Shown here: in pieces, positions 1 to 64,000 of the stretch
How positions within the stretch are numbered: the stretch's first letter is position 1
How the letters are laid out: every line of letters starts with the position of its first letter
Source of the DNA: a virus
Lineage: Duplodnaviria; Heunggongvirae; Uroviricota; Caudoviricetes
Virus record (IMG/VR): IMGVR_UViG_3300045988_007243
Length of the DNA: 64,000 nt
Reading direction: 5' to 3' (one strand)
Made by a program: the position numbers and the translations under genes
The notes under the pieces: generated by a model
Databases searched by the model: none
Told to the model about the DNA's origin: nothing
Seen by the model: the letters and a program-made list of their open reading frames with translations, nothing else

Positions 1-665
1 AGAAGGATGGTGAGGATATCCCTAGTGCCAATTCTGCAACTTACACAAAACAGTCAGTAGCACCTTCTGACGCTGGTTCATACACTTGTGTTGTATCTGG
101 AGAGGGTGGAACAAGTGTTACCTCAGATGCAGCAACAGTTACTGTGAACGCACTACCTGTGATTACCAAGCAACCTTCTAATCAGACTATTAATGAAGGT
201 GGAAACATCAACTTAGCAGTTACTGCAACAGGTGCGACAGGTTACCAGTGGAAGAAAGATGGCTCTGACATTCCTTCAGCGACAAACGCTACCTATAGCA
301 AGTCTGGTGCTCTGCCAGCAGATGCAGGTTCATACACTTGCGTTGTAACAGGTGCAGGTGGTTCTGTTACTTCTAGCCCTGCAACAGTTACTGTGAATGC
401 ACTTCCGGTAATCACTCAGCAACCAACCAATCAAGAAATCACTGAAGGTGAGACCTTAACACTGAATGTTGTGGCAACAGGTGCGACAGGTTATCAGTGG
501 AAGAAAGGTGAGGAAGTCATCCCAGATGCAACTGCTGCAACTTACACCAAAGAAGGTGCAACCGCTGCTGATGCAGGAAGCTACACCTGTGTAGTGACTG
601 GCGCAGGTGGCTCTGTAACATCTAATGCAGCAACAGTTACAGTTAACCCAGCAGGGGAGGCGTAA
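1..665 (+). CDS. Ig-like domain repeat protein, 5'-truncated at window edge (structural or decoration protein candidate)
   Basis: Open frame runs from nt 3 with no stop to TAA at 663-665; 83-aa units repeat with the conserved GSYTCVV Ig-type motif; track ORF 144..665 is the same frame from an internal GTG. Confidence 0.6.
   Translation, partial: KDGEDIPSANSATYTKQSVAPSDAGSYTCVVSGEGGTSVTSDAATVTVNALPVITKQPSNQTINEGGNINLAVTATGATGYQWKKDGSDIPSATNATYSKSGALPADAGSYTCVVTGAGGSVTSSPATVTVNALPVITQQPTNQEITEGETLTLNVVATGATGYQWKKGEEVIPDATAATYTKEGATAADAGSYTCVVTGAGGSVTSNAATVTVNPAGEA
147..644 (+). repeat. Tandem 249-bp in-frame coding repeat (2 full copies, a third partial copy upstream)
   Basis: NALPVIT...GSYTCVVTGAGGSVTS...ATVTV unit repeated at protein and DNA level. 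Confidence 0.7.
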
Positions 666-1129
666 TGCAACTCTCAAGAAAAGGTTTAGATGCTATTAAG
701 TTCTTCGAAGGTCTGAAGTTAGAGGCTTACGAAGACTCTGCCGGAATCCCAACAATCGGGTATGGGACAATCCGTATTGACGGGAAACCTGTTAAGATGG
801 GTATGAAAATCACGGCTGAACAAGCTGAACAGTATCTTCTCGCAGATGTTGAAAAGTTTGTTGCAGCAGTGAACAAAGCTATCAAGGTTCCAACTTCTCA
901 GAATGAGTTCGATGCACTTGTAAGTGAAACATACAACATCGGTATCACAGCTATGCAGGATTCTACATTTATCAAGCGCCACAATGCTGGTAATAAGGTA
1001 GGTTGTGCAGAAGCTATGCAGTGGTGGAACAAGATTACAGTCAAAGGTAAGAAGGTCACTTCAAACGGCTTGAAAAACAGACGTAGAATGGAAGCTGACA
1101 TTTATCTTGACAGTGTATATCCAAAGTAA
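665..1129 (+). CDS. Endolysin, GH24 T4-type lysozyme
   Basis: N-terminal FFEGLKLEAYEDSAGIPTIGYGT matches the T4 lysozyme catalytic Glu/Asp region ([22 protein letters not shown]); start ATG overlaps upstream stop (TAATG). Confidence 0.85.
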   Translation: MQLSRKGLDAIKFFEGLKLEAYEDSAGIPTIGYGTIRIDGKPVKMGMKITAEQAEQYLLADVEKFVAAVNKAIKVPTSQNEFDALVSETYNIGITAMQDSTFIKRHNAGNKVGCAEAMQWWNKITVKGKKVTSNGLKNRRRMEADIYLDSVYPK

Positions 1130-1138
1130 TATCTTCAT

Positions 1139-1162
1139 AGGCTCCTTCGGGAGCCTTTTTTA
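1139..1162 (+). terminator. Rho-independent terminator
   Basis: AGGCTCCTTCGGGAGCCT hairpin followed by T-run, then RBS AAGGAGAAAACTATG of the next gene. Confidence 0.7.
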
Positions 1163-1180
1163 TTTTCTAAGGAGAAAACT

Positions 1181-1579
1181 ATGAAACTTTGGGCTAGTGA
1201 TTTTGGGACTTTTAAATACACTCGTAATGGTTCGCTTGTACGCATCATTGGAAACAATGTAGTTTCAAGAGGCGACAAGGTGTATACACGGTTTACTGTA
1301 GAGCTTGTTGAACTGTCACCTATTGAGTCTGTGAACAATGGTATGTTCAAGTTTGAGACTTACAATGTCAATGAGCATGGACAATTCAATCCTCTTGGTG
1401 AAAGTGGACTTGATATTATTTCAGAGCACCCATTGACAAAAGAGCAACTTGCAGGTTACTATAAAACTGTTCTTGAAAGGCAGTTAGCAACACATGAACA
1501 AGAAGCTAACTACCATTTACAGCATTGCGAAACTTTAAGAGCAAAAATCGAACAAGCAGAGAGAGGTTTTTATGAATAA
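1181..1579 (+). CDS. Hypothetical protein (early operon)
   Basis: ORF with RBS; 132 aa; no recognisable motif. Confidence 0.5.
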   Translation: MKLWASDFGTFKYTRNGSLVRIIGNNVVSRGDKVYTRFTVELVELSPIESVNNGMFKFETYNVNEHGQFNPLGESGLDIISEHPLTKEQLAGYYKTVLERQLATHEQEANYHLQHCETLRAKIEQAERGFYE

Positions 1580-1967
1580 TAACAGTCATATCCACGTTAA
1601 AGTTGATGTCAGTCGTTACAGCGAAAATGAGGAACTAGACCTGCGAGATGCTCTTCTATTTGAGAAGAATGGCAATCTTCATTTGCATTTTGAAGGTACA
1701 AATACGTACCTCCACAGATGCCGAGATGATGCAGACGGTTGTCCTGTTTTTGCTTGGTATAATTTAGAGTTTCCTCTTTATGCCATCCACTATCCAGATG
1801 GTGGAGAAGACTGGACTACCCAATCAATCTTTGATGAGCTTAACGGTATTCCAGTTGAGCAAGAAGAGCAAGAACCTGTTGAACTCACCTTTACTTTCAT
1901 CAAAGAAGAGAAAGTTGGTGATTTGTCTGTAACTGAAGCAATTCAAGTTTCACAGGTTATTCGTTAA
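1572..1967 (+). CDS. Hypothetical protein
   Basis: ORF overlapping the upstream stop (translational coupling). Confidence 0.5.
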   Translation: MNNNSHIHVKVDVSRYSENEELDLRDALLFEKNGNLHLHFEGTNTYLHRCRDDADGCPVFAWYNLEFPLYAIHYPDGGEDWTTQSIFDELNGIPVEQEEQEPVELTFTFIKEEKVGDLSVTEAIQVSQVIR

Positions 1968-2260
1968 TGAGCAAAGTACAGGTTATCTTCCCTATTTGTG
2001 ACTTCTCACTAGAGCGTGAACTTGACCTGTACGAAGAAATTACTGACGAAATCATCTGGTCTGTTGTAGAAGAGGCTATCAAGAAGCTGTATGGTGGCCT
2101 CTTAAACCCATCAAGTAAAAAGCTCAATACTAAACAAGTAGCTGATACGTACACTTCATACGATGCCTACAACAAACCTTTTGAGAATACCTGCTTTGAC
2201 CTTATGGTAGGTAATAATAAAGTCAACTATTTCTTCGTCAGAGAGTTTAACGATGAGTAA
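1967..2260 (+). CDS. Hypothetical protein
   Basis: Coupled ORF, 97 aa. Confidence 0.45.
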   Translation: MSKVQVIFPICDFSLERELDLYEEITDEIIWSVVEEAIKKLYGGLLNPSSKKLNTKQVADTYTSYDAYNKPFENTCFDLMVGNNKVNYFFVREFNDE

Positions 2261-2597
2261 GCTCCATGTCACAGTGTACAAAAACTTCTCAGATATTAAA
2301 GAGTCTTTAACCAATAAGCTTGACATGCAACGGAAAAGACTCTTTTTAATGTATGACATTGATAACTACAACCACCCTAGAGAGTTTAACTACAAGGATG
2401 GTACAAAGGTTGTTGAATTTGAAGATTCTGTAACAGTGTATGTCAAACATGACTTACCAGCAAAGTACATAGGGATGTTAGAGTATTACATATTTAAACA
2501 TACAGGTATGCGTGGTGAGTCTGTCAAGATATCTTCTATAGAAGTTTTTGAGAAACCTAACACACAACTTAAAAAGTATTTAATGAGGAAACTATAA
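2253..2597 (+). CDS. Hypothetical protein
   Basis: Coupled ORF, 114 aa. Confidence 0.45.
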   Translation: MSKLHVTVYKNFSDIKESLTNKLDMQRKRLFLMYDIDNYNHPREFNYKDGTKVVEFEDSVTVYVKHDLPAKYIGMLEYYIFKHTGMRGESVKISSIEVFEKPNTQLKKYLMRKL

Positions 2598-3178
2598 TGT
2601 CAGAAGAACATGAGCACATCCAACCAGAAGTTACATTAGTCAAACATTTCGGGAATGTAGAAGGCTGTGTAGCACTTTTTCAGACCAACATTAACTCTCC
2701 AGTCAAACTGTGCAAATTGACGATAAACACCAACAACATCAGTGTATGTGTGAATGAAGAAGTTCAATACTTCAAATTCAATGACAAAGAGGTCGATGCT
2801 GCACTATTGAAATATAGAGCAAATCTTGAAAAAGATATTGACCATAAAGAGGTGGTGAGTCTCTTTGCAGACCTTCATAAGCTTCTTGATAAGGTTGAAA
2901 AAAGAACATACTACATGAATAATGGTTCTATCATTACCACTATGATTTCACCATGTATCTCTGAGCCAATCTTCACAGATGACGGTGCTTACTACATTGT
3001 AGCTTCAGCGGTATCTGATTGGTGGTTAAAGAACAACGCCCTGAAAACAGTGATTGATGCTATCAGAGAGCACATCCCTACATTCAGCCCGTGGAAAGGG
3101 AAAGGTGATGAGTTTATCGCACTATTGAGTGAAGAGAGCAACAAGCGCAGTGCATTACTGCCTAAAAAATACTCTTGA
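2597..3178 (+). CDS. Hypothetical protein
   Basis: Coupled ORF, 193 aa. Confidence 0.5.
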   Translation: MSEEHEHIQPEVTLVKHFGNVEGCVALFQTNINSPVKLCKLTINTNNISVCVNEEVQYFKFNDKEVDAALLKYRANLEKDIDHKEVVSLFADLHKLLDKVEKRTYYMNNGSIITTMISPCISEPIFTDDGAYYIVASAVSDWWLKNNALKTVIDAIREHIPTFSPWKGKGDEFIALLSEESNKRSALLPKKYS

Positions 3179-3261
3179 CCGAATATACAACATTAACTAT
3201 GATGGGAGCTATCGAGAGGTAGTTCCCTTTTTAGTTTCTTGAGAAGATACGTGGTGAAAGA

Positions 3262-3480
3262 ATGAAAAAACTAACTACAGTTGAAGATTACTACAAACTG
3301 TCCCTGTTAGAACAGTATCGCAGAAGCCAGAATATCAGAAAATGCTATGGTAAACACGCCGAAGGTGATTTTTACCATTGCTATGATGCAGATTTAAAAG
3401 GCGTAACACCTAGAGGGAAAGTTCTGCAAAGATTTGTTGACCTTGAATGGAACAAACGATTGAGAGGGGTTGGAAAATGA
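3262..3480 (+). CDS. Hypothetical protein
   Basis: ORF, 72 aa. Confidence 0.4.
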   Translation: MKKLTTVEDYYKLSLLEQYRRSQNIRKCYGKHAEGDFYHCYDADLKGVTPRGKVLQRFVDLEWNKRLRGVGK

Positions 3481-3980
3481 TTTACGAAGAGAGATACAAG
3501 ATAGATTATCAGGATACTCGACATCACACTTCTTTAAGAGTGACAAAACCAAATGGAGATACTGGTATCATAGCACATTTTGGTGGTGATTATTGGTACG
3601 GTACGGGTTGCTTTGAAGGCTACAGTCAAGAATACTTGAAAGCTTTCTACAGAGACTTTACAAACGACTACAACAGGGTTGTTGATGAAAAGAATAAGTG
3701 CATTAAGCATGAACACCATGCCAGAGGTTGTCTAAGTATTGTTATGGTACTTGCGTTCTTCTTAGCAATGTTACTGGCAGTATCAGCAATTAGCTGCATA
3801 GCTCAAGATTTGACAATTACACAGATTACTGCAAAGCTACATGATGTTTGGTACTTGTATGCTGTTCCTTTAGCTGGTATTATCATCTCACTAATGAGGT
3901 TCAGAGTTCATAAGAAACGACTTAAGGACTCTGAGGGTAAACTTGAAGAGGTAAGTAAAGAATGCAACCTACAATTATAG
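3477..3980 (+). CDS. Hypothetical membrane protein
   Basis: ATGA start/stop overlap with upstream gene and GAGGGG RBS; two hydrophobic segments (LSIVMVLAFFLAMLLAVSAI, YAVPLAGIIISLM); track start 3447 is probably too early. Confidence 0.5.
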   Translation: MIYEERYKIDYQDTRHHTSLRVTKPNGDTGIIAHFGGDYWYGTGCFEGYSQEYLKAFYRDFTNDYNRVVDEKNKCIKHEHHARGCLSIVMVLAFFLAMLLAVSAISCIAQDLTITQITAKLHDVWYLYAVPLAGIIISLMRFRVHKKRLKDSEGKLEEVSKECNLQL

Positions 3981-4056
3981 CTGTATGTATTCGTTTTGCA
4001 ATCGCTGAAATGATTAACAAGGCAATCTTGAAAGATGCCTATGGAGAGACTAAGTA

Positions 4057-4281
4057 ATGATTAAGACACCTGTACCAATTTTTGGATTTCCTTCTATAGA
4101 AGAGTTTAAAGTTTATCTTGACAAAAACTTCTACAATGAGCAGCCTGTTACTTTACTGAAGAGTGACTTATCAGAGCTTCTTGATATGGTTATCAAGGCA
4201 ACTTCTGAGAAGGAACCTGAGCAGAAAGCTGAGAAGAAGACTAGTAAGAAATCCGATAAGAAGACTGAAAAGTCTGAGTAA
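4057..4281 (+). CDS. Hypothetical protein with Lys/Glu-rich C-terminus
   Basis: ORF, 74 aa. Confidence 0.4.
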   Translation: MIKTPVPIFGFPSIEEFKVYLDKNFYNEQPVTLLKSDLSELLDMVIKATSEKEPEQKAEKKTSKKSDKKTEKSE

Positions 4282-4333
4282 TAACTTAGGGGTTACTTGA
4301 TAGCCCCTTTGTAGAAACTTAGAAGGTAGCGAA

Positions 4334-4756
4334 ATGAAAGAGCTTATTGGTAAAAGATTGACAGTTTATTGCTCTAAAACAAAGAAACCACTCACTTCTG
4401 TGAAGGTCTTTGATGTTGACGACACTGGTGTAGAGTATCCAATCCAATGCACAATAATTACTCCATTCAATGCAGATGATATGGATTTTAAAGAGTGCGA
4501 AGTGATATCTTTTAATGCTGATGGGTATTGGAGAGGTAAGTTAAACAAGCAATCGAAAGATTTTGATATGCAAATCCTCATCAATGAAGGCTATATCGGT
4601 GTAAAAGATATCCTTGTAGAAGCCTATGAAGAAGGTATAATAGATGTTGTGCATGATGTTGAAGAAGCTTTAAAGCTCATTATGCCACATTTAGAATCTG
4701 GAAAGCTGACTTTAGAGATGCTTAATAGGGTTATTCGGAGAGCTTATGAAAATTAA
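4334..4756 (+). CDS. Hypothetical protein
   Basis: ORF, 140 aa. Confidence 0.5.
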   Translation: MKELIGKRLTVYCSKTKKPLTSVKVFDVDDTGVEYPIQCTIITPFNADDMDFKECEVISFNADGYWRGKLNKQSKDFDMQILINEGYIGVKDILVEAYEEGIIDVVHDVEEALKLIMPHLESGKLTLEMLNRVIRRAYEN

Positions 4757-5210
4757 AGAAGTCGTTCAAAAAGCCATGCTTAACAATTCAACTAAACATG
4801 AAATGTACATAGAGATTTGTGATAAGTTGAACTGCTCAAGACATGCTGCTAAGGTTCTTGTACATTGTTTTATCTGGGAATGCTCAGAGGCTTATATGCA
4901 ATATGTAGCGTTTGAGAGTTCTCACTTACTAGGTGATGTAGAAGCTGGTGAGAAGCTAAAAGAACCTGAAGTGAAAACAGTCCCTAAAGTTGGTAATACA
5001 TACCCTCTTAAAGACTTCAAGACTGGAAAGGTTGTTGCAAAAGGTGTAGTAGAATCTGTTTATCACGATGGTAAATACTTACTTAAAATATTTGAGTATG
5101 ATAGCCACCACACACACTTATGTGGGATTACATTCTTAGTAACAGAAGAAGACCTCATTAAGAACAACGGCAACAAGTTCGCAGTTCCAGCTTACCAAGT
5201 TTTACGATAA
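4746..5210 (+). CDS. Hypothetical protein
   Basis: Coupled ORF, 154 aa. Confidence 0.5.
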   Translation: MKIKEVVQKAMLNNSTKHEMYIEICDKLNCSRHAAKVLVHCFIWECSEAYMQYVAFESSHLLGDVEAGEKLKEPEVKTVPKVGNTYPLKDFKTGKVVAKGVVESVYHDGKYLLKIFEYDSHHTHLCGITFLVTEEDLIKNNGNKFAVPAYQVLR

Positions 5211-5214
5211 TGGT

Positions 5215-5772
5215 GTGATAGATATGGAAAAAGATAACTTAAAAGAAGTTGAAGGTAACTACTTAGTACTTGACTGGAATGATATTCGTGGAGCACTCTA
5301 CGAAGAAAGCCTTAATAGGTTAGAACAAATTATCTTTGCAGTACGGGGTTACAGAGAGGTTCAAAATGGTAAAGAGCCACTTGAAGGAATCTTTGTAGAG
5401 AAGTCTTATCCGTTCTATGAAGACACTTTACAGAAAGTTAAAATGTACTTTAGACAGAAGAACCGTAAAGTGGTCACTATGGTATCTCTTGGTGGACAGA
5501 ATATGTCTGTGATGGAAGATATTAATCCTAAGAGACCGAGTAAAGGTATCTGTATAAAAATCACAGGACATGAAGAGTATATCTCAGTGGATGATTTTAG
5601 TTCATTCTGTAATGGCTCTTGTGTCTTTAATGGTTTTCACTATGATATCCGAGTGTACCCAATCAAGGGAGATGATATCATGATGCAGGTATTTGATAAC
5701 AACAACGGCTTTACTCATTTTTATCAGACAACCAAGTCATCACTAAAAACAGTTCTGGAAACACTGATTTAA
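5215..5772 (+). CDS. Hypothetical protein
   Basis: ORF, 185 aa; last gene of the plus-strand block. Confidence 0.5.
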   Translation: MIDMEKDNLKEVEGNYLVLDWNDIRGALYEESLNRLEQIIFAVRGYREVQNGKEPLEGIFVEKSYPFYEDTLQKVKMYFRQKNRKVVTMVSLGGQNMSVMEDINPKRPSKGICIKITGHEEYISVDDFSSFCNGSCVFNGFHYDIRVYPIKGDDIMMQVFDNNNGFTHFYQTTKSSLKTVLETLI

Positions 5773-5783
5773 AATATCTTAAG

Positions 5784-5808
5784 AGCCTCCTTAATTGGGG
5801 GCTTTTTT
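5784..5808 (+). terminator. Rho-independent terminator closing the plus-strand early operon
   Basis: AGCCTCC-TTAATT-GGGGGCT hairpin followed by TTTTTT. Confidence 0.65.
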
Positions 5809-5809
5809 A

Positions 5810-7436
5810 ATTTTTATAAAATTTTATCGGTTGTCCCAACCTCTGGGTCACCATCATATGTGAATAAAATATCTATCCTTCTTAGCAACCTTCTTAATCT
5901 TACTCTCTATATAGTTATATAGTACTATATAGTATCTTAGTAACTATCTAGTGGTCTTAATAGCCCTCTGTATAACCCTTCTAACAAGCCCTCTAACAAA
6001 CCTTCTTAACAACCTATACAATCACCTTAACCATCTCTCTACACCTTCTTAGAAGCCCCTATACACCTCTTAATCTCTATGTCAGCTATGATACCCTCTA
6101 TAGGTGTTCACTAGGAAATACTAAGCCTCTATATAGACTGTTTTAACAAACTTAACAGGAATATCTTTACAGACCTTATCTCACAAGGTCTAACACGGTA
6201 CTAACAAGGTATCTTATAAGCCTGTTTATGCCTGTATTTTTAAAAGACTGTATAGGTAATTATTCAGAATTTTAAAATTTTTATAAAATAGGACTATCAA
6301 GTCATTTTTTAGGGTCTTTGAAGGGACTCAAAAATATCTGATTAGGGTGTATATCTGCTTGGTAGCCCTTAACAGCTCCCTTACAAGTACTTTGCAAAAT
6401 TTTAAAATATCCTTAACAATCTCTTAACAGTTCTCACATCTTCTTAACAACTCTTCAAAGGTCTTAACAGATTCTTAACAGAACTAACAAGGCTGTAACA
6501 GTTTCTTAACAGTTGATACATAGGCTTTACAGAATCTTAACAGATGACTAATAAGAGCTAACAGGGATTGGTAGATGATTCGGATGAAGCATCCTCATAA
6601 CAATACCAATTAGTTAATTTTAAAGAGTTATTTTGTTAAGATAATTAACAAGTTTCTAACAAGTATTTAATCTTTTTAACAAGCTATTAACATGGTCACT
6701 ACTCTTTTCTTATCGTTCCCTCTCCCTCTTAGTGATTCTCTAAACATACCTCTTAAAAGCTCTCTATAGCTCTTTATAAGCCCTTTTAAGCCTCTTCCTA
6801 GTAATTACACCCCAACTGTACAGACACCTTTTTATAGAGCTTTACAGGAGCTTTTAAGGCTATGTCAAAGACTCTTACAAGGCTTTTACGTGGTTTTAAC
6901 AGAGATTTAACAAGGGGCTAACAAGTTGCTAACAAGTGCCTTAAAAGCATAACTATGTAGGGATTGTTAAGAATTTGTTAAGAAAATGTTAAGGGGGCTA
7001 GCATTTACGTAACTTTATAGCTTCTTTTACGTAACTTTGAAGCAACTTTATAGCCCCTATAACATACTTTTAAGACACTAACAATAGGATTCGATAGATT
7101 CCTATCTCATAGCCCTTTTTAGTAGTTCACAAGAATACTAACGAGATAATAAAGCTTATAACCTTATAAGATTCTTTTAAGCCTCTATAAAGCCCTGTAA
7201 AGAGCTTTTTAGGGTGAGTTAATGCAATCCCTTAAGTTATATTGATAAGGCTGTTATAGAGCTTTATAGAGCGTTTTAGTGGTTGCCCTTCCCTTTCGGG
7301 TTATGGGCTTATATTTAAGTTGATTTGATAAGAGGTTATAGAGTAAACTATAGAGTTATTGCTTTTAAGGTATGGGATAGATTCTGGAAAGGAAAGGGAA
7401 AGGATTGTATAGGGATTCGATAAGACGTAAAAAAGC
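5810..7436. repeat. ORF-free G-poor region with dense short iterons (CTTAACAG/CTAACAAG, CTCTATAG/CTTTATAG, CTTTTAAG families)
   Basis: No ORF of 60 aa or more in any frame over about 1.6 kb between convergent transcription units; more than 30 TAACA(A/G) words, locally phased about 10-11 bp (6400-6560); TTTACGTAACTTT twice near 7000. Confidence 0.6.
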
Positions 7437-7491
7437 CCCTATGAGAAGGAGCTTTGAAGGTATCTGGGGCTATTTAGCCCCGTTGCGTCGA
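7437..7491 (-). terminator. Terminator region at the end of the minus-strand early array
   Basis: GGGGCTAAATAGCCCC hairpin and a GGGGC followed by a U-run on the minus strand, just past the stop of 7492..7740. Confidence 0.45.
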
Positions 7492-7740
7492 TTAGTTGTA
7501 ACCTTGTTTATTGTAGTACAGTGAGATAATCAAGTCACCCCAGTAATGATAGTGATGCTCGTCGTTTAATGCCTCTTTTACAGCGTCTTTCCAGAAGTCA
7601 TCAGTAGGGTTATAATCTGGGATAACTTGCTTGATAACTGTCTTCACTAATGAAAAACACTCATCAGTTCCACCAATATCAAATTTAACGTCCAGAGTAT
7701 AACAGCCATAAGCATTGACAGTTGCGCGGATAGTTGCCAT
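7492..7740 (-). CDS. Hypothetical early protein
   Basis: ORF preceded by the conserved leader AACTAGGAGATTCAAAAATG. Confidence 0.55.
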   Translation of the reverse strand: MATIRATVNAYGCYTLDVKFDIGGTDECFSLVKTVIKQVIPDYNPTDDFWKDAVKEALNDEHHYHYWGDLIISLYYNKQGYN

Positions 7741-7834
7741 TTTTGAATCTCCTAGTTTAAGGACTTTACTTAGTGGGGAAGGCCATTCCCTCCCCGTTGA
7801 TGAGTAATTTACTGCATGTTGGCGTATGTTGCAA
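7741..7834 (-). promoter_or_regulatory. Early promoter-leader cassette, family A (TTGCAA-N17-TAAATT, leader stem-loop GGGGAGGGAATGGCCTTCCCC, RBS)
   Basis: Sigma70-like -35/-10 with 17-bp spacer; the -10 overlaps the stop of the upstream gene; near-identical copies precede four other genes. Confidence 0.6.
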
Positions 7835-8072
7835 GCCTTTTTTCGTTGTATTTTGTAAGAATCTCACAAGATAAAACATCGTAATTTGTAATAGCGTTGC
7901 CTTTGTCGAGGTCAAAGAATCCAAACGCTTTACCGTCTTTGAATCCTACAACTTCATAAGACTCTTTGATGATTTCACCATTGAACAAATCGCTTTCAAT
8001 GCGGTGTAATAATGCTACGTTTTCTTTGTCGGTTGCGATTTGTAAAAGTGTGGTCAATTCTACGTTTTCCAT
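7809..8072 (-). CDS. Hypothetical early protein
   Basis: ORF with conserved leader. Confidence 0.55.
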   Translation of the reverse strand: MENVELTTLLQIATDKENVALLHRIESDLFNGEIIKESYEVVGFKDGKAFGFFDLDKGNAITNYDVLSCEILTKYNEKRLATYANMQ

Positions 8073-8163
8073 CTTGATAACTCCTAGTTTAAGGACTTTA
8101 CTTAGTAGGGAGGTTATCCCTCCCGTTGATTAGTAATTTACTTGTTTTGATATCTGATTGCAA
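8073..8163 (-). promoter_or_regulatory. Early promoter-leader cassette, family A
   Basis: TTGCAA-N17-TAAATT then GGGAGGGATAACCTCCC stem-loop and RBS; an additional TTGACA-N17-TAACTT candidate lies further upstream near 8240-8270. Confidence 0.55.
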
Positions 8164-8292
8164 GCAATTTTTTAAGTTTATCTATAAAGAATCTTTTAAG
8201 TTAATCCCTTTTAGATAAACCCCCTCGAACAAAGTTACCAATGTCAAGGGGCATTGTCAACACTTTTTTAAAAGTTTTTTGTAAGTTATTGA

Positions 8293-8634
8293 TTAACTGA
8301 TGAATATTTTTTCAGGTTTTACATAGCTGATACGCTGACTTTTTAGCAAGTCATCCCAGATTATTGCCGCAATATGAGAATAACCAGACTCACGCAAGAG
8401 CTTCATTGCTTTACATCTCGTTTCAAATCTGGTTGCGTAGTACTCACTATTCAAAACAGTTTTCTTCCCTTCGTTATCTGTATGGATAATCTGCATTACT
8501 TGAAAGGGGCTGACATCCTCGCCTTTGTTCCATTGCTCAAAGTATTTTAGGCACTGCATAGGTGACATCTTATCGCTTACTTGAGTTGACCAAGATGCGC
8601 CAGCTTTATCGGTAATTACGGTTACATAAGCCAT
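8293..8634 (-). CDS. Hypothetical early protein
   Basis: ORF with conserved leader, 113 aa. Confidence 0.55.
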   Translation of the reverse strand: MAYVTVITDKAGASWSTQVSDKMSPMQCLKYFEQWNKGEDVSPFQVMQIIHTDNEGKKTVLNSEYYATRFETRCKAMKLLRESGYSHIAAIIWDDLLKSQRISYVKPEKIFIS

Positions 8635-8726
8635 TTTTGAATCTCCAGTTTAGGATTTTATTTAGTGGGGAAGGTCATCCCCTCCCCGTTGATTGACAAT
8701 TTACAGATTTTTATCAGGCTTGTCTA
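8635..8726 (-). promoter_or_regulatory. Early promoter-leader cassette, family A
   Basis: TAGACA-N17-TAAATT, leader stem-loop GGGGAGGGGATGACCTTCCCC, RBS GGAGAT. Confidence 0.55.
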
Positions 8727-8957
8727 GTCTTTTTCAATGATAATTTCATATTGACCGTCAACACTGTCGAAATAGATTCCGTCGTCATCTTCTGTCTTAA
8801 AGTAACATTGTATATCATCACTGGCGGGATAGTCTTGCCTTGCTATCTGGCAAACTTGAATAGCATTTTCTTTACTTCCTGTAAACTCTTCAAGCCCTTT
8901 AAAGTCACATGAATGGCCATTACAAATTGAGAGGATGAGATAAACGGTTGTAAGCAT
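8724..8957 (-). CDS. Hypothetical early protein with hydrophobic N-terminus
   Basis: ORF, 77 aa; upstream AGCCCCTTGTAGGGGCT hairpin plus RBS. Confidence 0.45.
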   Translation of the reverse strand: MLTTVYLILSICNGHSCDFKGLEEFTGSKENAIQVCQIARQDYPASDDIQCYFKTEDDDGIYFDSVDGQYEIIIEKD

Positions 8958-9023
8958 GATTTAAGCCCTCTAAAAGCCCCTACAAGGGGCTGATTAGTGT
9001 TTATAAGGTGATTGCATAGGTTT

Positions 9024-9566
9024 TTAGAAAAAGCTCTTTAAATCCTCTTCTGCAATGTTTCCTGTCAGTGTGTCCATGATGTCACAAAAAACCTGAATAC
9101 TGTCGGACTGTTGAACACTTTTAGCAAGAAGTTCCAGAGACTTATCAAGATAGTTTAAATTTGGGTTATCCAGTGAAGGAAGACAAAAAGGCGAAAACAT
9201 AGCATTAAATTCAGTGATGTAAACCTTTTTAATCCAATTTAAATCGAAATATTCTGTAAAACTTGCCACACTCGACATATTATCACAAGAATAATCATCA
9301 TTTAACTCATCTTCTGGAATATCAAGTTCCAAGATGACAATGTTTTGAGTTTTCATCTGAAAAGCTGCGGTGATAGTGGCATTGCCCAGAGCTTGTTGTA
9401 TACCTTCAGATGCTATCTCTTCCGCATCGTCGCCATAGATTTTATTTTCTGGATAAACGTAAAAATTGCCGTCCATATCCGAACAATTCCATGCACCTGA
9501 TGGCTTATCACCGTTATTAATCAGGTTGAGGAAATTTTCTTGAGTAGTTCCGTGATAACATTTCAT
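9024..9566 (-). CDS. Candidate ADP-ribosyltransferase (H-Y-E class, Arr/diphtheria-toxin-like N-terminal YHGT motif)
   Basis: N-terminus MKCYHGTT...GAW...GNFYVYPENKIY resembles the NAD-binding (F)YHGT...W.GFY signature of Arr, diphtheria toxin and exotoxin A; acidic stretch ILELDIPEDE could carry the catalytic Glu; motif-level only. Confidence 0.35.
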   Translation of the reverse strand: MKCYHGTTQENFLNLINNGDKPSGAWNCSDMDGNFYVYPENKIYGDDAEEIASEGIQQALGNATITAAFQMKTQNIVILELDIPEDELNDDYSCDNMSSVASFTEYFDLNWIKKVYITEFNAMFSPFCLPSLDNPNLNYLDKSLELLAKSVQQSDSIQVFCDIMDTLTGNIAEEDLKSFF

Positions 9567-9652
9567 TTTTAGAATCTCCAGTTTAGGATTTAGTGGTAAA
9601 GCTCTTTATCTGAGGCTTAAGTTATCAACTTTTAAGCCCCTTGTAAAGTACT
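9567..9652 (-). promoter_or_regulatory. Early promoter-leader cassette, family B (TTTACA-N17-TAACTT overlapping inverted repeat GGGGCTTA-N13-TAAGCC)
   Basis: Conserved about 70-nt element shared with cassettes at 10365-10450, 11622-11710 and 12005-12090. Confidence 0.55.
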
Positions 9653-9856
9653 TTATTTGTTATTTTTGACAACTTTTAAAACTGCAAGATAGCCTAAGCA
9701 ATAAGAATCACCGAAGAGAGTCCTACCCATGAAAGAATCCTCTTTGATATCCTTTGCAGTGACAGTTTTTTCTACGCCGTGGGAAAGGACTATATCACCA
9801 ACTTTGATATCTTTGATGTGTGTAGTTTCAATGGTTAAACCATTAATAATAGCCAT
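9653..9856 (-). CDS. Hypothetical early protein
   Basis: ORF with family A leader, 67 aa. Confidence 0.5.
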   Translation of the reverse strand: MAIINGLTIETTHIKDIKVGDIVLSHGVEKTVTAKDIKEDSFMGRTLFGDSYCLGYLAVLKVVKNNK

Positions 9857-9949
9857 TTTCAGAATCTCCAGTTTAGGACTTTATTTAGTGGGGAAGGTCA
9901 TTCCCTCCCCGTTGATGTGTAATTTAGACTATCTAAAAATCAGTGTCAA
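9857..9949 (-). promoter_or_regulatory. Early promoter-leader cassette, family A
   Basis: TTGACA-N17-TAAATT, GGGGAGGGAATGACCTTCCCC stem-loop, RBS GGAGAT. Confidence 0.6.
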
Positions 9950-9959
9950 CAAAAATTTT

Positions 9960-10364
9960 TTATAGTTCTGCATAAATTGCATCGCAGATATTACGGAAAT
10001 CGTGATTTGCCAAATTACGCTGCAACCAAGTGGCGAAAAAGTCAGCGATTGCAAAGTTAGCATCATACTCGACAGATAACCACACTTTAACAGCAAATCG
10101 GAACATTTTCAAATCTAACTCTTTATTCATTACCTTAGATTTGCCTAACATGTCGGCCATTTCATGTTGTGCACCGTCTAGCGTGATACCTGCTGCAACG
10201 TCAGTCAATGAGTTTTTTACGCTTTCAACGTCTAAGATAACACTTTGAATCTTCCCAATAATGTTTTGCAGTGTTTTATCTGGTGCTGATGACGTGATAA
10301 CATTAATCCGGTTAACGGTCAAACGTGCTTTTAAAATTGATAATTCACGGTTATTAATAGCCAT
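9960..10364 (-). CDS. Hypothetical early protein
   Basis: Start set at the ATG after RBS GGAGAA (MAINN...); track start 10379 is a TTG inside the conserved leader. Confidence 0.5.
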   Translation of the reverse strand: MAINNRELSILKARLTVNRINVITSSAPDKTLQNIIGKIQSVILDVESVKNSLTDVAAGITLDGAQHEMADMLGKSKVMNKELDLKMFRFAVKVWLSVEYDANFAIADFFATWLQRNLANHDFRNICDAIYAEL

Positions 10365-10450
10365 TTTTAAGTTCTCCAATTTAGGATTTAGTGGTAAAGC
10401 TCTTTATCTGGGGCTTACTTTATCGAACTATAAGCCCCTTGTAAAGTACT
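10365..10450 (-). promoter_or_regulatory. Early promoter-leader cassette, family B
   Basis: TTTACA-N17-TAAAGT with GGGGCTTATAGTTCGATAAAGTAAGCCCC inverted repeat spanning spacer and -10. Confidence 0.55.
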
Positions 10451-10723
10451 TTACATTAAATGCAGTTTTTTGCCTTTTACTATAATGTAACTCGATGCGC
10501 TATTGCTTTGCACATCTTGATAAATTCTGCGTAAACGTCCTTCGTAGTATACTTTCCAACTGGTTGGAATCTTTTTCCCGTATCCTGTAGCAGTTTTTTG
10601 GAGTCCTGCAACTTGCCAATTTAAGATGTGTTGCTCAGCTTGTAAATCATCAAAGTGCATCACACCATTCACATAGTGACGCAGGGTTACGTTTAAAGTG
10701 CGACCGTTGTTAGTAGTATACAT
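10451..10723 (-). CDS. Hypothetical early protein
   Basis: ORF, 90 aa, preceded by RBS-only leader (co-transcribed with the upstream small ORF). Confidence 0.5.
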   Translation of the reverse strand: MYTTNNGRTLNVTLRHYVNGVMHFDDLQAEQHILNWQVAGLQKTATGYGKKIPTSWKVYYEGRLRRIYQDVQSNSASSYIIVKGKKLHLM

Positions 10724-10749
10724 TTTCAGAATCTCCTAGTTTAAGGATT

Positions 10750-10908
10750 TTATTTTGACAGTTCACTAATTAAGACATCAAAGATTATATCATTATCTGC
10801 TACAGTTGCAACACCAGTGATATAATCAATTTCTAAGATAACAACAACTTTCGTACATAAACCGTCATCTATATCATTCCAGACAACTTTATCACCTGCA
10901 CAAAACAT
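10750..10908 (-). CDS. Small hypothetical early protein (52 aa, below the track cutoff)
   Basis: ATG directly after a family A leader and RBS; translation MFCAGDKVVWNDIDDGLCTKVV... read from the sequence. Confidence 0.4.
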   Translation of the reverse strand: MFCAGDKVVWNDIDDGLCTKVVVILEIDYITGVATVADNDIIFDVLISELSK

Positions 10909-11002
10909 TTTTGAATCTCCTAGTTTAAGGACTTTATTTAGTGGGGAAGGTCATTCCCTCCCCGTTGATGTGTAATTTAATCTATCTAAAAACCAGTGTC
11001 AA
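10909..11002 (-). promoter_or_regulatory. Early promoter-leader cassette, family A
   Basis: TTGACA-N17-TAAATT, GGGGAGGGAATGACCTTCCCC stem-loop, RBS. Confidence 0.6.
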
Positions 11003-11331
11003 CAGTTTTGTTTTCGTTTGCTCAATTCTTGAACAATTACAGCGTAGTAGTCTTTTAAGTCACTGACATTTAAAGCATTTATCAGAGAATTATAATCATC
11101 AACTAACTGAAAATTATCTTTGAAGATGTCACTTATCTGATAGGTTTTCGCTTTATATCTGAAGCTCATCTCTAGCCGCTTTATTTGCTCATCACTGAGG
11201 CGCCCTAGAAAGCTTTCTACAAGGTTATTACTAACCTGCTGCGTAATTGCCTTACTTGCTAGATTATAGGCTTTATATGCCTTATATAGCGCGAAAATGG
11301 CAATGATTGCAGTGATACCAGTCATTAACAT
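10999..11331 (-). CDS. Hypothetical membrane protein
   Basis: ORF, 110 aa with N-terminal hydrophobic helix ITAIIAIFALY. Confidence 0.5.
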   Translation of the reverse strand: MLMTGITAIIAIFALYKAYKAYNLASKAITQQVSNNLVESFLGRLSDEQIKRLEMSFRYKAKTYQISDIFKDNFQLVDDYNSLINALNVSDLKDYYAVIVQELSKRKQNC

Positions 11332-11621
11332 GGTGTTTCCTCTTTACGTGATACTTTGCCATTTACAGTTATCTCATAGGATTCTAATAAATCGCTTTTA
11401 GACTTTACAGGACTTTTAAAAGTATTATCGTATATATTAACTTGTAATACAGGTTTTTTATACTCCCTGCAACTGTTCCATAAGCAAATCACTACACGAC
11501 GACCTTTTATTTTGCCGTGTAACCATTCCATAACATCATGCCTATTCCTTGATGTCTCGATAAAATCAATTTTGTTGAGTAATTTGCTCAAATTTTCACG
11601 CACTTGATTTGATAATTTCAT
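11325..11621 (-). CDS. Hypothetical early protein
   Basis: ORF with conserved leader, 98 aa. Confidence 0.5.
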   Translation of the reverse strand: MKLSNQVRENLSKLLNKIDFIETSRNRHDVMEWLHGKIKGRRVVICLWNSCREYKKPVLQVNIYDNTFKSPVKSKSDLLESYEITVNGKVSRKEETPC

Positions 11622-11710
11622 TTTAGAATCTCCTAGTTTAAGGTCTTTATTTGATAAAGCTCTTTATCTGGGGCTTAAGGTATCAGCTTTTAAGCCCCCT
11701 GTAAAGTACT
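11622..11710 (-). promoter_or_regulatory. Early promoter-leader cassette, family B
   Basis: Same conserved element as 9567-9652. Confidence 0.55.
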
Positions 11711-12004
11711 TTATTTGTTAATTTTCAGCTTTGCATAACTTCTCATTGTACGAATGGGGGATGTTAATGCTACGCGTCTAATGTATGCCTTTTTCGTGTA
11801 TACATTTGTCTTCCCGATAGTGTTTACACATGTAAAAAGGTTTATCGGTGAATTTTTTAACTTCAACTGTTTATCAACCTTCACGCCCCACCTTACAGCA
11901 GATTGTTTTCCGTTGTCAACCACTTTCCCGCATAACTTTTTAGCCATAACGCGAGCGTCATCACGAGTCTTTGCAGTAATTACAACGTTTTTGATAATAG
12001 CCAT
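11711..12004 (-). CDS. Hypothetical early protein
   Basis: Start set at the ATG after RBS GGAGAA (MAIIKN...); track start 12019 is in the leader. Confidence 0.5.
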   Translation of the reverse strand: MAIIKNVVITAKTRDDARVMAKKLCGKVVDNGKQSAVRWGVKVDKQLKLKNSPINLFTCVNTIGKTNVYTKKAYIRRVALTSPIRTMRSYAKLKINK

Positions 12005-12090
12005 TTTTAAGTTCTCCAATTTAGGATTGAGTGGTAAAGCTCTTTATCTGGGGCTTACTTTATCGAACTATAAGCCCCTTGTAAAGTACT
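12005..12090 (-). promoter_or_regulatory. Early promoter-leader cassette, family B
   Basis: TTTACA-N17-TAAAGT with GGGGCTTA-N13-TAAGCCCC inverted repeat, immediately after the stop of the upstream gene. Confidence 0.55.
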
Positions 12091-12474
12091 TTATTTGTTA
12101 ATTTTGAAGATAGTTACATAACCATCGCTGCCGATGATTTGTGATGCTCCAGCTTTTTCTACTTGATAGCCCATATTTTCAAGATGGTAAACAGCATCAT
12201 CATAACCATATGCACCGCCCTGATAACGTCTCTTATCACATCTTACTAATACCTTTCCACGTCCTGCCAGTGCATTTAGTACGGCTTTTTCACTTGAAAG
12301 TGTACCATCTAACATGGTTGCCGTGTAATGGTTGATTCTATTCCCGTTTACATCATACTTAAAATTGAATGCGTGAACAACGATAATGTTACCTTTAAAA
12401 TTTTCATCAAGTGACTTCTCCAGTGCGTTGCGAAAGTTGTCTTTGTTGATGAATTTAGGTGCACGATATGCCAT
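12091..12474 (-). CDS. Hypothetical early protein
   Basis: Start set at ATG (MAYRAPKF...) after RBS AGGAGATTCAAAA; track start 12540 lies in the leader. Confidence 0.5.
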   Translation of the reverse strand: MAYRAPKFINKDNFRNALEKSLDENFKGNIIVVHAFNFKYDVNGNRINHYTATMLDGTLSSEKAVLNALAGRGKVLVRCDKRRYQGGAYGYDDAVYHLENMGYQVEKAGASQIIGSDGYVTIFKINK

Positions 12475-12540
12475 TTTTGAATCTCCTAGTTTAAGGTTGT
12501 TGAGCTTGTCGCCCCGTCTGATGCAAATATTAGATAACAC
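12475..12540 (-). promoter_or_regulatory. Promoter (TTGACT-N17-TAATAT) and leader of the first array gene
   Basis: Sigma70-like hexamers read on the minus strand about 35-60 nt upstream of the ATG. Confidence 0.5.
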
Positions 12541-12983
12541 AGTTCAAAGAGTCAAGAAAATTTTTAAAAATATTTTTTGCAAAATTGTAATGAAACGGGT
12601 GCGCGCGACTACCACAAAACAGAACTACAATCAAGAATTATTTTTCAATCCGCTACAAATTTTTCTGTTGACTTTTATTTTCAGATGTGGTAGCCTTGTG
12701 AGAAATGGCGACAGTCCCACCTACCCCCACCTACCTGCACAATTCTAAAATGATTTTTCTTGCCCGACCTGATTTTTCTCTGCACGTTTTGAAAATGAAA
12801 AAACCCTTTGGAGATTACCTGCACAGTTTGAAAATGAATTTTCTCTTTGGAGTTCAAAATTTTCTCTATAGATTCCTCTACAGAACTCTACCTGCACAAA
12901 TCTGAAATGAAAAAGCCCTCCTTACCTGAAAAATTTACCAGATAAGAAAGGCTTAGTCTATTGTGAATATACTACGAAGTTTC
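12541..12983. repeat. Intergenic region with four copies of an about 30-bp motif (minus sense TTTTCATTTTCAAA-N-TGTGCAGGTA) and a GGTAGGTGGG direct repeat
   Basis: ACCTGCACA occurs 3 times plus one variant on the plus strand at 45-70 bp spacing; no ORF. Confidence 0.5.
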
Positions 12984-13769
12984 TTAGTTCTTTGCGTCTA
13001 AGAAGGTAAGTTCTGGTGAAGAGAAGATTAACTCAATATCCTCATCAGTTCTTGCATAGATATAAGCATCTGCATCACTGCCAAATGTTACTGCAATTCT
13101 GTGATTGCTCTTCGACAGGTGGGTAACTAGAGCGTTACTCAGAGACATCTTCTCAACCGGAGGGTTACTTTGATGTATCTTACCTTTTCTTCGTCTGAAG
13201 AGGGTAACTGCATCATTAGTGAACACTACTACACCTGCAAAGTATTCTGGTTCACAGTAGTTCTTCCAACCTGAGAGTAACTTGTGGTACATCTCTCCTT
13301 CATAGACATATAGATAAACATCTACACTCTTCATCACCTGATTGATGATAACTGTGACGGCTTGAGGGTCAAGTCCACCGATACCTGCACCAATCATAGG
13401 TAAACCAACTTTCTTCAACTGGTTAACTTCACAGTATCTGTTAAGCTGTTTCAAAGATGACTCTAAAGCACTGTATCGGGCATCTTTACCAGTATGAAGT
13501 TGGGTGTAAAGGTTAGCTATACGGCCTTGTTTTAAACGTGCTACAGAGAAATTACCTAGTAAATTTTCACAGGGTTTGTGACGAATGCCACCTGCAAACA
13601 GGTAAACTTCTGTGTCAGTATCATACACTTTTGGATAACGCTTAGAAATAGTTGCTGCAATACCTGCACCCATGAAATTCATACAGTTGCAACCATGACC
13701 AATGATATCAAATTTGCCTTTATCAAATGCGTCAAAGATATCACCTTTGATGATTTTTACAATACCCAT
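12984..13769 (-). CDS. Macro domain protein (TARG1/DarG-like ADP-ribose-processing domain) with extra C-terminal domain
   Basis: GDIFD...DIIGHGCNCMNFMGAGIA...VGLPMIGAGIGGLD matches the TARG1-type macro domain pattern (GDLF...CISEDCRMGAGIA...PRIGCGLDRL). Confidence 0.55.
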   Translation of the reverse strand: MGIVKIIKGDIFDAFDKGKFDIIGHGCNCMNFMGAGIAATISKRYPKVYDTDTEVYLFAGGIRHKPCENLLGNFSVARLKQGRIANLYTQLHTGKDARYSALESSLKQLNRYCEVNQLKKVGLPMIGAGIGGLDPQAVTVIINQVMKSVDVYLYVYEGEMYHKLLSGWKNYCEPEYFAGVVVFTNDAVTLFRRRKGKIHQSNPPVEKMSLSNALVTHLSKSNHRIAVTFGSDADAYIYARTDEDIELIFSSPELTFLDAKN

Positions 13770-13970
13770 TTAACATCTCTCCCAAGATTCTTTATCTTCT
13801 GAAGGTTTTACACGTTGCCCTTCGTGGTCTACCCAGATACACCCACAACCTTCACAGATTACTGGCATTGCATAACCAGCTTTAAAGTCATCTTCAGTGA
13901 TAAGACCTTTTAAGTCACCTGTATCACGTCCGAACATTTCGATAGAACAGTCTTTACAGAAGTCAGCCAT
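13770..13970 (-). CDS. Small Cys-rich hypothetical protein (possible zinc ribbon)
   Basis: CKDC...CEGCGC motifs, 66 aa. Confidence 0.4.
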   Translation of the reverse strand: MADFCKDCSIEMFGRDTGDLKGLITEDDFKAGYAMPVICEGCGCIWVDHEGQRVKPSEDKESWERC

Positions 13971-13982
13971 ATAATATATACC

Positions 13983-14210
13983 TTATAGTTCAGTTTCTCG
14001 TAATTCTTTACCTTCATCATAGAAGCATTTATAGAATGTGTCTATAGAGATTCTGGCAAAGGTGAGGTCTTCAAAGTATTCCTCTGGAGTTGTCCCTGTA
14101 AAACTAAAACTGTCGAGGCTGTAAAATGGTATCACTGTGTCGTGACTCACGAAAACACATGCTGACGTGACTTCTCCAGTATCTTTGTCAATTACCTCTA
14201 GAGCTTTCAT
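13983..14210 (-). CDS. Hypothetical protein
   Basis: ORF, 75 aa. Confidence 0.4.
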   Translation of the reverse strand: MKALEVIDKDTGEVTSACVFVSHDTVIPFYSLDSFSFTGTTPEEYFEDLTFARISIDTFYKCFYDEGKELRETEL

Positions 14211-14511
14211 AGCTTACCTTTTCGGTTAGTTCATATAAATCAACATGCTCAATACTGTCGATGTTGATATCAATCTTTTTGAAACGTTCTATCACTTCGT
14301 TGTCAGTCATCCATATCAGACACCAATGATTCTGGATGGATTCTTCAAGAAGGTCAACACAATCTTTAAAAGTTTTTGTATCACTTCTTGTTCCTACCAC
14401 TGCGATTGTTCCATATAACCACTTACCGTTGCCATAGGTCACTTGTGCTACACCAACCTCTTTATCTTTCTCATAGTAAACGGCTACAAAATCTCTTCCA
14501 TTAATCTGCAT
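14188..14511 (-). CDS. Hypothetical protein
   Basis: ORF, 107 aa. Confidence 0.45.
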   Translation of the reverse strand: MQINGRDFVAVYYEKDKEVGVAQVTYGNGKWLYGTIAVVGTRSDTKTFKDCVDLLEESIQNHWCLIWMTDNEVIERFKKIDINIDSIEHVDLYELTEKVSYESSRGN

Positions 14512-14513
14512 AG

Positions 14514-14783
14514 TTACTTCCTCGTTTTAAGAACTGCTAAGATTTCTTTAGAGTCTGGTAAGAACCATGTGTAGTGATTCTCTTTGATTTCTGGATGAGT
14601 GTCAACCTTTATTTTGCACTCTTTACCAACATGCTTAAGTTGTGCTGTGACACCTTGCATAAAGATATGGCACATCACATTATCCATAATGGTTGGTGAG
14701 AAATCAACCCGCATATAAGTTTCTTTTGGTCGTGGTAGCAGTAAGTACCCTTCTACATAGAAAGTATCTTCGTTCTCTGTCAT
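14514..14783 (-). CDS. Hypothetical protein
   Basis: ORF, 89 aa. Confidence 0.45.
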   Translation of the reverse strand: MTENEDTFYVEGYLLLPRPKETYMRVDFSPTIMDNVMCHIFMQGVTAQLKHVGKECKIKVDTHPEIKENHYTWFLPDSKEILAVLKTRK

Positions 14784-15049
14784 TGCTGCTTATTCCCTAA
14801 TAAAATCATGTCAATAAGGTTATTAGCTTTGATTGTACACTGGTAAAATCCGTCACGGTAGAACTCAAGTGCTGCTGCTACATCACTACCTGTGTTGCCT
14901 TTGATAATATACCGTGATTCTTCTTGTGTGTACTTATCACTCTCACTTACTTGGGAGTTTTTGAATGTACTGCTCACTTTGTTCGTTGAACACCCTGACA
15001 TAGTTATCAGTAACACAAACATTATAAAACTCTGGCTTAGTTTTTTCAT
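14780..15049 (-). CDS. Outer-membrane lipoprotein, o-spanin candidate (Rz1-like)
   Basis: Signal peptide with lipobox-like LITMSGC; start lies inside the 3' end of the upstream membrane protein gene in another frame (overlapped architecture). Confidence 0.45.
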   Translation of the reverse strand: MKKLSQSFIMFVLLITMSGCSTNKVSSTFKNSQVSESDKYTQEESRYIIKGNTGSDVAAALEFYRDGFYQCTIKANNLIDMILLGNKQQ

Positions 15050-15290
15050 ATGTTAGTACCTCTTTTGTATGCTTATTCTTAGCAAGCACATCTTTCAAAT
15101 CATTTTTGTAATTGGTGCTGAGTGTGGCTAAACCTTCCTGATAAGCATCTTTAGCAACACTTATTAGTTTCTCATTATTTAGCTCAGTTTCAGCAACTTG
15201 ATAGTCTCTGTAAGAGTATCCTCCCCAGACACCTGCACCAACTAAGAAAACAATTATGAAAGTAGCTTGACAGAACTCTTTAAATGTCAT
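14943..15290 (-). CDS. Type II inner-membrane protein, i-spanin candidate (Rz-like)
   Basis: N-terminal TM helix FIIVFLVGAGVWGGY followed by a helical, charged periplasmic domain; overlaps the lipoprotein gene. Confidence 0.45.
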   Translation of the reverse strand: MTFKEFCQATFIIVFLVGAGVWGGYSYRDYQVAETELNNEKLISVAKDAYQEGLATLSTNYKNDLKDVLAKNKHTKEVLTYEKTKPEFYNVCVTDNYVRVFNEQSEQYIQKLPSK

Positions 15291-15308
15291 TTAACAATCT
15301 CCTAAAAT

Positions 15309-15331
15309 GAAAAAGGCTCCCGAAGGAGCCT
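15309..15331 (-). terminator. Rho-independent terminator
   Basis: AGGCTCCTTCGGGAGCCT hairpin plus U-run on the minus strand, followed by RBS GGAGAT of 14943..15290. Confidence 0.6.
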
Positions 15332-15342
15332 GTATCTTAACC

Positions 15343-15807
15343 TTAACCGAGGACTTTAGCAAGGATATTCGCAGCCATCGAAGAAGCTTTTGCAGCAGCA
15401 GCTACCCCAGCTTTGATAGCGTTATCCTTGATAGCAGATACCGTTGCAGCATCAGTAAAGAGATAAGTAGTTGTTTTAGAACCACTTGTAAAGGAAAGCA
15501 TAAGAGCAGTTTCCAGATTGAAAGAGCGATACGGAGCACCTTCTTTAACGATACCTTCAGCACCTAATTCTGAGGCCATCCCCATATCATAGATAGTCAT
15601 CAGGTTTTCTTTGTGTGCAGTCGTTGAACCAGAACCTTTGACGTGTTTCTTAACATTCAAAAGAGCACGATACTCTCGGATGTTGCCGTCTGCTTTTACA
15701 TTGACAGCACGGAAGATTTTACCCTCAAAGTTGTTCTTGATAATGTTACGAACTACTTCAGATTTGTTTGCCGTAACGTCCAGTGCTACCGTAATGATAT
15801 TGTTCAT
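15343..15807 (-). CDS. Hypothetical protein with Ala-rich C-terminus
   Basis: ORF, 154 aa. Confidence 0.5.
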   Translation of the reverse strand: MNNIITVALDVTANKSEVVRNIIKNNFEGKIFRAVNVKADGNIREYRALLNVKKHVKGSGSTTAHKENLMTIYDMGMASELGAEGIVKEGAPYRSFNLETALMLSFTSGSKTTTYLFTDAATVSAIKDNAIKAGVAAAAKASSMAANILAKVLG

Positions 15808-15931
15808 AAGTTTTCTCTCAATGTTTAACTAACATGGTTTTGATGTGTGGAAGGATTCTGTTCACCTTCTGCACATTCTTCTCTGTATCTTCTATAAAAC
15901 ATACTATATTAAAGTAAGGAAGAATGCAAGA

Positions 15932-16513
15932 CTAAATCATCCTCACTTTCAAACTTTCTGCACTTATAGAGTTAGTTCCAAAACCACGCATAAAAAGCAA
16001 GTAATCATGCTCTATATTGTGCCTTAAAAACATCTCAGTAGGTATTCTCTGAGATTCACCTCTCGCTGTCAAGAGTCCAATTGCAGCATGGTTAGCAATT
16101 GCATCAATAATATTGAAAACATACGTTGGTTTTGCTCTTACAGAGTCAAGCAAATTAGTGTACTGTGAAAATGACCCATCAATCAATTCTGTTGAGCAAT
16201 CTTCGTGATTAAAATTTGTAAGAACACCATCAATATCTGCTAAGATGAGGTTACCTTTTTCTACAAGGTCTTTATTGACTATGACTAAGCTGTCACGCCT
16301 TACACCTATAGTTTGTCCAGTCTCTTTATCTACAACATTCACAATTGTCTCTGATGTGTGGAACTCTTCGAGTGAACATACAACTTCTCTTGCGGTGTCT
16401 TCAAAATCCCTACACTGTTCTGGAGTCCATACACAGGAATCAAGACCTAACTCATGAGGGTGCAAGTCGTAAGCATGGCACAGTACTTCATCAGACTTTC
16501 TTAATTTTTTCAT
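15932..16513 (-). CDS. HAD-superfamily phosphatase candidate (nucleotidase-like)
   Basis: LILADIDGVLTNF matches HAD motif I (DxDGT/V); GLLTARGE resembles motif II. Confidence 0.45.
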   Translation of the reverse strand: MKKLRKSDEVLCHAYDLHPHELGLDSCVWTPEQCRDFEDTAREVVCSLEEFHTSETIVNVVDKETGQTIGVRRDSLVIVNKDLVEKGNLILADIDGVLTNFNHEDCSTELIDGSFSQYTNLLDSVRAKPTYVFNIIDAIANHAAIGLLTARGESQRIPTEMFLRHNIEHDYLLFMRGFGTNSISAESLKVRMI

Positions 16514-17039
16514 GGTTTACCTTAGAAATGTTTGTTGCAAATTCACATTGAGCAATCACTTTCATATTGTTATAGACATCTTGAGAATATTTCTTAGCTT
16601 TAGGAATTTTGTATGAATACCCAGCATTATAAGATGCTAAAACTTTTTGTAAAGTCTTCTTTGACTTTGGTTGACCATGTACCTTCGTCCAAAACTCAAG
16701 CTCTTTGTGAGTTTCCTTAGCAGCATAATCAAAGTCTTTTAAGAGTTTCTTTTTAGCCACATTAGGACTAATTTTGTTACGCTTTACAACAGTCTTCAAG
16801 TGATTCTGGAAAATACCATAGTCATGGGTCTTTTTATTCTCTACCTTCAGACCTAACTCTGACTCTTGTAAGGCTATAGCAGCTAGAGTGATACCCCAAC
16901 CTTTACCCATATTATTCTCACCATACTGGTAAGCTTTTAACATGTTTACTTTTTGGCTAATTGATAGCTCTGGGCAGTCAACTGCATAAGATAAGTGTGC
17001 TGTAAACATTAAGCACAAACCTAGAATCAATTTCTTCAT
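16491..17039 (-). CDS. Secreted lytic transglycosylase (SLT domain) with signal peptide
   Basis: N-terminal signal peptide MKKLILGLCLMFTAHLSYA; SLT motifs QESELG, YGIFQ, SYNAG. Confidence 0.55.
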   Translation of the reverse strand: MKKLILGLCLMFTAHLSYAVDCPELSISQKVNMLKAYQYGENNMGKGWGITLAAIALQESELGLKVENKKTHDYGIFQNHLKTVVKRNKISPNVAKKKLLKDFDYAAKETHKELEFWTKVHGQPKSKKTLQKVLASYNAGYSYKIPKAKKYSQDVYNNMKVIAQCEFATNISKVNHEKIKKV

Positions 17040-17100
17040 TGGTTCCCCTGTTTAGTTTATCGTGACATCAATTATACAGCACTCTGCACAAAATACAAAT

Positions 17101-17123
17101 AAAAAAGGCCGCCGAAGCAGCCT
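17101..17123 (-). terminator. Rho-independent terminator after rIIB
   Basis: GGCTGCTTCGGCGGCC hairpin plus U-run on the minus strand. Confidence 0.55.
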
Positions 17124-17139
17124 TTTAAGAAATTACTTA

Positions 17140-18249
17140 TTAGATTTCACGTTTACGTTGAGAGATGAGTTCACCAGCAGTGCCAACGATGACATGCAAA
17201 GCTTCAGTCTTACCGTCCCATGCTTCCAGCACTTTACGTTGATTATCAACGATTGCTGCAACTTCATAACGAGAGGAACGCATCTTCATATCGTTGTAAT
17301 CAGTTGGAACAGATACAACATCTCGTGGATGGACACGAACCTTCAGGATTGTATCACCTGAGAAGCAACGAACATAATCCCAAGCACCAACATGAAGACC
17401 TTGAGAGCAAGTTACGTTACGGTTATTATCAACCATCCAACGTGGCATTTCTACAATGTTACCCAAATCATTAGGCACTTTGTAGGTGTGAGAGTCAACC
17501 AGCTTGCCTTCACGAGTAGAGACTTTCTTCCAACCAATGATGTAGCCTTCTTCATCAATTTCAACATCAAGGTGAGATACAAATCCCCAAAGTTGTTCTA
17601 CAGAATCTTTAGATGGGTTTTCCATCAGTTTTTCGAAGAACATCACAAGGCGTTCGAAACCTTTATCTCCAGTCTTCATCATGTGAAGAATACGGTCAAC
17701 CAGAGTAGAACGCATCTCAACAGCACCGTAGAATAACTTGTCACCTTTGATTGTGATAGCTCCCTGCGTGAAGTTTTCGATAGACTTACGAATGTTCATC
17801 AGTTCAAAGGCTTTCTTGAACTCACCTTTCACAACATGAACTACAATCTCTTGATAGTTCGGATGAGTAGACTCAACAATTTCAGATTCTGAACCGTAAG
17901 TCATAATTACAGAGTCGCCAGTAATCATGTACTCAATCTTGTCATCTTTCTGCATAGCTTCGTGCAGTTTATTTACTGGAGCTTTCTGTACAGAATCTTT
18001 AACAACCTTTTTAACTGGCTTGTCAGCTTTCTTTTTAAAGGTCTTAGCAACTTGCTTCAAAGTCTTCGTAGCTGGTGTAGAAGTCGCCTTTTTATTCCCT
18101 TTTAAGGTTGCTTCATGACGCTCTACAGCACGACCGACTGAACGGGTTGAGGTATTAAATTTCTGTGCAATAGCTGTTTTAGTCAGCTTGCCCTCTTTAA
18201 CCAGTTTGTAAATTTCTGCGTCAATCTGTGCTTTAGTTTTGGTAGTCAT
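17140..18249 (-). CDS. rIIB: rIIB-like protein
   Basis: 369-aa protein immediately downstream of an rIIA-like gene, basic Lys-rich N-terminal region; assignment by synteny and general resemblance. Confidence 0.4.
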   Translation of the reverse strand: MTTKTKAQIDAEIYKLVKEGKLTKTAIAQKFNTSTRSVGRAVERHEATLKGNKKATSTPATKTLKQVAKTFKKKADKPVKKVVKDSVQKAPVNKLHEAMQKDDKIEYMITGDSVIMTYGSESEIVESTHPNYQEIVVHVVKGEFKKAFELMNIRKSIENFTQGAITIKGDKLFYGAVEMRSTLVDRILHMMKTGDKGFERLVMFFEKLMENPSKDSVEQLWGFVSHLDVEIDEEGYIIGWKKVSTREGKLVDSHTYKVPNDLGNIVEMPRWMVDNNRNVTCSQGLHVGAWDYVRCFSGDTILKVRVHPRDVVSVPTDYNDMKMRSSRYEVAAIVDNQRKVLEAWDGKTEALHVIVGTAGELISQRKREI

Positions 18250-18293
18250 CTTATTACTCTCTCTTGTTAGTTAATAAATCATTTTGTGATGCT

Positions 18294-18323
18294 ATTCTAA
18301 GGGGCTTTGAAGCCCCTTGTCAA
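18294..18323 (-). promoter_or_regulatory. Promoter TTGACA-N17/18-TAGAAT with GGGGCTTCAAAGCCCC hairpin in the spacer
   Basis: Read on the minus strand between rIIA stop and rIIB start. Confidence 0.45.
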
Positions 18324-18328
18324 ACACT

Positions 18329-20695
18329 TTAATCGTAAATTGTAGTCCCTTCTGGAACACACTTCACATCAAAGCCTAAGAACTTACCCACTTCGATAGG
18401 TGACACTTTATTCCAATCTAAATGAGAAAGCAAGAAGTTTTCTTGTTTTCTTTTTGAAAGGTAGTTTGTCACCTTAATGACCATGCGGTCACCAGCTTTC
18501 TTAATTTTCTTGTAAAGCTTTGTATCATTGTCAAGGCATTCTTTCAAAGTTTGCAATCTACTAACAGTGTAAGTGTATGCAAACGGTGCAGCAACGTATT
18601 GGATTTTACCGAACATTGCCTCTACAGCCTCTTCATTACCTTCTAGGAAGATAGTTTTGTTTGTATCCAGTGAATAGCAATAACCACGAGAAATCTTCCT
18701 ATTATTGAATGTAAAGTTTCTGGCAATAATCCAGCTACTTGTAAGGTCAAGAACACCATCCATGTAGATGCGTGTCATATACCTGTTATGATTAATCCAA
18801 TGAACATCAGTTAAGCTGTCATTCAAGAGCTTCTCATCTACTTCAATCCAGTCTTCTGGTATCTTTTTCCAATTTGCTTTTCGGAAAACATAGACTGTCT
18901 TTCCAATAACATTAGCAACTGACTTAGCTACATCTTCTGGGGATGAGCAAAAACATCTACCATCAACTGTGTCGCCTACTGCCTTGATATAAAGCTGAGA
19001 CTCTTCAATTGTGTCTAAGTCCTCTGACACCTCTTTGTAGGAGGCTACACCTTCTGCTGGAACAGCTTTCCAGAGTTTTACAACACCTCTTACAGCTTCT
19101 TTACGCTGGTAATGGTGTTCCTTATCAGACATTTTCACAATCTTTAACAAGCTTTTATCAAGTTTGTGCAGATTGATTAAGTCATCTAACTCTTTTTCAG
19201 TCGAGAATACAAAGACAATACCATTGTATCTGTGAAACAGACTAGACTCACTTGCATAGTCTCGACATGCACCACGCAAGATTTGGTTACGCCCAACAGT
19301 CTTCTCAGTGCCATTTTTATTTCGACGGTCATTAATCACGAACAAAAACTGTCCAATCTGGCTTTTGCGCATTGCACCAAAGATGTTGAACATGCTCGCC
19401 TCTTGAGTGTAGGATAGTGCTGTTGCACGAATCTTACTCTCTAAAGAGTTAAACTTGACATAAGCAACTGGGTCATAAAGATAATCTACTTTAGGGATAT
19501 TGTTCCCGTTCCTATCAACCTTAATATTACCTTTACCGTCACGTTCGTAAATGACTGAGCCGTCTTCTGCGTAGATAATTCCACGACGAATGTTTAGCAA
19601 TTCTTCTTCCAGAGAATCAAGCTTAACACCTCCCCACTCTAGCTTTGGACACACAGCATTAAACATCTCTCGTGAGTTCAAACGTAACTCAGCATAAGCC
19701 TGTGCAGCATCCATGAGTGTAGGTTGACTATTAACTTTCTTGATAACATCCTTTGTAATCGCTTCAGTTATCTTTTTAGTAGCCTCAATGATAACATTTT
19801 TTGTCGTATCATTCATCTGCAATGCTTCACGAGAAGCTGCAATAGCAACTGAACCAATAGGCATGTAGATGTTTACAAGGTCTACGCTCCTACGGAAAAA
19901 CTCTGGCAAGACTTTGAAGAAATCATCACCAAGTAATGCTTCCATGTTCACTGGATAGGCAATATTACCCATCACCACATTAAACTCTGTCCTGTTACCA
20001 CTAGAACGCCAGCTTTGCTTATGAATCATGGCATCATAAACACCTTCTTCACGGGCAATGACGTTCATATCTGCTAATACATCGTCGTACTCAATATTAC
20101 TTTCTGGTTTTACAGTGAAGTATGAGTACACATTTCCAGCTTCTTCAAAGAACTTTGAGATACGGTGGTCAGCAACTGCCACACGTACAGCTAAACCATT
20201 AGGTTCTTTTGTTGGGTTAGTTGTCAGCTTAGTTACTTGAGGGATACCATTCTCAAGATAAACAGAGTACTTATTAACAACACCGTCAACATAGCTAGAT
20301 ACTGTGAATGACTGAGCAATTGCAAATGGTGACTTTGAGCCGATACCCATTGCACCAATGTAGTCATTAGAGTCATTCTTCGTAGAAGCTCCATAGTTTA
20401 GGTACAAACTCATAACTTTATCATGAGTCAATCCAGTTCCAAAATCACGAACTTCAAAGTAAGGCTCAAAACGAGTAGGTAAATGCACATGGAACGGGAT
20501 GTTCTCTTTTCCAGCTTCTTTCTGAGCATCTACTGCGTTACATGACAGTTCACGAATCACTGCCCTTTCTTTAAAGGTATACACACCAGAACTCAAAAGG
20601 CTGAACATCTCAGGTGTCATTGTAATCTGTGCTTGAGACGTCTCTAAAGAAGTTGAACTCTTAATCACTTCTGCGTGGTCATTTACCATGCGCAT
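18329..20695 (-). CDS. rIIA: rIIA-like protein with N-terminal GHKL (histidine-kinase-like) ATPase fold
   Basis: N-box ELSCNAVDA, G1 box DFGTGL, G2 box GAMGIGSKS; 788 aa. Confidence 0.6.
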   Translation of the reverse strand: MRMVNDHAEVIKSSTSLETSQAQITMTPEMFSLLSSGVYTFKERAVIRELSCNAVDAQKEAGKENIPFHVHLPTRFEPYFEVRDFGTGLTHDKVMSLYLNYGASTKNDSNDYIGAMGIGSKSPFAIAQSFTVSSYVDGVVNKYSVYLENGIPQVTKLTTNPTKEPNGLAVRVAVADHRISKFFEEAGNVYSYFTVKPESNIEYDDVLADMNVIAREEGVYDAMIHKQSWRSSGNRTEFNVVMGNIAYPVNMEALLGDDFFKVLPEFFRRSVDLVNIYMPIGSVAIAASREALQMNDTTKNVIIEATKKITEAITKDVIKKVNSQPTLMDAAQAYAELRLNSREMFNAVCPKLEWGGVKLDSLEEELLNIRRGIIYAEDGSVIYERDGKGNIKVDRNGNNIPKVDYLYDPVAYVKFNSLESKIRATALSYTQEASMFNIFGAMRKSQIGQFLFVINDRRNKNGTEKTVGRNQILRGACRDYASESSLFHRYNGIVFVFSTEKELDDLINLHKLDKSLLKIVKMSDKEHHYQRKEAVRGVVKLWKAVPAEGVASYKEVSEDLDTIEESQLYIKAVGDTVDGRCFCSSPEDVAKSVANVIGKTVYVFRKANWKKIPEDWIEVDEKLLNDSLTDVHWINHNRYMTRIYMDGVLDLTSSWIIARNFTFNNRKISRGYCYSLDTNKTIFLEGNEEAVEAMFGKIQYVAAPFAYTYTVSRLQTLKECLDNDTKLYKKIKKAGDRMVIKVTNYLSKRKQENFLLSHLDWNKVSPIEVGKFLGFDVKCVPEGTTIYD

Positions 20696-20723
20696 AATAC
20701 TTTCCTCTTAGTTTACTGTTAAA

Positions 20724-20900
20724 TTACTTATTAAACATTTTACCAGAACCACCACACATAGGGCAACAACCTGCTCTTGTATAACCTTCTCCGTTACAGT
20801 AGTCACACTTCTTGTGTTCTGCAAAGTACTTACAAAGAAGATAAACAAGGACTGCTACACTACCAAGTGACAGTAAAATTTCTACCCAATATGCTTGCAT
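20724..20900 (-). CDS. Small membrane-anchored protein with DnaJ-type zinc finger (58 aa, below track cutoff)
   Basis: Translation MQAYWVEILLSLGSVAVLVYLL...CDYCNGEG...CPMCGGSG (two CxxCxGxG units); overlaps the 3' end of 20882..21217 by 19 nt. Confidence 0.35.
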   Translation of the reverse strand: MQAYWVEILLSLGSVAVLVYLLCKYFAEHKKCDYCNGEGYTRAGCCPMCGGSGKMFNK

Positions 20901-21217
20901 GACTCACCTCTCATGTTTTTGTAAAGGATAAAGCTTCTGTCATGGACGATACTTGTAGATACTGCAAAGTTACTTTCAAGCATCTGTTTGTTTGGATTGT
21001 AGAAGCTTTTTTTAAACTCGTCAAGCGCAAATTGGTGATGGTCTGGAAGACCTTTTACACAAACCTTTATTGTGATTGCTGCTGCAATCTTGCCAGTCAG
21101 TTCTTCTTTAGCTGCTACTAAAATTTTGTTAAGGAACTTTTTACCATCTTCAGGTTTCTTAATGTTCTCCCAACGTTCTTCTAAGACAATGTTGATGTTC
21201 ATCTCTTTGATTTTCAT
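20882..21217 (-). CDS. Hypothetical protein
   Basis: ORF, 111 aa. Confidence 0.45.
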   Translation of the reverse strand: MKIKEMNINIVLEERWENIKKPEDGKKFLNKILVAAKEELTGKIAAAITIKVCVKGLPDHHQFALDEFKKSFYNPNKQMLESNFAVSTSIVHDRSFILYKNMRGESCKHIG

Positions 21218-21230
21218 AATCTTCTCCAGA

Positions 21231-21257
21231 AATTAAAAAGGCTCCCGTAGGAGCCTC
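21231..21257 (-). terminator. Rho-independent terminator after the NAMPT-like gene
   Basis: GAGGCTCCTACGGGAGCC hairpin followed by UUUUUAAUU on the minus strand. Confidence 0.6.
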
Positions 21258-21270
21258 TTATCATATACTT

Positions 21271-23052
21271 TTAAAGCTGCTTGTCAATATTATTTCGAAT
21301 ATCACCAAGAGTTGTGTAACCGAACTGCTCAGAGTCACTAAAGACTAAACGTAAAGCACAAGCTGGGTGGTCAAGTACATCTGCAAAACTCTGGAATCCA
21401 TAGCCATCTACAGCTTTCAGCTTATCACCATCCCACATAGGTGCTACACCACCAAAGGCAGATTTCTTAACACCACTATCTGTTTTAGGGTCTTTTGCAA
21501 GCATAATCTCTTTACCACCAATGCTTGCCAGAGTTGCTTTGACAGCAAATGCAAAGGTGTCACGAGTCATGTACTGGTAAGTGTAAGAACCTACACCAAA
21601 CACTACGTTAGAGCTTGCAAAACCCATTTCATACAAACGCTTCAGTATTTCGTTTGCACGTTCCAACGTGATAGAGTCGCCATAAATAAGCCCGATATGC
21701 TCATCCAGTACTTTAAAACCTTTAGAGTTGATAGTTCCCCCAAAGATGTTATACAGTGTCTTGATAGCTCCATCAATCTCCGCTACAGGACGTGTTACAA
21801 CGTTTGCAGAACCAACCATATAAGCATTTTTCAACAGCACTGTATCAGCAACTTCAAAGTCTTCTCTGTCAACAACCATTTCGTAGCCTTCTGACAGTAG
21901 CCATCCAGCAATACCATAGTTGATGTTTTCAAGCTTCATGTTCAGAACAGCATTCAACATTGTGTCGCTGGCTTCCAGCTTGCTTAAGTGTTCGTAATAA
22001 GCCTTTTTAGCACACTCTAAATGGATTGCTTTGTATCCTGTGACAATATGTACAGGGTCTCCAGAGTCAGGGCGAATTACCAGTTTACCATCACGTTCCA
22101 TAATTTCTTTACGGAGTGCTGGTAAGATTTCTGACACAGTTCTCCAGAAGTTATAAGTATCTGAAACAATACTTGCAATACCAGTTGGGTAAGTTTCTGT
22201 TAAGAAACGACGGAAGGTTTGTAACTCACCTTTAAAGCGTCTTTCTTCTTCAATCAACTCATTACCACCTTCCCAAGCAATGTTTGCACACATTACAGAG
22301 TGCTCAGTGGCTGGTACAGAACTACCAATATCAGAGATTAGGTAAGACTGACCATAGATTCGTTTAGCCGTGTATACAGCAGGGAAACTATCAGTTCCTT
22401 TAAAGCTGGTTAAGTGACCTACAGCATTAAATGCGTCATCAGTAAAGCCGGACATACCACGCATAGCAAAGTCATGGCACTGATAAGGCAAATGTAAGTC
22501 GTTGTCACAAGTAAGGTCAGACCACTTCTTACAGATACGTTTGTAGTGCAATGCAATAGTTGCAATGGTACAAGCCTTCCAAATCTCAGCAGAGAAAGCA
22601 TCTTCCAGATATCCCGCTACCCAATGGAAACCTGAAACAGTGTTCTGGAAGACAATCATTGGTACACGCATAGGAACAACTGTGCCTTCTTCTACAGCGT
22701 AGACTTCAACTGGTAGATAACCTAAGTCGTGGAGTGCTTCCCAATGTTCTCGACCAATAGCATCTTTGCCCAGAACACCGTTCATGATTTCTAAGATTTC
22801 GTCAATTGCTTCTTTTTTGTCACGTTCAAAGAAAGTGGCGTTCCAGTGGTCTATCAAGTAATCTTTAACGAAACGTTGAATACCAAAAGCTACTACACCA
22901 TCAATTGCTAAAGGGCTGTTAAACCATTTATCGCTACGTGGTGTCAGGTTCAGCATAAGGTACTGTGTGGCATCTGGATACTGATATATATGTGATGCCT
23001 TGTAAGCATCTGCGTTTAAACCTGCTGGTACTGCATAAAGTGATTTAGTCAT
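21271..23052 (-). CDS. nadV: Nicotinamide phosphoribosyltransferase family protein (NadV/NAMPT-like; possible Namat of a NARP1-type pathway)
   Basis: N-terminal ADAYKASHIYQYP matches the NAMPT DSYK.THY.QYP motif; length 593 aa; adjacent to a Prs-family gene. Confidence 0.75.
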   Translation of the reverse strand: MTKSLYAVPAGLNADAYKASHIYQYPDATQYLMLNLTPRSDKWFNSPLAIDGVVAFGIQRFVKDYLIDHWNATFFERDKKEAIDEILEIMNGVLGKDAIGREHWEALHDLGYLPVEVYAVEEGTVVPMRVPMIVFQNTVSGFHWVAGYLEDAFSAEIWKACTIATIALHYKRICKKWSDLTCDNDLHLPYQCHDFAMRGMSGFTDDAFNAVGHLTSFKGTDSFPAVYTAKRIYGQSYLISDIGSSVPATEHSVMCANIAWEGGNELIEEERRFKGELQTFRRFLTETYPTGIASIVSDTYNFWRTVSEILPALRKEIMERDGKLVIRPDSGDPVHIVTGYKAIHLECAKKAYYEHLSKLEASDTMLNAVLNMKLENINYGIAGWLLSEGYEMVVDREDFEVADTVLLKNAYMVGSANVVTRPVAEIDGAIKTLYNIFGGTINSKGFKVLDEHIGLIYGDSITLERANEILKRLYEMGFASSNVVFGVGSYTYQYMTRDTFAFAVKATLASIGGKEIMLAKDPKTDSGVKKSAFGGVAPMWDGDKLKAVDGYGFQSFADVLDHPACALRLVFSDSEQFGYTTLGDIRNNIDKQL

Positions 23053-23097
23053 CTTTTAATATCTCTCAAAATGGGGCTTTTAAGCCCCTATAAACTT

Positions 23098-23979
23098 TCA
23101 ATCAAGGTTTGCTACAGTAACTTGGCCGTAATGTGTTAAGCCACGGTCTTTAGCTTCACCTAAAGAGTTTGTAGTGTAAATATGGTCGATACCATTGTCA
23201 AGAAGGTTTTCAACATCTTTAGAGAAGATACCATGTGTTACATAAAGCTCCACACGTTTTGCACCTGCTTCACGTAGGTGTTTAGCTGCCTCTATGAAGG
23301 TTCGACCACCATCACAGATATCATCCAGAATCATGACGGTTTTATCTGCCAAATCAACATCATCAAGGATTCGCATACCAGTAATTTCACCAGTCTTAAG
23401 GTTACGTACTTTAGACATTGTGATGTATGGTTTATCCACCTCTTTAGCAGTCTCTGCAATCTTCTTAGAAGCACCTGCATCTGGGGCTACTAAATAATCA
23501 ATCAAAGGGTCATTCGCATAGTGGACTGCAATTTCCTTTTGAGGAATACTTTGGAAGCAGTTAAACAGGTTATCTGGAACGTAACTGTGAGGGTCAACTG
23601 CACAGACTGCACCAAATCCCATTGCATTTACCTGTTTAGCAAAAACCTTTAAAGCTGCTGCGTCGCCTTTAAACATGTGACGGTCATAACGTGCATTTGG
23701 TAAGTAGTAAAAGATGACAGTCTTTAAAGCATAATCATGAGGAATTAAATCATCAATTGCTTCTTTAGCAAGTGCCACAGCAAACAATGTATCCTTATCA
23801 TAACCTTTTACAATCATAATCACATTGTTGATGGATGATGCTGCATAAGCAGTGAAATCAACAAACTCTGGCGAAAAGTGTCCACCAATCTCACCAGAAG
23901 GAAATTGGATGATGTTAAACTCTTCTTCATGAGTCCCTTTAGTTGGTGAATGAACTGTAACACGGATAGATGTTTTCAT
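23098..23979 (-). CDS. prs: Ribose-phosphate pyrophosphokinase family protein (Prs-like; possible Adps of a NARP1-type pathway)
   Basis: VIFYYLPNARYDRH (like VIPYFGYARQDRR), LVAPDAGASKK, MILDDICDGGRTF...GAKRVELYVTHGIFS (like VLVDDMIDTGGTL...GAKRVFAYATHPIFS); start moved to the ATG after the upstream stop. Confidence 0.7.
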   Translation of the reverse strand: MKTSIRVTVHSPTKGTHEEEFNIIQFPSGEIGGHFSPEFVDFTAYAASSINNVIMIVKGYDKDTLFAVALAKEAIDDLIPHDYALKTVIFYYLPNARYDRHMFKGDAAALKVFAKQVNAMGFGAVCAVDPHSYVPDNLFNCFQSIPQKEIAVHYANDPLIDYLVAPDAGASKKIAETAKEVDKPYITMSKVRNLKTGEITGMRILDDVDLADKTVMILDDICDGGRTFIEAAKHLREAGAKRVELYVTHGIFSKDVENLLDNGIDHIYTTNSLGEAKDRGLTHYGQVTVANLD

Positions 23980-23990
23980 AGTTTTCTCTC

Positions 23991-24269
23991 TCAATCAAAG
24001 GTTATGTTTGTTACTGCCATTGCAGATTTGCATTTTGCAGGGTCTACAACGTGATAAAGTACACTACAGTTACCTGTGCTGTCTGGTACAGGTTTGACCC
24101 ATTGATGCTTTATAGTTGGCTCTCCTAAATCTTTGTAAGAGCCATCTGTAAAATTGTTTACCATCTCAAGTGCAATTGGTTCTGGGACATGACCACGTAT
24201 CATGTACATCTCACAGCCGTTACCACCTTCACTCACTAATGGTAGAATCTCCCACTTTTCTTTAGCCAT
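23991..24269 (-). CDS. Hypothetical protein
   Basis: ORF, 92 aa. Confidence 0.45.
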   Translation of the reverse strand: MAKEKWEILPLVSEGGNGCEMYMIRGHVPEPIALEMVNNFTDGSYKDLGEPTIKHQWVKPVPDSTGNCSVLYHVVDPAKCKSAMAVTNITFD

Positions 24270-24777
24270 TATAAGTTGCCCTATAAACTGTCTCGAACTT
24301 CAACAGGAGAGATATTGCCAAATCTGTATAGTTGTTGTCAAGCACATCTGGCATATTATTTTTGATATATTTCTCTTGCTCTTCATAGGTCATCTTGGGG
24401 ATACTTAGGAGGCTATCTCCTTGCTTCTGGTTATCAGTTTTAGTTTGGATAAACCAGTTTGCACAGTGATGTTCACCACCTTTTGTAACAGGTTTGTGAT
24501 GACCTAATGTAAATGTTTGCTTACCCGTATACCTGCAAAGATTGTTCAGTGTTGCAATGGTGTTCTTCACAACACACCATTCATACAGGTTATCTATTGT
24601 GTAGTGTGGGTAATAACGGACAAGTGCTCTTTCACGGAAGTTATCACGATTCCAAAGAACCATGTGATTAGAATTTGAAGGGTCATATTTGTGGGAGTCT
24701 ATAAACTCTTGACGCTCATCAAAGCTGAGTCTTAGAACTGACATTGCAGCAGAACGTTTTAGGTTTGACAGATACAT
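24262..24777 (-). CDS. HNH endonuclease candidate
   Basis: GHHKPVTKGGEHHCANW resembles the HH.P...GG....N HNH core. Confidence 0.4.
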   Translation of the reverse strand: MYLSNLKRSAAMSVLRLSFDERQEFIDSHKYDPSNSNHMVLWNRDNFRERALVRYYPHYTIDNLYEWCVVKNTIATLNNLCRYTGKQTFTLGHHKPVTKGGEHHCANWFIQTKTDNQKQGDSLLSIPKMTYEEQEKYIKNNMPDVLDNNYTDLAISLLLKFETVYRATYNG

Positions 24778-24827
24778 ATCATCTCCAAAATAAAAGGGAA
24801 CCTTTACAGTCCCCTTATAGTATCTGC

Positions 24828-25148
24828 TTACTGAGCTACTTTCAAGATTCTTGTGAATGGAATTTCACTTTCTTCCATTAACTCTTTAGTTTCTTTGGTA
24901 ACTTTCACAAAGTTATCTAGGCAGATAATCTTCTTATCTTTCTTACTATAGGTTAATTTAACCTTTTCAATATCTTTCTCAGAGCTTTTCTCTTCATTGA
25001 AGAGTTTTACAGCCTCTTTGAATGGGATATATGAGCCATCATTATCACTAATGAATCCTGTACCACAATAGTAGGAGTTATGCTCTATAGCCATAAACTG
25101 GCACAGTAAGAAAATCTGTAATTTACGAGTGTTATAAACTTTGCTCAT
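24828..25148 (-). CDS. Hypothetical protein
   Basis: ORF, 106 aa. Confidence 0.45.
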   Translation of the reverse strand: MSKVYNTRKLQIFLLCQFMAIEHNSYYCGTGFISDNDGSYIPFKEAVKLFNEEKSSEKDIEKVKLTYSKKDKKIICLDNFVKVTKETKELMEESEIPFTRILKVAQ

Positions 25149-25150
25149 GA

Positions 25151-25417
25151 TTATTTAGCCTTCTTATTACGTTTACGGTTACGAGCTTTCTTAGCTGCTC
25201 GTTTAATAGCTGCTGCACCAGACTGACGGTGGGCTTGTTTCTTACCACCTTTGCCACGGCCTACATAGATGTAAGGCTGCTGTTCAATTTGGCTTGTAAG
25301 AACCTGTGCAACCGCTGAAGCATCTACACCGACCTGCTTTCCAGTCATAGAAACAATTGCTGCTGCTTTTGCCAGTGCCTTCAAGAATCCAGCTTTCATA
25401 TTACCTAAAATTCCCAT
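25151..25417 (-). CDS. Small basic protein (Lys/Arg-rich C-terminus), possible nucleic-acid-binding protein
   Basis: Start set at the ATG after RBS GAGAGAGACTAAAA; C-terminal KRAAKKARNRKRNKKAK. Confidence 0.4.
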   Translation of the reverse strand: MGILGNMKAGFLKALAKAAAIVSMTGKQVGVDASAVAQVLTSQIEQQPYIYVGRGKGGKKQAHRQSGAAAIKRAAKKARNRKRNKKAK

Positions 25418-25515
25418 TTTTAGTCTCTCTCTCATTAAAGTTTAATACAGAACTTATGAAGTTCTTCTTCAGTGATACCAATTGGAGTTATACCTTAGTC
25501 CATTTGCCAGAATAA

Positions 25516-26001
25516 TCATTCTGCTCGCCATTGGCAATCGCCTTGCCACCCATACTCTTTTCTCCAGAGGTTTTGGTTATCAGAACCACGATATGGTTTA
25601 ACTGTTGGTTTAGATGAATCATACTTACCATCAATCACCACGTCAACATATTTCATCACATCAAGGTGAATTTTTTCATGTAACTGAAAACCTGTCCAGA
25701 GCCAGATAGATTTTTCTGGGTAAACGGTTTTAATACGTTTGCATATGTTGGTAACCTCTTGAATGTTTCTATCATCCAGAGGTTCTCCACCAAGTATTGA
25801 CAGCCCACTGATGGCATTATCATCCATTAACTTAATGATGCCATAAAGGTTTGCATAAGTGAACTCTTTACCAGCATTAAACTTCCAAGACTCCCTGTTA
25901 AAGCAGCCTTCACAGTGATGTTTACAGCCAGCTACGAAGAGGCTTACACGAACCCCTTCACCATTAGCTGTGTCAAATGGTCGAATCTCCATGTAATTCA
26001 T
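25516..26001 (-). CDS. nrdG: Anaerobic ribonucleotide reductase activating protein (radical SAM)
   Basis: N-terminal DTANGEGVRVSLFVAGCKHHCEGCFN cluster typical of NrdG. Confidence 0.8.
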   Translation of the reverse strand: MNYMEIRPFDTANGEGVRVSLFVAGCKHHCEGCFNRESWKFNAGKEFTYANLYGIIKLMDDNAISGLSILGGEPLDDRNIQEVTNICKRIKTVYPEKSIWLWTGFQLHEKIHLDVMKYVDVVIDGKYDSSKPTVKPYRGSDNQNLWRKEYGWQGDCQWRAE

Positions 26002-26036
26002 CTAGTTACCTCACCAATATTATTTAATTGTTTTAC

Positions 26037-26432
26037 TCATTCAAACACCACCTGACAAGGAACCTGTTTAGTAATAAATTCTTCACAGTGCTCTTTAATG
26101 AAGTTTTGTAATGGTACACAATCTTGTGCGCAAGTCATTAGCATAATGTACTCTGGATTCATAATATTTTCAAGACTGTAGAAGACAACATCGTTAGATA
26201 GTTCATGACCGTCTTCTTCAGACCAAGTTCCAGTGACTACAGCTAATTTGTCAAGCAATTCATTAGGCAATGCTACACCATCTTCTACAGAATCACTTAG
26301 AACGTTGTCGCTGATGTACAATGTGAAGGTCGTATGGAATGTTGAATATCTTACGTGATTCTTTTCGCAAGAGCCACACTCTGAGGCGTAGTCTTTAATC
26401 CACTCTAACTGTTTTTGGTTCAACTTAATCAT
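26037..26432 (-). CDS. Hypothetical protein
   Basis: ORF, 131 aa. Confidence 0.45.
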   Translation of the reverse strand: MIKLNQKQLEWIKDYASECGSCEKNHVRYSTFHTTFTLYISDNVLSDSVEDGVALPNELLDKLAVVTGTWSEEDGHELSNDVVFYSLENIMNPEYIMLMTCAQDCVPLQNFIKEHCEEFITKQVPCQVVFE

Positions 26433-26629
26433 AATTTCACCCTAGTTGGTAATGCACTGAATGCTATAGCTAACCCTAAAAATGGTTTGAAGCATGACCA
26501 TAAATCCATTTGTCCATGATATGATAAACTCCATTGTGGGTCTGAAAAACCCCATACCATAACACTAACCCCAAAGAAGAAGATTAGAATGTGGAGTATG
26601 TATATCAACGTTTTTGATATTTTAAACAT
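26429..26629 (-). CDS. Small hydrophobic membrane protein
   Basis: 66 aa with two hydrophobic segments. Confidence 0.35.
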   Translation of the reverse strand: MFKISKTLIYILHILIFFFGVSVMVWGFSDPQWSLSYHGQMDLWSCFKPFLGLAIAFSALPTRVKL

Positions 26630-26793
26630 TTTAACTTATCTCTCAATTCACAATAAGAAAGTCCTAAAAAGAACCCTAGTAAGACAGAACCTATGAATAG
26701 GCCAATGATGTTCTCTGCCATATCTAACATCCAATAAAAAAGGTGATGTAAGCCTATCAAGACCCACACCACCTTGTCAAGTTTTACATAAGG

Positions 26794-27351
26794 TTATTTT
26801 TTCTTACAATTGTCAAAATGATATCGAGTCATGTTACCAGCACCACCAGTCATACCACAATGAGGGCAAGTTTTCTTTTTCTTTGGCTTTTTTCCGGCTT
26901 CTGACATCTTCTTCCTTGTTTCTATAGACCTTTTACAACCTTTTGATTTTGTATTGCCTATTTGAGATTCTCCTAATCGTCTTCGATGTTCTTCAGTGAA
27001 AACCCTACCTTTATTCACAATAGATAAAGCTTTCGAGTTCAAAGCTCTTACCTTTTCATAGTCTCTGGATGATATTTTCCTATCTAGGCCATCATGAGCT
27101 AACCTGTTCCATGCAAACCATAACTTATGATTGTTTGGATACATCTTAACCAGTAATTTATGAGCTATATAATGCTCTCTAGGTGTAAGCAAAGCAATAT
27201 TATCTCCACTAATTTTATCTCCACCTAGACATACTGGTATGATATGGTGTCTTTCATAACCCTTACCTTGACATTTGTAGTATGTAAGAGGCACACCCCT
27301 TTCAGAATGTGCCTTCTTAATAATTGCATTATATATTAGTTCGTAATTCAT
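26794..27351 (-). CDS. Free-standing HNH homing endonuclease with NUMOD3-like repeats
   Basis: YERHHIIPVCLGGDKISGDNIALLTPREHYIAH HNH core; C-terminal FTEEHRRRLGESQIGNTKSKG repeat and basic zinc-finger tail; sits immediately downstream of nrdD. Confidence 0.65.
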   Translation of the reverse strand: MNYELIYNAIIKKAHSERGVPLTYYKCQGKGYERHHIIPVCLGGDKISGDNIALLTPREHYIAHKLLVKMYPNNHKLWFAWNRLAHDGLDRKISSRDYEKVRALNSKALSIVNKGRVFTEEHRRRLGESQIGNTKSKGCKRSIETRKKMSEAGKKPKKKKTCPHCGMTGGAGNMTRYHFDNCKKK

Positions 27352-27358
27352 TTGTATG

Positions 27359-28306
27359 CTACATAGAAACCCTATCCTTAATTTCTGCCATCTTAGCGTC
27401 ATTCATTCGAGACTGACCTTTAATTTTTGTGAATGACAAGTACCCGCACACCCTGTTAATCACAGAGATATCATGTGAATGGCAAACCTCACATTCTTCA
27501 ACATCAGCCTTTGGTCTGTTACCACAATGTTCACAGATTGCTAAGTCAAAGTTAAGCCCTTGATAAAAACCTTTCAACATCCCTCTTGTAATACAACTTT
27601 TAAGTGCTGGTAAGTTTTCTGGGTTAGCTACCCTTACATACTGGATTCTGCCACCTCTACAGATATGGAAGAATGGCTCTTCTAATTCCTGCTTCTCAAA
27701 TGGTGAGATGTTTGCTGCAACATTCATATGGAAACTGTTTGTAAAGTATTCCTTGTCAGAAACGCCTTTAATAACACCAAACATATCTCTGAACTGTTTT
27801 AGCTGAGTTCCACACAATGACTCTGCTGGAGTGCCATATACTGCATACAGGAAGCCATCTTCATTCTTAAACTCTTCAGTTTTCATGTTAATGTATGCCA
27901 GAACATCGTATGCAAAACTGGAACTTCCAACTTCATGAAGTCGTTTACCTTCAGCAAGAACAGATAACTCATCAAGAGCAGTAACCCCAAAAGAAGCTGT
28001 GAAGGACTTCACAATATCCCAACCAACCTTGTCAGTAGGCTTCTTAGTCCCTTTATACAGACCACCTTGTGTGAATGCAAGAGGGTTAGAACTTGCTGGC
28101 ATATTGGCAATCATTTCGTAACGTTTCTTATGGAAGCTGCGAATCATTTCTAGGTACTTATCAAGCTCTTTCCAGAAATCTAAACCATTCTCTTTAGAAT
28201 ACTGGTAAATCATTGGTAAGTTCAAAGATACAGCACCAATGTTAGCACGACCTACATAAAACTCTTCACCATATTCGTTATGGTATGGTGATAAAAATGC
28301 TCTACA
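27359..28306 (-). CDS. nrdD: Anaerobic ribonucleoside-triphosphate reductase, exon 2
   Basis: In-frame continuation CRAFLSPYHNEYGEEFYVGRANIGAVSLNLP... matches NrdD (E. coli PMGCRSFL...GVVSLNLPRIA); C-terminal CEHCG...CEVCHSHD...RVCGYLS glycyl-radical region. Confidence 0.8.
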   Translation of the reverse strand, partial: CRAFLSPYHNEYGEEFYVGRANIGAVSLNLPMIYQYSKENGLDFWKELDKYLEMIRSFHKKRYEMIANMPASSNPLAFTQGGLYKGTKKPTDKVGWDIVKSFTASFGVTALDELSVLAEGKRLHEVGSSSFAYDVLAYINMKTEEFKNEDGFLYAVYGTPAESLCGTQLKQFRDMFGVIKGVSDKEYFTNSFHMNVAANISPFEKQELEEPFFHICRGGRIQYVRVANPENLPALKSCITRGMLKGFYQGLNFDLAICEHCGNRPKADVEECEVCHSHDISVINRVCGYLSFTKIKGQSRMNDAKMAEIKDRVSM

Positions 28307-29048
28307 CTTGTTGTTCAGGTAAGTTCGCTAAGCTTACCCCGCTTTATTCAAGCTGCTTACTGTCGCCAGTAAGTCCAGACTATATCTTCTACTTATTTCT
28401 AAGTAGCGTACCATTTCGAGTCGCTTGACCCTACACCGCTACATTCATCACGGTTAGTCGTTCGGCATTTAGATGTATTCAAACTCATATTCGAAGTTAT
28501 TATGCTCTTTTACACCCTTCAATATTGAAGAGATGGTCTTGCGATTGTGTCCAAGTATATTGGATAACTCTCGTATTGACTTAGTAACAATAACTTCCTT
28601 TGTCACTTTGTGTGTGGCTTTCACGGCATATGAACGCTTGTGGAACTTGTAGCACCCGTTCTCATAACCTTCTTTAGCATTCTCAGAATGAGTACCCCAT
28701 TCTAAGTTGGATGCGTGGTTATTTAGTTTGTTATCGTCCTTATGTTTTACAATTGGAAGATTATTTGGGTTAGGTACATATTTCTCAGCAACTAACCTGT
28801 GGACATACATGTCACGATTCTTCTTACCGTAAAACCTCACTTTCATATACCCAGTGTTGGATTTCCACTGCGTAAGCTCTACACCATTTTCCCTAAAGAC
28901 TTTTCCATCTTCAGTGACGTGATAGTTTGGCATGTAAGACTCCTATGTTGTATAGTTTCTTACATCGTACATCATTTAGCACAGGATTGTCTACATCTGT
29001 AGAGTTTCCCTGTTTAGGCACGTTTTAGATGAGCTATAGAGCCTGTTA
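28307..29048 (-). other. Group I intron (td-like core) interrupting nrdD
   Basis: Minus-strand sense begins UAACAGGC...CCUAAACAGGGAAACUCUACAGAUGUAGACAAUCCUGUGCUAAAUG and ends ...GUAGGGUCAAGCGACUCGAAAUG...AGAUAUAGUCUGG...GGGGUAAGCUUAGCGAACUUACCUGAACAACAAG, closely matching recalled T4 td intron core elements; exon 1 ends with U, intron ends with G. Confidence 0.75.
28469..28933 (-). CDS. Intron-encoded HNH homing endonuclease
   Basis: MPNYHVTEDGKVF...SNTGYMKVRF...HRLVAEKYVPNP...NLEWGTHSEN pattern typical of HNH_3-family intron endonucleases; lies wholly within the nrdD intron with its own AGGAG RBS. Confidence 0.7.
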   Translation of the reverse strand: MPNYHVTEDGKVFRENGVELTQWKSNTGYMKVRFYGKKNRDMYVHRLVAEKYVPNPNNLPIVKHKDDNKLNNHASNLEWGTHSENAKEGYENGCYKFHKRSYAVKATHKVTKEVIVTKSIRELSNILGHNRKTISSILKGVKEHNNFEYEFEYI

Positions 29049-30245
29049 ACCCATCGGCGAAATAACCTTGCCAGAACGCTCAAAAGCCTCTGCTACAGCA
29101 CCATGACCAGATACACTTAAGAAATCTGGATACATAGCTTTAGAGCAACACTCAATAGCTTTACTGTACAGGTGACCTTGACAGATATTTTCATCATGTC
29201 TCTTCTGGTCATAAATATAAACCAGTTTAGGGAATACAACAGGCTTCTTACTCTTACCTTGTCCATTCATGCGAACATCAAGAATGGTGTTTGCAATCAT
29301 GTATTGCAGTCGGTTGTCTTCATTAGACATATCTGAGTCGAGCAACCCAAATGTTAAAGTTGTGAATGCGAAATCACCACGGCTGCAAGGTACAGTGTTC
29401 AGTTTCATTTCAAGTGACTGAAAACCTTGAGTTAATTCAATCTGTAGCTGCTCCATGACATAATTATGGTAATGTTCTTTAGGAATACCATAAGATGCTG
29501 CTTTCTCAGCATGATAGCGTAGAGACTTCTTAGCATACGGTACAAGCACCTTATCAATCTCTGCTAAAGTAAATCCACCAAATTGCTGTGCAGTTGCTGA
29601 AAGAACTACATCACCAATAACCTGTAAGGCTGACAGCACAGACTTCGGTTCACAGTATTCGATGCCAGACATCTCAAAGCCACCTTTCAGTACTTTACCA
29701 ATGTCAAACAAGCAACAGTTAATGCCGCCAAAAATCAGGTCTCTTAAATCGTGGATATAGATAAACCCTTTTTCAATGGCTTCAAGTTCCTCTGGTGTTA
29801 AATGGTACTGCTTAAAGATTTCTTTAGTCAGGTAACCACGAATAATTGAACCTTTTGTAGAAATTAAACTGCTGTCAAAGTTAGCGTTTTCACGGTCACC
29901 TAAGAAGAGCGTGTCTCTAGTCTTTTGGTAAAGCTCATCCCAATTTTGAGCAACCTCTTTCCGGTAATTTCTGTATGTTGAGTAAGACTCATAAATCTCG
30001 TGATTGACTTCTGCCAAAGCACCCTCAACAATGCTGTGAATATCATTGACTGAGATGAGTAAATTATTCTGCTTAGTGGACTTTACCAGAATCCTCATAA
30101 ATGCTGACTCAAGAGCTTGGGTAACATCTGGTGGGAGTTCTTTATATCCAACCCTGTTAGCTGACTTAGTTACTGCTGCTAAAACTTTTTTGATATCAGG
30201 TTCTTCAAGTGAGCCATTCTTTTTAATAATCTGTACTTTGTTCAT
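29049..30245 (-). CDS. nrdD: Anaerobic ribonucleoside-triphosphate reductase, exon 1
   Basis: N-terminal NrdD region ending ...VISPMG; the track stop codon (29046-29048) is the first triplet of the intron. Confidence 0.8.
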
Positions 30246-30261
30246 TATTGCCCCTTTACAT

Positions 30262-30283
30262 GCTAAAAAGGTCTCCGAAGAGA
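30262..30283 (-). terminator. Terminator upstream of nrdD
   Basis: GGTCTCTTCGGAGACC hairpin plus UUUUU on the minus strand, followed by RBS of nrdD. Confidence 0.5.
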
Positions 30284-30293
30284 CCCTTTCATT

Positions 30294-30500
30294 TTAAATC
30301 TTTTTAGAAAACTTTGAAACGAGTTTTCTTAGTTTTTCAGTGATGCCTAGCTGTATCTCTAATATTTCGAAGATAACCCATAGTAACATGGCTCCAAACA
30401 ATGAACCTTGTTCAAAGTCAGTAAATAGGTTAACAATCAGCATACCAATCACAATAGCTGGTGCATCAACAACCAAACCTTCCCAAATGCGTTTAAGCAT
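30294..30500 (-). CDS. Small membrane protein
   Basis: 68 aa, two hydrophobic segments. Confidence 0.4.
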   Translation of the reverse strand: MLKRIWEGLVVDAPAIVIGMLIVNLFTDFEQGSLFGAMLLWVIFEILEIQLGITEKLRKLVSKFSKKI

Positions 30501-30735
30501 TATTCACCTCTGCCATAAAATTCTGTAGCGTCCCAACAGGTTTTAGGTTTTGACCGTCAGTTTTCATGATGAATGGCATCTGACGAACTGGCATCTGTGC
30601 AATATCCATCAGGTCTGACAGTTCATAATCCTGCCCTAACATTCTCACAACATGGTCAATACCACGAGCTTTTGCAAAATTCTTTGCAGTCTCACACTGA
30701 GGGCATCCAGTTTTGGAGTAAATCACATAAGTCAT
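30493..30735 (-). CDS. Glutaredoxin-like protein (NrdH/Grx-type redoxin)
   Basis: CPQC active-site motif at residues 11-14 in an 80-aa protein; located next to nrdB. Confidence 0.65.
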   Translation of the reverse strand: MTYVIYSKTGCPQCETAKNFAKARGIDHVVRMLGQDYELSDLMDIAQMPVRQMPFIMKTDGQNLKPVGTLQNFMAEVNNA

Positions 30736-31808
30736 TAAGGAACCTCTAAAAATCCACTATTCAAATCATCTACAACAGTATTCAATAGGTACGCACCGTT
30801 CTGTTGCTCCTGATTAGCATTCTGCTCTTTATCAATTTCCATCTTCTTAATCATGTACTTCAAAGGTGGTTCTTTAGGAGCTACAAAATCTCTGGGAATG
30901 CCAAACATATCATACAGTGGGGCAGCATTATAGTAAACCCACTCATGAAGAAGCTTTGTATTTAAGCCAACTACAGCACGTCCTTCGGAGAAGATATAAT
31001 ACGACCATTTCTCTTCACTTTCAACTACTTCATCTAAGATTACTTTAATCTCTGGAAGAATTTGTTGAAAAGCTTTCTGCCACTCATCATCTCTTAAAGT
31101 TTCTTTTAAAACTTCAATATCAATTTTAGTGTGAAGGATTTCGTCAAGCATAATTTTCTGGACAGCTTGAGCAATACCCTGAAATTTATCTTGAGCATCA
31201 AGTGCAAAAGTACATGCAAAGGATGCCATAAAAGATATACCTTCAAGTGCAGTCACTGCAAACAGCCCTTTCAGAATCACTTTATGGAAGTGTAAAGGGT
31301 CTTTGTCCAGAAGTGAGTCGCGCACATAACTCAGACGATAGTTTATACCTTCATCCAGTAATTCTTCAAGAACACGATTCACAGTTTTTAATCGGTCTTG
31401 TACAGCAACATTCTGGTTAATCTCATCTAAGATTGTTTCAGGGTTTTTAATACATTGCCTTACAATCTCTGAGTAAGTAAGAGCATGTAGGTTTTCAATC
31501 TCAGACTGCTTCATAATTGCAGTTGCATAGATGTCATCAGAGATAAATGGTGCAAAGGCAAATGCCAAACTCTTAGCAACTTGAGTATCTGCTTCCCACT
31601 GCCACTTAAGAATCTCAAGCATTACACCTGACATTGATGCTGGTACACTCTCAAAATCAAGACGTGATTGTTCAAAAGGGAACTCATCTTCTGACCAATC
31701 TTGTGCTTTTTGTTGTTTATAAAGCTCAAAGATTTTTGGGTAGTGTTTATTAAGTGAGTCAAAAGTTTTTCTCTCACCACCTAAAAAGATTGGGTGCTGG
31801 TTAATCAT
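30735..31808 (-). CDS. nrdB: Ribonucleotide reductase class Ia beta subunit
   Basis: Ferritin-like region with SEIENLHALTYSEIV; start set at the ATG (MINQHP) with AAGGAG RBS and ATGA overlap to the upstream gene. Confidence 0.8.
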   Translation of the reverse strand: MINQHPIFLGGERKTFDSLNKHYPKIFELYKQQKAQDWSEDEFPFEQSRLDFESVPASMSGVMLEILKWQWEADTQVAKSLAFAFAPFISDDIYATAIMKQSEIENLHALTYSEIVRQCIKNPETILDEINQNVAVQDRLKTVNRVLEELLDEGINYRLSYVRDSLLDKDPLHFHKVILKGLFAVTALEGISFMASFACTFALDAQDKFQGIAQAVQKIMLDEILHTKIDIEVLKETLRDDEWQKAFQQILPEIKVILDEVVESEEKWSYYIFSEGRAVVGLNTKLLHEWVYYNAAPLYDMFGIPRDFVAPKEPPLKYMIKKMEIDKEQNANQEQQNGAYLLNTVVDDLNSGFLEVP

Positions 31809-32062
31809 AGCGTGATTTCTCCTTTCTTTATCATTTCTAAGGCTTGTTTTCTGTCTAAAACTTCCCAATTTTCTTTGTTGAACATCTCATAAGGTCTTGC
31901 GTAGATTTTACCATCTGCTGTAGAGATGTAAGAGATACCAGCAACCCATGAGTCATCCTTTTGTTTTATCATCATGTCTGTGCTACTCACATAGTACATC
32001 GTTTTCCGAGGCTTGTGGAGCAAGTATATAGGTCGCTCATGTTTTTCTATTAAATCTTTCAT
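31805..32062 (-). CDS. Small hypothetical protein between nrdA and nrdB
   Basis: Start set at the internal ATG (MKDLIEK) with GGAGAG RBS. Confidence 0.4.
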   Translation of the reverse strand: MKDLIEKHERPIYLLHKPRKTMYYVSSTDMMIKQKDDSWVAGISYISTADGKIYARPYEMFNKENWEVLDRKQALEMIKKGEITL

Positions 32063-32117
32063 GGTCTCTCCAAAGTTATTTTTAGAGGGTCTTTTACGAC
32101 CCTCATAGTTGTTAAAA

Positions 32118-34352
32118 CTAAACACCACAACCCTCGCAATAAGCATCTTGCAGTGCAGATTTACCTACACCAATGCGACTGTTAAGGTAGTACATGGTTT
32201 TCATACCTACCGAGTTGGCATAAATCATGTACTTCAAAGCTTGAGCCAATGATACCTTCTTAGACTTTGCATAGTCAACATAGAAATCTGAAGAGATAGC
32301 TTGACCAGTGAACTTTTGAACAATTGCATAACAATCAATCAGGTCAAAGGTGTCAATACCCCAAGCAATTTCATATACATACTTCAACTCTTCATAATCT
32401 GGAACAATAAACAGTACGTTACCAGTTGCAGACTTTTTAGTTAAAATAAAGTCACGAATTGGGTACAAGCCGTTTGTCGTATTAGTTGCTAGTGAAGAAC
32501 TCTCATTAGGCATGTAAGCTTCTAATACAGAGTTTCGGATTCCACCATTCTCTTTGATACGTTGTGCTAAGTCATCCCAATCATATCGTAGTTTCGCATC
32601 ATGCTTTTCATCAATCTTCTTGTTAGCTGTCTTTGGAGGAACCCACCCTTCAGGATACTTAGTGAACTGCATATACTCAGGTACACCACGTTCTTTAGCA
32701 AGTCTCAAAGAAGCTTCGTGTAAGTAGTAAGAGTGCATTTCAGCAAGCTCATGAAGCTTCGTCTTACCTGCTCTTGAAGAATAGTTCACGTAGTTCTTCG
32801 CAAGGTAATGAGCCACATTTGTAAGGCCAATCCCAACAGAACGACGCTTCTGAACATGGTTACGCATCGACGGATACGGATAATCCATAAGGTCAATAAC
32901 GGAGTCAACCATTGCAAGAGCATAATAAGCAACGTCAGCGTATTCATCTTCTGAAATTCTCCCTGCAACCAAACTAGCTAGGAAGCAAAGAGCTACCTCA
33001 CCATCCTCTTTCACAGCATCATCTCTGTAAAGGTCTGTCTCTTTCTCAAAGCCGTACACTGGCAACACAATTTCCATACAAAGATTTGACATCTTCAAAG
33101 GCTCTTTAAATGGTGTATGTGTGTTTGCATTATTCGTGAAGAATGGGTACACACGACCTGTAGCATAACGCTGTTGAATAAACAGCTTAGCAATTTCACG
33201 AGCCTTTACCCGTCTGTGCTTAACACCTGAATGTACTGCGTGACCAACTGCCATAGCAAACTCATCAGCAGATGCTGTGTAGAACATGTCATAGAGTTTT
33301 GGTGCATCTTTGTAAGAGAATAGCAACCAGTCTGTATCATATTGAACACACTGCCAGAAATAATCATTTGTACCGAATGAGTAGTCCATCTCGTTAATAC
33401 GTTTAGAAGGAACCGTTGTAGGGTGCTTCAAACGCAGTAAATCTTCAATCTGCGGGTCTAGAGCAGTGTAGAAGTTATTAGCTGAACCACCACGACTCTT
33501 CTGTTTGTTTGCCTCTACAGATGAGCGTACAAGCTTGTAATAAGGTAGTTTACCCATGTGCTCAATAGTATTTTGACGGATACCATCACCAATGGTGCGA
33601 GTTTCCATCAGCATCCCAATACCAGCTTGCTTTGTAGTCATATCATAAGCAACCTTTGCAGCAATACCGAGAGACTCAGCAGTATCATTTGCCTTAATCA
33701 AACAGCATGACGCATAACCTGATTTAGTTGCTCTTAACCCGTTTAAATATGGCGTAGGGGCGTTAATCTTCAGGTCAGATAGGTAAGTGTACAGCTTGAT
33801 AACATCTTGCAGTCTACGGTGCTTTGGTTGCTTCTCAAAGGCTTTCATAGCCATACCCATGAACATAAATTGTGGTGACTCAAAAAGTCTTCCCGTTTTA
33901 ATATCACGGATACCATACTTGTCTCTGAACTGTTTCAAGACTGCATAACCGTAAGAGATATCTTTTGAGTGCACAATGTAACCTTGCAGGTATTCAAGCT
34001 CTTCCTGTGAGTAGTCCATCTTCTCCCAAAGTCCTGCTCTCTCCATATTTTTAACGAAGGTAACCAGCGTAGGAACCTTAGTAAAGCCTCCAAAGGCTTC
34101 TTTGTAGATAATCCCCAGAAGTAGCCGTCCAGCCATATCTGAGTACTCTTGAGTTTGTTTATCAACACAAACATCAATCATGGCTTGGTGCATCTCTTTT
34201 GTAGTGCAACCCTCATAGACACGTTTCATAGCTTCCATAGTGACTTCTGACCAGATAATTCCACGTTTATCTGCCCATGATGCCCACTTATTCAGTCTTT
34301 CTGGGTCAAAGCTTACTACTGTACCATTTGATTTTTTAATTGTCTTAATCAT
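32118..34352 (-). CDS. nrdA: Ribonucleotide reductase class Ia alpha subunit
   Basis: 744 aa; N-terminal ATP-cone-like region and C-terminal CEGCGV tail characteristic of NrdA. Confidence 0.85.
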   Translation of the reverse strand: MIKTIKKSNGTVVSFDPERLNKWASWADKRGIIWSEVTMEAMKRVYEGCTTKEMHQAMIDVCVDKQTQEYSDMAGRLLLGIIYKEAFGGFTKVPTLVTFVKNMERAGLWEKMDYSQEELEYLQGYIVHSKDISYGYAVLKQFRDKYGIRDIKTGRLFESPQFMFMGMAMKAFEKQPKHRRLQDVIKLYTYLSDLKINAPTPYLNGLRATKSGYASCCLIKANDTAESLGIAAKVAYDMTTKQAGIGMLMETRTIGDGIRQNTIEHMGKLPYYKLVRSSVEANKQKSRGGSANNFYTALDPQIEDLLRLKHPTTVPSKRINEMDYSFGTNDYFWQCVQYDTDWLLFSYKDAPKLYDMFYTASADEFAMAVGHAVHSGVKHRRVKAREIAKLFIQQRYATGRVYPFFTNNANTHTPFKEPLKMSNLCMEIVLPVYGFEKETDLYRDDAVKEDGEVALCFLASLVAGRISEDEYADVAYYALAMVDSVIDLMDYPYPSMRNHVQKRRSVGIGLTNVAHYLAKNYVNYSSRAGKTKLHELAEMHSYYLHEASLRLAKERGVPEYMQFTKYPEGWVPPKTANKKIDEKHDAKLRYDWDDLAQRIKENGGIRNSVLEAYMPNESSSLATNTTNGLYPIRDFILTKKSATGNVLFIVPDYEELKYVYEIAWGIDTFDLIDCYAIVQKFTGQAISSDFYVDYAKSKKVSLAQALKYMIYANSVGMKTMYYLNSRIGVGKSALQDAYCEGCGV

Positions 34353-34365
34353 TTTCGAATCCTAC

Positions 34366-34387
34366 AGATGAAAAGAGCCTCCGAAGA
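34366..34387 (-). terminator. Terminator upstream of nrdA
   Basis: GAGCCTCTTCGGAGGCTC hairpin plus U-run on the minus strand. Confidence 0.5.
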
Positions 34388-34398
34388 GGCTCCCTAGT

Positions 34399-34737
34399 TT
34401 AAATCTTGAAAATTTGCTCATTCTGCCACATATCGTAAAACTTATCACTTACTTTTGTGACTGAAGAAGTGTGCATACAATTCAGGGAGAACCATGATGA
34501 TGTATTATCATCCATAAGTGTTTCAAGTTTTTGTGTAACGTTCACATCCATGTCTGCAACAACGTAATTGCCTCGCATCTTGCAAACAATTCTTCCAAAC
34601 AAGATTGCACTTCTACCTCTTCGGTCATCACAGTACATAACTGTGTCCCCGTGCTTAACATCTTGTCCGAGGCTGTCAACGCCTAACTTAGCACCTGAGA
34701 CAATATCATCATAAGATAGCTTTTTTGCTTTAGACAC
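34399..34737 (-). CDS. Hypothetical protein
   Basis: ORF, 112 aa. Confidence 0.45.
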   Translation of the reverse strand: MSKAKKLSYDDIVSGAKLGVDSLGQDVKHGDTVMYCDDRRGRSAILFGRIVCKMRGNYVVADMDVNVTQKLETLMDDNTSSWFSLNCMHTSSVTKVSDKFYDMWQNEQIFKI

Positions 34738-35062
34738 GGTATTTCTCCAAGTTTCTTTTTAGATACAACCAACCATAGTCAGTCCTTTCTACACCCATAA
34801 AGAGTGGAGCCATCACAACTTTACCGAAAGTATTCCTGTGTTGGCAGATTTCAAAGGAATATTCTTTCTCAATATCAATCCCGTATTTGTATAGGACTGC
34901 TTTTAAAACTTGTTCATTGTCCAGAAGTGTATCTGGAGTCTCACCATATTTTTCTAGTAACGGGTCATTCATAAACACCGTCATAGAAATATTGTAGTTT
35001 GAGAAGTGGCTCTTTTGAGCCACACCCTCTTTATTAATGTTCTGTGAATCCATTATAACCAA
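34730..35062 (-). CDS. Hypothetical protein
   Basis: ORF, 110 aa. Confidence 0.45.
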   Translation of the reverse strand: MVIMDSQNINKEGVAQKSHFSNYNISMTVFMNDPLLEKYGETPDTLLDNEQVLKAVLYKYGIDIEKEYSFEICQHRNTFGKVVMAPLFMGVERTDYGWLYLKRNLEKYRV

Positions 35063-35789
35063 CCCCTTTTAACCAGCACTTCAGGTTATTAGCATCATAA
35101 TTCAGTTTCGGGTATGAGGTTACATGGAACTGCTCACCATCATAGTAGACAATATCTGCAATCCATAGTCCATTCTCTTTACAGAAATCTTTATCTGCTT
35201 TAGAGGTAATTGGATTAACTTCTACAAAACCATCTACACCCAAATCCTTTAAGCTACATACAATACCTTTGCAGATAACGCATGTATCAGATACTACCAC
35301 AAAAAGTTCTTGGCTTTCAAGCTCTACAATGTATTCACCAAGCTGTACTTTAGGGAGATTTGATTGCTTCATAATCTTCCCATCGGCTGCACGGACAATC
35401 GCATACCACTCTTTACCATCAACCACTGACATTCTGATGATACACTCTTGACCAGTACGCTTCTCAATATCTGCAAGACGTTTTAAAGCTTCTTCATAGT
35501 CATCTGTGTACTTCAGGTCATTATTATGGCAAACAGCTTTCATAGCACCGTTATGGTCATGTTGTGACAGATAAATCAGACCATCAAGAACATATTGCAA
35601 ATCTGCCTGAGCATCCAGTGTCTCAATGGGGTCTTTTTCTTCAATTGCTTTTACAAGCTCTTTTGCTTCTTCAAGCATACACAGAGACTGGGATTTTAAA
35701 GATTCCCAATACTCATCACTGTAAGGTTGCTTTTGAGTGTTTCCACAACGAAGGTTCCAGTTTTTTACTGATTCTCTTGAGTTAAACAT
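35034..35789 (-). CDS. Hypothetical protein; N-terminal region weakly MazG-like (nucleotide pyrophosphohydrolase)
   Basis: Acidic helical motif LEEAKELVKAIEEKDPIETLDAQADLQYVLDG; weak, motif-level. Confidence 0.3.
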   Translation of the reverse strand: MFNSRESVKNWNLRCGNTQKQPYSDEYWESLKSQSLCMLEEAKELVKAIEEKDPIETLDAQADLQYVLDGLIYLSQHDHNGAMKAVCHNNDLKYTDDYEEALKRLADIEKRTGQECIIRMSVVDGKEWYAIVRAADGKIMKQSNLPKVQLGEYIVELESQELFVVVSDTCVICKGIVCSLKDLGVDGFVEVNPITSKADKDFCKENGLWIADIVYYDGEQFHVTSYPKLNYDANNLKCWLKGVGYNGFTEH

Positions 35790-36028
35790 TCGGACTCCTT
35801 AAAATATCTGTTAACTTTTAGCTCTCGTGTTTCAATATATTCTAGATGCTCACGTAGCTCTTGACGTTTAAGCATTAGGTGCTGCATTTGAGACTCAACA
35901 GCTTCAACTTCTTTAATTATTGACTCTCTGGCATTTGCAAGAATGCGCTCAAGTTCTTCAATCTTGCTGTCAACCTTTGCTACATGACTCACAGCTTTAC
36001 TTTTGTTAAACATTTTATTCTCTCTCAA
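35765..36028 (-). CDS. Hypothetical coiled-coil protein
   Basis: ORF, 87 aa, heptad-rich. Confidence 0.4.
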   Translation of the reverse strand: MRENKMFNKSKAVSHVAKVDSKIEELERILANARESIIKEVEAVESQMQHLMLKRQELREHLEYIETRELKVNRYFKESECLTQENQ

Positions 36029-36034
36029 TAGTTA

Positions 36035-36532
36035 TCAAGTACAGTTTGCTTTCATTACCTTATGGATTCTTTTTTCAGCATCTTCATAAGTTTCTTTAGT
36101 GATAAACTTAATTGCTGCAATATTGGCATTGTAGAAGAGTCTGAGCTTAGAGTCAATCCTTTTTGTCATTACATCGAATTTATGTTGGAGGTTTGCTTCA
36201 CCATAAACTAGACCACCTTTCGTGTAGTAGGTTTGGATAATGTAAAAGTCAAAAAATTCTTTTCCAAAGCTCTCAATATCTTTTTTAATATACTCAGAAG
36301 AAGTCTCATAAGTCATCCAATCACTCTCCTTAGTGACTACCTTCTTCCGAGTCTTGCCAGCAACTTTTCTTTTGGTCACACTATTAAGCTGTTTCTTTCC
36401 AATATAATATTGTCCGGTCTTCTTACAGTGTACTAAATAGACAAAACCAAAATGTTTAGTGGGGTCAACTTCCCCACATAAAGATATCCAATGACCATAG
36501 GTAGGACAATTGCCAAATCCTTTAATCTTCAT
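36035..36532 (-). CDS. GIY-YIG endonuclease (Seg-like homing endonuclease candidate)
   Basis: FGFVYLVHCKKTGQYYIGKK matches the GIY-(x10)-YIG signature. Confidence 0.5.
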   Translation of the reverse strand: MKIKGFGNCPTYGHWISLCGEVDPTKHFGFVYLVHCKKTGQYYIGKKQLNSVTKRKVAGKTRKKVVTKESDWMTYETSSEYIKKDIESFGKEFFDFYIIQTYYTKGGLVYGEANLQHKFDVMTKRIDSKLRLFYNANIAAIKFITKETYEDAEKRIHKVMKANCT

Positions 36533-37562
36533 TCATACACGGCTCCCAATTATATTTCTTGAAAGAGAAATTGTCTTTTGGATTTCTCTCTTGATATGCT
36601 ATCCAGAAATGCTGTTCCATTAACTCTAACGGTGTCTTTGTAACAGTCTGTCCATCCCATGACACATAGGTATAAGAGTCTTTTTTAGCATAGAGTTCAT
36701 AGATAGCATCAAGACACTCTTTGTAGGTCTCTTTACCATCTAAAGCATTCATCACAGCTACTTTACCAGCACCTTTAAGTCCGAAGTAGTTGTCTGCATT
36801 ATCTCCAGCAACAGCCTGATAACACAAGAATTTAAAACCTACACCAACTGTTTTTGCAGCTTTTGGTTTTGATTTGATAGGGCAATCCCAGATATCACCA
36901 ACATTGTTGTCAGCAATAAAAATTAGTGGTGACTTTTCATAAGTCATATCAATACAATAAGTCCCTTCAGCTTGTCGAAGGTCTTTGTCAATACTCATAA
37001 GAGCAGCTTTCTTACCCATCTTTTCAGCTTTAGCAATTACGATTGAATCGGCTTCGAAGCCACCCCTTAAGAGTTTGAACTCTGGTCTTGACAGAAGATA
37101 TTCACGACAAGCAACTAAGTGTGTTGGTGTGACAGCATCTTTACGGTTACCTTGATATTGGTGCTCAAGACCTTTAATGTCTTTATGCTTATGCACACCT
37201 TTCTCTGTTAAATAACCCACCCAAGTTCTTTCTTTACCAACAACCTTAAGCCATTCCTGAAGCACCTGTTGAGTCGCCATGATAGCTTCTTTCTCACTCT
37301 TAGCTTCTTTCCAAGTCTGTCTTTCCCATTCATCTTCATCAAATGTCAGGCCAAGCTCTTCCACAAGGATTCTCTGGTCTGCTAACCATCTTGCAGCATC
37401 TTTTGCATTATCAAACGAATCAGATTCCTCTGCTGTGAGTTTATTGACATATTTATATTTTGCTTTCTCAACTACACAAGCACCTTTATAGGCAATACTG
37501 TCAGAGTCAATAAAAACATGTGTAACTGAATCGGGAAGTTTTGTTAATGTGTACTTCTCCAT
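36522..37562 (-). CDS. 5'-3' exonuclease (T7 gp6-like, FEN/PIN fold)
   Basis: VFIDSDSIAYKG, ALMSIDKDLRQ and AGDNADNYFGLKGAGKV align to T7 gp6 acidic-residue motifs. Confidence 0.65.
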   Translation of the reverse strand: MEKYTLTKLPDSVTHVFIDSDSIAYKGACVVEKAKYKYVNKLTAEESDSFDNAKDAARWLADQRILVEELGLTFDEDEWERQTWKEAKSEKEAIMATQQVLQEWLKVVGKERTWVGYLTEKGVHKHKDIKGLEHQYQGNRKDAVTPTHLVACREYLLSRPEFKLLRGGFEADSIVIAKAEKMGKKAALMSIDKDLRQAEGTYCIDMTYEKSPLIFIADNNVGDIWDCPIKSKPKAAKTVGVGFKFLCYQAVAGDNADNYFGLKGAGKVAVMNALDGKETYKECLDAIYELYAKKDSYTYVSWDGQTVTKTPLELMEQHFWIAYQERNPKDNFSFKKYNWEPCMNED

Positions 37563-37585
37563 TATGGCTCTCCATATGAAAAAGC

Positions 37586-37612
37586 CCCATACTAAGTACA
37601 GGGCTTTAAAGT
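37586..37612 (-). terminator. Terminator after the SSB gene
   Basis: AAAGCCCTGTACTTAGTATGGGGCTTTTT on the minus strand. Confidence 0.45.
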
Positions 37613-37625
37613 AACTTTTTAGAGA

Positions 37626-38483
37626 TTAGTCTTCTGTATCGAAGTCTTCATCTTCTTCGTCATCTGGGTCTGGCAAGTCTTCATCGTCACCATCATCAGA
37701 ATTATTCGAAGGTTTGTGGTCTGTTGCGTCTTCTTCAGTGATTTCACCGTTATCTTCAACACCGTCAAGGCCAAGCATAGCCAGTTCATCTTCATCCAGT
37801 TCAGGTTCACCATTAGCACCGTTACCACCAGTGTAAGGTACAAGAGTATCAATGATAAACTGTTCCTGAATAGGTTTTGTCAGAACATTGTTCTCAAAAG
37901 TGTAGAAGTGAGTAGAGAGAATCACACTACCGAAAGAACCGTTACCAACTGCAATATCTGGATGAATTACATCATAGTTCTTGTCATCTTCATGTTTATC
38001 AGATGCTTGAGCTTTGATTTTCTTCATCGGCTGTTTAACAGCTACACGCTTACCATTTACTTCTTCAATCAGCATTACAGGGAATGACTGTTTAGCTGTC
38101 CATACAGCACCATCTTTATAAGCTGCTGCACGACTTACTTTCAAGATGTAGTAAGTGTCTGCTTCAAAAGGTGGTTTACAACCAAACTTCTCTTCGAAGT
38201 CATCTGCATCAACTGCTTCAGTAGTAACTTTATCCCAACCTTCTGGGTTCTTCTTAGACTTAGTAAACTCTTTAAAGAGTTTGTTACCGTCTTCTGCCAG
38301 AATTGATACGCTGTAGTTACAATCTTTTCCTGGGAATTTCTTGTCAATAGATTTACCTTTACCCGGACGTGGTGAAGTGTTCAGGTAATAAAACCATACA
38401 TCTTTCAGCAGGTAACGCAGAGTTTGACGTTCAGTACCGTTGTACTTCTCTACCGGAGCTTTCATTTTAACAACTTTAGACAT
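37626..38483 (-). CDS. Single-stranded DNA-binding protein (T7 gp2.5-like) with acidic C-terminal tail
   Basis: Highly acidic C-terminus DDGDDEDLPDPDDEEDEDFDTED; position between helicase and exonuclease. Confidence 0.5.
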   Translation of the reverse strand: MSKVVKMKAPVEKYNGTERQTLRYLLKDVWFYYLNTSPRPGKGKSIDKKFPGKDCNYSVSILAEDGNKLFKEFTKSKKNPEGWDKVTTEAVDADDFEEKFGCKPPFEADTYYILKVSRAAAYKDGAVWTAKQSFPVMLIEEVNGKRVAVKQPMKKIKAQASDKHEDDKNYDVIHPDIAVGNGSFGSVILSTHFYTFENNVLTKPIQEQFIIDTLVPYTGGNGANGEPELDEDELAMLGLDGVEDNGEITEEDATDHKPSNNSDDGDDEDLPDPDDEEDEDFDTED

Positions 38484-38555
38484 TATTTAAACCTCTATCT
38501 CAATTTATGAAGAGTACCAATTCTAATTTGTTGATACTCTATTGTCAAATACTAA

Positions 38556-38705
38556 TTACTGGAAGTTGTGCTTATCTTTAGAAGCTGCTTTACGTGCAGT
38601 TTTTCCAGTTCTTACACGTTTTTCTTCATAGTATTTTGCTGGTTTTCCAGCAGTGGCTTTTAAGGAATCCCCAAAAACTTTTTCAAATGCTTTAGAGTGT
38701 TTCAT
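38556..38705 (-). CDS. Small Lys-rich protein (49 aa, below track cutoff)
   Basis: Translation MKHSKAFEKVFGDSLKATAGKPAKYYEEKRVRTGKTARKAASKDKHNFQ read from the sequence. Confidence 0.3.
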   Translation of the reverse strand: MKHSKAFEKVFGDSLKATAGKPAKYYEEKRVRTGKTARKAASKDKHNFQ

Positions 38706-38983
38706 GATATTCTCCGATATACTTGATATTCAAACACATTTTCTTTCATTATAAACAGCCAACCAATATTATGTTCAGGTATAGTAATAGTGACTGTGAT
38801 AATACTGTGATGGAACTTTTCTTCTACCTCAACACCTCCATCACATTTCATGTAGAGCATTCTATAGAACCTATCAATCTTTGTCAAACACTCTTCCTGA
38901 AATTTATTTAAACTTTTTTCTTCAAAGAAGGGTGTGAACCCCTCTCTTTTATAACTATCACTCAGTTTCGAATGGGCAGTCAT
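38702..38983 (-). CDS. Hypothetical protein
   Basis: ORF; start uncertain, overlaps the helicase 3' end. Confidence 0.35.
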   Translation of the reverse strand: MTAHSKLSDSYKREGFTPFFEEKSLNKFQEECLTKIDRFYRMLYMKCDGGVEVEEKFHHSIITVTITIPEHNIGWLFIMKENVFEYQVYRRIS

Positions 38984-40949
38984 CTGCATCCTCACTTAAT
39001 ACAGGTGGAATCGTTGAGCTTTGACGCTGCTCTTCAGTATAGACTTCACCAGTCTCACGGTCAAACACTTCATCCTCATAATGTGGCAAAGAGTCATCAT
39101 AATGGTCTTCAGCTTCACCAATACCAAACTGTTGGCGAATATTTTCTGCTGCGCCATCAATGTCAACTCCACAACCAGATGCTTTAATGAGACGTCCTGT
39201 ATCTGGATTGTACCAAGTATGACCAGCAATACCAGTTGACTTACCATGACGACGACATTTAGTTAACTTGATTTTTGTCAAGTTTTTCTTAACAGGGTCT
39301 GGGTCAACCTTGTTACGCATTAACAGAATGTTGTTCATAGAAATCTGGAAATACGCACCAGAGCCTTTAATATCCTCTTCAGAGATATCTCCACCTTCGG
39401 AGTTAGCCTTCTGACCACCTGCACTTTTACGAACGTGACAGACGTTAACCTGTGCATACTGGTAGCGTTTGCAACGGCGCAATAGCTCAGACAAAACTTC
39501 CTCTTCATCCGTATCTGAACGTGACAGAGCCAACGTAATAGGGTCAAGAATAATAATCTTACAGTCTAAGCTGTTAACAAGATAGTCAACAAACTCCAGC
39601 AAGTTATCTTGGTCAATTGCCCCTTGATGGTCTACGATGTGGATACGACGACCTTTAGACAGTTCTGCGTGTGCTTCCTTCAATTCATCCCAATCACGTT
39701 CGTCATAAGGAATCTCAGAAATCTGCTTGCTGAGGTGGATTGCACAGAGCATCTCCATCAACTCTTCATAGGTATCTTCTACAGGAATTACACCAATATT
39801 GTAATCGGTTTCCTTCCAAGCAGTGTAAATCATTTCACGGGTATATGCTGATTTACCTACTGAAGATGGTGCTGCCAGAGTTGTAATCTCACCTAAACCG
39901 TAACCACCATAAGTCAGTCTGTTCAAATCTCCGAAAGATTCTGGGAAAGGAATCAATGGAATCTGACCACGATTCTTCATTGCCTCAAAACCATCTGCGA
40001 AGTTCTTGATACCAGCAGGACAGTAACGAGGTGCATTGTAGATACGCTGCTTAAACCCTTCCAGAACTGTATCTTTCTCTTTATAGAACTTTGTCCACCA
40101 CTCGTTAAGGTCTTTTACACCTTCTGGATACTGGAATAAACGAACCTTCTCAATAGGGAGAATGCCAGCAGCCTCTTTAGTGGCTTTAGCACCTGCTTCA
40201 TCGTTATCAAAGCACAAGTAAATCTCATCAAATGATGTAATGTACTGATAGTTATCCTTGATAGACTTGATGTTTGCACCTGATGGAACAGATACGTGAC
40301 AGTAATTCTTACGACGAGACTTGTCTTTAATAGCAAGAGAAGTCATATAGATTGCTGTCGCACATTCCATCTCACCTTCCCAGATGAATAGACGGTTACC
40401 ACCTTCTGGAGCAATCCATGAACCGAACATCGCCAGTTCACCTTTAATGTCTCCAACACCACCAGAAAAGTCTTTTAACTTACCACGTAGGTGCTCTTTG
40501 GGATGGTCTTCTGGGTAACGGTGACGAACACGGTAGCCAACATGCTCTAGCTTGCCATCTTCATTGCGTTTGTAAGTTGGATAGAAATGCGCATCAATTT
40601 CACCATCACTGTCAATGTCAACCTTAATACCCAAACGCTCAAGAACTTTTGCAGGAATCTTCCTGTCCTTTAAGTCCATTGCTTCAAGGTTTTCTTTGAC
40701 ATCTTCTAAATCCATTCCACGGAAAGTACGGTTTTTATTGTCTGAACCAGTAGAATAAGTGCTCACGATTTGTCCTTTATCAAAATCCCACTCTGGGAAA
40801 CCTTTGTTACAACTGAAGCAAGTCATCGAATAAGAATCATCGTCATGATGATAGATTGAACCAGCATCTGATGAACCACAACGTGGACATGCACAATGAC
40901 CAACAAACTGACCAGCCTCTTTCAATTTACGACCTTTAGACATTAGCAC
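38958..40949 (-). CDS. DNA primase-helicase (T7 gp4-like)
   Basis: N-terminal zinc ribbon CACPRCG...CFSCNKGF, central TOPRIM-like region, Walker A GLGEITTLAAPSSVGKSAY, DnaB-family helicase C-terminus. Confidence 0.8.
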   Translation of the reverse strand: MLMSKGRKLKEAGQFVGHCACPRCGSSDAGSIYHHDDDSYSMTCFSCNKGFPEWDFDKGQIVSTYSTGSDNKNRTFRGMDLEDVKENLEAMDLKDRKIPAKVLERLGIKVDIDSDGEIDAHFYPTYKRNEDGKLEHVGYRVRHRYPEDHPKEHLRGKLKDFSGGVGDIKGELAMFGSWIAPEGGNRLFIWEGEMECATAIYMTSLAIKDKSRRKNYCHVSVPSGANIKSIKDNYQYITSFDEIYLCFDNDEAGAKATKEAAGILPIEKVRLFQYPEGVKDLNEWWTKFYKEKDTVLEGFKQRIYNAPRYCPAGIKNFADGFEAMKNRGQIPLIPFPESFGDLNRLTYGGYGLGEITTLAAPSSVGKSAYTREMIYTAWKETDYNIGVIPVEDTYEELMEMLCAIHLSKQISEIPYDERDWDELKEAHAELSKGRRIHIVDHQGAIDQDNLLEFVDYLVNSLDCKIIILDPITLALSRSDTDEEEVLSELLRRCKRYQYAQVNVCHVRKSAGGQKANSEGGDISEEDIKGSGAYFQISMNNILLMRNKVDPDPVKKNLTKIKLTKCRRHGKSTGIAGHTWYNPDTGRLIKASGCGVDIDGAAENIRQQFGIGEAEDHYDDSLPHYEDEVFDRETGEVYTEEQRQSSTIPPVLSEDADDCPFETE

Positions 40950-41136
40950 CTCTTCGTTGTAGTTCTGCTTTTAATCCATTTTCAATCTTGTCCAGTTCAT
41001 GAATTTCATCTGCAATCTCTTTCCTTCGTGATTCAACTCTCTTAAGACGTTCAATCATTACCTCATTGGAAAGAGATGAGAGTTCCACTAAACGGTGGTC
41101 AATAACTTTAAAATTGTCTTTTACTCTCATCTTCAT
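40936..41136 (-). CDS. Small coiled-coil protein
   Basis: ORF, 66 aa. Confidence 0.35.
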   Translation of the reverse strand: MKMRVKDNFKVIDHRLVELSSLSNEVMIERLKRVESRRKEIADEIHELDKIENGLKAELQRRGANV

Positions 41137-41144
41137 TCTCTCTT

Positions 41145-41888
41145 TTAAATCTTCAGGATAGCTCTTAGCTTGCTCTCAAGGTCTGCAAGAGTACCATTAT
41201 TATGAATAATGTCACGCTCATATTTTGTAGAAATCCCATTTTCTGAAACATGTGATGAAACTTTGTCCACATTGTCTCTTTTTACTTCAATGGTTTGGTG
41301 TGCAAATCTACTCAGCCACTCAGCTTCAGAGTCAAATCTTAAATCACTGATTAAAACAACACCTTCTTGATTTCTAAGTGAGCAAACATCAAAGAAATTT
41401 ACCATTCGTTTTTCGAGGTCTTTAGCCCAGAACTTGTCACCCATAACTTTACGGATAACTTCAGTGCCCCAAATCTGTTGAATTTGTCTTGATGAGAATT
41501 TATACTTATTGCTAAATCCCAGACGTGTCAATAGAGTCGGTTTAGCAACCTTCTTAAGCTCCATGATTAATCGTCCTGTCAATTCCGACATAAGTTTAAA
41601 GTCAGTATGGTAACGTTCACCTTTGAAGGTAAACTCCATAGCTTCAGTAACTTTGAACATAAGTTCAGAATATGATAAATCAAAAACCTGTGGAGTCTCT
41701 TTAGTTTCACCATACAGGTCATTCCAAGTCAGGTCAAATATCTTTGATGCAGATAGCTTAAGGTTGTCTGCATAGGCCATTACTGCAACATTGTAGCCGT
41801 ACTCATCTTCTAAGATGTTCTTCACAATAGAACATGAGGTGTCTTTTCCAGAACGTGCCTTTCCAGTAAATGCAATAATATTACTCAT
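41145..41888 (-). CDS. Deoxynucleoside monophosphate kinase (T4 gp1-like)
   Basis: P-loop AFTGKARSGKDT similar to the T4 gp1 P-loop. Confidence 0.55.
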   Translation of the reverse strand: MSNIIAFTGKARSGKDTSCSIVKNILEDEYGYNVAVMAYADNLKLSASKIFDLTWNDLYGETKETPQVFDLSYSELMFKVTEAMEFTFKGERYHTDFKLMSELTGRLIMELKKVAKPTLLTRLGFSNKYKFSSRQIQQIWGTEVIRKVMGDKFWAKDLEKRMVNFFDVCSLRNQEGVVLISDLRFDSEAEWLSRFAHQTIEVKRDNVDKVSSHVSENGISTKYERDIIHNNGTLADLESKLRAILKI

Positions 41889-41949
41889 TTTATCTCCCTT
41901 AATTACTAAAAAGCCCCCAACTAAGGAGGCTTGTAAGATTTATAAAGAC

Positions 41950-42750
41950 TTAGTGCAGTTGGTCAGCATACTCTTTTTCAGCCATAGCTGAGATTTGCTT
42001 CACAAAATCATCACCGAAGTTAATGCGTAGTTTCTCTTCAATGATTGAAGCACCAATGTTCACCAAAACATCATTGATTGCTTGCATACTAACGCCACCA
42101 GTCATCTCCTCAATGAACTCAATACTCACACCCATCATCTGTGAAAGTTGGATTAGTGCAACGATATTCATCATCGTAGAGATAGCTGGAATCATCAGTG
42201 CAACTTTCACCTGAAGTGGTTCTATATCAGCTACAGAGTCATTTTCAACAGCTTCTTCCAAAGACTCTTTAGTTTGCTGGATAATCTCCTTGATTCGTGG
42301 GTTTAGTTCTTCTACACCCCAATCAAGTTTTTCATATCGTGACAACTTCTCTTCCATTCGCTTCTCAAGAGCAGCCATAACAGCACTAGTTGATGAAATT
42401 AACAGGTCAATTAGTTCATCATTACCTGCGAGTAGTAGCAAGTCTTTTTCTTCAGTGGTCATGGCAATATAGTCATTTTTCTGCATCTCATAAAAAATGA
42501 ACTCTGCAAGGGCATCAACACCTACAACGATAGATGCTAAAGCAAGTGTTTTGTCGCAAAGCATCATGTTGACCTGTTCTGCAAAAGCACCGTTATCAGA
42601 CTTGTCTTCAGGCAAGTTATAGCTTGCAGGCATAAACTGTTCTGTGTAGTTGTTGCCACGAAGAATCATAGCCATGCTTTCTACGGCATTGATTAAGAAC
42701 GCTTCGTCAATACCTTTTTCTTCAAGCATCTTTTCTACATCGATATTCAT
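41950..42750 (-). CDS. Hypothetical protein
   Basis: ORF, 266 aa. Confidence 0.5.
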   Translation of the reverse strand: MNIDVEKMLEEKGIDEAFLINAVESMAMILRGNNYTEQFMPASYNLPEDKSDNGAFAEQVNMMLCDKTLALASIVVGVDALAEFIFYEMQKNDYIAMTTEEKDLLLLAGNDELIDLLISSTSAVMAALEKRMEEKLSRYEKLDWGVEELNPRIKEIIQQTKESLEEAVENDSVADIEPLQVKVALMIPAISTMMNIVALIQLSQMMGVSIEFIEEMTGGVSMQAINDVLVNIGASIIEEKLRINFGDDFVKQISAMAEKEYADQLH

Positions 42751-42751
42751 A

Positions 42752-43174
42752 TTATTTCTCTCTCAGTTGGTTAAGTTTCTTTCTAGAACATTTTAAGTTT
42801 TCGGATGAAGAAAAGTCAAGTGTCTTTTCAGAACGTGGATAATAGTGCCTATCCCAAGAAGTTTCAACATCGTTAATCAGTGACGCTAGATTACACAGGT
42901 CTGTACCACTTTGCAACCTCTTTTTAAGAGAATCTAGTAAAGCAACTGTGTCTTTAGCTTTACGTCTAGCTGTAGCAACATCTTTCATATGCTCAAATAC
43001 AGAGCATTTTAAGTCATCTTCATAGTTTTCAGACAACTCTATTTCATGTTGTATATCAACCATTCTCCTGTGATGGTGAGCATATTCCCGTTGAGCAGCA
43101 ATGTCAAGTTCTTCCAACTTCTGCAAAGCTCTAACAAAGTCAGCTATGTCTGGGTGAACAAACATTTTCTGCAT
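42752..43174 (-). CDS. Hypothetical protein
   Basis: ORF, 140 aa. Confidence 0.5.
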   Translation of the reverse strand: MQKMFVHPDIADFVRALQKLEELDIAAQREYAHHHRRMVDIQHEIELSENYEDDLKCSVFEHMKDVATARRKAKDTVALLDSLKKRLQSGTDLCNLASLINDVETSWDRHYYPRSEKTLDFSSSENLKCSRKKLNQLREK

Positions 43175-43431
43175 GTAAGCCTCTTTTAAGTAACTATTAA
43201 GTTTTAATCTTTTATCTTAACGTATTCTATACGTTATACTTTAAAGCTTTTTAAAAGCTATTAAATAATCTTTTAAGAGTTTTAAAGTATCTGTATAGTT
43301 AAACTGTTAAGTAACCTTTTAAGTAAAAACCCACTTCGCAAAGATTAACACCTTGTCAAGTACATTGTCAACTTGCTTTTTATAATTTTTTGCAGTAATG
43401 TATGAGGTTAATGATTTTAGAGGGAGTAAAA
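43175..43431. promoter_or_regulatory. Divergent intergenic control region (promoters for the DNA polymerase and the leftward operon)
   Basis: AT-rich, TTGTCA and TATAAT hexamers near 43350-43385, SD AGGGAG before ATG 43432; contains CTTTTAAG/CTGTTAAG words like the 5810-7436 region. Confidence 0.4.
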
Positions 43432-45574
43432 ATGGAAAACGTAGATTTTAAAAACTTACATTTAGTTGGTGATACAGAAACTGATGGTTTACTCCTTGAG
43501 TTCACTAAAGTGCACGTAATGGCTTTTGCAGACTATAAATCTGACGATGAAGAGCCACCTGTATGGGTCTTTACAGATGAGCCTATCCTCGGTCACAAGT
43601 ATACCAAGTACATCAAGGGCGGCTTACGTGAAGGTATTGAGTTTGCGTTAAAGGCAAAACGTCTTTGCATCCATAACGGTCTCGGTTATGACTGGTGGGT
43701 TTTCAATCACATTGCACCTGATTTATGGAACTTTGATAATCCAAAGTGTAAGCCGTGGAGTAATTTCTTTCAGGATTCTCTTATCCAGTCTCGTGTTCAG
43801 TGGATGGATAGGCCAACTCCAAAGGGTTATAAAGGTGCTCATGGTTTGGCTGCATGGGGTGCTCGTGTTGGTGTTCGTAAACCAGAGATTGAACATTGGG
43901 GTGTGTGGAATGCAGAAATCTTCACTCGTGTTGTAGAAGATATCCGTATTAACGCCAAAACTAAACGGGCACTTGATAACGAGTATCTCAAGCTTAAGAA
44001 GTGTGGTATAGACACTTATGAAACCTACATGCGAGCTAAAGAAACATCTTTCTGGATGAGTCAACAGGCTATCAATGGTTGGAAAGCTGATAAAGAACTT
44101 ATGGAGTTCCATGTAAAGGAACTTGACAAGTTGACTAATGAGCTTGCTTCAGAGGTTGAACCACATCTACCACCAACTATTAAGACCAAAGGTAAAGTAA
44201 CTGGTGAAGAGTTTGCAAAGGCTTGGAATGAGTATGTTGAAACATTTGGTCATGCAGATGGACTGAAGAGGATTACCAAGTACCCTAAAACAAAGTATCG
44301 TCAGCAGGTACGTAACGGTGAGATGCAGACATACGAAATCAAGCCATTTGGTAAGCCAACTACAAAGATTTTTAACATTGAAAAAAGGAATTGCTATACA
44401 CCAACCAACTCTGTAACTGGTGAAGAGTACAAGGAAGGCTTTGTAGCAATGAAGGATGCTCGTGCAATTTGCAATGAGTTGAACGCAAAGATTGGTAAGA
44501 AATGCAAAGACTGGAAGCCAGTAAAAACAGTCAAAACTGTGAAGTACTATAACAGCCACGTTGTTAACCACTTTGAACTTGAGTCAAGTCGCTACACAGG
44601 TTTGATTGATGCACCATATACACCAATTGAGTTTGAAGTTTCTCGTATGACTCAGGTAGCAGTTGTTAAAGACTACTTGAAATCAGTTGGTTGGATTCCA
44701 GATGACTGGAACTACAAGAAAGACTCTGATGGTCGCCCTGTCAAAGTTTGTCGTTTCAAAGACAATAAAAAGATGATTACAAAGCATCCTAAGTGGCAGG
44801 AAATGGTTGAGCGGTGTGGTTTGAGTTATGTTGAACACGAAGGCGTCCAGTACATTGAGCATAACTGGTCTGTGAAGAAGTACACAGATTTGCTTGAGCC
44901 TTGCTTAATCCGTACTTCACCAAAACTTACTGAATCATCTTACGATACGATTGAAGGTGAGCTTGGACAGAAGATTGCTAAATACTACACTTTGATGCAC
45001 CGACGCAGAACTATTGAGAACTCAAAGGATGATGAAAAAGGTTGGTTGAACCAGATTCGTCCTGATGGTCGCCTTAGTGCTGGTGCAATGGTGTTTGGTA
45101 CTTCAACTGGACGTATGACACAATATGGTATTGTAAACGTACCGTCTGGTGCTGCTGTCTATGGAGCACCTATGAGGGAGGTTTGGACTTGTGAAGAGGG
45201 TACTAATATTGTTTCAGCCGACATGAATAGCGCCCAACTTGTGCTACTGTGTAACTTTATGGGTGATAAAGATTTCACTAAAGCGGTGACAGAGGGTAAA
45301 GAAGAGGTTGAGTTTGTCAAACAAGAGGATGGTAGATACTATTGCAAACATTTTGACCAGTATCTAAACCCAGCTATTGACAAGTATTTACATTATGATT
45401 CTGAAAATGACTTATACGTGGTGTACTCAGGGACTGATGCACATACTTTGAATAGTATCTACTTCAGTCTTAATAAAGAGGAAGACATCTTGACATGTCG
45501 AGCTACTCAGGATACAAGTCTTCTTCAAGAAATTAGTAAAGGTCGTAAGAAAGCCAAAAATGGCATCTATGCGT
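43432..45574 (+). CDS. DNA polymerase, family A T7-like, exon 1 (3'-5' exonuclease and polymerase N-terminal part)
   Basis: Exo I motif VGDTETDGL near the N-terminus; ends inside motif B at ...RKKAKNGIYA; remainder of the track ORF (to 45615) is intron sequence. Confidence 0.75.
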
Positions 45575-46376
45575 CAGTGGCGCATGTAAAACGTTGTGAA
45601 TTGCTGGAAGCCTAAGTCTGTAAAGATATGGTAATCAGCAGCGAAGTCTCCGTTAGGACTCCTAAAACAAAGGAGAGAGACAATGGCAGGTTACGAAGAG
45701 AGATTATGCACTGAGTGTGGTACGGAGTTTAAACCATATCAATACAATCAGAAACGGTGCAGAAGTTGTGTATTAAAGTTTGACAGAAGGGCAGAACACA
45801 GGGTTCTTACTAAGAAATGCCCTAGTTGTGAGAAGGTGTTCATGCCGAGAACAGCAAGGCAAGTTTATTGTTCGTCACATTGCGGTGAGAAAGGTAGAGT
45901 TAAGAATTACTACCTAAGAACATATGGATTGGAAAGAGAAGAGGTTGAGTCTCTACTCCGTGACTGTGATTACAAATGTCAAATTTGTGGCGGCGAAGGT
46001 TTTATCATGAATGGTTCACGACACAAGGCTAAACTTGTTGTTGACCATGACCATAAAACCGGAAAGGTAAGAGGTATGTTATGCCACAATTGCAACAGAG
46101 CTTTGGGGTTGCTTGCAGATAGTGTTGATAACATGCAAAGAGCGATTGACTATCTAAGCAAATGATATAACTATAGAGATTCCTAACAGAGAAACGTTCA
46201 GAGACTATCGAAAAGCATACTTAACGTATGAACTGAGTAGAGTAGGGTGGTAAGCTAATGACCATCCCCAAGTGCAACGGTAGCATCACTGCTACGTGAT
46301 ATAGTCCGACACTCCGTAGAAATGCGGAGAAGTTCATAAGAGAACTGGTACACCTTGCGAGTGTATTGACCAGATG
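45575..46376 (+). other. Intron (group I-like) interrupting the DNA polymerase gene in motif B
   Basis: Frame breaks after IYA and resumes as LFGAGDEK; 3' region has R-like GUUCAGAGACUA and S-like GAUAUAGUCCGAC elements; exon 1 ends in U, intron ends in G; boundaries approximate (two alternative 5' sites six nt apart). Confidence 0.6.
45683..46165 (+). CDS. Intron-encoded HNH endonuclease
   Basis: Zinc-ribbon N-terminus (CTECG...CRSC...CPSC...CSSHC) and HNH core LVVDHDHKTGKVRGMLCHNCNRALG. Confidence 0.7.
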   Translation: MAGYEERLCTECGTEFKPYQYNQKRCRSCVLKFDRRAEHRVLTKKCPSCEKVFMPRTARQVYCSSHCGEKGRVKNYYLRTYGLEREEVESLLRDCDYKCQICGGEGFIMNGSRHKAKLVVDHDHKTGKVRGMLCHNCNRALGLLADSVDNMQRAIDYLSK

Positions 46377-46933
46377 TATTGTTCGGGGCTGGCGATGAGA
46401 AATTTGCTAAGACGATTAAAGCATCTACAACTGAGGAAGGTGCTTTAACTAAGCAAACATACTTTGTACGTCTCCCTAAAATTAAGAAGTTGATAGATAA
46501 TTTAGAAGCAGACTTCAAAGCCACTAAGAAGGCTCTTGAAGAGGTATTTGGTAAGACTGCCGCAATCTCTAAAGGGGGGTTTGTAAAGGTTGCTGGAGCT
46601 TGGTTGTGGTGTAAATCTCCACATAAGTTATTGAATTATTTGCTTATGGGTTCGGAAAGTCAGGTTCAGAATGAAGCCATCAACCTCGCTTGTAGAAGAA
46701 CTTGTGAAGAGGGTCTTACAAAGTTGAATGGTCGAAAACCAGCTATTGGTGCTAGATTGCTTTTAGCATATCACGATGAGAATAGTTGGGAGTGTCCAGA
46801 AGACATGACGCAGGATGTTAAAGCAGTAATTGACTGGATGTATGGTCAAGCGTCAAGAAATTTAGGGCTTAAGGAGGAAACGCTTGTAACTGGTACTGGT
46901 AAAGTTGGTAAAAATTGGCTTGAAGTACACTGA
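46377..46933 (+). CDS. DNA polymerase, family A T7-like, exon 2 (C-terminal palm/fingers)
   Basis: LFGAGDEKFAKTI..., SPHKLLNYLL, YHDENSWEC, GTGKVGKNWLEVH align with the T7 gp5 C-terminus (YGAGDEKIG, SPHAALNTLL, VHDEIQVGC, EGKMGPNWAICH). Confidence 0.75.
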
Positions 46934-46994
46934 TTAGTATTGACAAGGTGCTCATGGAAGAGTACCTTATACAATATCTTATATAGGAGGCTAT

Positions 46995-47207
46995 ATGACA
47001 CTTTCAGACGTTATTCAGCAACTTCACGACAACTGCTACACTCCAGAGTTGATTCAAGAGATGCTTATTGTGGTGATGCCTAGTAAGTTCGTAAAAGGTT
47101 TTAATCAGGACACTTTAAGGTCTGCGCATATTCTTATCGTTGACGGTAAGATTGCAAGAGACCGTACAGGAGTCCTTAAGGGTGAGCGTATTAATATTAA
47201 CTTTTGA
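46995..47207 (+). CDS. Hypothetical protein
   Basis: ORF with AGGAGG RBS, 70 aa. Confidence 0.45.
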   Translation: MTLSDVIQQLHDNCYTPELIQEMLIVVMPSKFVKGFNQDTLRSAHILIVDGKIARDRTGVLKGERININF

Positions 47208-47225
47208 GTATTGGAGACACCAAAA

Positions 47226-47381
47226 ATGAAACGCAAAGCAAAGTTTTTCAATTTATATGGCAGAGTCGCCAAAGGTTTTGATTGGCAATTGTTACGTTCT
47301 AATGTTAAAAGCAACGAATTAGCACCTCTCATCATAAGCTACCGGCGTACATACAGGGAAGTAGAACATCGTGAACAGTAA
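47226..47381 (+). CDS. Small basic hypothetical protein (51 aa, below track cutoff)
   Basis: ATG after GGAGA RBS; MKRKAKFFNLYGRVAKGF... Confidence 0.3.
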   Translation: MKRKAKFFNLYGRVAKGFDWQLLRSNVKSNELAPLIISYRRTYREVEHREQ

Positions 47382-47625
47382 AATTGAAAAGTCTTATGAA
47401 GTTATCAGAAGCAAAGACAAAGCTACATCCCTAATCGCTGACGCTTGGAGCAGAGGCTTAGATTATGAATGGTATCTTAGTGTATGCCAAGAGTTATCAG
47501 TCTCTCCCGTATCAAAAGAAACTTTCGATAAACTCTACGCAGTTTGCCAAGAGGGCTACAATGAAGCCATGCTTCAAAACTGCATGAGTTTAATCAACCC
47601 AAAAGCATCTGACTTATTCTTTTAA
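47371..47625 (+). CDS. Hypothetical protein
   Basis: ORF, 84 aa. Confidence 0.4.
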   Translation: MNSKIEKSYEVIRSKDKATSLIADAWSRGLDYEWYLSVCQELSVSPVSKETFDKLYAVCQEGYNEAMLQNCMSLINPKASDLFF

Positions 47626-47634
47626 GGTGAAGAT

Positions 47635-47841
47635 ATGGAAGCCCTAGTAAACTACATCTACTGTTATGATGTTGTTCACTCCACTACATCCGTAGCTCAA
47701 CGTAATCCAATCGTCCCACGAGAAGGTGAATTGGTTCGCATCGATGGTTGGACTTACACTGTGGAAAGCATCATTCACAAGTTTGATGTTGCTGGTGATG
47801 TTCAAGTTATTGACGTAGAGATTGGTGGTAAGAGAAAATGA
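47635..47841 (+). CDS. Hypothetical protein
   Basis: ORF, 68 aa. Confidence 0.4.
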   Translation: MEALVNYIYCYDVVHSTTSVAQRNPIVPREGELVRIDGWTYTVESIIHKFDVAGDVQVIDVEIGGKRK

Positions 47842-48941
47842 CAATTCTATACAAACAAAATAAAGATGGCTCTTTTAACGTCTGGTCATGTGTTGCTGTA
47901 GGTGACAAAGTTATTACAACCTATGGTAAAGAGAATGGCAAGATGATGTTTGAAGAGTATACAGCAGAGCCTAAGAACATCGGTAAAAAGAATGAGCGTA
48001 ACGCTGAACAGCAAGCTCTCTTTGAAGTTGCTGCTAAGTATAAAAAGCAAGTTGACCGTAAAGGTTATGCTTACACAAAAGAGTCTGCACAGAATACTGA
48101 GAAGGTAGGTGTACAGCTTGCTCATGATGCTGCAAAGGTTAGTCATGCAAAGTATCTGAAGTTCCCTGCTGATGCTCAACCGAAACTTGATGGTGTCCGT
48201 TGTAGGATTTCAAGGCACTTAAGTATTGGCAGTGTATTCACAGCATACTCTCGTGAAAATACTGTTTACAAAATCCCTACTGAACTAATACCTGACATTA
48301 TGGCAATGTTAAGGCTCCACAAAGATGTTGATGAATTTGATGGAGAGATTTATGCTCATGGGTGGGACTTAGAAGATATCGTCTCTATGATTAAAAATGA
48401 AGACAATCCTGACAGATACCTGCTCAAGTTTTACTGGTATGATATTTGTGACAGCACTAAGACGTGGCCTGAGCGTAGAGATATTATTGAGACTTCACCA
48501 TTGAATGACTTTAGAGACGGCTGTAGAGTTGTCCCTGTTAAGTCTCGTCGTGTAAATTCTTGGGAAGAATTTGATGAAGCTCATGATAAGTGGGTTGAAG
48601 CTAAGTTTGAAGGTGCGATGTACCGCTCAATCTCTGAAGACTCCTTCTATGAGTGTTGTCACCGTTCATACTTCTTGATTAAGCACAAGAAGATGCACAC
48701 TGAAGAGTTTAAAGTGACTGGTGTCAAGACTGATAAACGTGGTCATGGCAAGTTCGTTGTAGAGACTCTTCCTAACGTCTTTGTAGATGTCTCATGGAAG
48801 ACTACTCATGAGAAGAAACAGTATCTTGCTGAGCATCCTGAAGAGTTTATCGGGAAACCTTTAACGGTACAGTTCCAGAAGATGACTCGTAAGGGGTCTT
48901 TACAGTTTCCTGTTGGTCTCGTTATTAGGGATTATGAATAG
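47838..48941 (+). CDS. ATP-dependent DNA ligase
   Basis: Adenylation motif I PKLDGVRC (KxDG); 367 aa. Confidence 0.75.
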   Translation: MTILYKQNKDGSFNVWSCVAVGDKVITTYGKENGKMMFEEYTAEPKNIGKKNERNAEQQALFEVAAKYKKQVDRKGYAYTKESAQNTEKVGVQLAHDAAKVSHAKYLKFPADAQPKLDGVRCRISRHLSIGSVFTAYSRENTVYKIPTELIPDIMAMLRLHKDVDEFDGEIYAHGWDLEDIVSMIKNEDNPDRYLLKFYWYDICDSTKTWPERRDIIETSPLNDFRDGCRVVPVKSRRVNSWEEFDEAHDKWVEAKFEGAMYRSISEDSFYECCHRSYFLIKHKKMHTEEFKVTGVKTDKRGHGKFVVETLPNVFVDVSWKTTHEKKQYLAEHPEEFIGKPLTVQFQKMTRKGSLQFPVGLVIRDYE

Positions 48942-49129
48942 TGAAAAGAGAGATTATCAAGTTTACAAATCCGGGTAGTTGTTGTCCGGTTCATGATAAG
49001 TATCCTAGCAACACCTACAAGAATAGGCGCTCTATCAAGAAGAGGTCACTCTTTATTAAGAAAGAGCACAGGCATGTGAGGCGGGTCGTTAAGCAAAATC
49101 TTCATAAAACTTTATTAGAAAGTTGTTGA
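48941..49129 (+). CDS. Small basic Cys-containing protein
   Basis: ORF, 62 aa. Confidence 0.35.
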   Translation: MKREIIKFTNPGSCCPVHDKYPSNTYKNRRSIKKRSLFIKKEHRHVRRVVKQNLHKTLLESC

Positions 49130-50121
<992 letters not shown>

Positions 50122-50123
50122 TT

Positions 50124-50564
50124 ATGAATACAAAAGCATTAGCAGCAAAGTTTAGTTACGGTGACACTGTATCACATTCTGAGATGGACACCTTCTTAGG
50201 TATTGTGAAGCCAACTTATCAAGGTGACATTGTTAAGTACGAAGATGAAATGAAGGCTTATGCACTTACACGTCTAAACCGACTTGAGAAGTTTATTGAA
50301 AAGCTTCTTAAAGAAGAGAAGATTTATCTAGTTGCTTCAATGGGTGTCGGTTATCGTGTGGTTGAACCTAAACATCAAGCAACTATTGCAAAACGTAAAA
50401 TGTCTGGTAAGATTGGTCGTGCTTTAAAGCAAGCCACTCAAGCAATTGAGAATGTGAATACTATGGCACTTAGTCATCAAGAACGTTCACGACTGATTGA
50501 ACAGCAAAACCATTTAGCTGCTATGAAAGCTAACATTAACAAGCAACGTAGAAAACCTTTCTAA
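50124..50564 (+). CDS. Hypothetical protein (cassette gene 2)
   Basis: ORF, 146 aa. Confidence 0.5.
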   Translation: MNTKALAAKFSYGDTVSHSEMDTFLGIVKPTYQGDIVKYEDEMKAYALTRLNRLEKFIEKLLKEEKIYLVASMGVGYRVVEPKHQATIAKRKMSGKIGRALKQATQAIENVNTMALSHQERSRLIEQQNHLAAMKANINKQRRKPF

Positions 50565-51063
50565 GTTGACTAGGTAGCCTCTTCGGAGGCTCCTTTTTAA
50601 AAGGTCTTTAAGAGGGTCTTTTAATGAGGTACGGCGCGGTTAGGTAAGGTCTGGTAGGGTAGGGTGAGGTTTGGTAAAGTGCGGGTAGTTAATCGGAGCT
50701 ACATTAAAATCCGATTATATCACTTAAGAGTCTTCTAAGAGGGTTTTTAAGTGAGGTGTGGCACGGTAATGCTAGGTAGGGTCAGGTCAGGTCAGGTGAG
50801 GTAAGGTATGGGTAGTTAGTCTCAGCTACATTAAAATGAGACTCACCTTTTTAAAAGGTCTTTAAAGAGGGTCTTTTAATAAGGCGGGGTGCGGCTCGGT
50901 CTGGTTGTGTGATGTTCGGCTTGGTTAGGTAATGTATGGAAGGATGGCAGTAGCCTTATAAAAAATCTGCCAAATAAGCTATAAAATCTGTTGACAAGTC
51001 AGGCGTTATAGCTTATTTTTATACTCAATGTAATACAAAATTTAATATAACTTTGAGGTCATT
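50565..51063 (+). repeat. Structured repeat cluster B: three units of conserved box, G/T-rich block and hairpin with conserved loop
   Basis: Hairpins AATCGGA-GCTACATTAAAA-TCCGATT, AGTCTCA-GCTACATTAAAA-TGAGACT and TGGCAG-TAGCCTTATAAAAAAT-CTGCCA; stems covary relative to cluster A while loops are conserved; ends with a TTGACA promoter for 51064. Confidence 0.6.
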
Positions 51064-51447
51064 ATGAAAAAGATTTTATTAGCTGCTGCAATGGTTATGG
51101 CAATGAATTTACCAGTCAATGCAACAGAACTTCCAAATGTGGACTTATCAGGTGTTCCAGAAGACACTTGCCAGATTGTTAAAGGTGTTGCTTTGGCTAA
51201 TGGTGAGTTACTTAAACCAATCTCTGAAGAGTCTTTAACAGAGATGACTGATAAGGTAACTGACTATCAGTATCGTGTTCTTGCGGAATATTTCCTACAA
51301 TCTGCAAATATTAAAGAGAAGCACCCTGATGATATTGATGTACAAGCTATGCTTAATCATCGTATCCAGTTCAAAGAAGATTTAATGCAAAAAGCTATGT
51401 ACGGTGTTGAGTATTTCTTAGAAAACAGAAGCTGCACAGGTATTTGA
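51064..51447 (+). CDS. Secreted hypothetical protein (signal peptide)
   Basis: N-terminal MKKILLAAAMVMAMNLPVNA signal peptide; 127 aa. Confidence 0.5.
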   Translation: MKKILLAAAMVMAMNLPVNATELPNVDLSGVPEDTCQIVKGVALANGELLKPISEESLTEMTDKVTDYQYRVLAEYFLQSANIKEKHPDDIDVQAMLNHRIQFKEDLMQKAMYGVEYFLENRSCTGI

Positions 51448-51448
51448 T

Positions 51449-51661
51449 ATGGCTCTTAAAAAGTTACATCCCAGAAGCGGTTATGGTAAGATAATTGACG
51501 ATACAGACGGCTTTACAGTCTTTACAGTTATCTGTCAAGATGATTCACAGATTGAAAAGGCTCTTGATGATTATCTTAACAATGAACGTGAAAAGGTTAG
51601 AGCTACAAACATAGATTCATTGATTGACACTTCACGCAAACGGAAGAAGAAAGATGAATGA
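51449..51661 (+). CDS. Hypothetical protein
   Basis: ORF, 70 aa. Confidence 0.4.
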   Translation: MALKKLHPRSGYGKIIDDTDGFTVFTVICQDDSQIEKALDDYLNNEREKVRATNIDSLIDTSRKRKKKDE

Positions 51662-51953
51662 GGTTTTTGACCCTTATGCCCCACAAGATGATTGGGAGGC
51701 TGATAGAGAGGCTGAAATGGAGAGTTATGTTTGTCCAATGGATGTAGACGAAATGAGAGACTTCGTTGCACATCGTTTTAAGAGAGAGATTAAATCCAGA
51801 GGTCTTTCTCAAGAGCAAGTTGCTAAAATTTGTGGTATCTCTCAGGCTCGTGTATCCAACATAATCAATCTCACTGGTAATGTCTCCCTTGAGTTTATGT
51901 TGGAAGTATGTGAAAAATTTGGTGTTAATTTTAATTTAAGGTTGGCAGATTAA
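51654..51953 (+). CDS. Helix-turn-helix transcriptional regulator (XRE-like)
   Basis: LSQEQVAKICGISQARVSNIIN HTH motif; start set at the ATG overlapping the upstream stop. Confidence 0.5.
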   Translation: MNEVFDPYAPQDDWEADREAEMESYVCPMDVDEMRDFVAHRFKREIKSRGLSQEQVAKICGISQARVSNIINLTGNVSLEFMLEVCEKFGVNFNLRLAD

Positions 51954-51954
51954 T

Positions 51955-52314
51955 ATGAAACGTGAAAACATTATCCACTCTGAAAACTTCGCATTAGGCT
52001 TTTATGGTGTACCTACTCACCTTGAAAAGTATTACGGTGTAAAGATTCTTTCCAATCTCATTATGGCTTACAAAGATGGTAAGATTAAGCATACTGAGAA
52101 GAAGCGTGTCATGGGTTATATGGCTGTAGGCTCAGCAATCTCGAACATTAAGCTGGAAACCACTAGCAGTCAAATTGTAAAAGACCACTTCATCAAAGAA
52201 CTTTACCACAATCTTGATGGTGTGGATGTTCAGGCTGTTTGGTTGGATGTTGATGGTCACAACTACACAAGTTTTGTTTTCAAAAACGATGACATTAAGT
52301 GCTTGTTCCCATAA
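51955..52314 (+). CDS. Hypothetical protein
   Basis: ORF, 119 aa. Confidence 0.45.
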   Translation: MKRENIIHSENFALGFYGVPTHLEKYYGVKILSNLIMAYKDGKIKHTEKKRVMGYMAVGSAISNIKLETTSSQIVKDHFIKELYHNLDGVDVQAVWLDVDGHNYTSFVFKNDDIKCLFP

Positions 52315-52327
52315 TAGGTGATTAACT

Positions 52328-52843
52328 ATGATTGATATCTACTTACAAGATGCTCATGCAGATTTCCTTAAAGAAATGCTTAAAAAGTTTATGGCTTCAC
52401 AGTATGAGAATGAAGCATCTTTTAAAATAGTTACATGTGGCGACGAAGCTGGTTTTGTTGAGATTGAGCATGAAGGCACTGGAAAGATTGTTTGCAAGCT
52501 ACCTGATAGCATGTTCTCTAAAACGTTCTTAACAAAGACTAGTATAAATGTTAAGCTTGTTCCTCAGATTGAAACATACTTTGGTACAGATTACCCTAAA
52601 GGTTTTAAGTCATTGATGAAGTACTTCTTAGATGACTTTGTGGGTAATCTTCTGAGGGAGGTAAAAGAAAGTCGTACAGTGTTAACTGTAGAGAACATGG
52701 GAGGCACTATCAAGGTCACTTCTGACTGTTTTGTTATGAGCCTCTTCGACTTCGTTCCTAAGAACTTTGATGGTATTCTGGATGAAGAAGATGACTGTGT
52801 AGACTTTATATTGGTTCTTGAACCAGTTTTTGAGGTTAAATAG
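52328..52843 (+). CDS. Hypothetical protein
   Basis: ORF, 171 aa. Confidence 0.45.
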   Translation: MIDIYLQDAHADFLKEMLKKFMASQYENEASFKIVTCGDEAGFVEIEHEGTGKIVCKLPDSMFSKTFLTKTSINVKLVPQIETYFGTDYPKGFKSLMKYFLDDFVGNLLREVKESRTVLTVENMGGTIKVTSDCFVMSLFDFVPKNFDGILDEEDDCVDFILVLEPVFEVK

Positions 52844-53104
52844 ATGAAAATTGAACACTGCTATGAGTCTGATGGAACACCTATCCGTTGTCCACATTGT
52901 GGGTGTACAGACTTACAAGGTGAGGTAAGTGAAATAGTCAACGGTCATATTGCTGAAGAAAGTACCCGATGCACAGGGTGTAATGAAATTATCGCTTTCT
53001 GGGCTTATGGTTCATACCAACCCTCTCCACATTTTATCTACCATCGTAGTAAAGTTGTGAAGAGTGTCATCAACTGGTTCATTAAGAAAGGGTTTACAAA
53101 ATGA
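52844..53104 (+). CDS. Small zinc-ribbon protein
   Basis: CPHCGC...CTGC motifs; 86 aa. Confidence 0.4.
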   Translation: MKIEHCYESDGTPIRCPHCGCTDLQGEVSEIVNGHIAEESTRCTGCNEIIAFWAYGSYQPSPHFIYHRSKVVKSVINWFIKKGFTK

Positions 53105-53646
53105 TTAAGCTAATATTTGCAAGTGGTGAAAACGGTGAATTTGGTACTCCAACTGGTATGCCGTGGCCTCGACATAAACAGGACATGCAAGAGTTTAAGA
53201 GACTCACTAAAGATAACTTAGTAGTCATGGGTAATGAAACTTTTAAGACTCTGGGTAGTAAACCATTACCAGAACGTACAAACCTCGTCTTAACGAACTC
53301 TGTTCCATATTTGGGTATAGACTTTGACAAAGACGATGTAATGTATGCTAAGGCTAGTAAAGAGTCCTTTGGAGCATTTTTGAAGTATCTTGATAGCTCT
53401 ATTGATGAAGACGTCTTTGTAATTGGTGGTGCAGGTGTTCTTGTCGATGCTTTGCCGTATGCTGGTGTAGTTTTCCATACAGTTTTCCATAAAGTTACTG
53501 AAGAGGCCACTGTGTATTTACCTTTTGAAAACTTCTTCGATAAACTGTATGATAGCCGTGTATTTGCAAAGGTGCAGTCAAGACCCTCCGATGATGGTAA
53601 AGCAACCTTTGAGATTTATGTTCCACAAGTAAAAGGACACTTTTGA
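53101..53646 (+). CDS. folA: Dihydrofolate reductase
   Basis: N-terminal IKLIFASGENGEFGTPTGMPW... DHFR-like pattern; adjacent to thymidylate synthase. Confidence 0.7.
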   Translation: MIKLIFASGENGEFGTPTGMPWPRHKQDMQEFKRLTKDNLVVMGNETFKTLGSKPLPERTNLVLTNSVPYLGIDFDKDDVMYAKASKESFGAFLKYLDSSIDEDVFVIGGAGVLVDALPYAGVVFHTVFHKVTEEATVYLPFENFFDKLYDSRVFAKVQSRPSDDGKATFEIYVPQVKGHF

Positions 53647-53647
53647 T

Positions 53648-54547
53648 ATGTCACAAGCTGATTTGAGTTACAAAAATATCCTGAACCATGTTTTATCCGT
53701 TGGTGAACTGCGTACTACAAGAACTGGAGATGTTATCTCTGCATTTGCTCCACCACAGTTTCGCTTTGATATGCGTACTGGTTTTCCACTCTTAACATCT
53801 AAACAGGTGTTTACACGGCAAGTTATTGGGGAAGCTTTATGGTTCCTGAATGGTGAGAATAAACTTGGCGAACTCCGTTACCGTACTTGGGGTGAAAATG
53901 ATGGAGAACGCTGGACTATCTGGTCAGATGATTTTAAACGCTGGTTAAGCTCTAATTATTCCTCTGAACAAGACTGGTTAGAAGATGCAGGTGGGAGAAT
54001 CTACGGGGTTCAGTGGAGAAACTTTGAAGGCCATAATGGTTGTGTTGTAGACCAGTTAGAGACCTTAGTAACGAAGATGAAGGGTGATATTACAGACCGC
54101 TACATGCTTGTTAATGCTTGGAATGCAGCAGATATTGCAGCTAACTCGATGGCTTTAGCACCTTGCCATGTACTGTTTCAGATTTATATCACTAATGAGG
54201 GTGAAGTTGACTTGCAATGGTATCAGCGTTCAGTAGACACCTTTTTAGGACTCCCGTTTAATATTGCATCTTATGGTTTTATTCTGGAAGTTCTTTGCAA
54301 GATGACTGGATACACTCCACGGTACTTGATAGGTGTCTTTGGAGATACTCAGATTTATCAGAACCATATGAAACAGGTTTATGAACTGATGAATAATGAA
54401 GAGTTCCATGCACCTACTTTTGAGATTGGTGTGCAGCTTAACACTCTAAGTGATTTAAAACACCTTACTGCAAGTGACTTTATTGGTGGTATTAGCAACT
54501 ACCAACATGCAGGGAAGATTGAAGCACCTTTGTCAGTAGGTAAGTAA
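53648..54547 (+). CDS. thyA: Thymidylate synthase (uninterrupted)
   Basis: Active-site region MALAPCHVLFQIY and other ThyA signatures (RTG, NAWN). Confidence 0.85.
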   Translation: MSQADLSYKNILNHVLSVGELRTTRTGDVISAFAPPQFRFDMRTGFPLLTSKQVFTRQVIGEALWFLNGENKLGELRYRTWGENDGERWTIWSDDFKRWLSSNYSSEQDWLEDAGGRIYGVQWRNFEGHNGCVVDQLETLVTKMKGDITDRYMLVNAWNAADIAANSMALAPCHVLFQIYITNEGEVDLQWYQRSVDTFLGLPFNIASYGFILEVLCKMTGYTPRYLIGVFGDTQIYQNHMKQVYELMNNEEFHAPTFEIGVQLNTLSDLKHLTASDFIGGISNYQHAGKIEAPLSVGK

Positions 54548-54552
54548 AACAA

Positions 54553-54576
54553 AAAAGGCTCCCGTAAAAAGGAGCC
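54553..54576. terminator. Bidirectional rho-independent terminator between convergent thyA and the tail module
   Basis: AAGGCTCCCGTAAAAAGGAGCCTT hairpin flanked by A-run upstream and T-run downstream. Confidence 0.65.
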
Positions 54577-54584
54577 TTAAAATT

Positions 54585-54956
54585 TTATTTTTCAGTATTC
54601 TTTGTGTTCTTCTCAGTAATAGCTTGGAGGGCTGATACTGATTGAGCCAGATTATTCACACTGTCAGAGAATTTATCAAGAGTTTTGGTAAGTTTTGCGT
54701 TTTCACCCTTAACATTCTCTAACTGAACTTTCTGGTTCTCCATCCCTAACTGAAGCAGTCTCATGTCAGACTGTAAATCACGAATAGCTGAATAGTTACT
54801 TTTGGAATAATTATCTAGCTGCTGTAACTTTGTTGTGACAGACACTTCTTGCTTACCACTTGAAACTTGCATAGTGGTATACATCCCAATAACACTAAAA
54901 ATACCAACTACAATTGCACCAATATTATTTTTAAAAGCTTCCTCTAGCCACTTCAT
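54585..54956 (-). CDS. Membrane-anchored coiled-coil protein (holin/antiholin or fibre-assembly candidate)
   Basis: N-terminal TM helix IGAIVVGIFSVIGMY then coiled coil; directly downstream of tail fibre genes. Confidence 0.35.
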   Translation of the reverse strand: MKWLEEAFKNNIGAIVVGIFSVIGMYTTMQVSSGKQEVSVTTKLQQLDNYSKSNYSAIRDLQSDMRLLQLGMENQKVQLENVKGENAKLTKTLDKFSDSVNNLAQSVSALQAITEKNTKNTEK

Positions 54957-55151
54957 TTATTTCTCCCCCTTAAAAGCTTTTTCTAAGTTATCTACGAACT
55001 CATCATCAATAGGTGTGTCTGTTTTACTCGCAAGGTATCTTGCAAGCTTAAAGAACACTTTCTCAATCATGTATTCACTTAGAAGGGATAAAATGAGTTT
55101 CCAGAAGAAGCTACCTAGATTTTTTAGAAGAATTGCTAGGATTGTAGGCAT
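54957..55151 (-). CDS. Small hydrophobic protein (holin candidate)
   Basis: 64 aa with hydrophobic N-terminal half and charged C-terminus. Confidence 0.3.
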   Translation of the reverse strand: MPTILAILLKNLGSFFWKLILSLLSEYMIEKVFFKLARYLASKTDTPIDDEFVDNLEKAFKGEK

Positions 55152-55230
55152 TTAATCACCTCATCAGCCAAGATGGTGAGAATACCCATAAAGAATATTA
55201 ACACCATCTTAACAATCAGTCAACAAGGGA

Positions 55231-57582
55231 TTAAGCAGTTCTTACCCAAGCCATTAACTTGTAGAACTGGTTAGTAACACTAAATGCTGAACCAGAACCT
55301 GTGCCACCAGTGTTACCACTAACTGTGTGGCTGTGAGCACCAATACCTACAGAGTGGGCGTGCCCCCCAGCAGATGCAGCAGTACCGCTAACTGAGTGAG
55401 TATGAGCACCATCATTTTCAGTCCATCCAACATGAGTCTGAGCAGAGTTCGAAGATGCGACCCTACCTGATGAAACGTTAGCGTTGTCACCCTGTGAAAT
55501 TCTGTGCGCGTGTTGCCCAGAAGTTGCAGCAGTACCACTAACTGAGTGGGTGTGAGCACCAGTGCTATTAGTGTTCTTCGTACCATAATCAAAAGATGAA
55601 GTGGTAGCAGAGAAACTATGAGTGTGTGATGGCAAGTTACCAACAGACAACGTTACAGAGTCTGAACCACCAGTTGTAGCAACATCCGAACCGTTTGCTG
55701 CTGCGACCCTGATAGTTCTGCCAACACCATTGTTCAGGTACGTCCAAGTTAACCCAGGAAGTGCTGTATTAGGGTCAACATTACTGTTAAACCACGTTAC
55801 AATACCTACTGGATAGATTTTATTAAGGTCTGTAGAGTCACTAATTGCTGTTGCAATTTTCTGGTCAGTTTCTGCTTTAGTATATGCACCAATCTCTGAA
55901 GGAGTTGGCTTTTGTGCTTCCGTGTAAACTTTAGACCAGCTATCCTCAAAACCATAATTATCTCTTGATGACCTATACCACATCCCACCATTTTTAAAGC
56001 TAAACTTTAATTGTGCAGATGGCGTAGAACTAATGCCTAAAAACATGTGATACACAAGTGAAGAAGACTGGCCCGTTGTGTTAGTAACCTTATAGAGACC
56101 TGTTTTTGCATCCCATGCAACACCATCACCATCCTTTTCAGAAGCTGTACCAGTGATACTTGCAAGCATATACCTTGCGTTTGCGGCAGATTGGGTATAG
56201 TATCTAGCATCTAAGTTAGCCCAATCAGAAGGTTGAACTTGACCAGTAATTCTTACAGTTTTATTTAGCAAAAAGTCATCTTCCATAAAAATAGTGGTCA
56301 CAGTTTTATCATTGTGGATAATGAATCTGGATGGGCGTGCTCTATCAGCAGTCCCGATGTACCACCTTCTCTCATTATCAGCATTATGACCAGAAAGGTA
56401 CAGTTCATTATCCTGAACAGTGTTTTTTAGTCGCAACAATGAACCATTTTGTGTAATAATTTGTGCAGACCTAAAAGTATTCATGTCGCTGAGTTTAGCA
56501 AGATTGCTCAAAGTTCCTGCTGGAATGTATCTAGAGTCAATGTTAGTCCAATCAGAAGGTTGAACTTGACCACCAATTTGGACTGTTCTGCTCATGGTAA
56601 TGGTGTTACCTAATGAGATTTGTGTTTTTGCTAAATAGTTATAGATGTTTACAATGTTCTCATCACCGTCATTACCAATGTACCACTTATTAGTCCCATC
56701 TGACTTTCTTGCTTGGATATACAAAGCCGTAGTTGTATCTACATTTTGAATAGTAATAGCATTAGCATTCTTCTTAACAACAAAATTAGTAAAAATATTA
56801 GAACCACTAAATGTGTTATTACCAGCTAACTGCGCAAATCTCTGATTAGCTGCTGTCTGAGTAAAGTATCTAGCATCTAAGTTAGCCCAATCAGAAGGTT
56901 GAACTTGACCAGTGATTTGAATTGATTTATTCACAGAGATTAGGTTAGCTAAAATCGCTACGTATGCACCAGATTTAACGTTTTTTAAAACAAGGTTGTC
57001 TGTGCCTTTATTATCATTGCCTAGATACCATCTGTTAGTGCCATCTGCATCTTGACCACGAATATAGAGTGGCATCCCTTGTGTAATATTCTTAACAATA
57101 AGGGCTTCATTGTCAGAGAGAATAGCTTGAGTACCTCTAAAGGTGTTATTTGCAGCTAATCTTGAGTATCTTGCATCATTCTCTTCATTAGTTCTCATCC
57201 CAAGTTCATTAGGACTTGGCTTATTCAGAGTATGATAAACAGTTGCCGACCTTGAAGCATCTGCAATAGTTAGTTTAAGGCCATTTGCGTTGATTTTAAA
57301 AGTCTTTAAAACATCCCCAATAGTAACCTCAGAAGAGCCTGTTGGGTTAAAGACTACCTTACCACCATAAAGTAGCTTAACAATTCCTAAGTCACCCGTC
57401 ATAGTGCTACCAGCAATCTGAACAAATCTTTCTAGTTTAAAAGATGCTAAGAAATCTTGATAGGTCATTCGACGGTCTTCATCGCCAAGCATTTCAGGTC
57501 TCTTTTTAACTCTGACATGAAGAAGGTCATCTGAACGGATTGTATCGATTGAGTTTAGTTCACTCAACTTGTAATCTGCCAT
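55231..57582 (-). CDS. Tail fibre protein with C-terminal His-rich HxH repeats (T4 gp37/gp12-like tip)
   Basis: Repeated HTHS/HAHS motifs (GAHTHSVSGTAA, GGHAHSVGIGAHSHTVSG); 783 aa. Confidence 0.65.
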   Translation of the reverse strand: MADYKLSELNSIDTIRSDDLLHVRVKKRPEMLGDEDRRMTYQDFLASFKLERFVQIAGSTMTGDLGIVKLLYGGKVVFNPTGSSEVTIGDVLKTFKINANGLKLTIADASRSATVYHTLNKPSPNELGMRTNEENDARYSRLAANNTFRGTQAILSDNEALIVKNITQGMPLYIRGQDADGTNRWYLGNDNKGTDNLVLKNVKSGAYVAILANLISVNKSIQITGQVQPSDWANLDARYFTQTAANQRFAQLAGNNTFSGSNIFTNFVVKKNANAITIQNVDTTTALYIQARKSDGTNKWYIGNDGDENIVNIYNYLAKTQISLGNTITMSRTVQIGGQVQPSDWTNIDSRYIPAGTLSNLAKLSDMNTFRSAQIITQNGSLLRLKNTVQDNELYLSGHNADNERRWYIGTADRARPSRFIIHNDKTVTTIFMEDDFLLNKTVRITGQVQPSDWANLDARYYTQSAANARYMLASITGTASEKDGDGVAWDAKTGLYKVTNTTGQSSSLVYHMFLGISSTPSAQLKFSFKNGGMWYRSSRDNYGFEDSWSKVYTEAQKPTPSEIGAYTKAETDQKIATAISDSTDLNKIYPVGIVTWFNSNVDPNTALPGLTWTYLNNGVGRTIRVAAANGSDVATTGGSDSVTLSVGNLPSHTHSFSATTSSFDYGTKNTNSTGAHTHSVSGTAATSGQHAHRISQGDNANVSSGRVASSNSAQTHVGWTENDGAHTHSVSGTAASAGGHAHSVGIGAHSHTVSGNTGGTGSGSAFSVTNQFYKLMAWVRTA

Positions 57583-57589
57583 TATAAAT

Positions 57590-57622
57590 TTTCCTCTAAA
57601 AAGGGGCTTTCAAGCCCCTGTA
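57590..57622 (-). promoter_or_regulatory. Hairpin element GGGGCTTGAAAGCCCC with U-run (terminator/attenuator, TTTACA upstream) between the tail fibre genes
   Basis: Read on the minus strand between 57629 and 57582. Confidence 0.4.
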
Positions 57623-57628
57623 AAGAAA

Positions 57629-58801
57629 TTAAGCTGTTCTCTGCCATACATACAGTACGAAGGATGGCTGTTCAATATTAACCGCCTGACCTCCACCAAC
57701 ACTATTTGTATTGCCACTATGTGTATGTTCAGAAGAAGAAACTGTTACAGTGCCACTATGCGTATGTGAACCAATACCAACTGTGTGGCTGTGAGCACCA
57801 ATACCAACTGCGTGGCTGTGGTTACCAGATGCACCAGATGTAACGCTAAAACTGTGTGAGTGTGCACCGTCACTGGATGTCCTTGATGTTCTCAATGCAC
57901 CACCACCATCAGAGTCAGCTACAGCATTACCAGTACCATCATTTTCTCTAGGGTACACATCATGGTTGTGAGTGCCATTTGTGCTAGTGTTACCTGACAC
58001 ACTGTGTGTATGGTTACCAGTTGTGTTAGTAGCTTTTGTCCCATAGTCAAAAGAGTTTGTAGTCTTAGTCCCATAATCAAAAGCTGAAATTGACACAGTT
58101 GCATTATGAGTGTGACCACCACCACTAAGTGACACAGAGTGGGAGTGTTGAGGCATGTTATTAACTGACAAAGTGACAGTTGAAGCACCAAATACAGAAC
58201 CTGCTGGTCTTGTATCAGAGTCATAGCCAACCAATGCCCTGCCTTTTGAAACTAACTCCCAAGTACCTCCACAAATTAAGTATGTAGAAGGGTTTGCAGA
58301 GTTCATAGAAAGATGGATAGTACCTACTGGATAAGAAGCCTGAACAGCCTTGTACAAGTTATTTACTGCTCTTGCTGTAGCATACTTATCTGCATCTTCG
58401 TTATAAAGGTTAGATGTTGTCCAGTTCTGAACATTACTCAATCCTACCTGTGCCTTAGTTGTATTATGTGGGTTGCTCTTGTCCTGAATATGCTGTTGAA
58501 CAAGATTATTAACCTCTTCTGAAGACATAATCTGTAGATTTGCTCTTGCCTGAGCTACATTAGTAACGTCTGATAAGTTATTTGCAGCAACTAACTGAAG
58601 AGCATTAATAACGTTATCTAAACCAATTTGTGTTTTAGTCACACCATGAGGGTTATTTCTTAGGCTTGAGTGTGGAGCAAGTAATTGCTCAAGAGTACAT
58701 CTCTTATCCTCAATACCCTGCTTAAGATGGAAGATATCACTAAGGTCAATTGGTAAGGCTGCTTGAGGCAAGGCACTAATTTGAATTTCACCTACTGCCA
58801 T
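57629..58801 (-). CDS. Tail fibre protein with His-rich HxH repeats
   Basis: HSHSVSLSGGGHTHNATV, HTHSVSGNTSTNGTHNH, AHSHSFS, HSHAVGIGAHSHTVGIGSHTHSG; C-terminus ends WQRTA like the neighbour (WVRTA); shares an identical 24-nt DNA segment with 55231..57582. Confidence 0.65.
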   Translation of the reverse strand: MAVGEIQISALPQAALPIDLSDIFHLKQGIEDKRCTLEQLLAPHSSLRNNPHGVTKTQIGLDNVINALQLVAANNLSDVTNVAQARANLQIMSSEEVNNLVQQHIQDKSNPHNTTKAQVGLSNVQNWTTSNLYNEDADKYATARAVNNLYKAVQASYPVGTIHLSMNSANPSTYLICGGTWELVSKGRALVGYDSDTRPAGSVFGASTVTLSVNNMPQHSHSVSLSGGGHTHNATVSISAFDYGTKTTNSFDYGTKATNTTGNHTHSVSGNTSTNGTHNHDVYPRENDGTGNAVADSDGGGALRTSRTSSDGAHSHSFSVTSGASGNHSHAVGIGAHSHTVGIGSHTHSGTVTVSSSEHTHSGNTNSVGGGQAVNIEQPSFVLYVWQRTA

Positions 58802-58803
58802 TA

Positions 58804-64000
<5,197 letters not shown>

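What the first reader, a model, noticed from the sequence alone, without database searches (positions are those of the whole stretch)
5810..7436. 1.6 kb ORF-free, strand-biased iteron field between convergent operons
No ORF of 60 aa or more exists in any frame. The plus strand is strongly G-depleted and built from recurring 8-mers: more than 30 copies of (C/T)TAACA(A/G), locally phased at about 10-11 bp (6400-6560, one helical turn), interspersed with CTCTATAG/CTTTATAG and CTTTTAAG words. A short inverted patch (TTGTTAAG x3, 6965-6995) and two TTTACGTAACTTT palindromic boxes (near 7000 and 7035) also occur. Helically phased iterons suggest cooperative protein binding on one DNA face, as at replication origins, partition sites or packaging sites. 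The same words recur in the divergent control region upstream of the DNA polymerase (43175-43431).
Basis: seen in the sequence. Interest (0 to 1): 0.65.

Follow-up and report, generated by a model that had tools for sequence, protein, structure and literature searches.

The report
Felix O1-type phage genome-end repeat region
This gene-free 1.7 kb stretch is where the linear chromosome of a Felix O1-like phage begins and ends: a roughly 640-bp direct terminal repeat plus its flanks.

Summary
Window 5773-7491 is intergenic. YTAACAR occurs 24 times on the + strand against 1.1 expected (0 of 1000 shuffles reach it). The main array (6414-6559) is phased at 10.35 bp.

The window is a Felixounavirus. 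Physical genome ends known from relatives fall inside the field: experimental ends for UAB_Phi87, an annotated DTR in UAB_69, and exact 581-bp end repeats in Pr103Blw and D4. These map the direct terminal repeat (DTR) to window 6359/6361-6998/7000.

Both DTR boundaries read inward as TGC|T(T/A)|G..CCCTTAACA. Word arrays run inward from both boundaries in opposite orientations. The boundaries, the words and their spacing signature (11, 20, 20, 11, 9, 11, 11) are conserved in Mooglevirus and Kolesnikvirus, and the words are conserved better than the spacers.

Best reading: this is the concatemer junction, and the phased words are recognition or architectural sites for the packaging machinery that makes the two site-specific cuts. 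T7 has an analogous array (CCTAAAG, 13-bp spacing). Nothing supports an origin, a partition site or an RNA. The locus identity is already known; the array architecture appears undescribed. Interest is moderate to low.

The parts
5781..5806 (+). Intrinsic terminator closing the + strand operon (last gene ends at 5772)
   Evidence: Terminator scan. Hairpin of -15.2 kcal/mol, z = -3.25, followed by a U-run.
5773..6360 (+). Left flank: unique non-coding DNA next to the DTR. It is G-poor on the + strand and holds + oriented words (7 TAACA, 6 CTCTA) in short period 10-12 arrays.
   Evidence: Arrays lie at 5907-5952, 5977-6012 (CCTTCTAACAAA, 2.9 copies) and 6183-6211.
6233..6312 (.). AT-rich tract (82-83% A+T) with an overlapping palindrome at 6257-6290, just outside the left DTR boundary
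   Evidence: (repeat I15).
6348..6360 (+). Conserved box TGTATATCTGCTT abutting the left cut site. It is identical in Felixounavirus, Mooglevirus and Kolesnikvirus phage SE5.
   Evidence: It was used as the anchor that retrieved 22 Ounavirinae loci.
6361..6998 (.). Direct terminal repeat, present once here as in a concatemer junction or collapsed assembly. The boundaries are 6361/6998 from records with an exact repeat at both ends, and 6359/7000 from the UAB_69 annotation and M7 homology.
   Evidence: UAB_69 DTR; Pr103Blw and D4, exact 581-bp end repeats; literature; M7, 444-bp DTR at homologous positions.
6412..6563 (+). Main helically phased array of CTTAACAG-type words: 10 exact TAACA cores plus variants, with period about 10.4-11 bp
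   Evidence: The spacing signature is conserved in three genera.
6564..6611 (.). 48-bp nested-palindrome indel in the DTR centre, a variable segment absent from most relatives
   Evidence: only 23% identity to the window across close relatives in the 60-bp bin from 6553.
6897..6934 (+). Four direct TAACA words at exact 11-bp spacing, near the right end of the DTR
6964..6993 (-). Three inverted words (TTGTTAAG, TTGTTAAG, ATGTTAAG) at 11-bp spacing, ending 5 bp before the right cut site
   Evidence: Three words in Felixounavirus (two in warpig); in Mooglevirus and Kolesnikvirus the last word is a TGTAA variant.
6999..7491 (-). Right flank: unique non-coding DNA next to the DTR. It is G-rich on the + strand, and CTCTA-type words lie mostly on the - strand, so they point toward the DTR.
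7004..7049 (+). 22-bp tandem duplication carrying the two TTACGTAA palindromes. Of the relatives displayed, only the window has the second box; UAB_69, nataliec and warpig have one.
7426..7455 (-). Terminator-like hairpin plus U-run closing the - strand operon (last gene is 7492-7740)
   Evidence: Fold (-13.2 kcal/mol, z = -3.05). The scan did not call it. Relatives' records annotate terminators here.

Best explanation
The field is the genome-end (concatemer-junction) region of a Felix O1-like myovirus.

- Bases ~6360-6999 are the short exact direct terminal repeat (DTR). It is present at both ends of virion DNA and once between genome units in replicating concatemers, as in this assembly.
- The 590-bp left flank and 490-bp right flank are the unique non-coding DNA just inside each virion end.
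- The phased TAACA-type words are proposed to be the recognition and architectural sites of the packaging machinery. One word sits at a fixed short offset inside each cut site, in opposite orientation at the two boundaries. Helically phased arrays (10 or more words at the left, 4 direct plus 3 inverted at the right) would let an oligomeric protein bind one DNA face or wrap the DNA.
- That would position two site-specific cuts on opposite strands about 640 bp apart. Strand-displacement synthesis would then duplicate the repeat, following the T7 paradigm.

Shown here by homology to mapped ends: the DTR location and its boundaries. Shown statistically: the non-random count, phasing and conservation of the words. 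Inferred: protein binding, the identity of the binding protein, and the cutting mechanism.
For: - **Identity.** 257 Felixounavirus-type records match the region at up to 93% identity.
- **DTR mapping.**
  - The UAB_69 record annotates a 618-bp DTR that maps to 6359-7000.
  - UAB_Phi87 ends were determined by Bal31 digestion and run-off sequencing, giving a 608-bp DTR (PMC4837284).
  - Pr103Blw has a 581-bp DTR by PhageTerm (PMC8303462).
  - Pr103Blw and D4 carry exact 581-bp repeats at both record ends, and these map to 6998 and 6361.
  - In another genus, M7 has an exact 444-bp DTR whose ends fall at the homologous positions, and about ten further Kolesnikvirus records start or stop there.
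- **Cut-site symmetry.** The left boundary reads ..cTGC|TT|GGTAGCCCTTAACA on the + strand. The right boundary reads ..aTGC|TA|GCCCCCTTAACA on the - strand. Arrays run inward from both.
- **Selection.**
  - The words and their spacing signature 11, 20, 20, 11, 9, 11, 11 are kept in Mooglevirus and Kolesnikvirus. The only blastn match between the window and Kolesnikvirus genomes is a 75-85-bp stretch covering the array.
  - Word columns are more conserved than other non-coding columns at three divergence levels: 0.944 vs 0.865, 0.840 vs 0.693 and 0.594 vs 0.424 (p = 0.01, 0.009, 0.0005).
  - The DTR centre tolerates indels while both ends are conserved.
- **Precedent.**
  - T7's 160-bp DTR and adjacent DNA carry 11 strand-specific CCTAAAG words, mostly 13 bp apart.
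  - Insertions at T7 positions 142 and 162, at the terminal-repeat edge, are deleterious (bioRxiv 10.1101/2024.10.10.617714).
  - Cobavirus DTRs have a conserved G+C-rich 5' end proposed as an enzyme-binding site (PMC6775973).
Against: - No reads or virion DNA of this particular phage were available, so its ends are inferred by homology. The boundary motifs are, however, identical to those of the relatives.
- No protein binding was tested.
- No small terminase is recognisable in the genus. In Bas63, TerL is preceded only by a 66-aa protein of unknown function. The terminase genes lie outside this window.
- Seven TAACA words and many other phased words lie outside the DTR, far from either cut, so their role is not explained by cut-site recognition alone.
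- The two sets of boundary calls differ by 2 nt at each end, so the exact cut chemistry is unknown.
- To my knowledge, the function of T7's analogous arrays has never been firmly established, so the analogy does not prove function.
Confidence: 0.6

Rival explanations
1. Replication origin. The TAACA words are iterons for an initiator protein, and the adjacent AT-rich tract (6233-6312) is the unwinding element. The coincidence with the DTR is secondary, or the element has both roles.
For: - Direct, helically phased repeats lie next to tracts of 82-83% A+T.
- The palindromic AT-rich segment 6257-6290 sits next to the left boundary.
- The origin of these phages is unknown, and the reading is not mutually exclusive with packaging.
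Against: - The words are 7-9 bp at one-turn spacing, not 17-22 bp iterons.
- There are no DnaA boxes within the arrays (one at 5859 only) and no IHF consensus.
- No initiator-like gene is adjacent; the flanking genes have no domains.
- Cumulative GC skew has a local maximum here and its minimum at ~43-44 kb, although skew follows transcription direction in phages.
- An origin model does not explain the orientation switch of the words exactly at the right DTR boundary, or their fixed offset from both cut sites in three genera.
Confidence: 0.12
2. The arrays bind a non-terminase protein that acts on the genome ends. Possible roles are protecting the entering or replicating linear ends from host exonucleases, anchoring the last-packaged and first-ejected end in the portal or tail, or synapsing the repeats to form concatemers.
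For: - The arrays lie within about 1.2 kb of both virion ends, and both ends are gene-free.
- The word fields on the two flanks point toward the DTR.
- The conserved phasing implies a cooperative binder, but says nothing about which protein it is.
Against: - No candidate protein was identified. The syntenic 82-aa neighbour has no domain hit, only a moderately confident model (pLDDT 69) and no fold match.
- There is no Chi site.
- The model does not by itself explain why a word sits at a fixed offset, in inverted orientation, at each cut site.
Confidence: 0.12
3. A transcription-related element: arrays of sigma-70 -35-like hexamers (TTAACA vs TTGACA) acting as a polymerase or regulator sink, operator arrays for the phage HTH regulator, or a long non-coding RNA.
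For: - TTAACA matches 5 of 6 positions of the -35 consensus, and several weak promoter-like matches (9 of 12) use it.
- An HTH regulator is encoded at 51654-51953.
Against: - Twelve promoter-like sites were found vs 7.6 +/- 2.4 in shuffles. Inside the field the sites score only 9 of 12, and there is no TATAAT there.
- Both flanking operons end in terminators before the field.
- No Rfam family reaches threshold.
- Folding of either DTR strand is only marginally better than shuffles (z = -1.6 and -2.0) and is explained by the inverted word arrays.
- TAACA arrays occur nowhere else in the window, including promoter regions.
Confidence: 0.05
4. Functionless low-complexity DNA. Replication slippage in a gene-free spacer generated short tandem words that are simply tolerated.
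For: Indels and lineage-specific duplications do occur in the field: the 48-bp indel at 6564-6611 and the 22-bp duplication at 7004-7049.
Against: - The words are more conserved than the spacers.
- The spacing signature is retained across three genera with otherwise diverged sequence.
- Slippage does not predict helical phasing at 10.35 bp or the orientation switch at the boundary.
Confidence: 0.03

Closest known systems
Phage T7 terminal repetition with its flanking short-repeat arrays (called SRL and SRR by Dunn and Studier 1983; those names are from memory)
   Same: A short exact DTR lies in non-coding DNA. A strand-specific 7-bp word is repeated many times inside and beside the DTR (CCTAAAG, 11 copies in the first 420 bp). 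Concatemers carry one copy, and the second copy is made during packaging (PMC10438801).
   Different: The word differs (TAACA vs CCTAAAG) and so does the period (10.4-11 bp vs mostly 13 bp). The DTR is four times longer. The words are inverted at one boundary. Both flanking operons are transcribed toward the ends, with no early promoters in the terminal region. The host virion is a myovirus with an unrelated capsid and tail module and no recognisable TerS.
Phage P1 pac site: clusters of hexamer repeats flanking the cleavage site (from general knowledge)
   Same: Short repeated words are clustered on both sides of a terminase cleavage position.
   Different: P1 packages by headful and gives permuted, terminally redundant ends, and its sites are regulated by Dam methylation. 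Here the ends are exact and GATC is entirely absent from the window.
Lambda cosB: R1-R3 small-terminase binding elements plus an IHF site (from general knowledge)
   Same: Repeated protein-binding elements lie next to a terminase nicking site and organise a bent nucleoprotein complex.
   Different: Lambda has three 16-bp elements and cohesive 12-nt ends. Here there are more than 20 words of 7-9 bp, two cut sites 640 bp apart, and no IHF consensus.
Plasmid R1 parC centromere: ten 11-bp direct repeats bound cooperatively by ParR (from general knowledge)
   Same: As a physical analogy only: many short direct repeats at one-helical-turn spacing form a continuous protein-coated scaffold.
   Different: There are no par genes here, the phage is lytic, and the element coincides with genome termini.
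Annotated or published DTRs of Felixounavirus and Kolesnikvirus phages (UAB_Phi87, UAB_69, Pr103Blw, M7)
   Same: This is the same locus. The boundaries are identical in sequence and the overall similarity is 88-93%.
   Different: Those reports give only the DTR length and position. None of the papers read here describes the word arrays, their phasing or the inverted boundary motif.

Membership tests
Short exact direct terminal repeat (DTR) region of site-specifically cutting phages | The same sequence is present at both physical ends of virion DNA, and once per unit in a concatemer or collapsed assembly | tested here: met
   Met by homology. Exact 581-bp repeats at both ends of Pr103Blw and D4 map to 6361-6998. 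The UAB_69 annotated DTR maps to 6359-7000. There is experimental proof for UAB_Phi87. The window holds a single copy. This was not tested on this phage's own virion DNA.
Short exact direct terminal repeat (DTR) region of site-specifically cutting phages | Ends are fixed at specific sequences and are not permuted | tested here: met
   Independent records in two genera start or stop within 2-3 nt of the same homologous positions. The boundary motifs are conserved.
Short exact direct terminal repeat (DTR) region of site-specifically cutting phages | The large terminase belongs to a DTR-type clade | not tested
   TerL lies outside the window. Bardina et al. place the UAB_Phi87 TerL in a Felix O1-like DTR cluster (PMC4837284).
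T7-type short-repeat arrays beside the terminal repeat | A strand-specific short word is repeated many times within and adjacent to the DTR | tested here: met
   Window: 29 TAACA on the + strand and 5 on the - strand. T7: 11 CCTAAAG in the first 420 bp.
T7-type short-repeat arrays beside the terminal repeat | Sequence homology: the same word and the same period | tested here: not met
   TAACA at 10.4-11 bp vs CCTAAAG at mostly 13 bp. This is analogy, not homology.
Iteron-type replication origin | Direct repeats of about 17-22 bp with an adjacent initiator gene | tested here: not met
   The words are 7-9 bp at one-turn spacing. The flanking genes have no domain or known function.
Iteron-type replication origin | An AT-rich unwinding element, with DnaA or IHF sites | tested here: inconclusive
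   AT-rich tracts are present at 6233-6312 and 6613-6692. However, there is no DnaA box in the arrays and no IHF consensus.
Iteron-type replication origin | A minimum of cumulative GC skew, or a replication-dependent copy-number peak | tested here: not met
   There is a local maximum here and the minimum lies at 42-44 kb. Copy-number profiling is not testable with these tools.
Headful pac site (P1 or P22 type) | Permuted, terminally redundant ends generated by headful cutting | tested here: not met
   Relatives have exact, non-permuted repeats.
Partition centromere (parC or parS) | Adjacent parA/parM and parB/parR genes on a stably maintained replicon | tested here: not met
   The neighbouring genes have no Pfam domains and belong only to PHROGs of unknown function. 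This is a virulent phage.
Structured non-coding RNA | An Rfam match, or folding significantly more stable than shuffles with its own promoter | tested here: not met
   No hit reaches threshold. Fold z-scores are -1.6 and -2.0. There is no convincing promoter.

The most novel reading that the evidence does not exclude
The phased word arrays are not simple terminase-recognition sites. Instead they form a centromere-like nucleoprotein scaffold. A still-unidentified phage protein would polymerise along one DNA face from both DTR edges. This filament would act as a molecular ruler that sets the two cut sites and hence the DTR length, and possibly also synapses genome ends or serves as the replication origin. 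The lineage has no recognisable small terminase, so this would be a new mode of end definition for DTR myoviruses.
Probability: 0.15. Interest if true: 0.6.

Novelty: new member of a known kind. Interest (0 to 1): 0.35.

Why it matters
How terminases of phages with short exact terminal repeats find and make their two cuts is poorly understood outside T7 and T3. Felix O1-like phages are widely used for Salmonella and E. coli typing, biocontrol and therapy.

This analysis pins the cut sites to a conserved inverted motif. It also shows that helically phased words, conserved over three genera, adjoin those sites. That gives a concrete, mutable target for identifying the missing DNA-recognition subunit. 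It would also help with engineering packaging signals and with fixing the start coordinate of the many Ounavirinae genome records that are currently opened arbitrarily. It does not reveal a new kind of system.

Tried and rejected
- **Rfam** on 5600-7700 at E up to 1: only sub-threshold hits on the terminator hairpin.
- **Promoter scan**: no convincing promoter.
- **RNA folding of both DTR strands**: marginal z-scores.
- **Reader-protein search**:
  - PHROGs and Pfam on seven flanking genes gave only families of unknown function or nothing.
  - An AlphaFold model of the syntenic 82-aa neighbour (7492-7740) reached only pLDDT 69, and Foldseek against the PDB gave no match better than E = 0.25. 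This lead was dropped.
- **Terminase genes**: not in the window. In Bas63 no TerS is annotated, and the 66-aa gene upstream of TerL has unknown function.
- **Second word family as inverted TAACA sites**: a PWM test of whether CTTTTAAG/CTYTATAG are degenerate inverted TAACA words gave only weak scores of 4.8-5.1 bits. I do not rely on it.
- **Host-factor motifs**: DnaA, IHF, Chi and GATC gave nothing supporting an origin or end protection.
- **Literature**:
  - Searches for T7 SRL/SRR and for a Felix O1 transcriptome returned nothing usable. The T7 analogy was therefore checked directly on the T7 record.
  - The Bas63 knockout study reports no intergenic data for this region.
- **Viral-contig scan** with the boundary anchor: mostly chance hits, of which 22 loci were true Ounavirinae junctions.
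Full report
**Observation**

The stretch between the stop codon of the + strand gene 5215-5772 and the stop codon of the - strand gene 7492-7740 is intergenic, spanning 5773-7491. The longest ORFs overlapping it are 31-39 aa. Both operons end in hairpin-plus-U-run terminators, at 5781-5806 on the + strand and about 7426-7455 on the - strand.

A thousand dinucleotide-preserving shuffles give 1.08 +/- 1.03, with a maximum of 5. The density is 33 times that of the rest of the window. CTYTATAG (5 vs 0.27 expected) and CTTTTAAG (5 vs 0.19) are also enriched.

Phasing is real. Ten TAACA cores at 6414-6559 are coherent at a 10.35-bp period (R = 0.945, p < 2e-4), and adjacent spacings are almost all 9-13 or 19-21 bp. 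Tandem Repeats Finder independently reports a period-11 array of 12.9 copies at 6412-6545. It also finds nine other loci of short arrays with period 10-12 and different words, across the whole field.

- 'More than 30' copies is an overcount.
- G depletion of the + strand holds for the left flank and the central part, but reverses in the right flank.
- The inverted patch is two TTGTTAAG plus one ATGTTAAG, at 6964, 6975 and 6986. The TTTACGTAACTTT boxes are at 7004 and 7026.
- The claimed recurrence at 43175-43431 concerns only CTTTTAAG. That word is a general intergenic word of this genome: 14 of its 22 copies lie in the 12.5% of the window that is non-coding.

**What the locus is**

The window is a Felixounavirus. 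257 phage records match the region, the best at 93% identity.

The record of Salmonella phage UAB_69 annotates a 618-bp DTR inside the homologous gap, and it maps to window 6359-7000. The same laboratory determined the ends of the sister phage UAB_Phi87 experimentally, using Bal31 sensitivity of two restriction fragments and sequencing run-off, and found a 608-bp DTR (PMC4837284).

Phage Pr103Blw has a 581-bp DTR by PhageTerm (PMC8303462). Its record and that of phage D4 carry exact 581-bp repeats at both ends. The physical ends of those records map to window 6998 and 6361. The window's version is 638 bp because of a 48-bp indel at 6564-6611.

The original Felix O1 paper only inferred short terminal repeats from the genome size (PMC3185647).

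The field therefore has three parts. It consists of the collapsed DTR, the unique non-coding DNA inside the right virion end (window 5773-6360) and the unique non-coding DNA inside the left virion end (6999-7491). Both neighbouring operons are transcribed toward the genome ends.

**Relation of the words to the ends**

On the + strand the left boundary reads gtatatcTGC|TT|GGTAGCCCTTAACA. On the - strand the right boundary reads gtaaaTGC|TA|GCCCCCTTAACA. The two bars mark the two sets of boundary calls, which differ by 2 nt.

The two cut sites therefore share an inverted motif, with a TAACA word 6-10 nt inside each end. From the left boundary a long + oriented phased array runs inward. At the right boundary there are four + oriented words (6897-6934), followed by three inverted words (6964-6993) that end 5 bp before the cut.

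CTCTA-type words in the two flanks also point toward the DTR: 6 on + and 0 on - in the left flank, versus 1 on + and 4 on - in the right flank.

**Conservation**

Mooglevirus (Michonne, Sf16) and Kolesnikvirus (SE5, Hena2) have the same gene-free gap between convergent operons. TAACA density in their gaps is 14-23 per kb, against about 2-2.6 per kb outside. They show the same spacing signature (...11, 20, 20, 11, 9, 11, 11...).

The only blastn match between the window and Kolesnikvirus genomes is a 75-85-bp stretch covering the array itself.

The box TGTATATCTGCTT next to the left cut is identical in all three genera. The three inverted words next to the right cut are kept in all three genera, the last as a TGTAA variant in Mooglevirus and Kolesnikvirus.

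In a 19-sequence alignment built from GenBank loci and IMG/VR loci, word columns are more conserved than the other non-coding columns at three divergence levels (circular-shift test):

| Comparison group | Word columns | Other columns | p |
|---|---|---|---|
| Close Felixounavirus | 0.944 | 0.865 | 0.01 |
| Mooglevirus-like | 0.840 | 0.693 | 0.009 |
| Kolesnikvirus SE5 | 0.594 | 0.424 | 0.0005 |

As an independent test in another genus, Erwinia phage M7 has an exact 444-bp DTR whose ends fall at the homologous positions. About ten further Kolesnikvirus records start or stop within 3 nt of them.

**Mechanism**

Established knowledge for short-DTR phages is that concatemers carry one copy of the repeat, terminase cuts at specific sites, and the second copy is synthesised (summarised in PMC10438801, and PMC6775973).

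I infer that the boundary words and the phased arrays are the recognition and architectural elements for that reaction. An oligomeric DNA-binding component would occupy one face of the helix, or wrap the DNA, and position two nicks on opposite strands about 640 bp apart. The variable DTR centre would act as a spacer.

The protein is unknown. Terminase genes are outside the window. Bas63 annotates TerL but no TerS, and only a 66-aa protein of unknown function precedes TerL. The genes flanking the field have no domains. A model of the syntenic 82-aa neighbour was uninformative.

**Rivals**

- **Replication origin.** It cannot be excluded, but it lacks support. The words are short rather than 17-22-bp iterons. 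There are no DnaA boxes in the arrays and no IHF consensus. No initiator gene is adjacent. Cumulative GC skew has a local maximum here and its minimum near 43-44 kb. An origin model also does not predict the orientation switch at the cut site.
- **A non-terminase end-binding protein.** Roles in end protection, ejection or synapsis fit the phasing equally well but have no independent support.
- **Transcriptional or RNA roles.** These are disfavoured by the terminators, the lack of promoters, the absence of Rfam hits and the marginal folding.
- **Neutral slippage.** This is disfavoured by the conservation pattern.

**Comparison with known systems**

The closest analogue is T7. Its 160-bp DTR and adjacent DNA contain 11 strand-specific CCTAAAG words in the first 420 bp, mostly 13 bp apart, with further copies inside the right end. 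Insertions at the edge of the T7 repeat are deleterious.

The present arrays differ in word, period, inverted arrangement and DTR length, so this is analogy rather than homology. P1 pac, lambda cosB and the R1 parC centromere are functional or physical analogies recalled from general knowledge.

**Verdict**

The locus identity (the Felixounavirus DTR) is already known and annotated in some records. The conserved, helically phased word architecture and the inverted cut-site motif were not described in any paper I could read. They amount to a new, well-supported member of a known kind of element. Interest is moderate to low.

Noticed in passing
window 1-64000: GATC is completely absent from the 64-kb window: 0 observed vs about 225 expected by base composition or a second-order Markov model. 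No other 4-bp palindrome comes close (GGCC 22 vs 53, CCGG 14 vs 33). This implies complete counter-selection of the Dam/MboI-type site.
   Followed up: partly
window 6783, 6851, 7067, 7174, 7362, 8193, 9629, 11687, 17122, 23077, 38657, 43183, 43270, 43316: CTTTTAAG is a strand-biased (22 on +, 5 on -) and strongly intergenic word: 14 of its 22 copies lie in the 12.5% of the window that is non-coding. It often sits inside small GGGGCTTTTAAGCCCC-type hairpins. It may be part of a genome-wide regulatory or terminator motif unrelated to the DTR.
   Followed up: partly
window 9615-9650 and 11673-11708: A near-identical intergenic element (ggcttaagKtatcaRCTTTTAAGcccc..tgtaaagtac) recurs twice in the - strand operon. 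It resembles, in reverse complement, the 57-bp direct repeat reported between Felix O1 genes 15/16 and 19/20 (PMC3185647).
   Followed up: no
window 6564-6611: A 48-bp nested-palindrome segment (ATTGGTA..GGATG aag CATCC..TACCAAT) lies inside the DTR. It is a presence/absence polymorphism: the alignment is split at this segment in most relatives, but is continuous across it in UAB_Phi87, EC106 and heid.
   Followed up: partly
window 7004-7049: A 22-bp tandem duplication creates the second TTACGTAA palindrome. Of the relatives displayed, only the window has the second box; UAB_69, nataliec and warpig have one. In Mooglevirus the sequence is not palindromic, so the palindromic boxes are probably not a conserved functional feature.
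   Followed up: yes
window ~42000-44000 (divergent region 43175-43401 upstream of the DNA polymerase gene): The global minimum of cumulative GC skew in the window lies here, at a divergent promoter region. It is a candidate replication origin by the usual skew reading, although it is confounded by the switch in transcription direction.
   Followed up: no
L136 (Bas63, MZ501086.1) 1-1824: No small terminase subunit is annotated or recognisable in this genus. TerL (phrog_979) is preceded only by a 66-aa protein of unknown function (phrog_4397) and the tRNA cluster.
   Followed up: partly
GenBank records of Ounavirinae: Most deposited genomes of this subfamily are opened at arbitrary points, with the DTR collapsed in the middle of the record. 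Several annotate tiny 'hypothetical protein' ORFs (25-49 aa) across the DTR, which the word-versus-spacer conservation pattern argues are spurious.
   Followed up: partly

Follow-up and report, generated by a model that had tools for sequence, protein, structure and literature searches.

Promoter-early stem-loop (PeSL) cassettes have been described in T4-type phages (Arbiol et al., 2010, PMC2839356; Comeau et al., 2014, PMC4122927). Like the elements reported here, PeSLs are repeated intergenic motifs of about 70-100 nt, with sigma-70-like hexamers and an AT-rich upstream tract (seen here at the level of nucleotides) and with a Shine-Dalgarno site and ATG at the 3' end. Also in common are their location between orphan genes in a variable region and the presence of hybrid cassettes at indel junctions of related genomes (four such cassettes here). 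A near-identical repeat, TTGACA-N17-TAgAAT, was described in 2-6 copies in phages that used to be classed with the Felix O1-like phages, and it is specific to their lineage (2015, PMC4309531). These repeats are likewise confined to a variable, presumed early region. Unlike the elements reported here, they are promoter-only, no hairpin or shared ribosome-site block having been described, and no recombination role was shown for them.

The window, the whole 64-kb stretch of DNA analysed, derives from a Felixounavirus genome about 91% identical to that of phage HY02. All cassette copies fall within one 5.5-kb array of the minus strand (12555-7425; Table 1), which contains 13 mutually unrelated orphan genes. 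The initial annotation had described about 13 small genes with near-identical cassettes in two interleaved families, and this organization was recovered: the 13 genes have five family A and four family B cassettes, interleaved and 92-102 nt long. Its span of 7741-12540 covers a real array, but the unit extends to the g13 stop (7492) and to a terminator with a 9-bp stem and U-run at about 7453-7429. Most genes do have a cassette, although "almost every gene" overstated this, as g4, g6 and g10 lack a full one. Besides families A and B, one gene has its own promoter plus a shared ribosome-site block, and one has the block alone. Overlaps of stop codons with promoter hexamers, also proposed earlier, can be read at g4 (TGA inside the -35 TTGACA, 11001-10999), g10 (TAG inside the -35 TAGACA, 8726-8724) and g12 (TAA inside the -10 TAAATT, 7811-7809).

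Table 1. Features of the array, in order of transcription; all lie on the minus strand.
Feature	Position	Details	Basis
P1, first promoter of the array	12527-12555	TTGACT-N17-TAATAT, A/T-rich tract upstream; predicted start A12519	promoter scan
P1 leader hairpin, type C	12502-12514	GGGC-N5-GCUC, one G.U pair	fold
g1	12091-12474	127 aa, orphan	
B cassette before g2	12005-12096	-35 12085-12080, -10 12062-12057, extended hairpin 12092-12036, predicted start A12049	
g2	11711-12004	97 aa, orphan	
B cassette before g3	11622-11716	-10 TACCTT	
g3	11325-11621	98 aa, orphan	
g4	10999-11331	110 aa, without cassette; start overlaps g3 stop (ATGTTAA)	
A cassette before g5	10909-11010	-35 11002-10997, -10 10979-10974, hairpin 10963-10943, predicted start A10966	
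g5	10750-10908	52 aa	
Ribosome-site block before g6	10724-10755	block alone, without promoter or hairpin	comparison, profile search
g6	10451-10723	90 aa, orphan	
B cassette before g7	10365-10456		
g7	9960-10364	134 aa, orphan	
A cassette before g8	9857-9957	-35 9949-9944, -10 9926-9921, hairpin 9910-9890	
g8	9653-9856	67 aa, orphan	
B cassette before g9	9567-9658	-10 TAACTT, G.U pair in stem	
g9	9024-9566	180 aa, orphan	
Attenuator-like internal hairpin	8975-8991	AGCCCCU-UGU-AGGGGCU, then UUUU	69-nt context fold non-significant, z = -1.17
g10	8724-8957	77 aa, without cassette; own ribosome site GAGGG, after attenuator-like hairpin	
A cassette before g11	8635-8734	-35 TAGACA 8726-8721, hairpin 8687-8667	
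g11	8293-8634	113 aa, orphan	
Conserved non-coding stretch	8172-8292	strongly structured	z = -4.73
A cassette before g12	8073-8171	chimeric; hairpin 8124-8108	
g12	7809-8072	87 aa, orphan	
A cassette before g13	7741-7842	-35 TTGCAA 7834-7829, -10 7811-7806, hairpin 7795-7775	
g13	7492-7740	82 aa, orphan	
End of array	7429-7481	B-like remnant hairpin (GGGGCU-AAAU-AGCCCC, then AGAUACC), then intrinsic terminator	fold z = -4.91
Predicted A-cassette starts		near 10966, 9913, 8690, 8127, 7798	sequence only
Predicted B-cassette starts		near 12049, 11669, 10409, 9611	sequence only

No Pfam family was found for any of the 13 array proteins, and the ten checked against PHROGs were all of "unknown function". 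One apparent paralogue cluster among the genes was rejected as an artefact of mis-called starts. P1 is conserved in all relatives compared, always as the first element of the array, and in HY02 and SeKF63 an A-type hairpin takes the place of the type C leader hairpin. A generic promoter scan of the region gave no enrichment over shuffles (27 vs 19.4 +/- 4.8). Rfam covariance models had zero matches at gathering thresholds in the whole window; in the array region there were just two chance-level matches (E about 0.8), neither overlapping a cassette. Profile searches found no further cassette in the window or in the other 36 kb of the HY02 genome. In each of 10 related genomes there are 3-6 B copies and 4-6 full-length A copies. 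Conservation of family B extends over Felixounavirus, Mooglevirus and Kolesnikvirus, and the family was found nowhere outside these three Ounavirinae genera.

Families A and B have only their 3' block in common. The shared sequence TAAACT(A)GGAGATTC..ATG occurs 12 times in the window, always at 7759-12493 and on the minus strand, and every cassette copy has GGAG followed, after 7-9 nt, by ATG. The 3' part of the cassette would provide the ribosome-binding block in standard form, CCU(U)AAACU(A)GGAGAUUC-N-AAAAUG. The sole lead to a RegB endoribonuclease, which in T4 cuts GGAG in early ribosome sites, was the window homologue (16494-17039) of phiEa104 "RegB". It was rejected as a candidate, since its one match, to an SLT transglycosylase, is weak and below threshold, and it gave no hit to a RegB family.

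The family A stem GGGGAGGGAATGACCTTCCCC (at most 3 mismatches) has four matches, compared with 0.01 expected, and a fifth copy with a shorter stem lies at 8171-8073. The earlier count of five A copies is therefore correct, with the qualification that the fifth is a recombinant with a 6-bp stem. Across 56 copies from 11 genomes, the -10 TAAATT is 100% conserved and the T and G of the -35 are invariant, whereas spacer identity is only 57%. The spacers fall into six unrelated classes, all of which have a match of at least 4/6 to TTGACA exactly 17 nt upstream (chance 0.047 per class); with all loci included, 71 of the 76 distinct promoters have such a match. Judged by these hexamers, family A carries a sigma-70 promoter signature. 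The hairpin lies a constant 10 nt past the -10, at about +4 to +24 of the predicted transcript. Each of its 32 distinct variants retains a 6-8 bp stem, and 23 of them are more stable on the sense strand (p = 0.0013), with G.U pairs in 14 variants. The most likely transcription start is an A, in a conserved C-A that lies 8 nt past the -10, and the mRNA would then open with 3 free nucleotides, followed by the 6-8 bp G/C hairpin. The ompA leader, reportedly described by Emory, Bouvet and Belasco in 1992, has a 5'-terminal stabiliser hairpin a few nucleotides from the mRNA end; family A, with its predicted start, would have a similar layout. By shielding the mRNA from 5'-end-dependent decay, the A hairpin could act in the same manner. 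Classical intrinsic termination at the A or B hairpins is unlikely because neither is followed by a U-tract; in the array, only the hairpins at 8991-8975 and about 7453-7429 precede a T-run.

The family B core, TTTACAAGGGGCTTA-N13-TAAGCCCC, has four minus-strand matches, compared with 0 expected. The four B copies were initially annotated as TTTACA-N17-TAAAGT; their number holds, but two have the -10 TACCTT or TAACTT. TTTACA shows essentially no variation. In 68-69 of 77 distinct cores the -10 has T, A and T at positions 1, 2 and 6, and the other cores resemble the same motif displaced by 1 nt, as judged by eye; its positions 3-5 are close to random. Family B carries a sigma-70 promoter signature of the form TTTACA-N17-TAnnnT, with weak -10 hexamers (3-4/6). 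The inverted repeat noted earlier is present, but is merely the top of a longer, 57-nt imperfect palindrome. RNAalifold on a three-genus alignment predicted a hairpin of three helices with 98% of cells paired and a covariation score reached by 0 of 500 shuffles, a statistic that overstates independence, as the cassette copies are interrelated. The B promoter is nested within this hairpin, which consists of 18 pairs with 1x1 and 3x3 internal loops, including an 8-bp upper stem and a short, interrupted, A/U-rich lower stem of 10 pairs.

The repeat had been suggested to be an operator. In this reading, the inverted repeat, or a flanking pair of TAAAG-NN-CTTTA palindromes, would bind a dimeric phage or host protein repressing family B, and the two families would be regulated differently. 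The palindromic sequence does overlap the -35, spacer, -10 and start site, a block GATAAAGAG-TTT is invariant across three genera, beyond what simple pairing seems to need, and an operator would also give symmetric changes in both arms. However, among 133 distinct B copies, pair 7-57 is GC in 110 and UA in 13, and changes in column 7 break the local palindromes yet keep this long-range pair in 13 of 16 cases. One-sided substitutions give sense-strand G.U pairs in 186 cells and the antisense type in 4, an asymmetry not predicted by recognition of double-stranded DNA. In addition, no DNA-binding candidate was found among the array proteins, and RT-PCR of Felix O1 genes gave no clean A/B split in timing (PMC3185647). 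The G.U bias and the covariation favour a sense-strand RNA hairpin over a DNA operator, although a DNA-binding protein may still take part; we regard the operator as quite unlikely. Comparison of the family B strands by minimum free energy was inconsistent: the antisense is equally or more stable within Felixounavirus, and greater stability of the sense strand was confined to Michonne and phiEa104.

In T7, consecutive early cistrons are separated by irregular RNase III hairpins that have an internal loop, and after cleavage on the 3' side the upstream mRNA keeps a protective 3' hairpin. The B hairpin has a comparable layout of upper stem, internal loop and lower stem, although T7 sites have no promoter and the B lower stem comprises only 10 A/U-rich pairs. 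The cassettes might not be promoters at all, but intercistronic processing or stability hairpins with a ribosome site on one long transcript from P1, like the RNase III-processed early mRNA of T7. Pairing conservation and sense-strand substitution bias in both hairpins, the absence of terminators between most array genes, the likeness to T7 sites and the weakness of the B -10 hexamers are all consistent with this. It leaves unexplained, however, why the unrelated sequences upstream of the A hairpin always have a TTGACA-like hexamer at a distance of exactly 17 nt from the invariant TAAATT, and why only the T, A and T of the -10, 17 nt after TTTACA, are invariant in the B loop. Tested T4-type PeSLs of the same layout are, moreover, strong promoters (PMC2839356). 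A single transcript without cassette promoters is thus considered unlikely. With the cassettes as promoters, the predicted B start lies just past the upper stem, and the complete hairpin would therefore form only in RNA read through from upstream. There it may insulate neighbouring genes by attenuating or processing read-through, and would leave the upstream mRNA ending in a 3' hairpin.

The high identity of the copies could also reflect tandem duplication of a gene with its upstream region, or the copies could be selfish miniature mobile elements; either way they would play no part in expression. Yet the genes that follow the cassettes are unrelated, terminal inverted repeats and target duplications are absent, and all copies have one orientation and lie exactly between stop and start codons with the ribosome site in register. 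Conservation of the cassettes also extends across genera with only 41-65% identity in the flanking proteins, and such an origin appears very improbable. Gene presence and absence in the array varies among the 11 genomes, and four chimeric cassettes, one of them in this window, lie at gene-loss (indel) junctions among related phages, as predicted by the modular shuffling initially proposed. Loss of one same gene produced chimeric cassettes with two different crossover points. In relatives, a stretch matching 8172-8292 sits upstream of a 176-aa gene that is missing in the window; the cassette before g12 has its 5' part from the cassette of that gene and its 3' part from the g12 cassette, with the crossover within about 8111-8081. 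Of the 11 genomes compared, just this window and phage finno have gene g5, and the block-only site before g6 is, on this comparison, the footprint of the g5 insertion. Concerted evolution is likewise evident: ribosome-site variants follow the genome (p = 0.0004), not the position (p = 0.058), and stem variants are genome-specific, as in ESCO45, where 4 of 4 copies have GGUGC/GCACC. As read from these junctions, recombination between cassettes has repeatedly added or removed genes. The cassettes are near-identical direct repeats of 45-105 nt, and therefore homologous recombination between them would delete, insert and swap genes and homogenise the cassettes.

What distinguishes these cassettes from PeSLs? 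The hosts of PeSLs are T4-like, whereas the present phages are Ounavirinae of about 87 kb; PeSLs occur in several regions, the cassettes here in one array only, and in two discrete interleaved families. Nothing observed in the analysis points to homology of sequence with PeSLs. Family B fits exactly the usual PeSL stem-loop position, between the -35 and -10 or over the -10, but its stem-loop forms the upper end of a longer hairpin with three helices. The family A stem-loop lies downstream of the -10, in the mRNA leader, and the PeSL papers allow various positions. PeSL promoter activity, terminator activity and mini-circles were shown experimentally, whereas the cassettes here are known from sequence alone, and their promoter activity, start sites and hairpin roles are predictions. 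The PeSL-like reading, which the initial annotation had put forward, is nevertheless supported by the combination of sigma-70-like promoter, G-run/C-run stem-loop, Shine-Dalgarno site and ATG between orphan genes in a variable region (PMC2839356). As PeSLs are a functional class and not a homology family, the cassettes are filed as the same kind and not as a relative.

Overall, it is probable that each orphan gene carries a portable sigma-70 promoter, structured leader and ribosome block, shuffled by recombination, in what would be the variable early region of a Felix O1-like phage. The cassette promoter of each gene would serve host sigma-70 RNA polymerase. When their purified genomes are supplied to a cell-free system from E. 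coli, FelixO1 and VpaE1 can be rebooted, indicating that host polymerase is sufficient (PMC10933291). The label "early" given initially to the genes finds partial support: Felix O1 ORFs 16, 20, 21 and 22 were detected by RT-PCR at 5 min, but ORFs 14, 17, 19 and 23 at 25 min (PMC3185647). The repeats were already listed in 2010, without interpretation. Elements of this kind were already known, and a PeSL-type element would now be placed in another phage subfamily.

The region was found to be ~91% identical to Escherichia phage HY02, and 257 phage records match it, nearly all of them Felix O1-like (Felixounavirus, subfamily Ounavirinae). A macro-domain 'phosphatase' gene (homologue of T4 Tk.4) and its terminator lie upstream of the array, whose bounds match the Felix O1 block of genes 14-23, flanked by terminators t13 and t23 (PMC3185647). 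The initial annotation had described about 13 small genes preceded by near-identical cassettes of two interleaved families; 13 genes (g1-g13) were counted, and every cassette element that it had claimed was found, far above chance. Family A consists of a TTGACA-like promoter with TAAATT, a leader hairpin, a shared ribosome-site block and ATG (five copies), and family B of a TTTACA-N17-TAnnnT promoter nested in a long hairpin, followed by the same block (four copies). In the window, the A stem has 4 matches against 0.01 expected, the fifth A copy having a shorter stem, and the B core has 4 against 0 expected. The ribosome-site block occurs 12 times, only on the minus strand and only at 7759-12493. 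Profile searches revealed no further cassette copies in the window or in 36 kb of HY02, which include a genome part absent from the window. Stop codons overlapping promoter hexamers, as also proposed earlier, were found in three cases.

Features of the cassette array and neighbouring elements, in window coordinates
Feature	Position	Strand	Details
Array	from promoter P1 (12555) to terminator ~7453-7429	minus	
Predicted transcription starts	12519, 12049, 11669, 10966, 10409, 9913, 9611, 8690, 8127, 7798		A 8 nt after each -10
Family A cassettes		minus	before g5, g8, g11, g12, g13
Family B cassettes		minus	before g2, g3, g7, g9
g1			own promoter TTGACT-N17-TAATAT, different small hairpin, shared ribosome-site block
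g4			overlaps end of g3
g6			ribosome-site block alone
g10			after attenuator-like hairpin; ribosome site of its own
Shared gene 3' ends before B cassettes	12094-12108, 11714-11728, 9656-9670	minus	
ATG in A hairpin loop (example)	10955-10953		
Ribosome-site block (example)	10930-10917		
~22-nt repeat, four copies	12700-12930	minus	
Conserved non-coding stretch	8172-8292	minus	121 nt
B-like remnant after g13 stop	7457-7481	minus	
Tandem 11/22-nt repeats	7004-7058		
Homologue of phiEa104 'RegB'	16494-17039	minus	

None of the 13 array proteins belongs to a Pfam family, the 10 checked against PHROGs all fall in families of unknown function, and the 13 are not related to one another. Gene duplication was considered as the source of the repeats: g6, g8 and a 176-aa gene of relatives were clustered together, yet pairwise BLASTP shows no similarity among them. 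This false paralogue cluster arose because an ATG in the A hairpin loop had been called as the start. The loop (GGGAAUGACC) holds this ATG after an SD-like GGAGG, and several public records take it as a start codon, creating cassette-encoded N-terminal extensions (for example, in relatives, L005:3484-3801, L003:4363-4614 and L010:5063-5305). Through it, Felix O1 ORF19 has 105 aa in its record instead of 90, the 'prohead assembly scaffold protein' of ESCO45 (80 aa) has such an extension, and ORF calling in Alf5 likewise picked this start.

A generic promoter scan was found to yield 27 sites against 19.4 +/- 4.8 in shuffled sequences, that is, no enrichment. Since such a scan is uninformative in this AT-rich region, position-specific conservation across 11 genomes (loci L001-L010 and the window) was used instead. 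Among the 56 family A copies in these genomes, TAAATT is invariant, as are the T and G of the -35 hexamer, and the 17-nt spacer is just 57% conserved. Six unrelated -35/spacer classes (TTGACA, TAGACA, two TTGCAA, TTGACG and TTGATT) all have a -35 match of at least 4/6 exactly 17 nt upstream, with a chance probability of 0.047 for each class. Of the 76 distinct A promoters in all loci, 71 have such a match. In family B, TTTACA is essentially invariant, and the invariant bases of the hairpin loop are the T, A and T of TAnnnT, 17 nt downstream of TTTACA, plus one further A; the three middle bases of TAnnnT are near random. C-A, a typical start context, was read at positions 7 and 8 after the -10 in P1 (the first promoter of the array) as well as in families A and B. 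At the sequence level, the predicted promoter function of the cassettes is well supported. FelixO1 and VpaE1 have been rebooted in an E. coli cell-free system (PMC10933291), and host polymerase can therefore start the phage programme. RT-PCR of Felix O1 placed ORFs 16, 20, 21 and 22 at 5 min and ORFs 14, 17, 19 and 23 at 25 min (PMC3185647), a timing that shows no split between families A and B.

The family A hairpin starts 10 nt after the -10 in every copy and, given the predicted start, folds at +4 to +24, leaving a 3-nt overhang. The 56 copies comprise 32 distinct variants, every one with a stem of 6-8 bp. The hairpin is more stable on the sense strand in 23 of the 32 variants (Wilcoxon p = 0.0013), and 14 variants contain G.U pairs, which on the opposite strand would be C.A mismatches; both features point to an mRNA element. 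Intrinsic termination was rejected as unlikely for the A and B hairpins alike, as neither has a U-tract. Hairpins at the 5' terminus, such as that of the ompA leader, can have a stabilising role, and by analogy we infer that the A hairpin would stabilise its mRNA. The ribosome-site block downstream contains a self-complementary UCCU..AGGA, partly over the Shine-Dalgarno site, with CCUU..AAGG as its counterpart in phiEa104; this small pairing could form a weak hairpin that tunes translation and is kept in more than one genus.

The inverted repeat that the initial annotation had noted in family B, and likened to an operator, was found to be 99.4% paired over 46 copies, two of its pairs showing compensatory changes. 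Family B was also found in Citrobacter phage Michonne (Mooglevirus) and Erwinia phage phiEa104 (Kolesnikvirus), in which flanking protein identity is 65% and 41%, respectively. Invariant in the three-genus alignment are CTTTACA and GATAAAGAG-TTT, together with the TAnnnT positions and some of the stem. From this alignment, unguided RNAalifold predicted a three-helix hairpin of ~57 nt, with an upper stem of 8 bp, a 3x3 internal loop and two 5-bp helices split by a 1x1 loop. Its pairs are formed in 98% of cells, against 33-59% in slid controls, and its covariation score was reached by 0/500 shuffles. Strand assignment by folding energy was inconsistent between genera, and the strand was therefore judged by the asymmetry of G.U and A.C substitutions: sense-strand G.U pairs number 118 at pair 8-56, 50 at 22-42 and 12 at 5-59, and antisense-type wobbles occupy 4 cells. 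No Rfam family matched at gathering thresholds, and relaxing the cut-off to E <= 1 brought up nothing relevant.

Could family B instead carry two separate 12-bp palindromic operators (TAAAG-NN-CTTTA)? This reading is disfavoured because the covariation links distant rather than neighbouring columns. Among 133 distinct copies from all loci, 110 have G-C and 13 have U-A at pair 7-57, and a change at column 7 breaks the two local palindromes but keeps the long-range pair. Transcription from the B promoter is predicted to start immediately beyond the upper stem, and the full hairpin would therefore form only in RNA read through from upstream, where it may act in attenuation, in processing, as a protective 3' end or in protein binding. 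One specific version, which we regard as improbable, is that family B is a dual DNA/RNA module, serving as a promoter in DNA and, through folding of the same 57 nt in read-through RNA, as an RNase III-type processing hairpin. Cutting 3' of the internal loop would then create a 5' end (AGAUAAAGAGCUUUA...) identical to that from initiation at the embedded promoter, giving every downstream mRNA, whatever its origin, an identical leader and closing every upstream mRNA with a protective hairpin. The GAUAAAGAG-UUU block, whose conservation is absolute, would serve both as the lower stem and as this common leader.

The unrelated genes g1, g2 and g8, each located before a B cassette, share near-identical last codons, AAAA(T/A)TAACAAATAA (..K-I/N-N-K-stop), and the cassette seems to reach ~15 nt into the upstream coding sequence, supplying its last residues. 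A B-like remnant, GGGGCT-AAAT-AGCCCC then AGATACC (comparable to ..TAAGCCCCAGATAAAG of family B), lies between the g13 stop, which it follows directly, and the final terminator. Tandem repeats (TTTACGTAACTTTATAGC..) follow shortly after the array; the phage finno record has annotated repeat regions in the equivalent area, several records set the genome end 1-2 kb past the array, and these repeats may lie near the physical terminus of the genome. Terminal repeats of 608 bp are reported for UAB_Phi87 (PMC4837284). At the other end, 360 nt of non-coding sequence separate the phosphatase terminator from P1 and contain four copies of a ~22-nt repeat, TCATTTT(C/A)(A/G)AA-N-TGTGCAGGTA. At least one copy is kept in nearly all Felixounavirus loci examined and also in Michonne; these repeats could be regulator binding sites or iterons.

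Gene order is collinear among the 11 genomes, with single genes gained or lost, and column-by-column comparison showed the junctions of these events to be chimeric cassettes. The g12 cassette of the window matches that of the absent 176-aa gene at 22 diagnostic positions, through the hairpin, and is of g12 type at 5 positions after GGAG, which places the crossover at ~8111-8081. In Felix O1, the g11 homologue is preceded by a cassette whose 5' half is of g8 type, marking the loss of g8-g10. Both Alf5 and Felix O1 lack g12, and their different crossover intervals (columns 64-99 vs 33-60) indicate independent losses. Gene g5, present only in the window and phage finno among the 11 genomes, has left a duplicated ribosome-site block. 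The TAGGAG/TGGAG variant follows the genome (purity 0.741, p = 0.0004), not gene position (p = 0.058), with HK3 12/12 one way and SeKF63 11/13 the other. Stem variants are also genome-specific, and the two B loop types replace each other at one and the same gene position; cassette sub-variants thus behave as if exchanged between copies. In this small sample, the variable genes lie in same-family cassette runs, and the genes of the interleaved middle (g6 to g9) are hardly ever missing. Recombination between cassettes, as read from these junctions, accounts for the differing gene content of this region among Felixounaviruses, of which GenBank has about 257 phage records. Upstream of the 176-aa gene in relatives lies a conserved non-coding stretch of 121 nt with tandem TTGACA motifs and a very stable fold (-32.6 kcal/mol, z = -4.73, two or three hairpins); it may represent a small RNA or a regulatory leader.

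The promoter-early stem-loop (PeSL) cassettes of T4-type phages comprise a sigma-70-like promoter, an AT-rich upstream tract, a Shine-Dalgarno sequence with ATG, and a G/C stem-loop that in most cases overlaps the hexamers or separates them. They flank orphan genes of hyperplastic regions, with indels occurring via hybrid cassettes (PMC2839356, PMC4122927). The resemblance proposed in the initial annotation holds, all sequence-level features of PeSL cassettes being present in the array. These are PeSL-like cassettes in the Ounavirinae, a lineage different from the T4-type phages, with some features of their own: 1) two interleaved families, 2) the A leader hairpin, and 3) a B promoter nested in a long conserved hairpin. 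In PAK_P1-like Pseudomonas myoviruses, a variable early region contains repeated promoter motifs of 41 nt (PMC4309531). A search of 2.9 million viral contigs for the invariant B core gave 45 matches, usually several on one contig, and every contig with a match measures 54-94 kb. The 2010 Felix O1 paper listed 57-bp and 39-bp direct repeats, uninterpreted and not among its promoters (PMC3185647), which correspond to parts of B and A, respectively. Later papers give only generic promoter predictions or call early regulation unknown (PMC4690856 among them), and the start and timing of Felix O1-like transcription are stated to be unknown (PMC3185647, PMC4690856). Within partial literature coverage, no Felix O1 transcriptome, start-site map or interpretation of the cassette repeats was found. 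RegB control of the GGAG ribosome sites was also considered and rejected, the window homologue of the phiEa104 'RegB' being just weakly SLT-like. The phiEa104 'predicted T4 endoribonuclease RegB' (L013:4276-4788) and its window homologue resemble secreted transglycosylases of the SLT type (a weak match in Pfam; 'lysozyme-like' in Michonne), and the public RegB annotation in phiEa104 is probably wrong.

Overall, the cassettes are real and well characterised at the sequence level. They provide ten candidate early promoters with predicted start sites, a simple and directly observed source of gene gain and loss, and an origin for mis-annotated start codons in public records. Felix O1-like phages are used in Salmonella and E. 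coli biocontrol and can now be engineered in cell-free systems, for which the cassettes represent natural portable expression units as well as predictable sites of instability. The PeSL principle reaches beyond T4-type phages, suggesting that standard promoter/ribosome-site cassettes recur as a means of trying new early genes.

Follow-up and report, generated by a model that had tools for sequence, protein, structure and literature searches.

The window, a 64,000-nucleotide stretch of viral DNA that is part of a Felixounavirus (FelixO1-like) genome, carries two genes that we tentatively read as independent NAD+/ADP-ribose genes: ORF B (12984..13769), which would encode an Adpp-like macro domain protein, and ORF A (9024..9566), a stand-alone candidate ADP-ribosyltransferase (ART). 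This reading draws on sequence and its conservation, on fold prediction and gene context, and on the biochemistry published for Adpp; it departs from the original prediction, in which the two genes formed a writer/eraser pair.

Both ORFs are present at these positions on the (-) strand, an orientation that the original prediction left out, and the motifs first noted in them are not chance resemblances, being conserved across each family. ORF A encodes a very acidic protein (pI 4.05) of 180 aa with the N-terminus MKCYHGTTQENFLNLINNGDKPSGAWNCSDMDGNFYVYPENKIY, and the 261-aa product of ORF B includes HGCNCMNFMGAGIA and PMIGAGIGGLD. The placement of ORF A in an early gene array was borne out by the D1/D2/D3 promoter/hairpin cassettes of 75-100 nt that precede successive small genes from ~8600 to 12100; one copy of this repeat family, a promoter/hairpin/RBS cassette containing promoter-like hexamers (9553..9667, - strand), lies directly 5' of ORF A. 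Between the macro gene and this array, 30 nt 3' of where ORF B stops, lies a terminator-like hairpin (12913..12954, - strand) that has 17 stem pairs and then a run rich in T (TTTCATTTCA); it divides the two.

Judged from its relatives, ORF A (phrog_3303) founds a large, previously undescribed phage family of 332 representative clusters at 50% identity, present in the well-studied or therapeutic phages FelixO1, Bas63 and PAK_P1/PaP1/PaoP5. No record of the family was found in Pfam, NCBIfam, PADLOC or the literature, including publications on ARTs in Felixounavirus or Pakpunavirus, and PADLOC and NCBIfam searches with ORF A itself returned no match. An alignment of 123 diverse homologues (mean column identity 21%) displays the signature H5-G-T / W26-x-x-S29 / Y36-x-[WY]38 / D91-x-S93-C-x-N-M97, in which H5, W26, D91 and S93 occur in 100% of the sequences and G6 (98%), T7 (93%), S29, Y36 (99%) and M97 are each kept in at least 93% of them. 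Three divergent members used as single queries gave no matches in IMG/VR; a sub-alignment search retrieved eight contigs of ~80-91 kb, mostly Ounavirinae-like. When contigs encoding divergent relatives were looked up, four of the five look-ups gave contigs of 1-5 kb with no informative neighbours, and the remaining one gave Erwinia Ounavirinae genomes.

The ORF A product is predicted to take an ART-like fold (AF2 model, pTM 0.70), most likely that of a minimal diphtheria-toxin/Tpt1-like ART. H5 falls within a predicted strand spanning residues 2-8, matching the H-Y-E arrangement in which beta1 carries a histidine as part of H-G-[ST] and a tyrosine follows ~30 residues on. The invariant D91 is a candidate for the catalytic acid that enzymes of this clade have where beta5 begins, but its segment is modelled at a pLDDT of ~40, and the model is poorest (pLDDT 40-45) precisely at Y36 and D91/S93. 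The Pfam PARP domain was weakly matched by 21 of the 123 family members and any other family by at most two; the best PARP E-values (0.0024 for one member, 0.15 for the consensus) are both sub-threshold. Three of the four NCBIfam matches to the consensus were ART models, namely AcrIF11 (the best, E 0.015, residues 1-71) and two Tpt1 models (E 0.016 for one), again all sub-threshold, and no ORF A match attains the curated threshold of any ART family in Pfam or NCBIfam. The ART signature originally proposed for ORF A is partly upheld: its HGT, aromatic and acidic motifs form the conserved core of a family with a predicted ART-like fold, but the matches to known ARTs stay below threshold, and a Foldseek search of BFVD with the model was uninformative, returning uncharacterised proteins only (E of at least 1e-3). 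Homology to Tpt1 was rejected, as hhalign against the KptA family profile aligned 19 columns covering the HGT motif only (probability 6.6%). ORF A is also not the aRES inhibitor aRad1, an unrelated protein of ~70 aa with no homologue among the window ORFs.

Under a rival reading, which we consider somewhat unlikely, ORF A is not an ART at all: it would use an ART-like scaffold to bind NAD+/ADPR or to act as an inhibitor, without catalysis, or it would have another fold entirely, for example a degenerate alpha/beta domain of PIN-like type, and the HGT likeness would then be convergent. The Nob1 PIN domain shows a weak likeness to residues 52-128; the PIN hallmark, in which beta1 ends in a conserved Asp and further acidic residues follow, was not found in ORF A.

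In the favoured reading, with ORF A as an ART, we infer NAD+ binding and catalysis, with NAD+ held through H5-G6-T7, S29 and Y36/Y38 and a host target ADP-ribosylated with D91 as the catalytic acid. The protein would act alone from the early array under its own promoter cassette, possibly in host takeover or anti-defence, as AcrIF11 or T4 Alt/Mod do.

ORF B combines a macro domain (residues 1-160; 13290..13769, - strand) with a beta-rich C-terminal domain (residues 161-261; 12984..13289, - strand). The macro domain matches Pfam Macro (PF01661) above the gathering score (30 bits vs 22) and is a member of the TARG1/DarG structural clade (DarG/TARG1/Poa1p), as proposed at the outset, but the catalytic residues of its namesakes are absent. 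With both the single sequence and the family profile, the K84/D125 dyad of human TARG1 (OARD1) aligns to Q90 and G131 of ORF B, neither residue being kept, and the position of the catalytic lysine of DarG (K80) and AdfM (K78) (PMC9411070, PMC13309987) is occupied by an invariant Gln. Invariant across the macro family are H25, G26, N28, C29, N86-L-Y-T-Q90, P124, G127 and G129, and by alignment the active site is of a lysine-less H/N/Q type, the H25/N28/Q90 set also being present in SCO6735 and phage Adpp. The family profile matched SCO6735 (5e3b) at E 7e-17, and ORF B has the SCO6735-type combination of a Gln (Q90) at the K84/K80 position and a locking Asn (N28), an equivalence that runs through the TARG1 alignment. 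The C-terminal domain of ~100 residues is confidently folded in the model and is restricted to Ounavirinae-type relatives; it had no match in Pfam, NCBIfam or PDB sequences and no likeness to DarG, and it may add a second specificity.

An Adpp-like role is likeliest for ORF B because of its H25/N28/Q90 site, the presence of NARP1 in the window and the linkage of macro genes to NARP1 in Vibrio and Pakpunavirus phages. The aRES defence produces ADPR-1''-phosphate, from which the macro protein Adpp makes ADPR that the phage NAD+ pathway NARP1 can use, and Adpp mutants in H24 and N27 lose anti-aRES activity (Osterman et al., bioRxiv 10.64898/2026.01.28.702374). ORF B is 28-31% identical (E 7e-15 to 3e-21) to Adpps from Pakpunavirus, Acinetobacter and Vibrio phage Gary (KNV71_gp137, validated); Adpp H24/N27 align to H25/N28, both invariant in the macro family, and the Adpps of Table S1 of that study bear an N-[LVA]-[YH]-x-Q motif corresponding to the Q90 region. 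NARP1 has been experimentally defined in Bas63, a congener of the window phage, and is encoded in the window at 21271-23994 on the (-) strand by an Adps-like gene (first enzyme, Prs fold, 23098..23994) and a Namat-like gene (second enzyme, NAMPT/NAPRTase fold, 21271..23052). In Vibrio phage 184E37-2 and Pakpunavirus, homologues of the macro gene occur within NARP1 or right next to it. In the proposed mechanism, ORF B would remove the 1''-phosphate from ADPR-1''-phosphate arising from RES-domain NAD+ phosphorylase defences (aRES), and the resulting ADPR would be converted to NAD+ by the phage Adps and Namat, the Namat-like product being the probable downstream ADPR user; the whole would be a dispersed form of the published NARP1-AP.

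NARP1-AP, called when an Adpp gene lies at most two genes from Adps/Namat, accounts for 15% of 859 NARP1 pathways, and the aRES systems cloned there came from E. coli, Klebsiella and Enterobacter (bioRxiv 10.64898/2026.01.28.702374). ORF B lies beyond this distance, with ~12 ORFs and 7.5 kb between it and NARP1, and the published Adpp table contains no Ounavirinae phages. The macro family comprises ~2,700-3,000 phage records vs ~129 implied NARP1-AP genomes; therefore, family membership alone does not fix the substrate, which we infer from sequence, context and the published Adpp biochemistry. Three functions were originally suggested for the gene pair, and the one nearest to what has been demonstrated within the macro family (Adpp in NARP1-AP) is the supply of ADP-ribose to the NAMPT-like/Prs-like module.

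The main rival to the Adpp-like role, which we consider rather unlikely, is that ORF B serves, instead of or on top of Adpp activity, as an anti-DarT2 factor: an orphan DarG/SCO6735-like glycohydrolase freeing thymidine in phage ssDNA of ADP-ribose, analogous to chimallivirus AdfM and with a C-terminal domain that perhaps binds DarT. DarG is indeed the best match to ORF B in both NCBIfam and PADLOC, and the Q/N-type enzyme SCO6735 cleaves DarT-modified thymidine. However, the NCBIfam antitoxin_DarG match is confined to the macro part (model positions 2-150 of 338, 54 bits vs a cut-off of 250), Q90 stands in for the DarG/AdfM lysine, and the C-terminal domain is unlike anything searched. Additionally, relatives elsewhere lie inside NARP1 operons, and one has been shown to be an ADPR-1P phosphatase.

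A broader possibility, which seems improbable to us, is that ORF A and its relatives form a new ART-fold clade, carried along with the NAD+-reconstitution genes of phages and active in the NAD+ arms race itself. NARP1 and an Adpp-type macro gene are encoded by every cultured ORF A lineage sampled (Felixounavirus, Kolesnikvirus, Wc4-1-like, Pakpunavirus and the ~137-kb Vibrio phages), except that for Otagovirus, also an ORF A lineage, they are found in congeners. ORF A could switch off host defence effectors of NADase or ART type by ADP-ribosylating them, or alternatively process an NAD+/ADPR-derived immune molecule, and NARP1-AP would recycle its by-products; the phages would then possess a three-part NAD+ counter-defence system and not a generic host-takeover toxin.

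We regard as very improbable the original writer/eraser model, in which the ORF A ART modifies a target and the ORF B macro domain reverses the modification or shields the phage. In its favour, all Ounavirinae have the two genes on one strand at a spacing of 3.5-5 kb, and in each cultured ORF A lineage sampled a macro gene is present either in the phage or in its genus. The model is nonetheless unsupported because the genes are in different transcription units, show no linkage beyond Ounavirinae and have no conserved partner. The strong hairpin 3' of the macro gene, the separate promoter cassette of ORF A and the ~10 genes between the two weigh against a pair. In the Vibrio phage, 12.5 kb separates the two genes, which face opposite ways, and in Pakpunavirus ORF A (PaoP5_162) is distant from Adpp (gene 17). 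When the neighbours of ORF A in the different lineages were compared by all-against-all BLAST, they were conserved within Ounavirinae only, and the macro family, linked instead to NARP1, is ~8x commoner (~3,000 phage records vs 376 for ORF A).

If ORF B is an Adpp, model Felixounaviruses, including Bas63, the NARP1 discovery phage, already hold a dispersed NARP1-AP, and adjacency-based counts understate the phages able to beat RES-type NAD+ phosphorylase defences; the C-terminal domain and Q-type site could make the protein an eraser with two purposes, one directed at ADPR-1P and the other at ADP-ribose linked to DNA or RNA. Should ORF A prove to be a genuine ADP-ribosyltransferase, its relatives would make up a large enzyme family, and it would be a candidate new enzymatic anti-defence or host-takeover factor.

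Among known systems, SCO6735 of Streptomyces coelicolor, DarG and phage AdfM are macrodomains that strip ADP-ribose off DarT-modified thymidine in DNA; DarG has a DarT-binding domain, whereas ORF B contains no homologue of it and its setting offers no DarT context. ORF B and Adpp have in common the macro sequence family and the H-x-x-N-C...MG.GIA, N-[LVA]-[YH]-x-Q and P.IG.G motifs, and NARP1 lies in the same genome as ORF B. The Adpps of Table S1 are ~150-170 aa, whereas ORF B has an extra 100-residue beta domain; ORF B also stands 7.5 kb off NARP1 and not within two genes of it, and it is farther from the Gary Adpp than T4-like macro proteins are. For ORF A, Tpt1/KptA differs in having an N-terminal RNA-binding lobe and an R-H-R-R tetrad; ORF A begins at the HGT motif, and the tetrad is missing, with no Arg conserved across the family. 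The closest analogue is AcrIF11, a small phage- or plasmid-encoded diphtheria-toxin-like ART with a helical region that ADP-ribosylates Cas8f: both are small stand-alone phage proteins, and the AcrIF11 catalytic set of H / Y-or-F / D(E) parallels H5, Y36 and D91 of ORF A, which are 99-100% conserved.

Both genes of the original prediction were found at their positions on the minus strand with motifs exactly as quoted: ORF A (9024..9566, 180 aa), a candidate ADP-ribosyltransferase (ART) of the early array, and ORF B (12984..13769, 261 aa), a macro-domain protein. The observation is thus confirmed, and its interpretation is partly supported. The surrounding region (8500-14500) shares ~91% identity with Escherichia phage HY02; in all, 246 phage records match it, mostly Escherichia/Salmonella phages or records named Felixounavirus.

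The two proteins had been proposed to act together as an ADP-ribose writer and eraser. Ounavirinae share one gene order, Adps - Namat - rIIA - rIIB - ... - macro - (4-5 kb) - ORF A, all on a single strand, Adps and Namat being the enzymes of the phage NAD+ pathway NARP1. A 17-bp terminator-like hairpin follows the macro gene (12913-12954), and ORF A, located further downstream within an array of repeated promoter/hairpin cassettes, has its own copy. In Vibrio phage 184E37-2, the ORF A homologue (VPH184E372_0138) lies 12.5 kb from the Adps-macro-Namat operon on the opposite strand; in Pakpunavirus, ORF A (PaoP5_162) is far from Adpp, the NARP1-associated macro phosphatase (gene 17, Table S1); and outside Ounavirinae, no conserved neighbours of ORF A were found. 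Additionally, the macro family is ~8x as widespread as that of ORF A. Therefore, the writer/eraser pairing lacks support.

Several other features of the window were observed. Modular intergenic cassettes are repeated ahead of successive small minus-strand genes within 8600-12105, comprising D1/D2 cassettes (74-99 nt; 9557-9667, 10355-10465, 11652-11725 and 11995-12105) and a D4 cassette (80 nt, containing the hairpin GGGGAAGG...CCCTCCCC; 8649-8728, 9872-9951 and 10925-11004). At least six copies of a common RBS/start context, CATTTT..GAATCTCC.GTTTAGGA, are present, and the cassettes resemble duplicated early-region promoter-terminator units. The non-coding segment 12700-12983, which follows the macro gene, holds three ~30-nt direct repeats (TACCTGCACA.TT..AAAATGA; at 12732, 12816 and 12889, spaced 73-84 nt) that may serve as a regulatory element or belong to a small RNA. 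A 66-aa ORF with zinc-ribbon-like CxxC...CxxC spacing (13770-13970, minus strand) ends exactly at the macro gene start, suggesting translational coupling of the two genes; the annotation of phage GEP101 shows the same arrangement. Within 26794-30245 (minus strand), the anaerobic ribonucleotide reductase gene nrdD is seemingly split into an N-terminal part (29046-30245, minus strand) and a C-terminal part (27359-28225, minus strand), with a separate 154-aa ORF (28469-28933) inside the ~820-bp gap between them (28226-29045) and a NUMOD3-motif ORF (26794-27402, minus strand), probably a homing endonuclease, overlapping the end of the C-terminal part. In Erwinia Ounavirinae, a DUF4326 protein is encoded just after rIIB (locus L023 of an Erwinia phage, 699-1268); a phiEa104 gene of like position and size is annotated 'NrdA-like', and the syntenic window ORF (16491-17039) had no Pfam match.

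ORF A is the more novel of the two proteins and represents an undescribed, widespread phage family with an H-Y-D signature. Searches of Pfam, NCBIfam and PADLOC with its sequence returned no matches, it corresponds to phrog_3303 in PHROGs (annotated function unknown), and it is very acidic (pI 4.05). Close homologues were seen only in Felixounavirus-like phages; among 1.84 billion representative proteins, a profile search recovered 332 family members at E <=1e-3 and 145 at <=1e-10, nearly all of 160-215 aa. Across 123 aligned members, H5, W26, D91 and S93 were invariant, G6, T7, S29, Y36, C94, N96 and M97 were 89-99% conserved, and position 38 was W or Y in 89%.

The predicted ART assignment of ORF A stood in part: an ART-like fold is probable, judging from the AlphaFold2 model and weak profile matches, and genuine ART catalysis is possible but somewhat doubtful. 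The model (16 input sequences) reached a pLDDT of 69 and a pTM of 0.70, and its least confident segments, 31-42 and 90-104, are those where the conserved motifs sit. The Pfam PARP domain was weakly matched by 21 of the 123 family members (best E 0.0024), any other family by at most two, and consensus residues 2-21 aligned to PARP profile positions 51-70 (E 0.15). Three of the four NCBIfam matches of the consensus are ARTs, namely AcrIF11 (E 0.015, residues 1-71) and two Tpt1 models (E 0.016 and 0.15); no match of any kind passed a curated threshold. In AcrIF11-type phage ARTs, the catalytic set is H / Y-or-F / D(E) (PMC12421852), and therefore an H5/Y36/D91 set in ORF A would have precedent. 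An hhalign comparison with the KptA family profile aligned the 19-column HGT motif alone (probability 6.6%), a BFVD search was uninformative, and residues 52-128 matched the archaeal Nob1 PIN domain equally weakly.

NARP1 and an Adpp-type macro protein accompany ORF A in every cultured lineage sampled; the reported share of phages with NARP1 is ~4%. This was checked directly in ORF A carriers among Felixounavirus, Kolesnikvirus, Wc4-1, Pakpunavirus and Vibrio phages; for Otagovirus, ORF A is in UNO-G1W1, and congeners of this phage are among the Adpp-table entries. According to a cited paper, Vandenendeviridae, to which Pakpunavirus belongs, and Andersonviridae, which include Felixounavirus, are related; the lineages carrying ORF A are therefore not independent samples.

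For ORF B, the predicted TARG1/DarG-like fold is correct, given the family profile matches to TARG1 (E 3e-17), SCO6735 (7e-17), Poa1p (8e-16) and DarG (4e-15). Residues 25-141 matched Pfam Macro above the gathering score, and the AlphaFold2 model (26 input homologues) was confident (pLDDT 90.5, pTM 0.86). PHROGs assigns the protein to phrog_335, 'phosphatase', and relatives carry the label 'putative phosphatase' or 'O-acetyl-ADP-ribose deacetylase'. The beta-rich C-terminal domain of ~100 residues, well folded in the model, had no homologues detected in Pfam, NCBIfam or PDB sequences and was limited to Ounavirinae-type relatives in the homologue alignment.

The main alternative to Adpp-like activity, and a serious rival, is that ORF B may counter DarT2, either instead or in addition. 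In its favor, the top NCBIfam and PADLOC label is DarG, and the chimallivirus anti-DarT2 macro protein AdfM and SCO6735 provide analogues. In the alignment, TARG1 catalytic K84 corresponds to Q90 of ORF B, inside the invariant motif N-L-Y-T-Q, and TARG1 D125 to G131; ORF B belongs to the lysine-less branch and not to the K-type branch of TARG1, DarG and AdfM. SCO6735 has a Gln (Q85) at the K84 position, fixed in place by Asn27, and its cleavage of DarT-made thymidine-ADP-ribose is abolished by Q85A and nearly abolished by N27S (PMC9411070); both residues are invariant in the ORF B family as N28 and Q90. Of 50,697 phage records, ~2,700-3,000 contain a member of the macro family, which greatly exceeds the ~129 genomes with NARP1 plus Adpp implied by '15% of 859 NARP1 pathways'; therefore, family membership does not fix the substrate. 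Single-domain macro proteins of the same H/N/Q family, 34-40% identical to Adpp, adjoin the vs gene in T4-like phages (e.g., RB3, NC_025419.1 58336-58797). To our knowledge these phages lack NARP1, in which case this family must act independently of NARP1 in them.

The Adpp-like reading draws on the Prs-like and NAMPT-like genes of the window (21271..23994), which correspond to NARP1 (Adps and Namat), first found as genes 79-80 of the Felixounavirus Bas63. Macro homologues of ORF B lie between Adps and Namat in Vibrio phage 184E37-2 and in the order Adps - x - Namat - x - macro in one Pakpunavirus. The three-gene operon of 184E37-2 (locus L003, 31392-34333) has the gene order published for NARP1-AP (NARP1 plus Adpp) of Vibrio phage Gary. 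Adpp of Gary turns ADPR-1''-phosphate, generated by the RES-domain NAD+ phosphorylase defense aRES, into ADPR, from which NARP1 rebuilds NAD+ (three genes in total); the effect was lost when any one of the three was inactivated, and N27A and H24A mutants appear in the construct tables (Osterman et al., bioRxiv, January 2026). That survey counted macro genes only within two genes of NARP1 and includes no phages of Escherichia, Salmonella or Erwinia, and therefore the Ounavirinae protein was unassigned there. ORF B is 28-31% identical to the Gary, Pakpunavirus and Acinetobacter Adpps (E 7e-15 to 3e-21), its H25 and N28 correspond to Adpp H24 and N27, and the Adpp sequences in Table S1 of Osterman et al. 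share the motif N-[LVA]-[YH]-x-Q. Overall, ORF B, located ~7.5 kb or about a dozen genes away from NARP1, is a two-domain, dispersed new variant of the Adpp family, whose function was recently established.

What the first reader, a model, noticed from the sequence alone, without database searches (positions are those of the whole stretch)
12541..12983. Four phased copies of a 30-bp motif and a G-rich direct repeat between the macro gene and the early array
Read in the minus-strand sense the region contains TTTTTCATTTCAGATTTGTGCAGGTAG, AAAATTCATTTTCAAACTGTGCAGGTAAT, TTTTTTCATTTTCAAAACGTGCAGAGA and AAAATCATTTTAGAATTGTGCAGGTAGG, followed by GGTAGGTGGGGGTAGGTGGG. The spacing and conservation suggest repeated binding sites for a regulator or a non-sigma70 promoter class upstream of the first early promoter.
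Basis: seen in the sequence. Interest (0 to 1): 0.45.

Follow-up and report, generated by a model that had tools for sequence, protein, structure and literature searches.

The report
Conserved direct-repeat array in Felix O1-like phages
Between two gene blocks of a Felix O1-type phage lies a single array of four same-direction DNA repeats whose 11 core bases stay unchanged across the whole phage subfamily; it looks like a docking site for an unknown DNA-binding protein, perhaps a replication origin, and not a new class of promoter.

Summary
Four same-orientation copies of TCATTT-N7-GTGCA lie on the minus strand at 12910-12892, 12837-12819, 12798-12780 and 12753-12735. A 2 x 10-bp G-rich repeat follows at 12735-12716. 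The copies are not evenly phased: spacing is 73/39/45 bp.

The window is a Felixounavirus. The array lies between the macro-domain gene terminator and the first sigma-70 promoter of the terminal early-gene array.

It is the only such array in the 86-kb genome. It is present at the same position in every Ounavirinae genus examined and in one lineage with no close GenBank relative. All 44 core positions are invariant in eight genomes, against 48% of the other array positions.

It is non-coding and has no conserved RNA structure. It has no -35/-10 elements and no consensus DnaA boxes in this phage. It is not the genome end: the terminal repeat maps to about 6400-6998, some 6 kb away.

Best reading: an iteron-like array of binding sites for an unidentified sequence-specific protein. 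The most likely role is a replication origin (confidence 0.33). An operator or insulator for the early module is the closest rival. The promoter-class reading is not supported. The element appears undescribed. Interest is moderate.

The parts
12984..13769 (-). Macro-domain ('phosphatase', T4 Tk.4-like) gene. It is the last gene of the rIIA-to-macro block and the conserved upstream neighbour of the array.
   Evidence: ORF of 261 aa. Annotated as phosphatase or macro-domain protein in relatives. Synteny holds even in the divergent lineage L045.
12913..12954 (-). Intrinsic terminator hairpin of the macro gene. Its T-tail runs directly into copy 1. The loop and 3' arm contain a decayed 'copy 0' (TTTTTCAGGTAAGG).
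   Evidence: Terminator scan: 17 pairs, then a TTTCATTTCA tail. It is the only helix well supported in the consensus fold. Repeat family D3.
12892..12918 (-). Copy 1: CTTTTTCATTTCAGATTTGTGCAG (core 12910-12892).
   Evidence: 40.4 bits.
12853..12872 (-). Probable decayed repeat unit between copies 1 and 2 (AGAGAAAATTTTGAACTCC). It accounts for the double-length 73-bp spacing.
   Evidence: Repeat family D5. Relatives of the phiEa21-4 type have even 37/37/39 spacing. Inference.
12819..12845 (-). Copy 2: GAAAATTCATTTTCAAACTGTGCAG (core 12837-12819).
   Evidence: 36.8 bits.
12780..12806 (-). Copy 3: GTTTTTTCATTTTCAAAACGTGCAG (core 12798-12780).
   Evidence: 32.5 bits.
12735..12761 (-). Copy 4: GAAAAATCATTTTAGAATTGTGCAG (core 12753-12735). 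This unit is the most similar to Erwinia phage phiEa21-4.
   Evidence: 33.9 bits. The distant BLAST match to Erwinia phages covers only 12736-12838.
12716..12735 (-). G-rich direct repeat, 2 x GGTAGGTGGG (CCCACCTACC on the + strand). It is a slippage-type duplication of the 3' flank of copy 4.
   Evidence: family D7. One copy in the VpaE1 type and variant forms elsewhere.
12677..12729 (-). The 53-bp allele-variable segment between copy 4 and the conserved AAAAGTCAA block. In this window it is G-rich then mixed. In the other allele it is a C-rich homopyrimidine tract, which gives a G-quadruplex motif on the + strand.
   Evidence: The two alleles have identical length, and neither direct nor inverted alignment is significant. 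A canonical G4 motif is found on the antisense strand in 8 of 13 representatives and not in this window.
12668..12696 (+). Candidate antisense promoter pointing into the array: TTGACT-17-TGgTAGCCT. The TTGACT (AAAAGTCAA on the minus strand) is conserved in the Felixouna-, Moogle- and Susp-type genomes.
   Evidence: Read from the sequence. The block is conserved in the alignment. It falls below the tool's 9-of-12 threshold. phiEa21-4 has TTGAC(G/C)-18-TATACT in the same orientation. Inference only.
12606..12634 (-). Weak upstream promoter-like site: TTGATT-17-TAGTCG (TGn upstream, no T at -7).
   Evidence: Read from the sequence. The position is conserved in the alignment. Not reported by the scan.
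12556..12595 (.). Least stable 40-mer of the region. It is AT-rich, is a candidate unwinding element, and also sits where an UP element of the early promoter would be.
   Evidence: Nearest-neighbour dG -41.2 kcal/mol, rank 194 of 63,960 40-mers in the window.
12527..12555 (-). First early sigma-70 promoter, TTGACT-17-TAATAT.
   Evidence: Conserved in the alignment.
12091..12474 (-). First gene of the terminal early array (127 aa, no Pfam match). The first gene differs between relatives.
   Evidence: Barry, Moogle and KhF1 have other first genes.

Best explanation
The four repeats are a cis-acting DNA element: an iteron-like array of binding sites for one sequence-specific DNA-binding protein that has not been identified. 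Each site is asymmetric and bipartite. TCATTT and GTGCA lie about 12-13 bp apart, centre to centre, across an A/T-rich spacer. This geometry suits a monomer, or two tandem domains, contacting two successive major grooves. All sites point the same way, as plasmid iterons do.

Occupied sites would form a nucleoprotein complex at the inner boundary of the terminal early-gene module. I commit to replication initiation as the most likely role. The bound array would act together with the adjacent strand-asymmetric G/C tract and the easily melted AT-rich stretch. That stretch carries host-type promoters, which could supply transcriptional activation or an R-loop primer. Together these would open the duplex for the phage primase-helicase.

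Shown here: the array exists, is unique in the genome, is syntenic, is under strong purifying selection, and is not coding, not structured RNA, not a promoter class and not the genome end. Inferred: that a protein binds it, and that the complex is an origin.
For: (1) Four exact matches to the core, against 0.07 expected by chance.
(2) The array is unique. The position-weight-matrix scan of the window and of the whole 86,277-bp Sl26 genome gives only these four copies above 32 bits. There is no second locus.
(3) It is present at the same place, downstream of the macro-gene terminator and upstream of the first early promoter, in Felixouna-, Moogle-, Susp- and Kolesnikvirus. It is also present in lineage L045, which shares only about 40-58% amino-acid identity in local tblastx matches.
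(4) In a motif-independent alignment of eight genomes, 44 of 44 core positions are invariant, against 63 of 131 other array positions (Fisher p = 6e-12). At Erwinia-phage distance the array is the only part of the intergenic region that BLAST still detects.
(5) The seven bases between the two conserved blocks (the T/C after TCATTT plus six) vary but stay almost entirely A/T-rich. Core orientation is constant.
(6) Copy number and spacing vary by amounts that are not multiples of 3 (73/39/45, 75/41/45, 37/37/39, 75/45). This excludes coding.
(7) No conserved RNA structure: the covariation term is +0.96, and one pair of 33 is compensatory. No Rfam family is matched.
(8) Origin-like neighbours. 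A G/C-skewed tract follows immediately. After it comes about 150 bp of AT-rich DNA that includes one of the 0.3% least stable 40-mers of the window, plus promoters on both strands.
(9) By established knowledge, the layout resembles lambda ori (four repeats, then an AT-rich region). The position resembles that of the T7 primary origin, at the junction after the early region.
Against: No recognisable initiator gene is nearby or anywhere in the annotation of the closest relative. The neighbours are a macro-domain protein and variable small ORFs.

The replication genes lie 25-35 kb away.

Unit spacing of 37-45 bp is unlike the roughly 22-bp phasing of classical iterons. Adjacent sites fall on different helical faces.

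The AT-rich minimum is about 140 bp from the array, and an UP element of the early promoter would explain it equally well.

The G/C tract differs in strand and sequence between alleles, and its length varies between lineages (49-59 bp).

There are no consensus DnaA boxes in this phage.

There are no experimental data on Felix O1 origins. By established knowledge, large virulent phages such as T4 and T7 often use promoter-type origins without iterons.
Confidence: 0.33

Rival explanations
1. Operator or insulator array. A phage-encoded (or host) regulator binds the four sites and controls transcription at the boundary between the rIIA-to-macro block and the early module. It could shut off or boost the first early promoter(s), block read-through past the macro terminator, or control the candidate antisense promoter that fires into the array.
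For: The array lies between a strong terminator and the first early promoter. A conserved TTGACT on the opposite strand points into it. Asymmetric operators bound by monomers are known (P1 C1; established knowledge). The window encodes a Cro/C1-type HTH protein at 51654-51953 (HTH_3, E = 4e-11). A motif-like sequence overlaps the -35 and spacer of a sigma-70 promoter after rIIB, and this is conserved in Felix and Moogle types.
Against: The sites lie 180-370 bp upstream of the strong early promoter. That is too far for classical repression or class I/II activation. Each of the other early genes has its own promoter without the motif, so the array cannot control the module as a whole. HTH_3 proteins usually bind palindromes.
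Confidence: 0.25
2. DNA-entry boundary or DnaA-binding array, like the T5 injection-stop region. The array marks the inner edge of the genome segment that enters first. It would pause entry, or anchor the DNA, through bound host protein, possibly DnaA.
For: In Pr103Blw, whose ends are annotated, the array lies 6.71-6.87 kb from the right end. That is 7.6-7.8% of the genome, and the segment between array and end holds only the small early genes. The T5 first-step segment is 7.9% and ends at a conserved repeat region with DnaA boxes, including TTATGCACA (bioRxiv 10.1101/866236). In phiEa21-4 all four cores read (C/T)TATGCAC(A/G), one mismatch from TTWTNCACA. In L045 the array abuts TTAACA repeats of the kind that fill the terminal repeat here.
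Against: In this window the box reads ACCTGCACA, with 3 mismatches, and no consensus DnaA box lies in the region. DnaA does not explain the equally conserved TCATTT half. Two-step entry has never been reported for Felix O1-type phages. The terminal repeat is about 0.6 kb, not 10 kb. Which end enters first is unknown. The 7.7% figure may be coincidence.
Confidence: 0.08
3. RNA-level element. The repeats act in a transcript, for example as repeated single-stranded binding motifs for an RNA-binding protein. The transcript could be an antisense RNA from the candidate + strand promoter or read-through RNA from the macro operon.
For: Candidate antisense promoters point into the array in this window and in phiEa21-4. 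The repeated motif would be present in such an RNA.
Against: There is no conserved structure or covariation and no Rfam hit. On the + strand the hairpin is followed by AGTCTATTGTG, which I read as a weak tail, and the terminator scan reports no + strand terminator there. The antisense promoter is weak by consensus and its -10 is not conserved between alleles. The sense-strand copies lie downstream of a strong terminator.
Confidence: 0.08
4. A phage-specific (non-sigma70) promoter class present as four tandem promoters.
For: The copies sit just after terminators (copy 1 here, and the weak copy after rIIB), where restart promoters are often found.
Against: The motif is confined to one locus in the genome. 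No conserved -10-like element follows it. The rIIB site has its own TATAAT that the array copies lack. No phage RNA polymerase or sigma factor is annotated (PMC3185647).
Confidence: 0.04
5. Packaging or terminase recognition site, or genome end.
For: Several public contigs and the KhF1 record break inside this region.
Against: The breaks fall in the polypurine/G4 tract. One contig runs into Nextera adapter sequence there and another is chimeric, so they look like sequencing artefacts. The annotated 581-bp terminal repeats of Pr103Blw map to window positions about 6400-6998. UAB_Phi87 has a 608-bp terminal repeat shown by Bal31 digestion and run-off sequencing (PMC4837284).
Confidence: 0.03

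Closest known systems
Iteron-type origins (lambda ori with four O-protein repeats plus an AT-rich region; plasmid RepA/pi iterons; T4 oriE iterons)
   Same: Three to five same-orientation repeats of an 18-bp core at a single locus, flanked by A/T tracts and next to an AT-rich, easily melted segment. Strongly conserved while surrounding DNA drifts.
   Different: Units are 37-45 bp long, not about 22 bp. No cognate initiator gene is in cis or recognisable anywhere. Lambda iterons are palindromic, whereas these are asymmetric. There is no sequence similarity to any plasmid in PLSDB. Origin activity is untested.
T5 injection-stop region (Repeat Region 3 of the left terminal repeat, with paired DnaA boxes)
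   Same: A conserved non-coding repeat region at the inner edge of a terminal block of small early genes, at a similar fractional distance from the end (7.6-7.8% against 7.9%). There are DnaA-box-like cores in the Erwinia-phage version.
   Different: The T5 region is 1.2 kb of nested inverted repeats and palindromes inside a 10-kb terminal repeat. This one is 0.2 kb of direct repeats, 6 kb from a 0.6-kb terminal repeat. The DnaA boxes are not conserved in Felixounavirus. Two-step entry is not known for this group.
T7 primary origin (promoters plus an AT-rich region just after the early genes) and T4 oriF/oriG (promoter plus unwinding element)
   Same: Located at the junction of an early transcription unit. 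Promoters lie beside an AT-rich stretch. The replisome is of the same general type (Toprim plus DnaB-like primase-helicase).
   Different: Those origins have no protein-binding repeat array and rely on transcription alone.
Asymmetric monomer operators (P1 C1) and multi-site regulatory regions (phi29 p4/p6)
   Same: Non-palindromic sites. Several sites cluster between divergent or tandem promoters.
   Different: P1 operators are scattered over the genome and overlap promoters. Here there is one cluster, far from the main promoter.

Membership tests
Iteron-type replication origin | Three or more direct repeats of a 17-22 bp site, all in one orientation, at a single locus | tested here: met
   Four copies (three to five in relatives), all on the minus strand, and unique in the genome.
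Iteron-type replication origin | Regular spacing in helical phase (about 22 bp) | tested here: not met
   Spacing is 73/39/45 bp here and 37/37/39 bp in phiEa21-4.
Iteron-type replication origin | Adjacent AT-rich DNA-unwinding element | tested here: inconclusive
   The least stable 40-mer (12556-12595) is in the top 0.3% of the window. It lies about 140 bp from copy 4 and sits where an UP element of the early promoter would be.
Iteron-type replication origin | Cognate initiator gene in cis or recognisable in the genome | tested here: not met
   No initiator is annotated in the closest relative. Pfam finds nothing in the flanking gene or in 7 further proteins tested from the replication and nucleotide-metabolism region. 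The only hits are the primase-helicase domains and one HTH_3 protein.
Iteron-type replication origin | Supports initiation of replication | not testable with these tools
   Needs marker-frequency analysis, 2D gels or an origin-cloning assay.
Promoter class (sigma-70 or phage-specific) | The motif recurs upstream of several transcription units | tested here: not met
   Only this locus scores above 32 bits in the whole genome. The next hits score 18.6 bits in the window (14.0 in Sl26) and 13.6 bits.
Promoter class (sigma-70 or phage-specific) | Conserved -35/-10 (or equivalent) at a fixed distance | tested here: not met
   The scans find none in the array here or in Moogle. Antisense TTGCCA-17-TAAAAT occurs only in the phiEa21-4 type.
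DnaA-box cluster (oriC-like or T5 injection-stop-like) | Several TTWTNCACA boxes with at most 1 mismatch | tested here: not met
   None of the window's 9 consensus boxes lies in 12541-12983, and boxes are not enriched overall. Cores here read ACCTGCACA (3 mismatches). The feature is met only in phiEa21-4, where 4 of 4 cores have 1 mismatch.
Terminal repeat or packaging site | Coincides with the physical genome ends | tested here: not met
   The Pr103Blw annotated terminal repeat maps to window positions about 6400-6998, and the array is 6.7-6.9 kb from the end.
Structured non-coding RNA | Conserved secondary structure with covariation, or an Rfam match | tested here: not met
   The covariation term is +0.96, and only the macro-gene terminator is well supported. 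No Rfam hit comes near a gathering score.
Protein-coding tandem repeat | Reading frame preserved across copies and relatives | tested here: not met
   Spacings differ by 2 bp between genera, and 37 and 73 bp units are not multiples of 3.

The most novel reading that the evidence does not exclude
Felix O1-type phages may deliver or use their genome in two stages, as T5 does. The terminal 6.7 kb (7.6-7.8% of the genome) carries only small early genes, each with its own promoter. On its inner side it is bounded by this conserved repeat array. The array would be the cis-acting stop or anchor signal, bound by a host protein (DnaA-like recognition in the Erwinia phages) or by an early phage protein. 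It would be functionally linked to the TTAACA repeats of the terminal repeat, which lie directly beside the array in lineage L045.
Probability: 0.07. Interest if true: 0.8.

Novelty: new member of a known kind. Interest (0 to 1): 0.45.

Why it matters
Felix O1 and its relatives are widely used for Salmonella and E. coli typing, biocontrol and reporter-phage engineering. Yet neither their replication origin nor the control of their early-to-late programme is known. The Felix O1 genome paper states that temporal regulation is not understood (PMC3185647).

This array is more conserved than the rest of the intergenic DNA examined and the flanking proteins compared. That makes it the best current candidate for an essential cis-acting site. 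It gives a defined 18-bp bait for finding the protein that binds it. It also marks a site that engineers should avoid, or could exploit, when inserting payloads next to the dispensable early genes.

If the array is the origin, it would be the first one defined for the Ounavirinae. If it marks a DNA-entry boundary, it would extend a mechanism known only from T5.

Tried and rejected
(1) Promoter class. Rejected by the genome-wide position-weight-matrix scan and the promoter scans. By eye I also compared the units with sigma-54, sigma-E, sigma-32, sigma-28, the T4 MotA box and the extended -10 element. None fits. The sigma-E-like GAACT...TCAAA in copy 2 has an 18-nt spacer and is absent from the other copies.

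(2) Genome end or pac site. I considered this because KhF1 and three IMG/VR contigs break here. It is rejected: the breaks lie in the G4-forming tract (one adapter read-through, one chimera), and the ends map elsewhere.

(3) Inversion between the two 53-bp alleles. Not supported: z = 0.8 for the reverse-complement alignment.

(4) Structured RNA. Rejected. The apparent helices come from the near-palindrome TGTGCA pairing with itself, and from A-tracts pairing with T-tracts.

(5) Small ORFs annotated here in some records (Sl26, Moogle115, Pr103Blw_00144). Rejected, because the frame is not conserved.

(6) Host binding sites read by eye (CRP, IHF, Fis, Lrp, ArgR). No convincing match. DnaA was tested formally.

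(7) Searches for more distant carriers. The first IMG/VR scan used a wrong gap length and was wasted. The JGI metagenome scan and the bacterial species-genome scan returned only unrelated tandem repeats. Plasmids and E. coli genomes gave nothing.

(8) PhageMaP essentiality data for the Felixounavirus Bas63. The text gives no intergenic result for Bas63, and no supplement is held.

(9) Literature searches for a Felix O1 origin, transcriptome or promoter map found nothing relevant.

Full report
**What the window is**

The region is 93-97% identical to more than 150 Felix O1-type phages; the closest is Salmonella phage Sl26 at 96.6%. Genes around the finding run on the minus strand.

The finding's interval, 12541-12983, is the non-coding gap between two features. 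On one side is the macro-domain ('phosphatase') gene at 12984-13769. On the other is the first gene of a run of small genes, each with its own host-type promoter and terminator.

**Check of the observation**

The degenerate core TCATTTYMRAWHYGTGCAG matches four times without mismatch, at 12892-12910, 12819-12837, 12780-12798 and 12735-12753. Chance gives 0.07 matches, and none of 100 shuffles reaches the observed count. Because the pattern was derived from these copies, that test is partly circular.

The G-rich repeat is two perfect 10-mers at 12716-12735.

'Phased' overstates the case, because spacing is 73, 39 and 45 bp. A decayed unit between copies 1 and 2 (family D5) probably explains the 73 bp. 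A further relic lies in the terminator loop (family D3).

**Anatomy in the direction of transcription**

- Macro gene stop codon.
- A 17-pair terminator hairpin at 12954-12913, whose T-tail runs into copy 1.
- Copies 1 to 4.
- The G-rich repeat, inside a 53-bp segment that varies between alleles.
- A conserved block, AAAAGTCAA...GAAAAATAATTCTTGA.
- A weak promoter-like site, TTGATT-17-TAGTCG.
- A very AT-rich stretch. The 40-mer at 12556-12595 ranks 194th least stable of 63,960 in the window.
- The strong promoter TTGACT-17-TAATAT at 12555-12527.
- The first early gene, with its ATG at 12474.

On the opposite strand, TTGACT-17-TGgTAGCCT (12668-12696) points into the array. This is my reading; it falls below the scan's threshold.

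**Uniqueness**

I built a position weight matrix from twelve copies in three genera. It scores the four copies at 32-40 bits in the window, and at 32-37 bits in the complete 86,277-bp genome of Sl26. Nothing else exceeds 19 bits.

The 18.6-bit hit at 34342 overlaps a start codon. The other hit (13.6 bits with this matrix) lies immediately after the rIIB terminator, near window 17109. With a shorter 28-column matrix it scores 16-24 bits in relatives. There it overlaps the -35 and spacer of an ordinary sigma-70 promoter with a perfect TATAAT, and this arrangement is conserved in both Felix and Moogle types.

A motif used at only one locus cannot be a promoter class. There is also no second array elsewhere.

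**Conservation**

A two-copy pattern scan of IMG/VR, together with the GenBank relatives, shows the array at the same position in five groups:

- Felixounavirus: spacing 73/39/45.
- Mooglevirus: spacing 75/41/45.
- Suspvirus: both of the above spacings.
- Kolesnikvirus (Erwinia phage phiEa21-4): spacing 37/37/39, with the core ending GTGCATAG.
- Si3-like phages: three copies.

It also occurs in L045, an 88-kb IMG/VR contig with no close GenBank relative. Its genes are syntenic with Sl26 at only about 40-58% amino-acid identity in local tblastx matches.

I aligned eight collinear genomes without reference to the motif. All 44 core positions are invariant, against 63 of 131 other positions in the array (Fisher p = 6e-12).

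Against Erwinia phages, BLAST detects only 12736-12838 out of the whole 443 bp.

Across 77 distinct unit sequences, TCATTT and GTGCA are essentially fixed. This is partly by construction of the search pattern. The seven bases between them vary but stay almost entirely A/T-rich. The A/T tract upstream of the core flips polarity between units.

**What the array is not**

*Not coding.* Spacings differ by 2 bp between genera, and 37- and 73-bp units break any reading frame.

*Not structured RNA.* No Rfam family comes near its threshold. The consensus fold supports only the macro-gene terminator. Its covariation term is unfavourable (+0.96), and one pair of 33 is compensatory.

*Not sigma-70 promoters.* The scans find no promoter in the array here or in Moogle. 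Antisense TTGCCA-17-TAAAAT sites appear only in the phiEa21-4 type, where the 37-bp unit happens to place a TTGCCA at the right distance.

*Not a DnaA-box cluster in this phage.* None of the nine consensus boxes in the window lies in the region, and boxes are not enriched overall. The cores read ACCTGCACA. In phiEa21-4, however, all four read (C/T)TATGCAC(A/G), one mismatch from consensus.

*Not the genome end.* Pr103Blw carries annotated 581-bp terminal repeats at 1-581 and 87841-88421 (PMC8303462). These map to window positions about 6400-6998. In that phage the array lies 6.71-6.87 kb from the right end. UAB_Phi87 has a 608-bp terminal repeat shown by Bal31 digestion and run-off sequencing (PMC4837284).

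The public contigs and the KhF1 record that break inside the region all break in the polypurine tract. One runs into Nextera adapter sequence and another is chimeric. This points to sequencing trouble at a G-quadruplex-forming tract, not to a physical end.

*Not shared with host or plasmids.* There is no match in 5,426 E. coli genomes, in PLSDB plasmids or in the bacterial species set. JGI metagenomes returned only unrelated tandem repeats.

**The tract after copy 4**

Two alleles of identical length (53 bp) occur within Felixounavirus. This window has GGTAGGTGGG x 2 followed by mixed sequence. The other allele has CCCCTCTCCCCCTCTTACTCCCCCTCTCCCC on the same strand. An inversion is not supported (z = 0.8).

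The C-rich form gives a canonical G-quadruplex motif on the opposite strand in 8 of 13 representatives. This window has none. The distance from copy 4 to the conserved AAAAGTCAA block is 59 bp in both Felixounavirus alleles. It is 49 bp in the one-copy variant, and 53-55 bp in the Moogle- and Susp-type genomes and the related contigs.

What recurs is a strongly strand-skewed G/C tract beside the array.

**Interpretation**

The features are those of binding sites for a sequence-specific DNA-binding protein:

- direct repeats in one orientation;
- an asymmetric bipartite core spanning about one and a half helical turns across an A/T-rich spacer;
- absolute conservation of the core, with free drift elsewhere;
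- a single locus per genome;
- variable copy number.

I put about 0.75 on that general statement.

For the role I commit to a replication origin at 0.33. The array, the skewed G/C tract, the AT-rich easily melted segment and the flanking promoters resemble iteron origins. The position at the junction after an early region resembles that of the T7 primary origin (established knowledge).

Several things count against an origin. No initiator gene is recognisable. The spacing is not iteron-like. The replication genes are far away. The promoter alone can explain the AT-rich segment.

The closest rival, at 0.25, is an operator or insulator that controls transcription at this boundary. Its weakness is the distance to the main promoter, and the fact that the other early promoters lack the motif.

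A T5-like DNA-entry boundary (0.08) is suggested by three things:

- the position at 7.6-7.8% from the end, compared with 7.9% for T5;
- the DnaA-like cores in Erwinia phages;
- lineage L045, where the array directly abuts TTAACA repeats of the kind that fill the terminal repeat here.

This reading is otherwise unsupported.

**Comparison with what is known, and novelty**

The Felix O1 genome paper lists direct repeats of 24 bp or more, promoters and terminators. It does not mention this array, and it states that temporal regulation is unknown (PMC3185647). My literature searches found no origin, transcript map or description of this element.

I file it as a new member of a known kind: an iteron-like protein-binding repeat array. 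Membership of 'replication origin' is unproven. Two defining features were tested and not met (phased spacing, cognate initiator), one is inconclusive, and one cannot be tested with these tools.

Interest is moderate (0.45). The element is real, deeply conserved and uncharacterised, it sits in a much-used phage group, and clear experiments are available. Its kind is familiar and its function remains inferred.

Noticed in passing
window 5773-7491: A 1.7-kb stretch with no ORF of 50 aa or more lies between convergent gene blocks. It is packed with short repeats. CTTAACA units recur at 11- and 31-bp spacing, and 18 of the window's 79 YTTAACA sites fall within 6005-6993. There are also TTATAGAGCTTTA and TTTACGTAACTTTATAGC families and many inverted pairs. 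The annotated 581-bp terminal repeat of Pr103Blw maps to about 6400-6998, so this stretch holds the physical genome ends. The units resemble the rrn boxA core (CTCTTTAACAA) and the 'DnaA*' boxes described for T5. That resemblance comes from memory and reading, and was not tested.
   Followed up: partly
L045 (IMGVR_UViG_3300045988_063805), locus positions about 600-1030, minus strand: This is an 88-kb phage contig with no close GenBank relative. It is syntenic with Felix O1-type phages at about 40-58% amino-acid identity in local tblastx matches. It carries four scored copies of the motif, plus a fifth degenerate copy by eye, followed directly by about 170 bp of TTAACA-type repeats and then an early promoter. 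In Felixounavirus these two repeat types lie 5 kb apart.
   Followed up: partly
window 17050-17115, minus strand: Just after the rIIB terminator there is a motif-like sequence, TTTTTTATTTGTATTTTGTGCAG. It overlaps the -35 and spacer of a sigma-70 promoter (TTGTAT-16-TATAAT) for the next gene. This is conserved in the Moogle and Michonne types as TTGAAA-16-TATAAT. It may be a real fifth site or a coincidence.
   Followed up: partly
L014, L015/L041, L020/L047 (IMG/VR contigs) and KhF1 record KT184313 (L005, L008): Public assemblies break in the polypurine/G-quadruplex tract next to the array. Two contigs end at ...CCCTCTTACTCC, and one of them continues into Nextera adapter sequence. Another is fused after copy 3 to unrelated GC-rich DNA and is probably chimeric. 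The KhF1 record starts with N-rich low-quality sequence and repeats about 377 bp of this region at both ends. These are assembly artefacts, not genome ends.
   Followed up: yes
window 7500-12500: The intergenic promoter and terminator cassettes of the early array are repeated many times at 80-100% identity in stretches of 26-119 bp. This fits modular shuffling of the small early genes. Relatives differ by whole cassettes; Barry and others, for example, have an extra 207-bp gene right after the first promoter.
   Followed up: no
L049 (phiEa21-4 type) 4137-4202, antisense strand: Inside the Erwinia-phage version of the array, two units read as sigma-70-like promoters on the antisense strand: TTGCCA-17-TAAAAT and TTGCCA-17-GAAAAT. 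This is not so in Felix or Moogle types, where the units are 8 bp longer.
   Followed up: partly
window 51654-51953 (+): A 99-aa Cro/C1-type helix-turn-helix protein (Pfam HTH_3, E = 4e-11) lies in the replication and nucleotide-metabolism block. It is the only recognisable sequence-specific DNA-binding protein among the ten tested, and a candidate to test on the array.
   Followed up: no
G-rich tract next to copy 4 in relatives (L002 about 3440-3460; L004 about 2660-2690): The tract contains octamers one mismatch from the Chi site GCTGGTGG: GCAGGTGG in AYO145A, and GATGGTGG or GGTGGTGG on the other strand in the Moogle and Susp types. This was read by eye. The strand differs between alleles, so it may only reflect base composition.
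   Followed up: no
hit lists: Records named 'Campylobacter phage A132' (MG065664, 70.7 kb) and one 'Staphylococcus' phage match this Felixounavirus region; A132 matches at about 94% identity. They are probably mislabelled or contaminated records.
   Followed up: no
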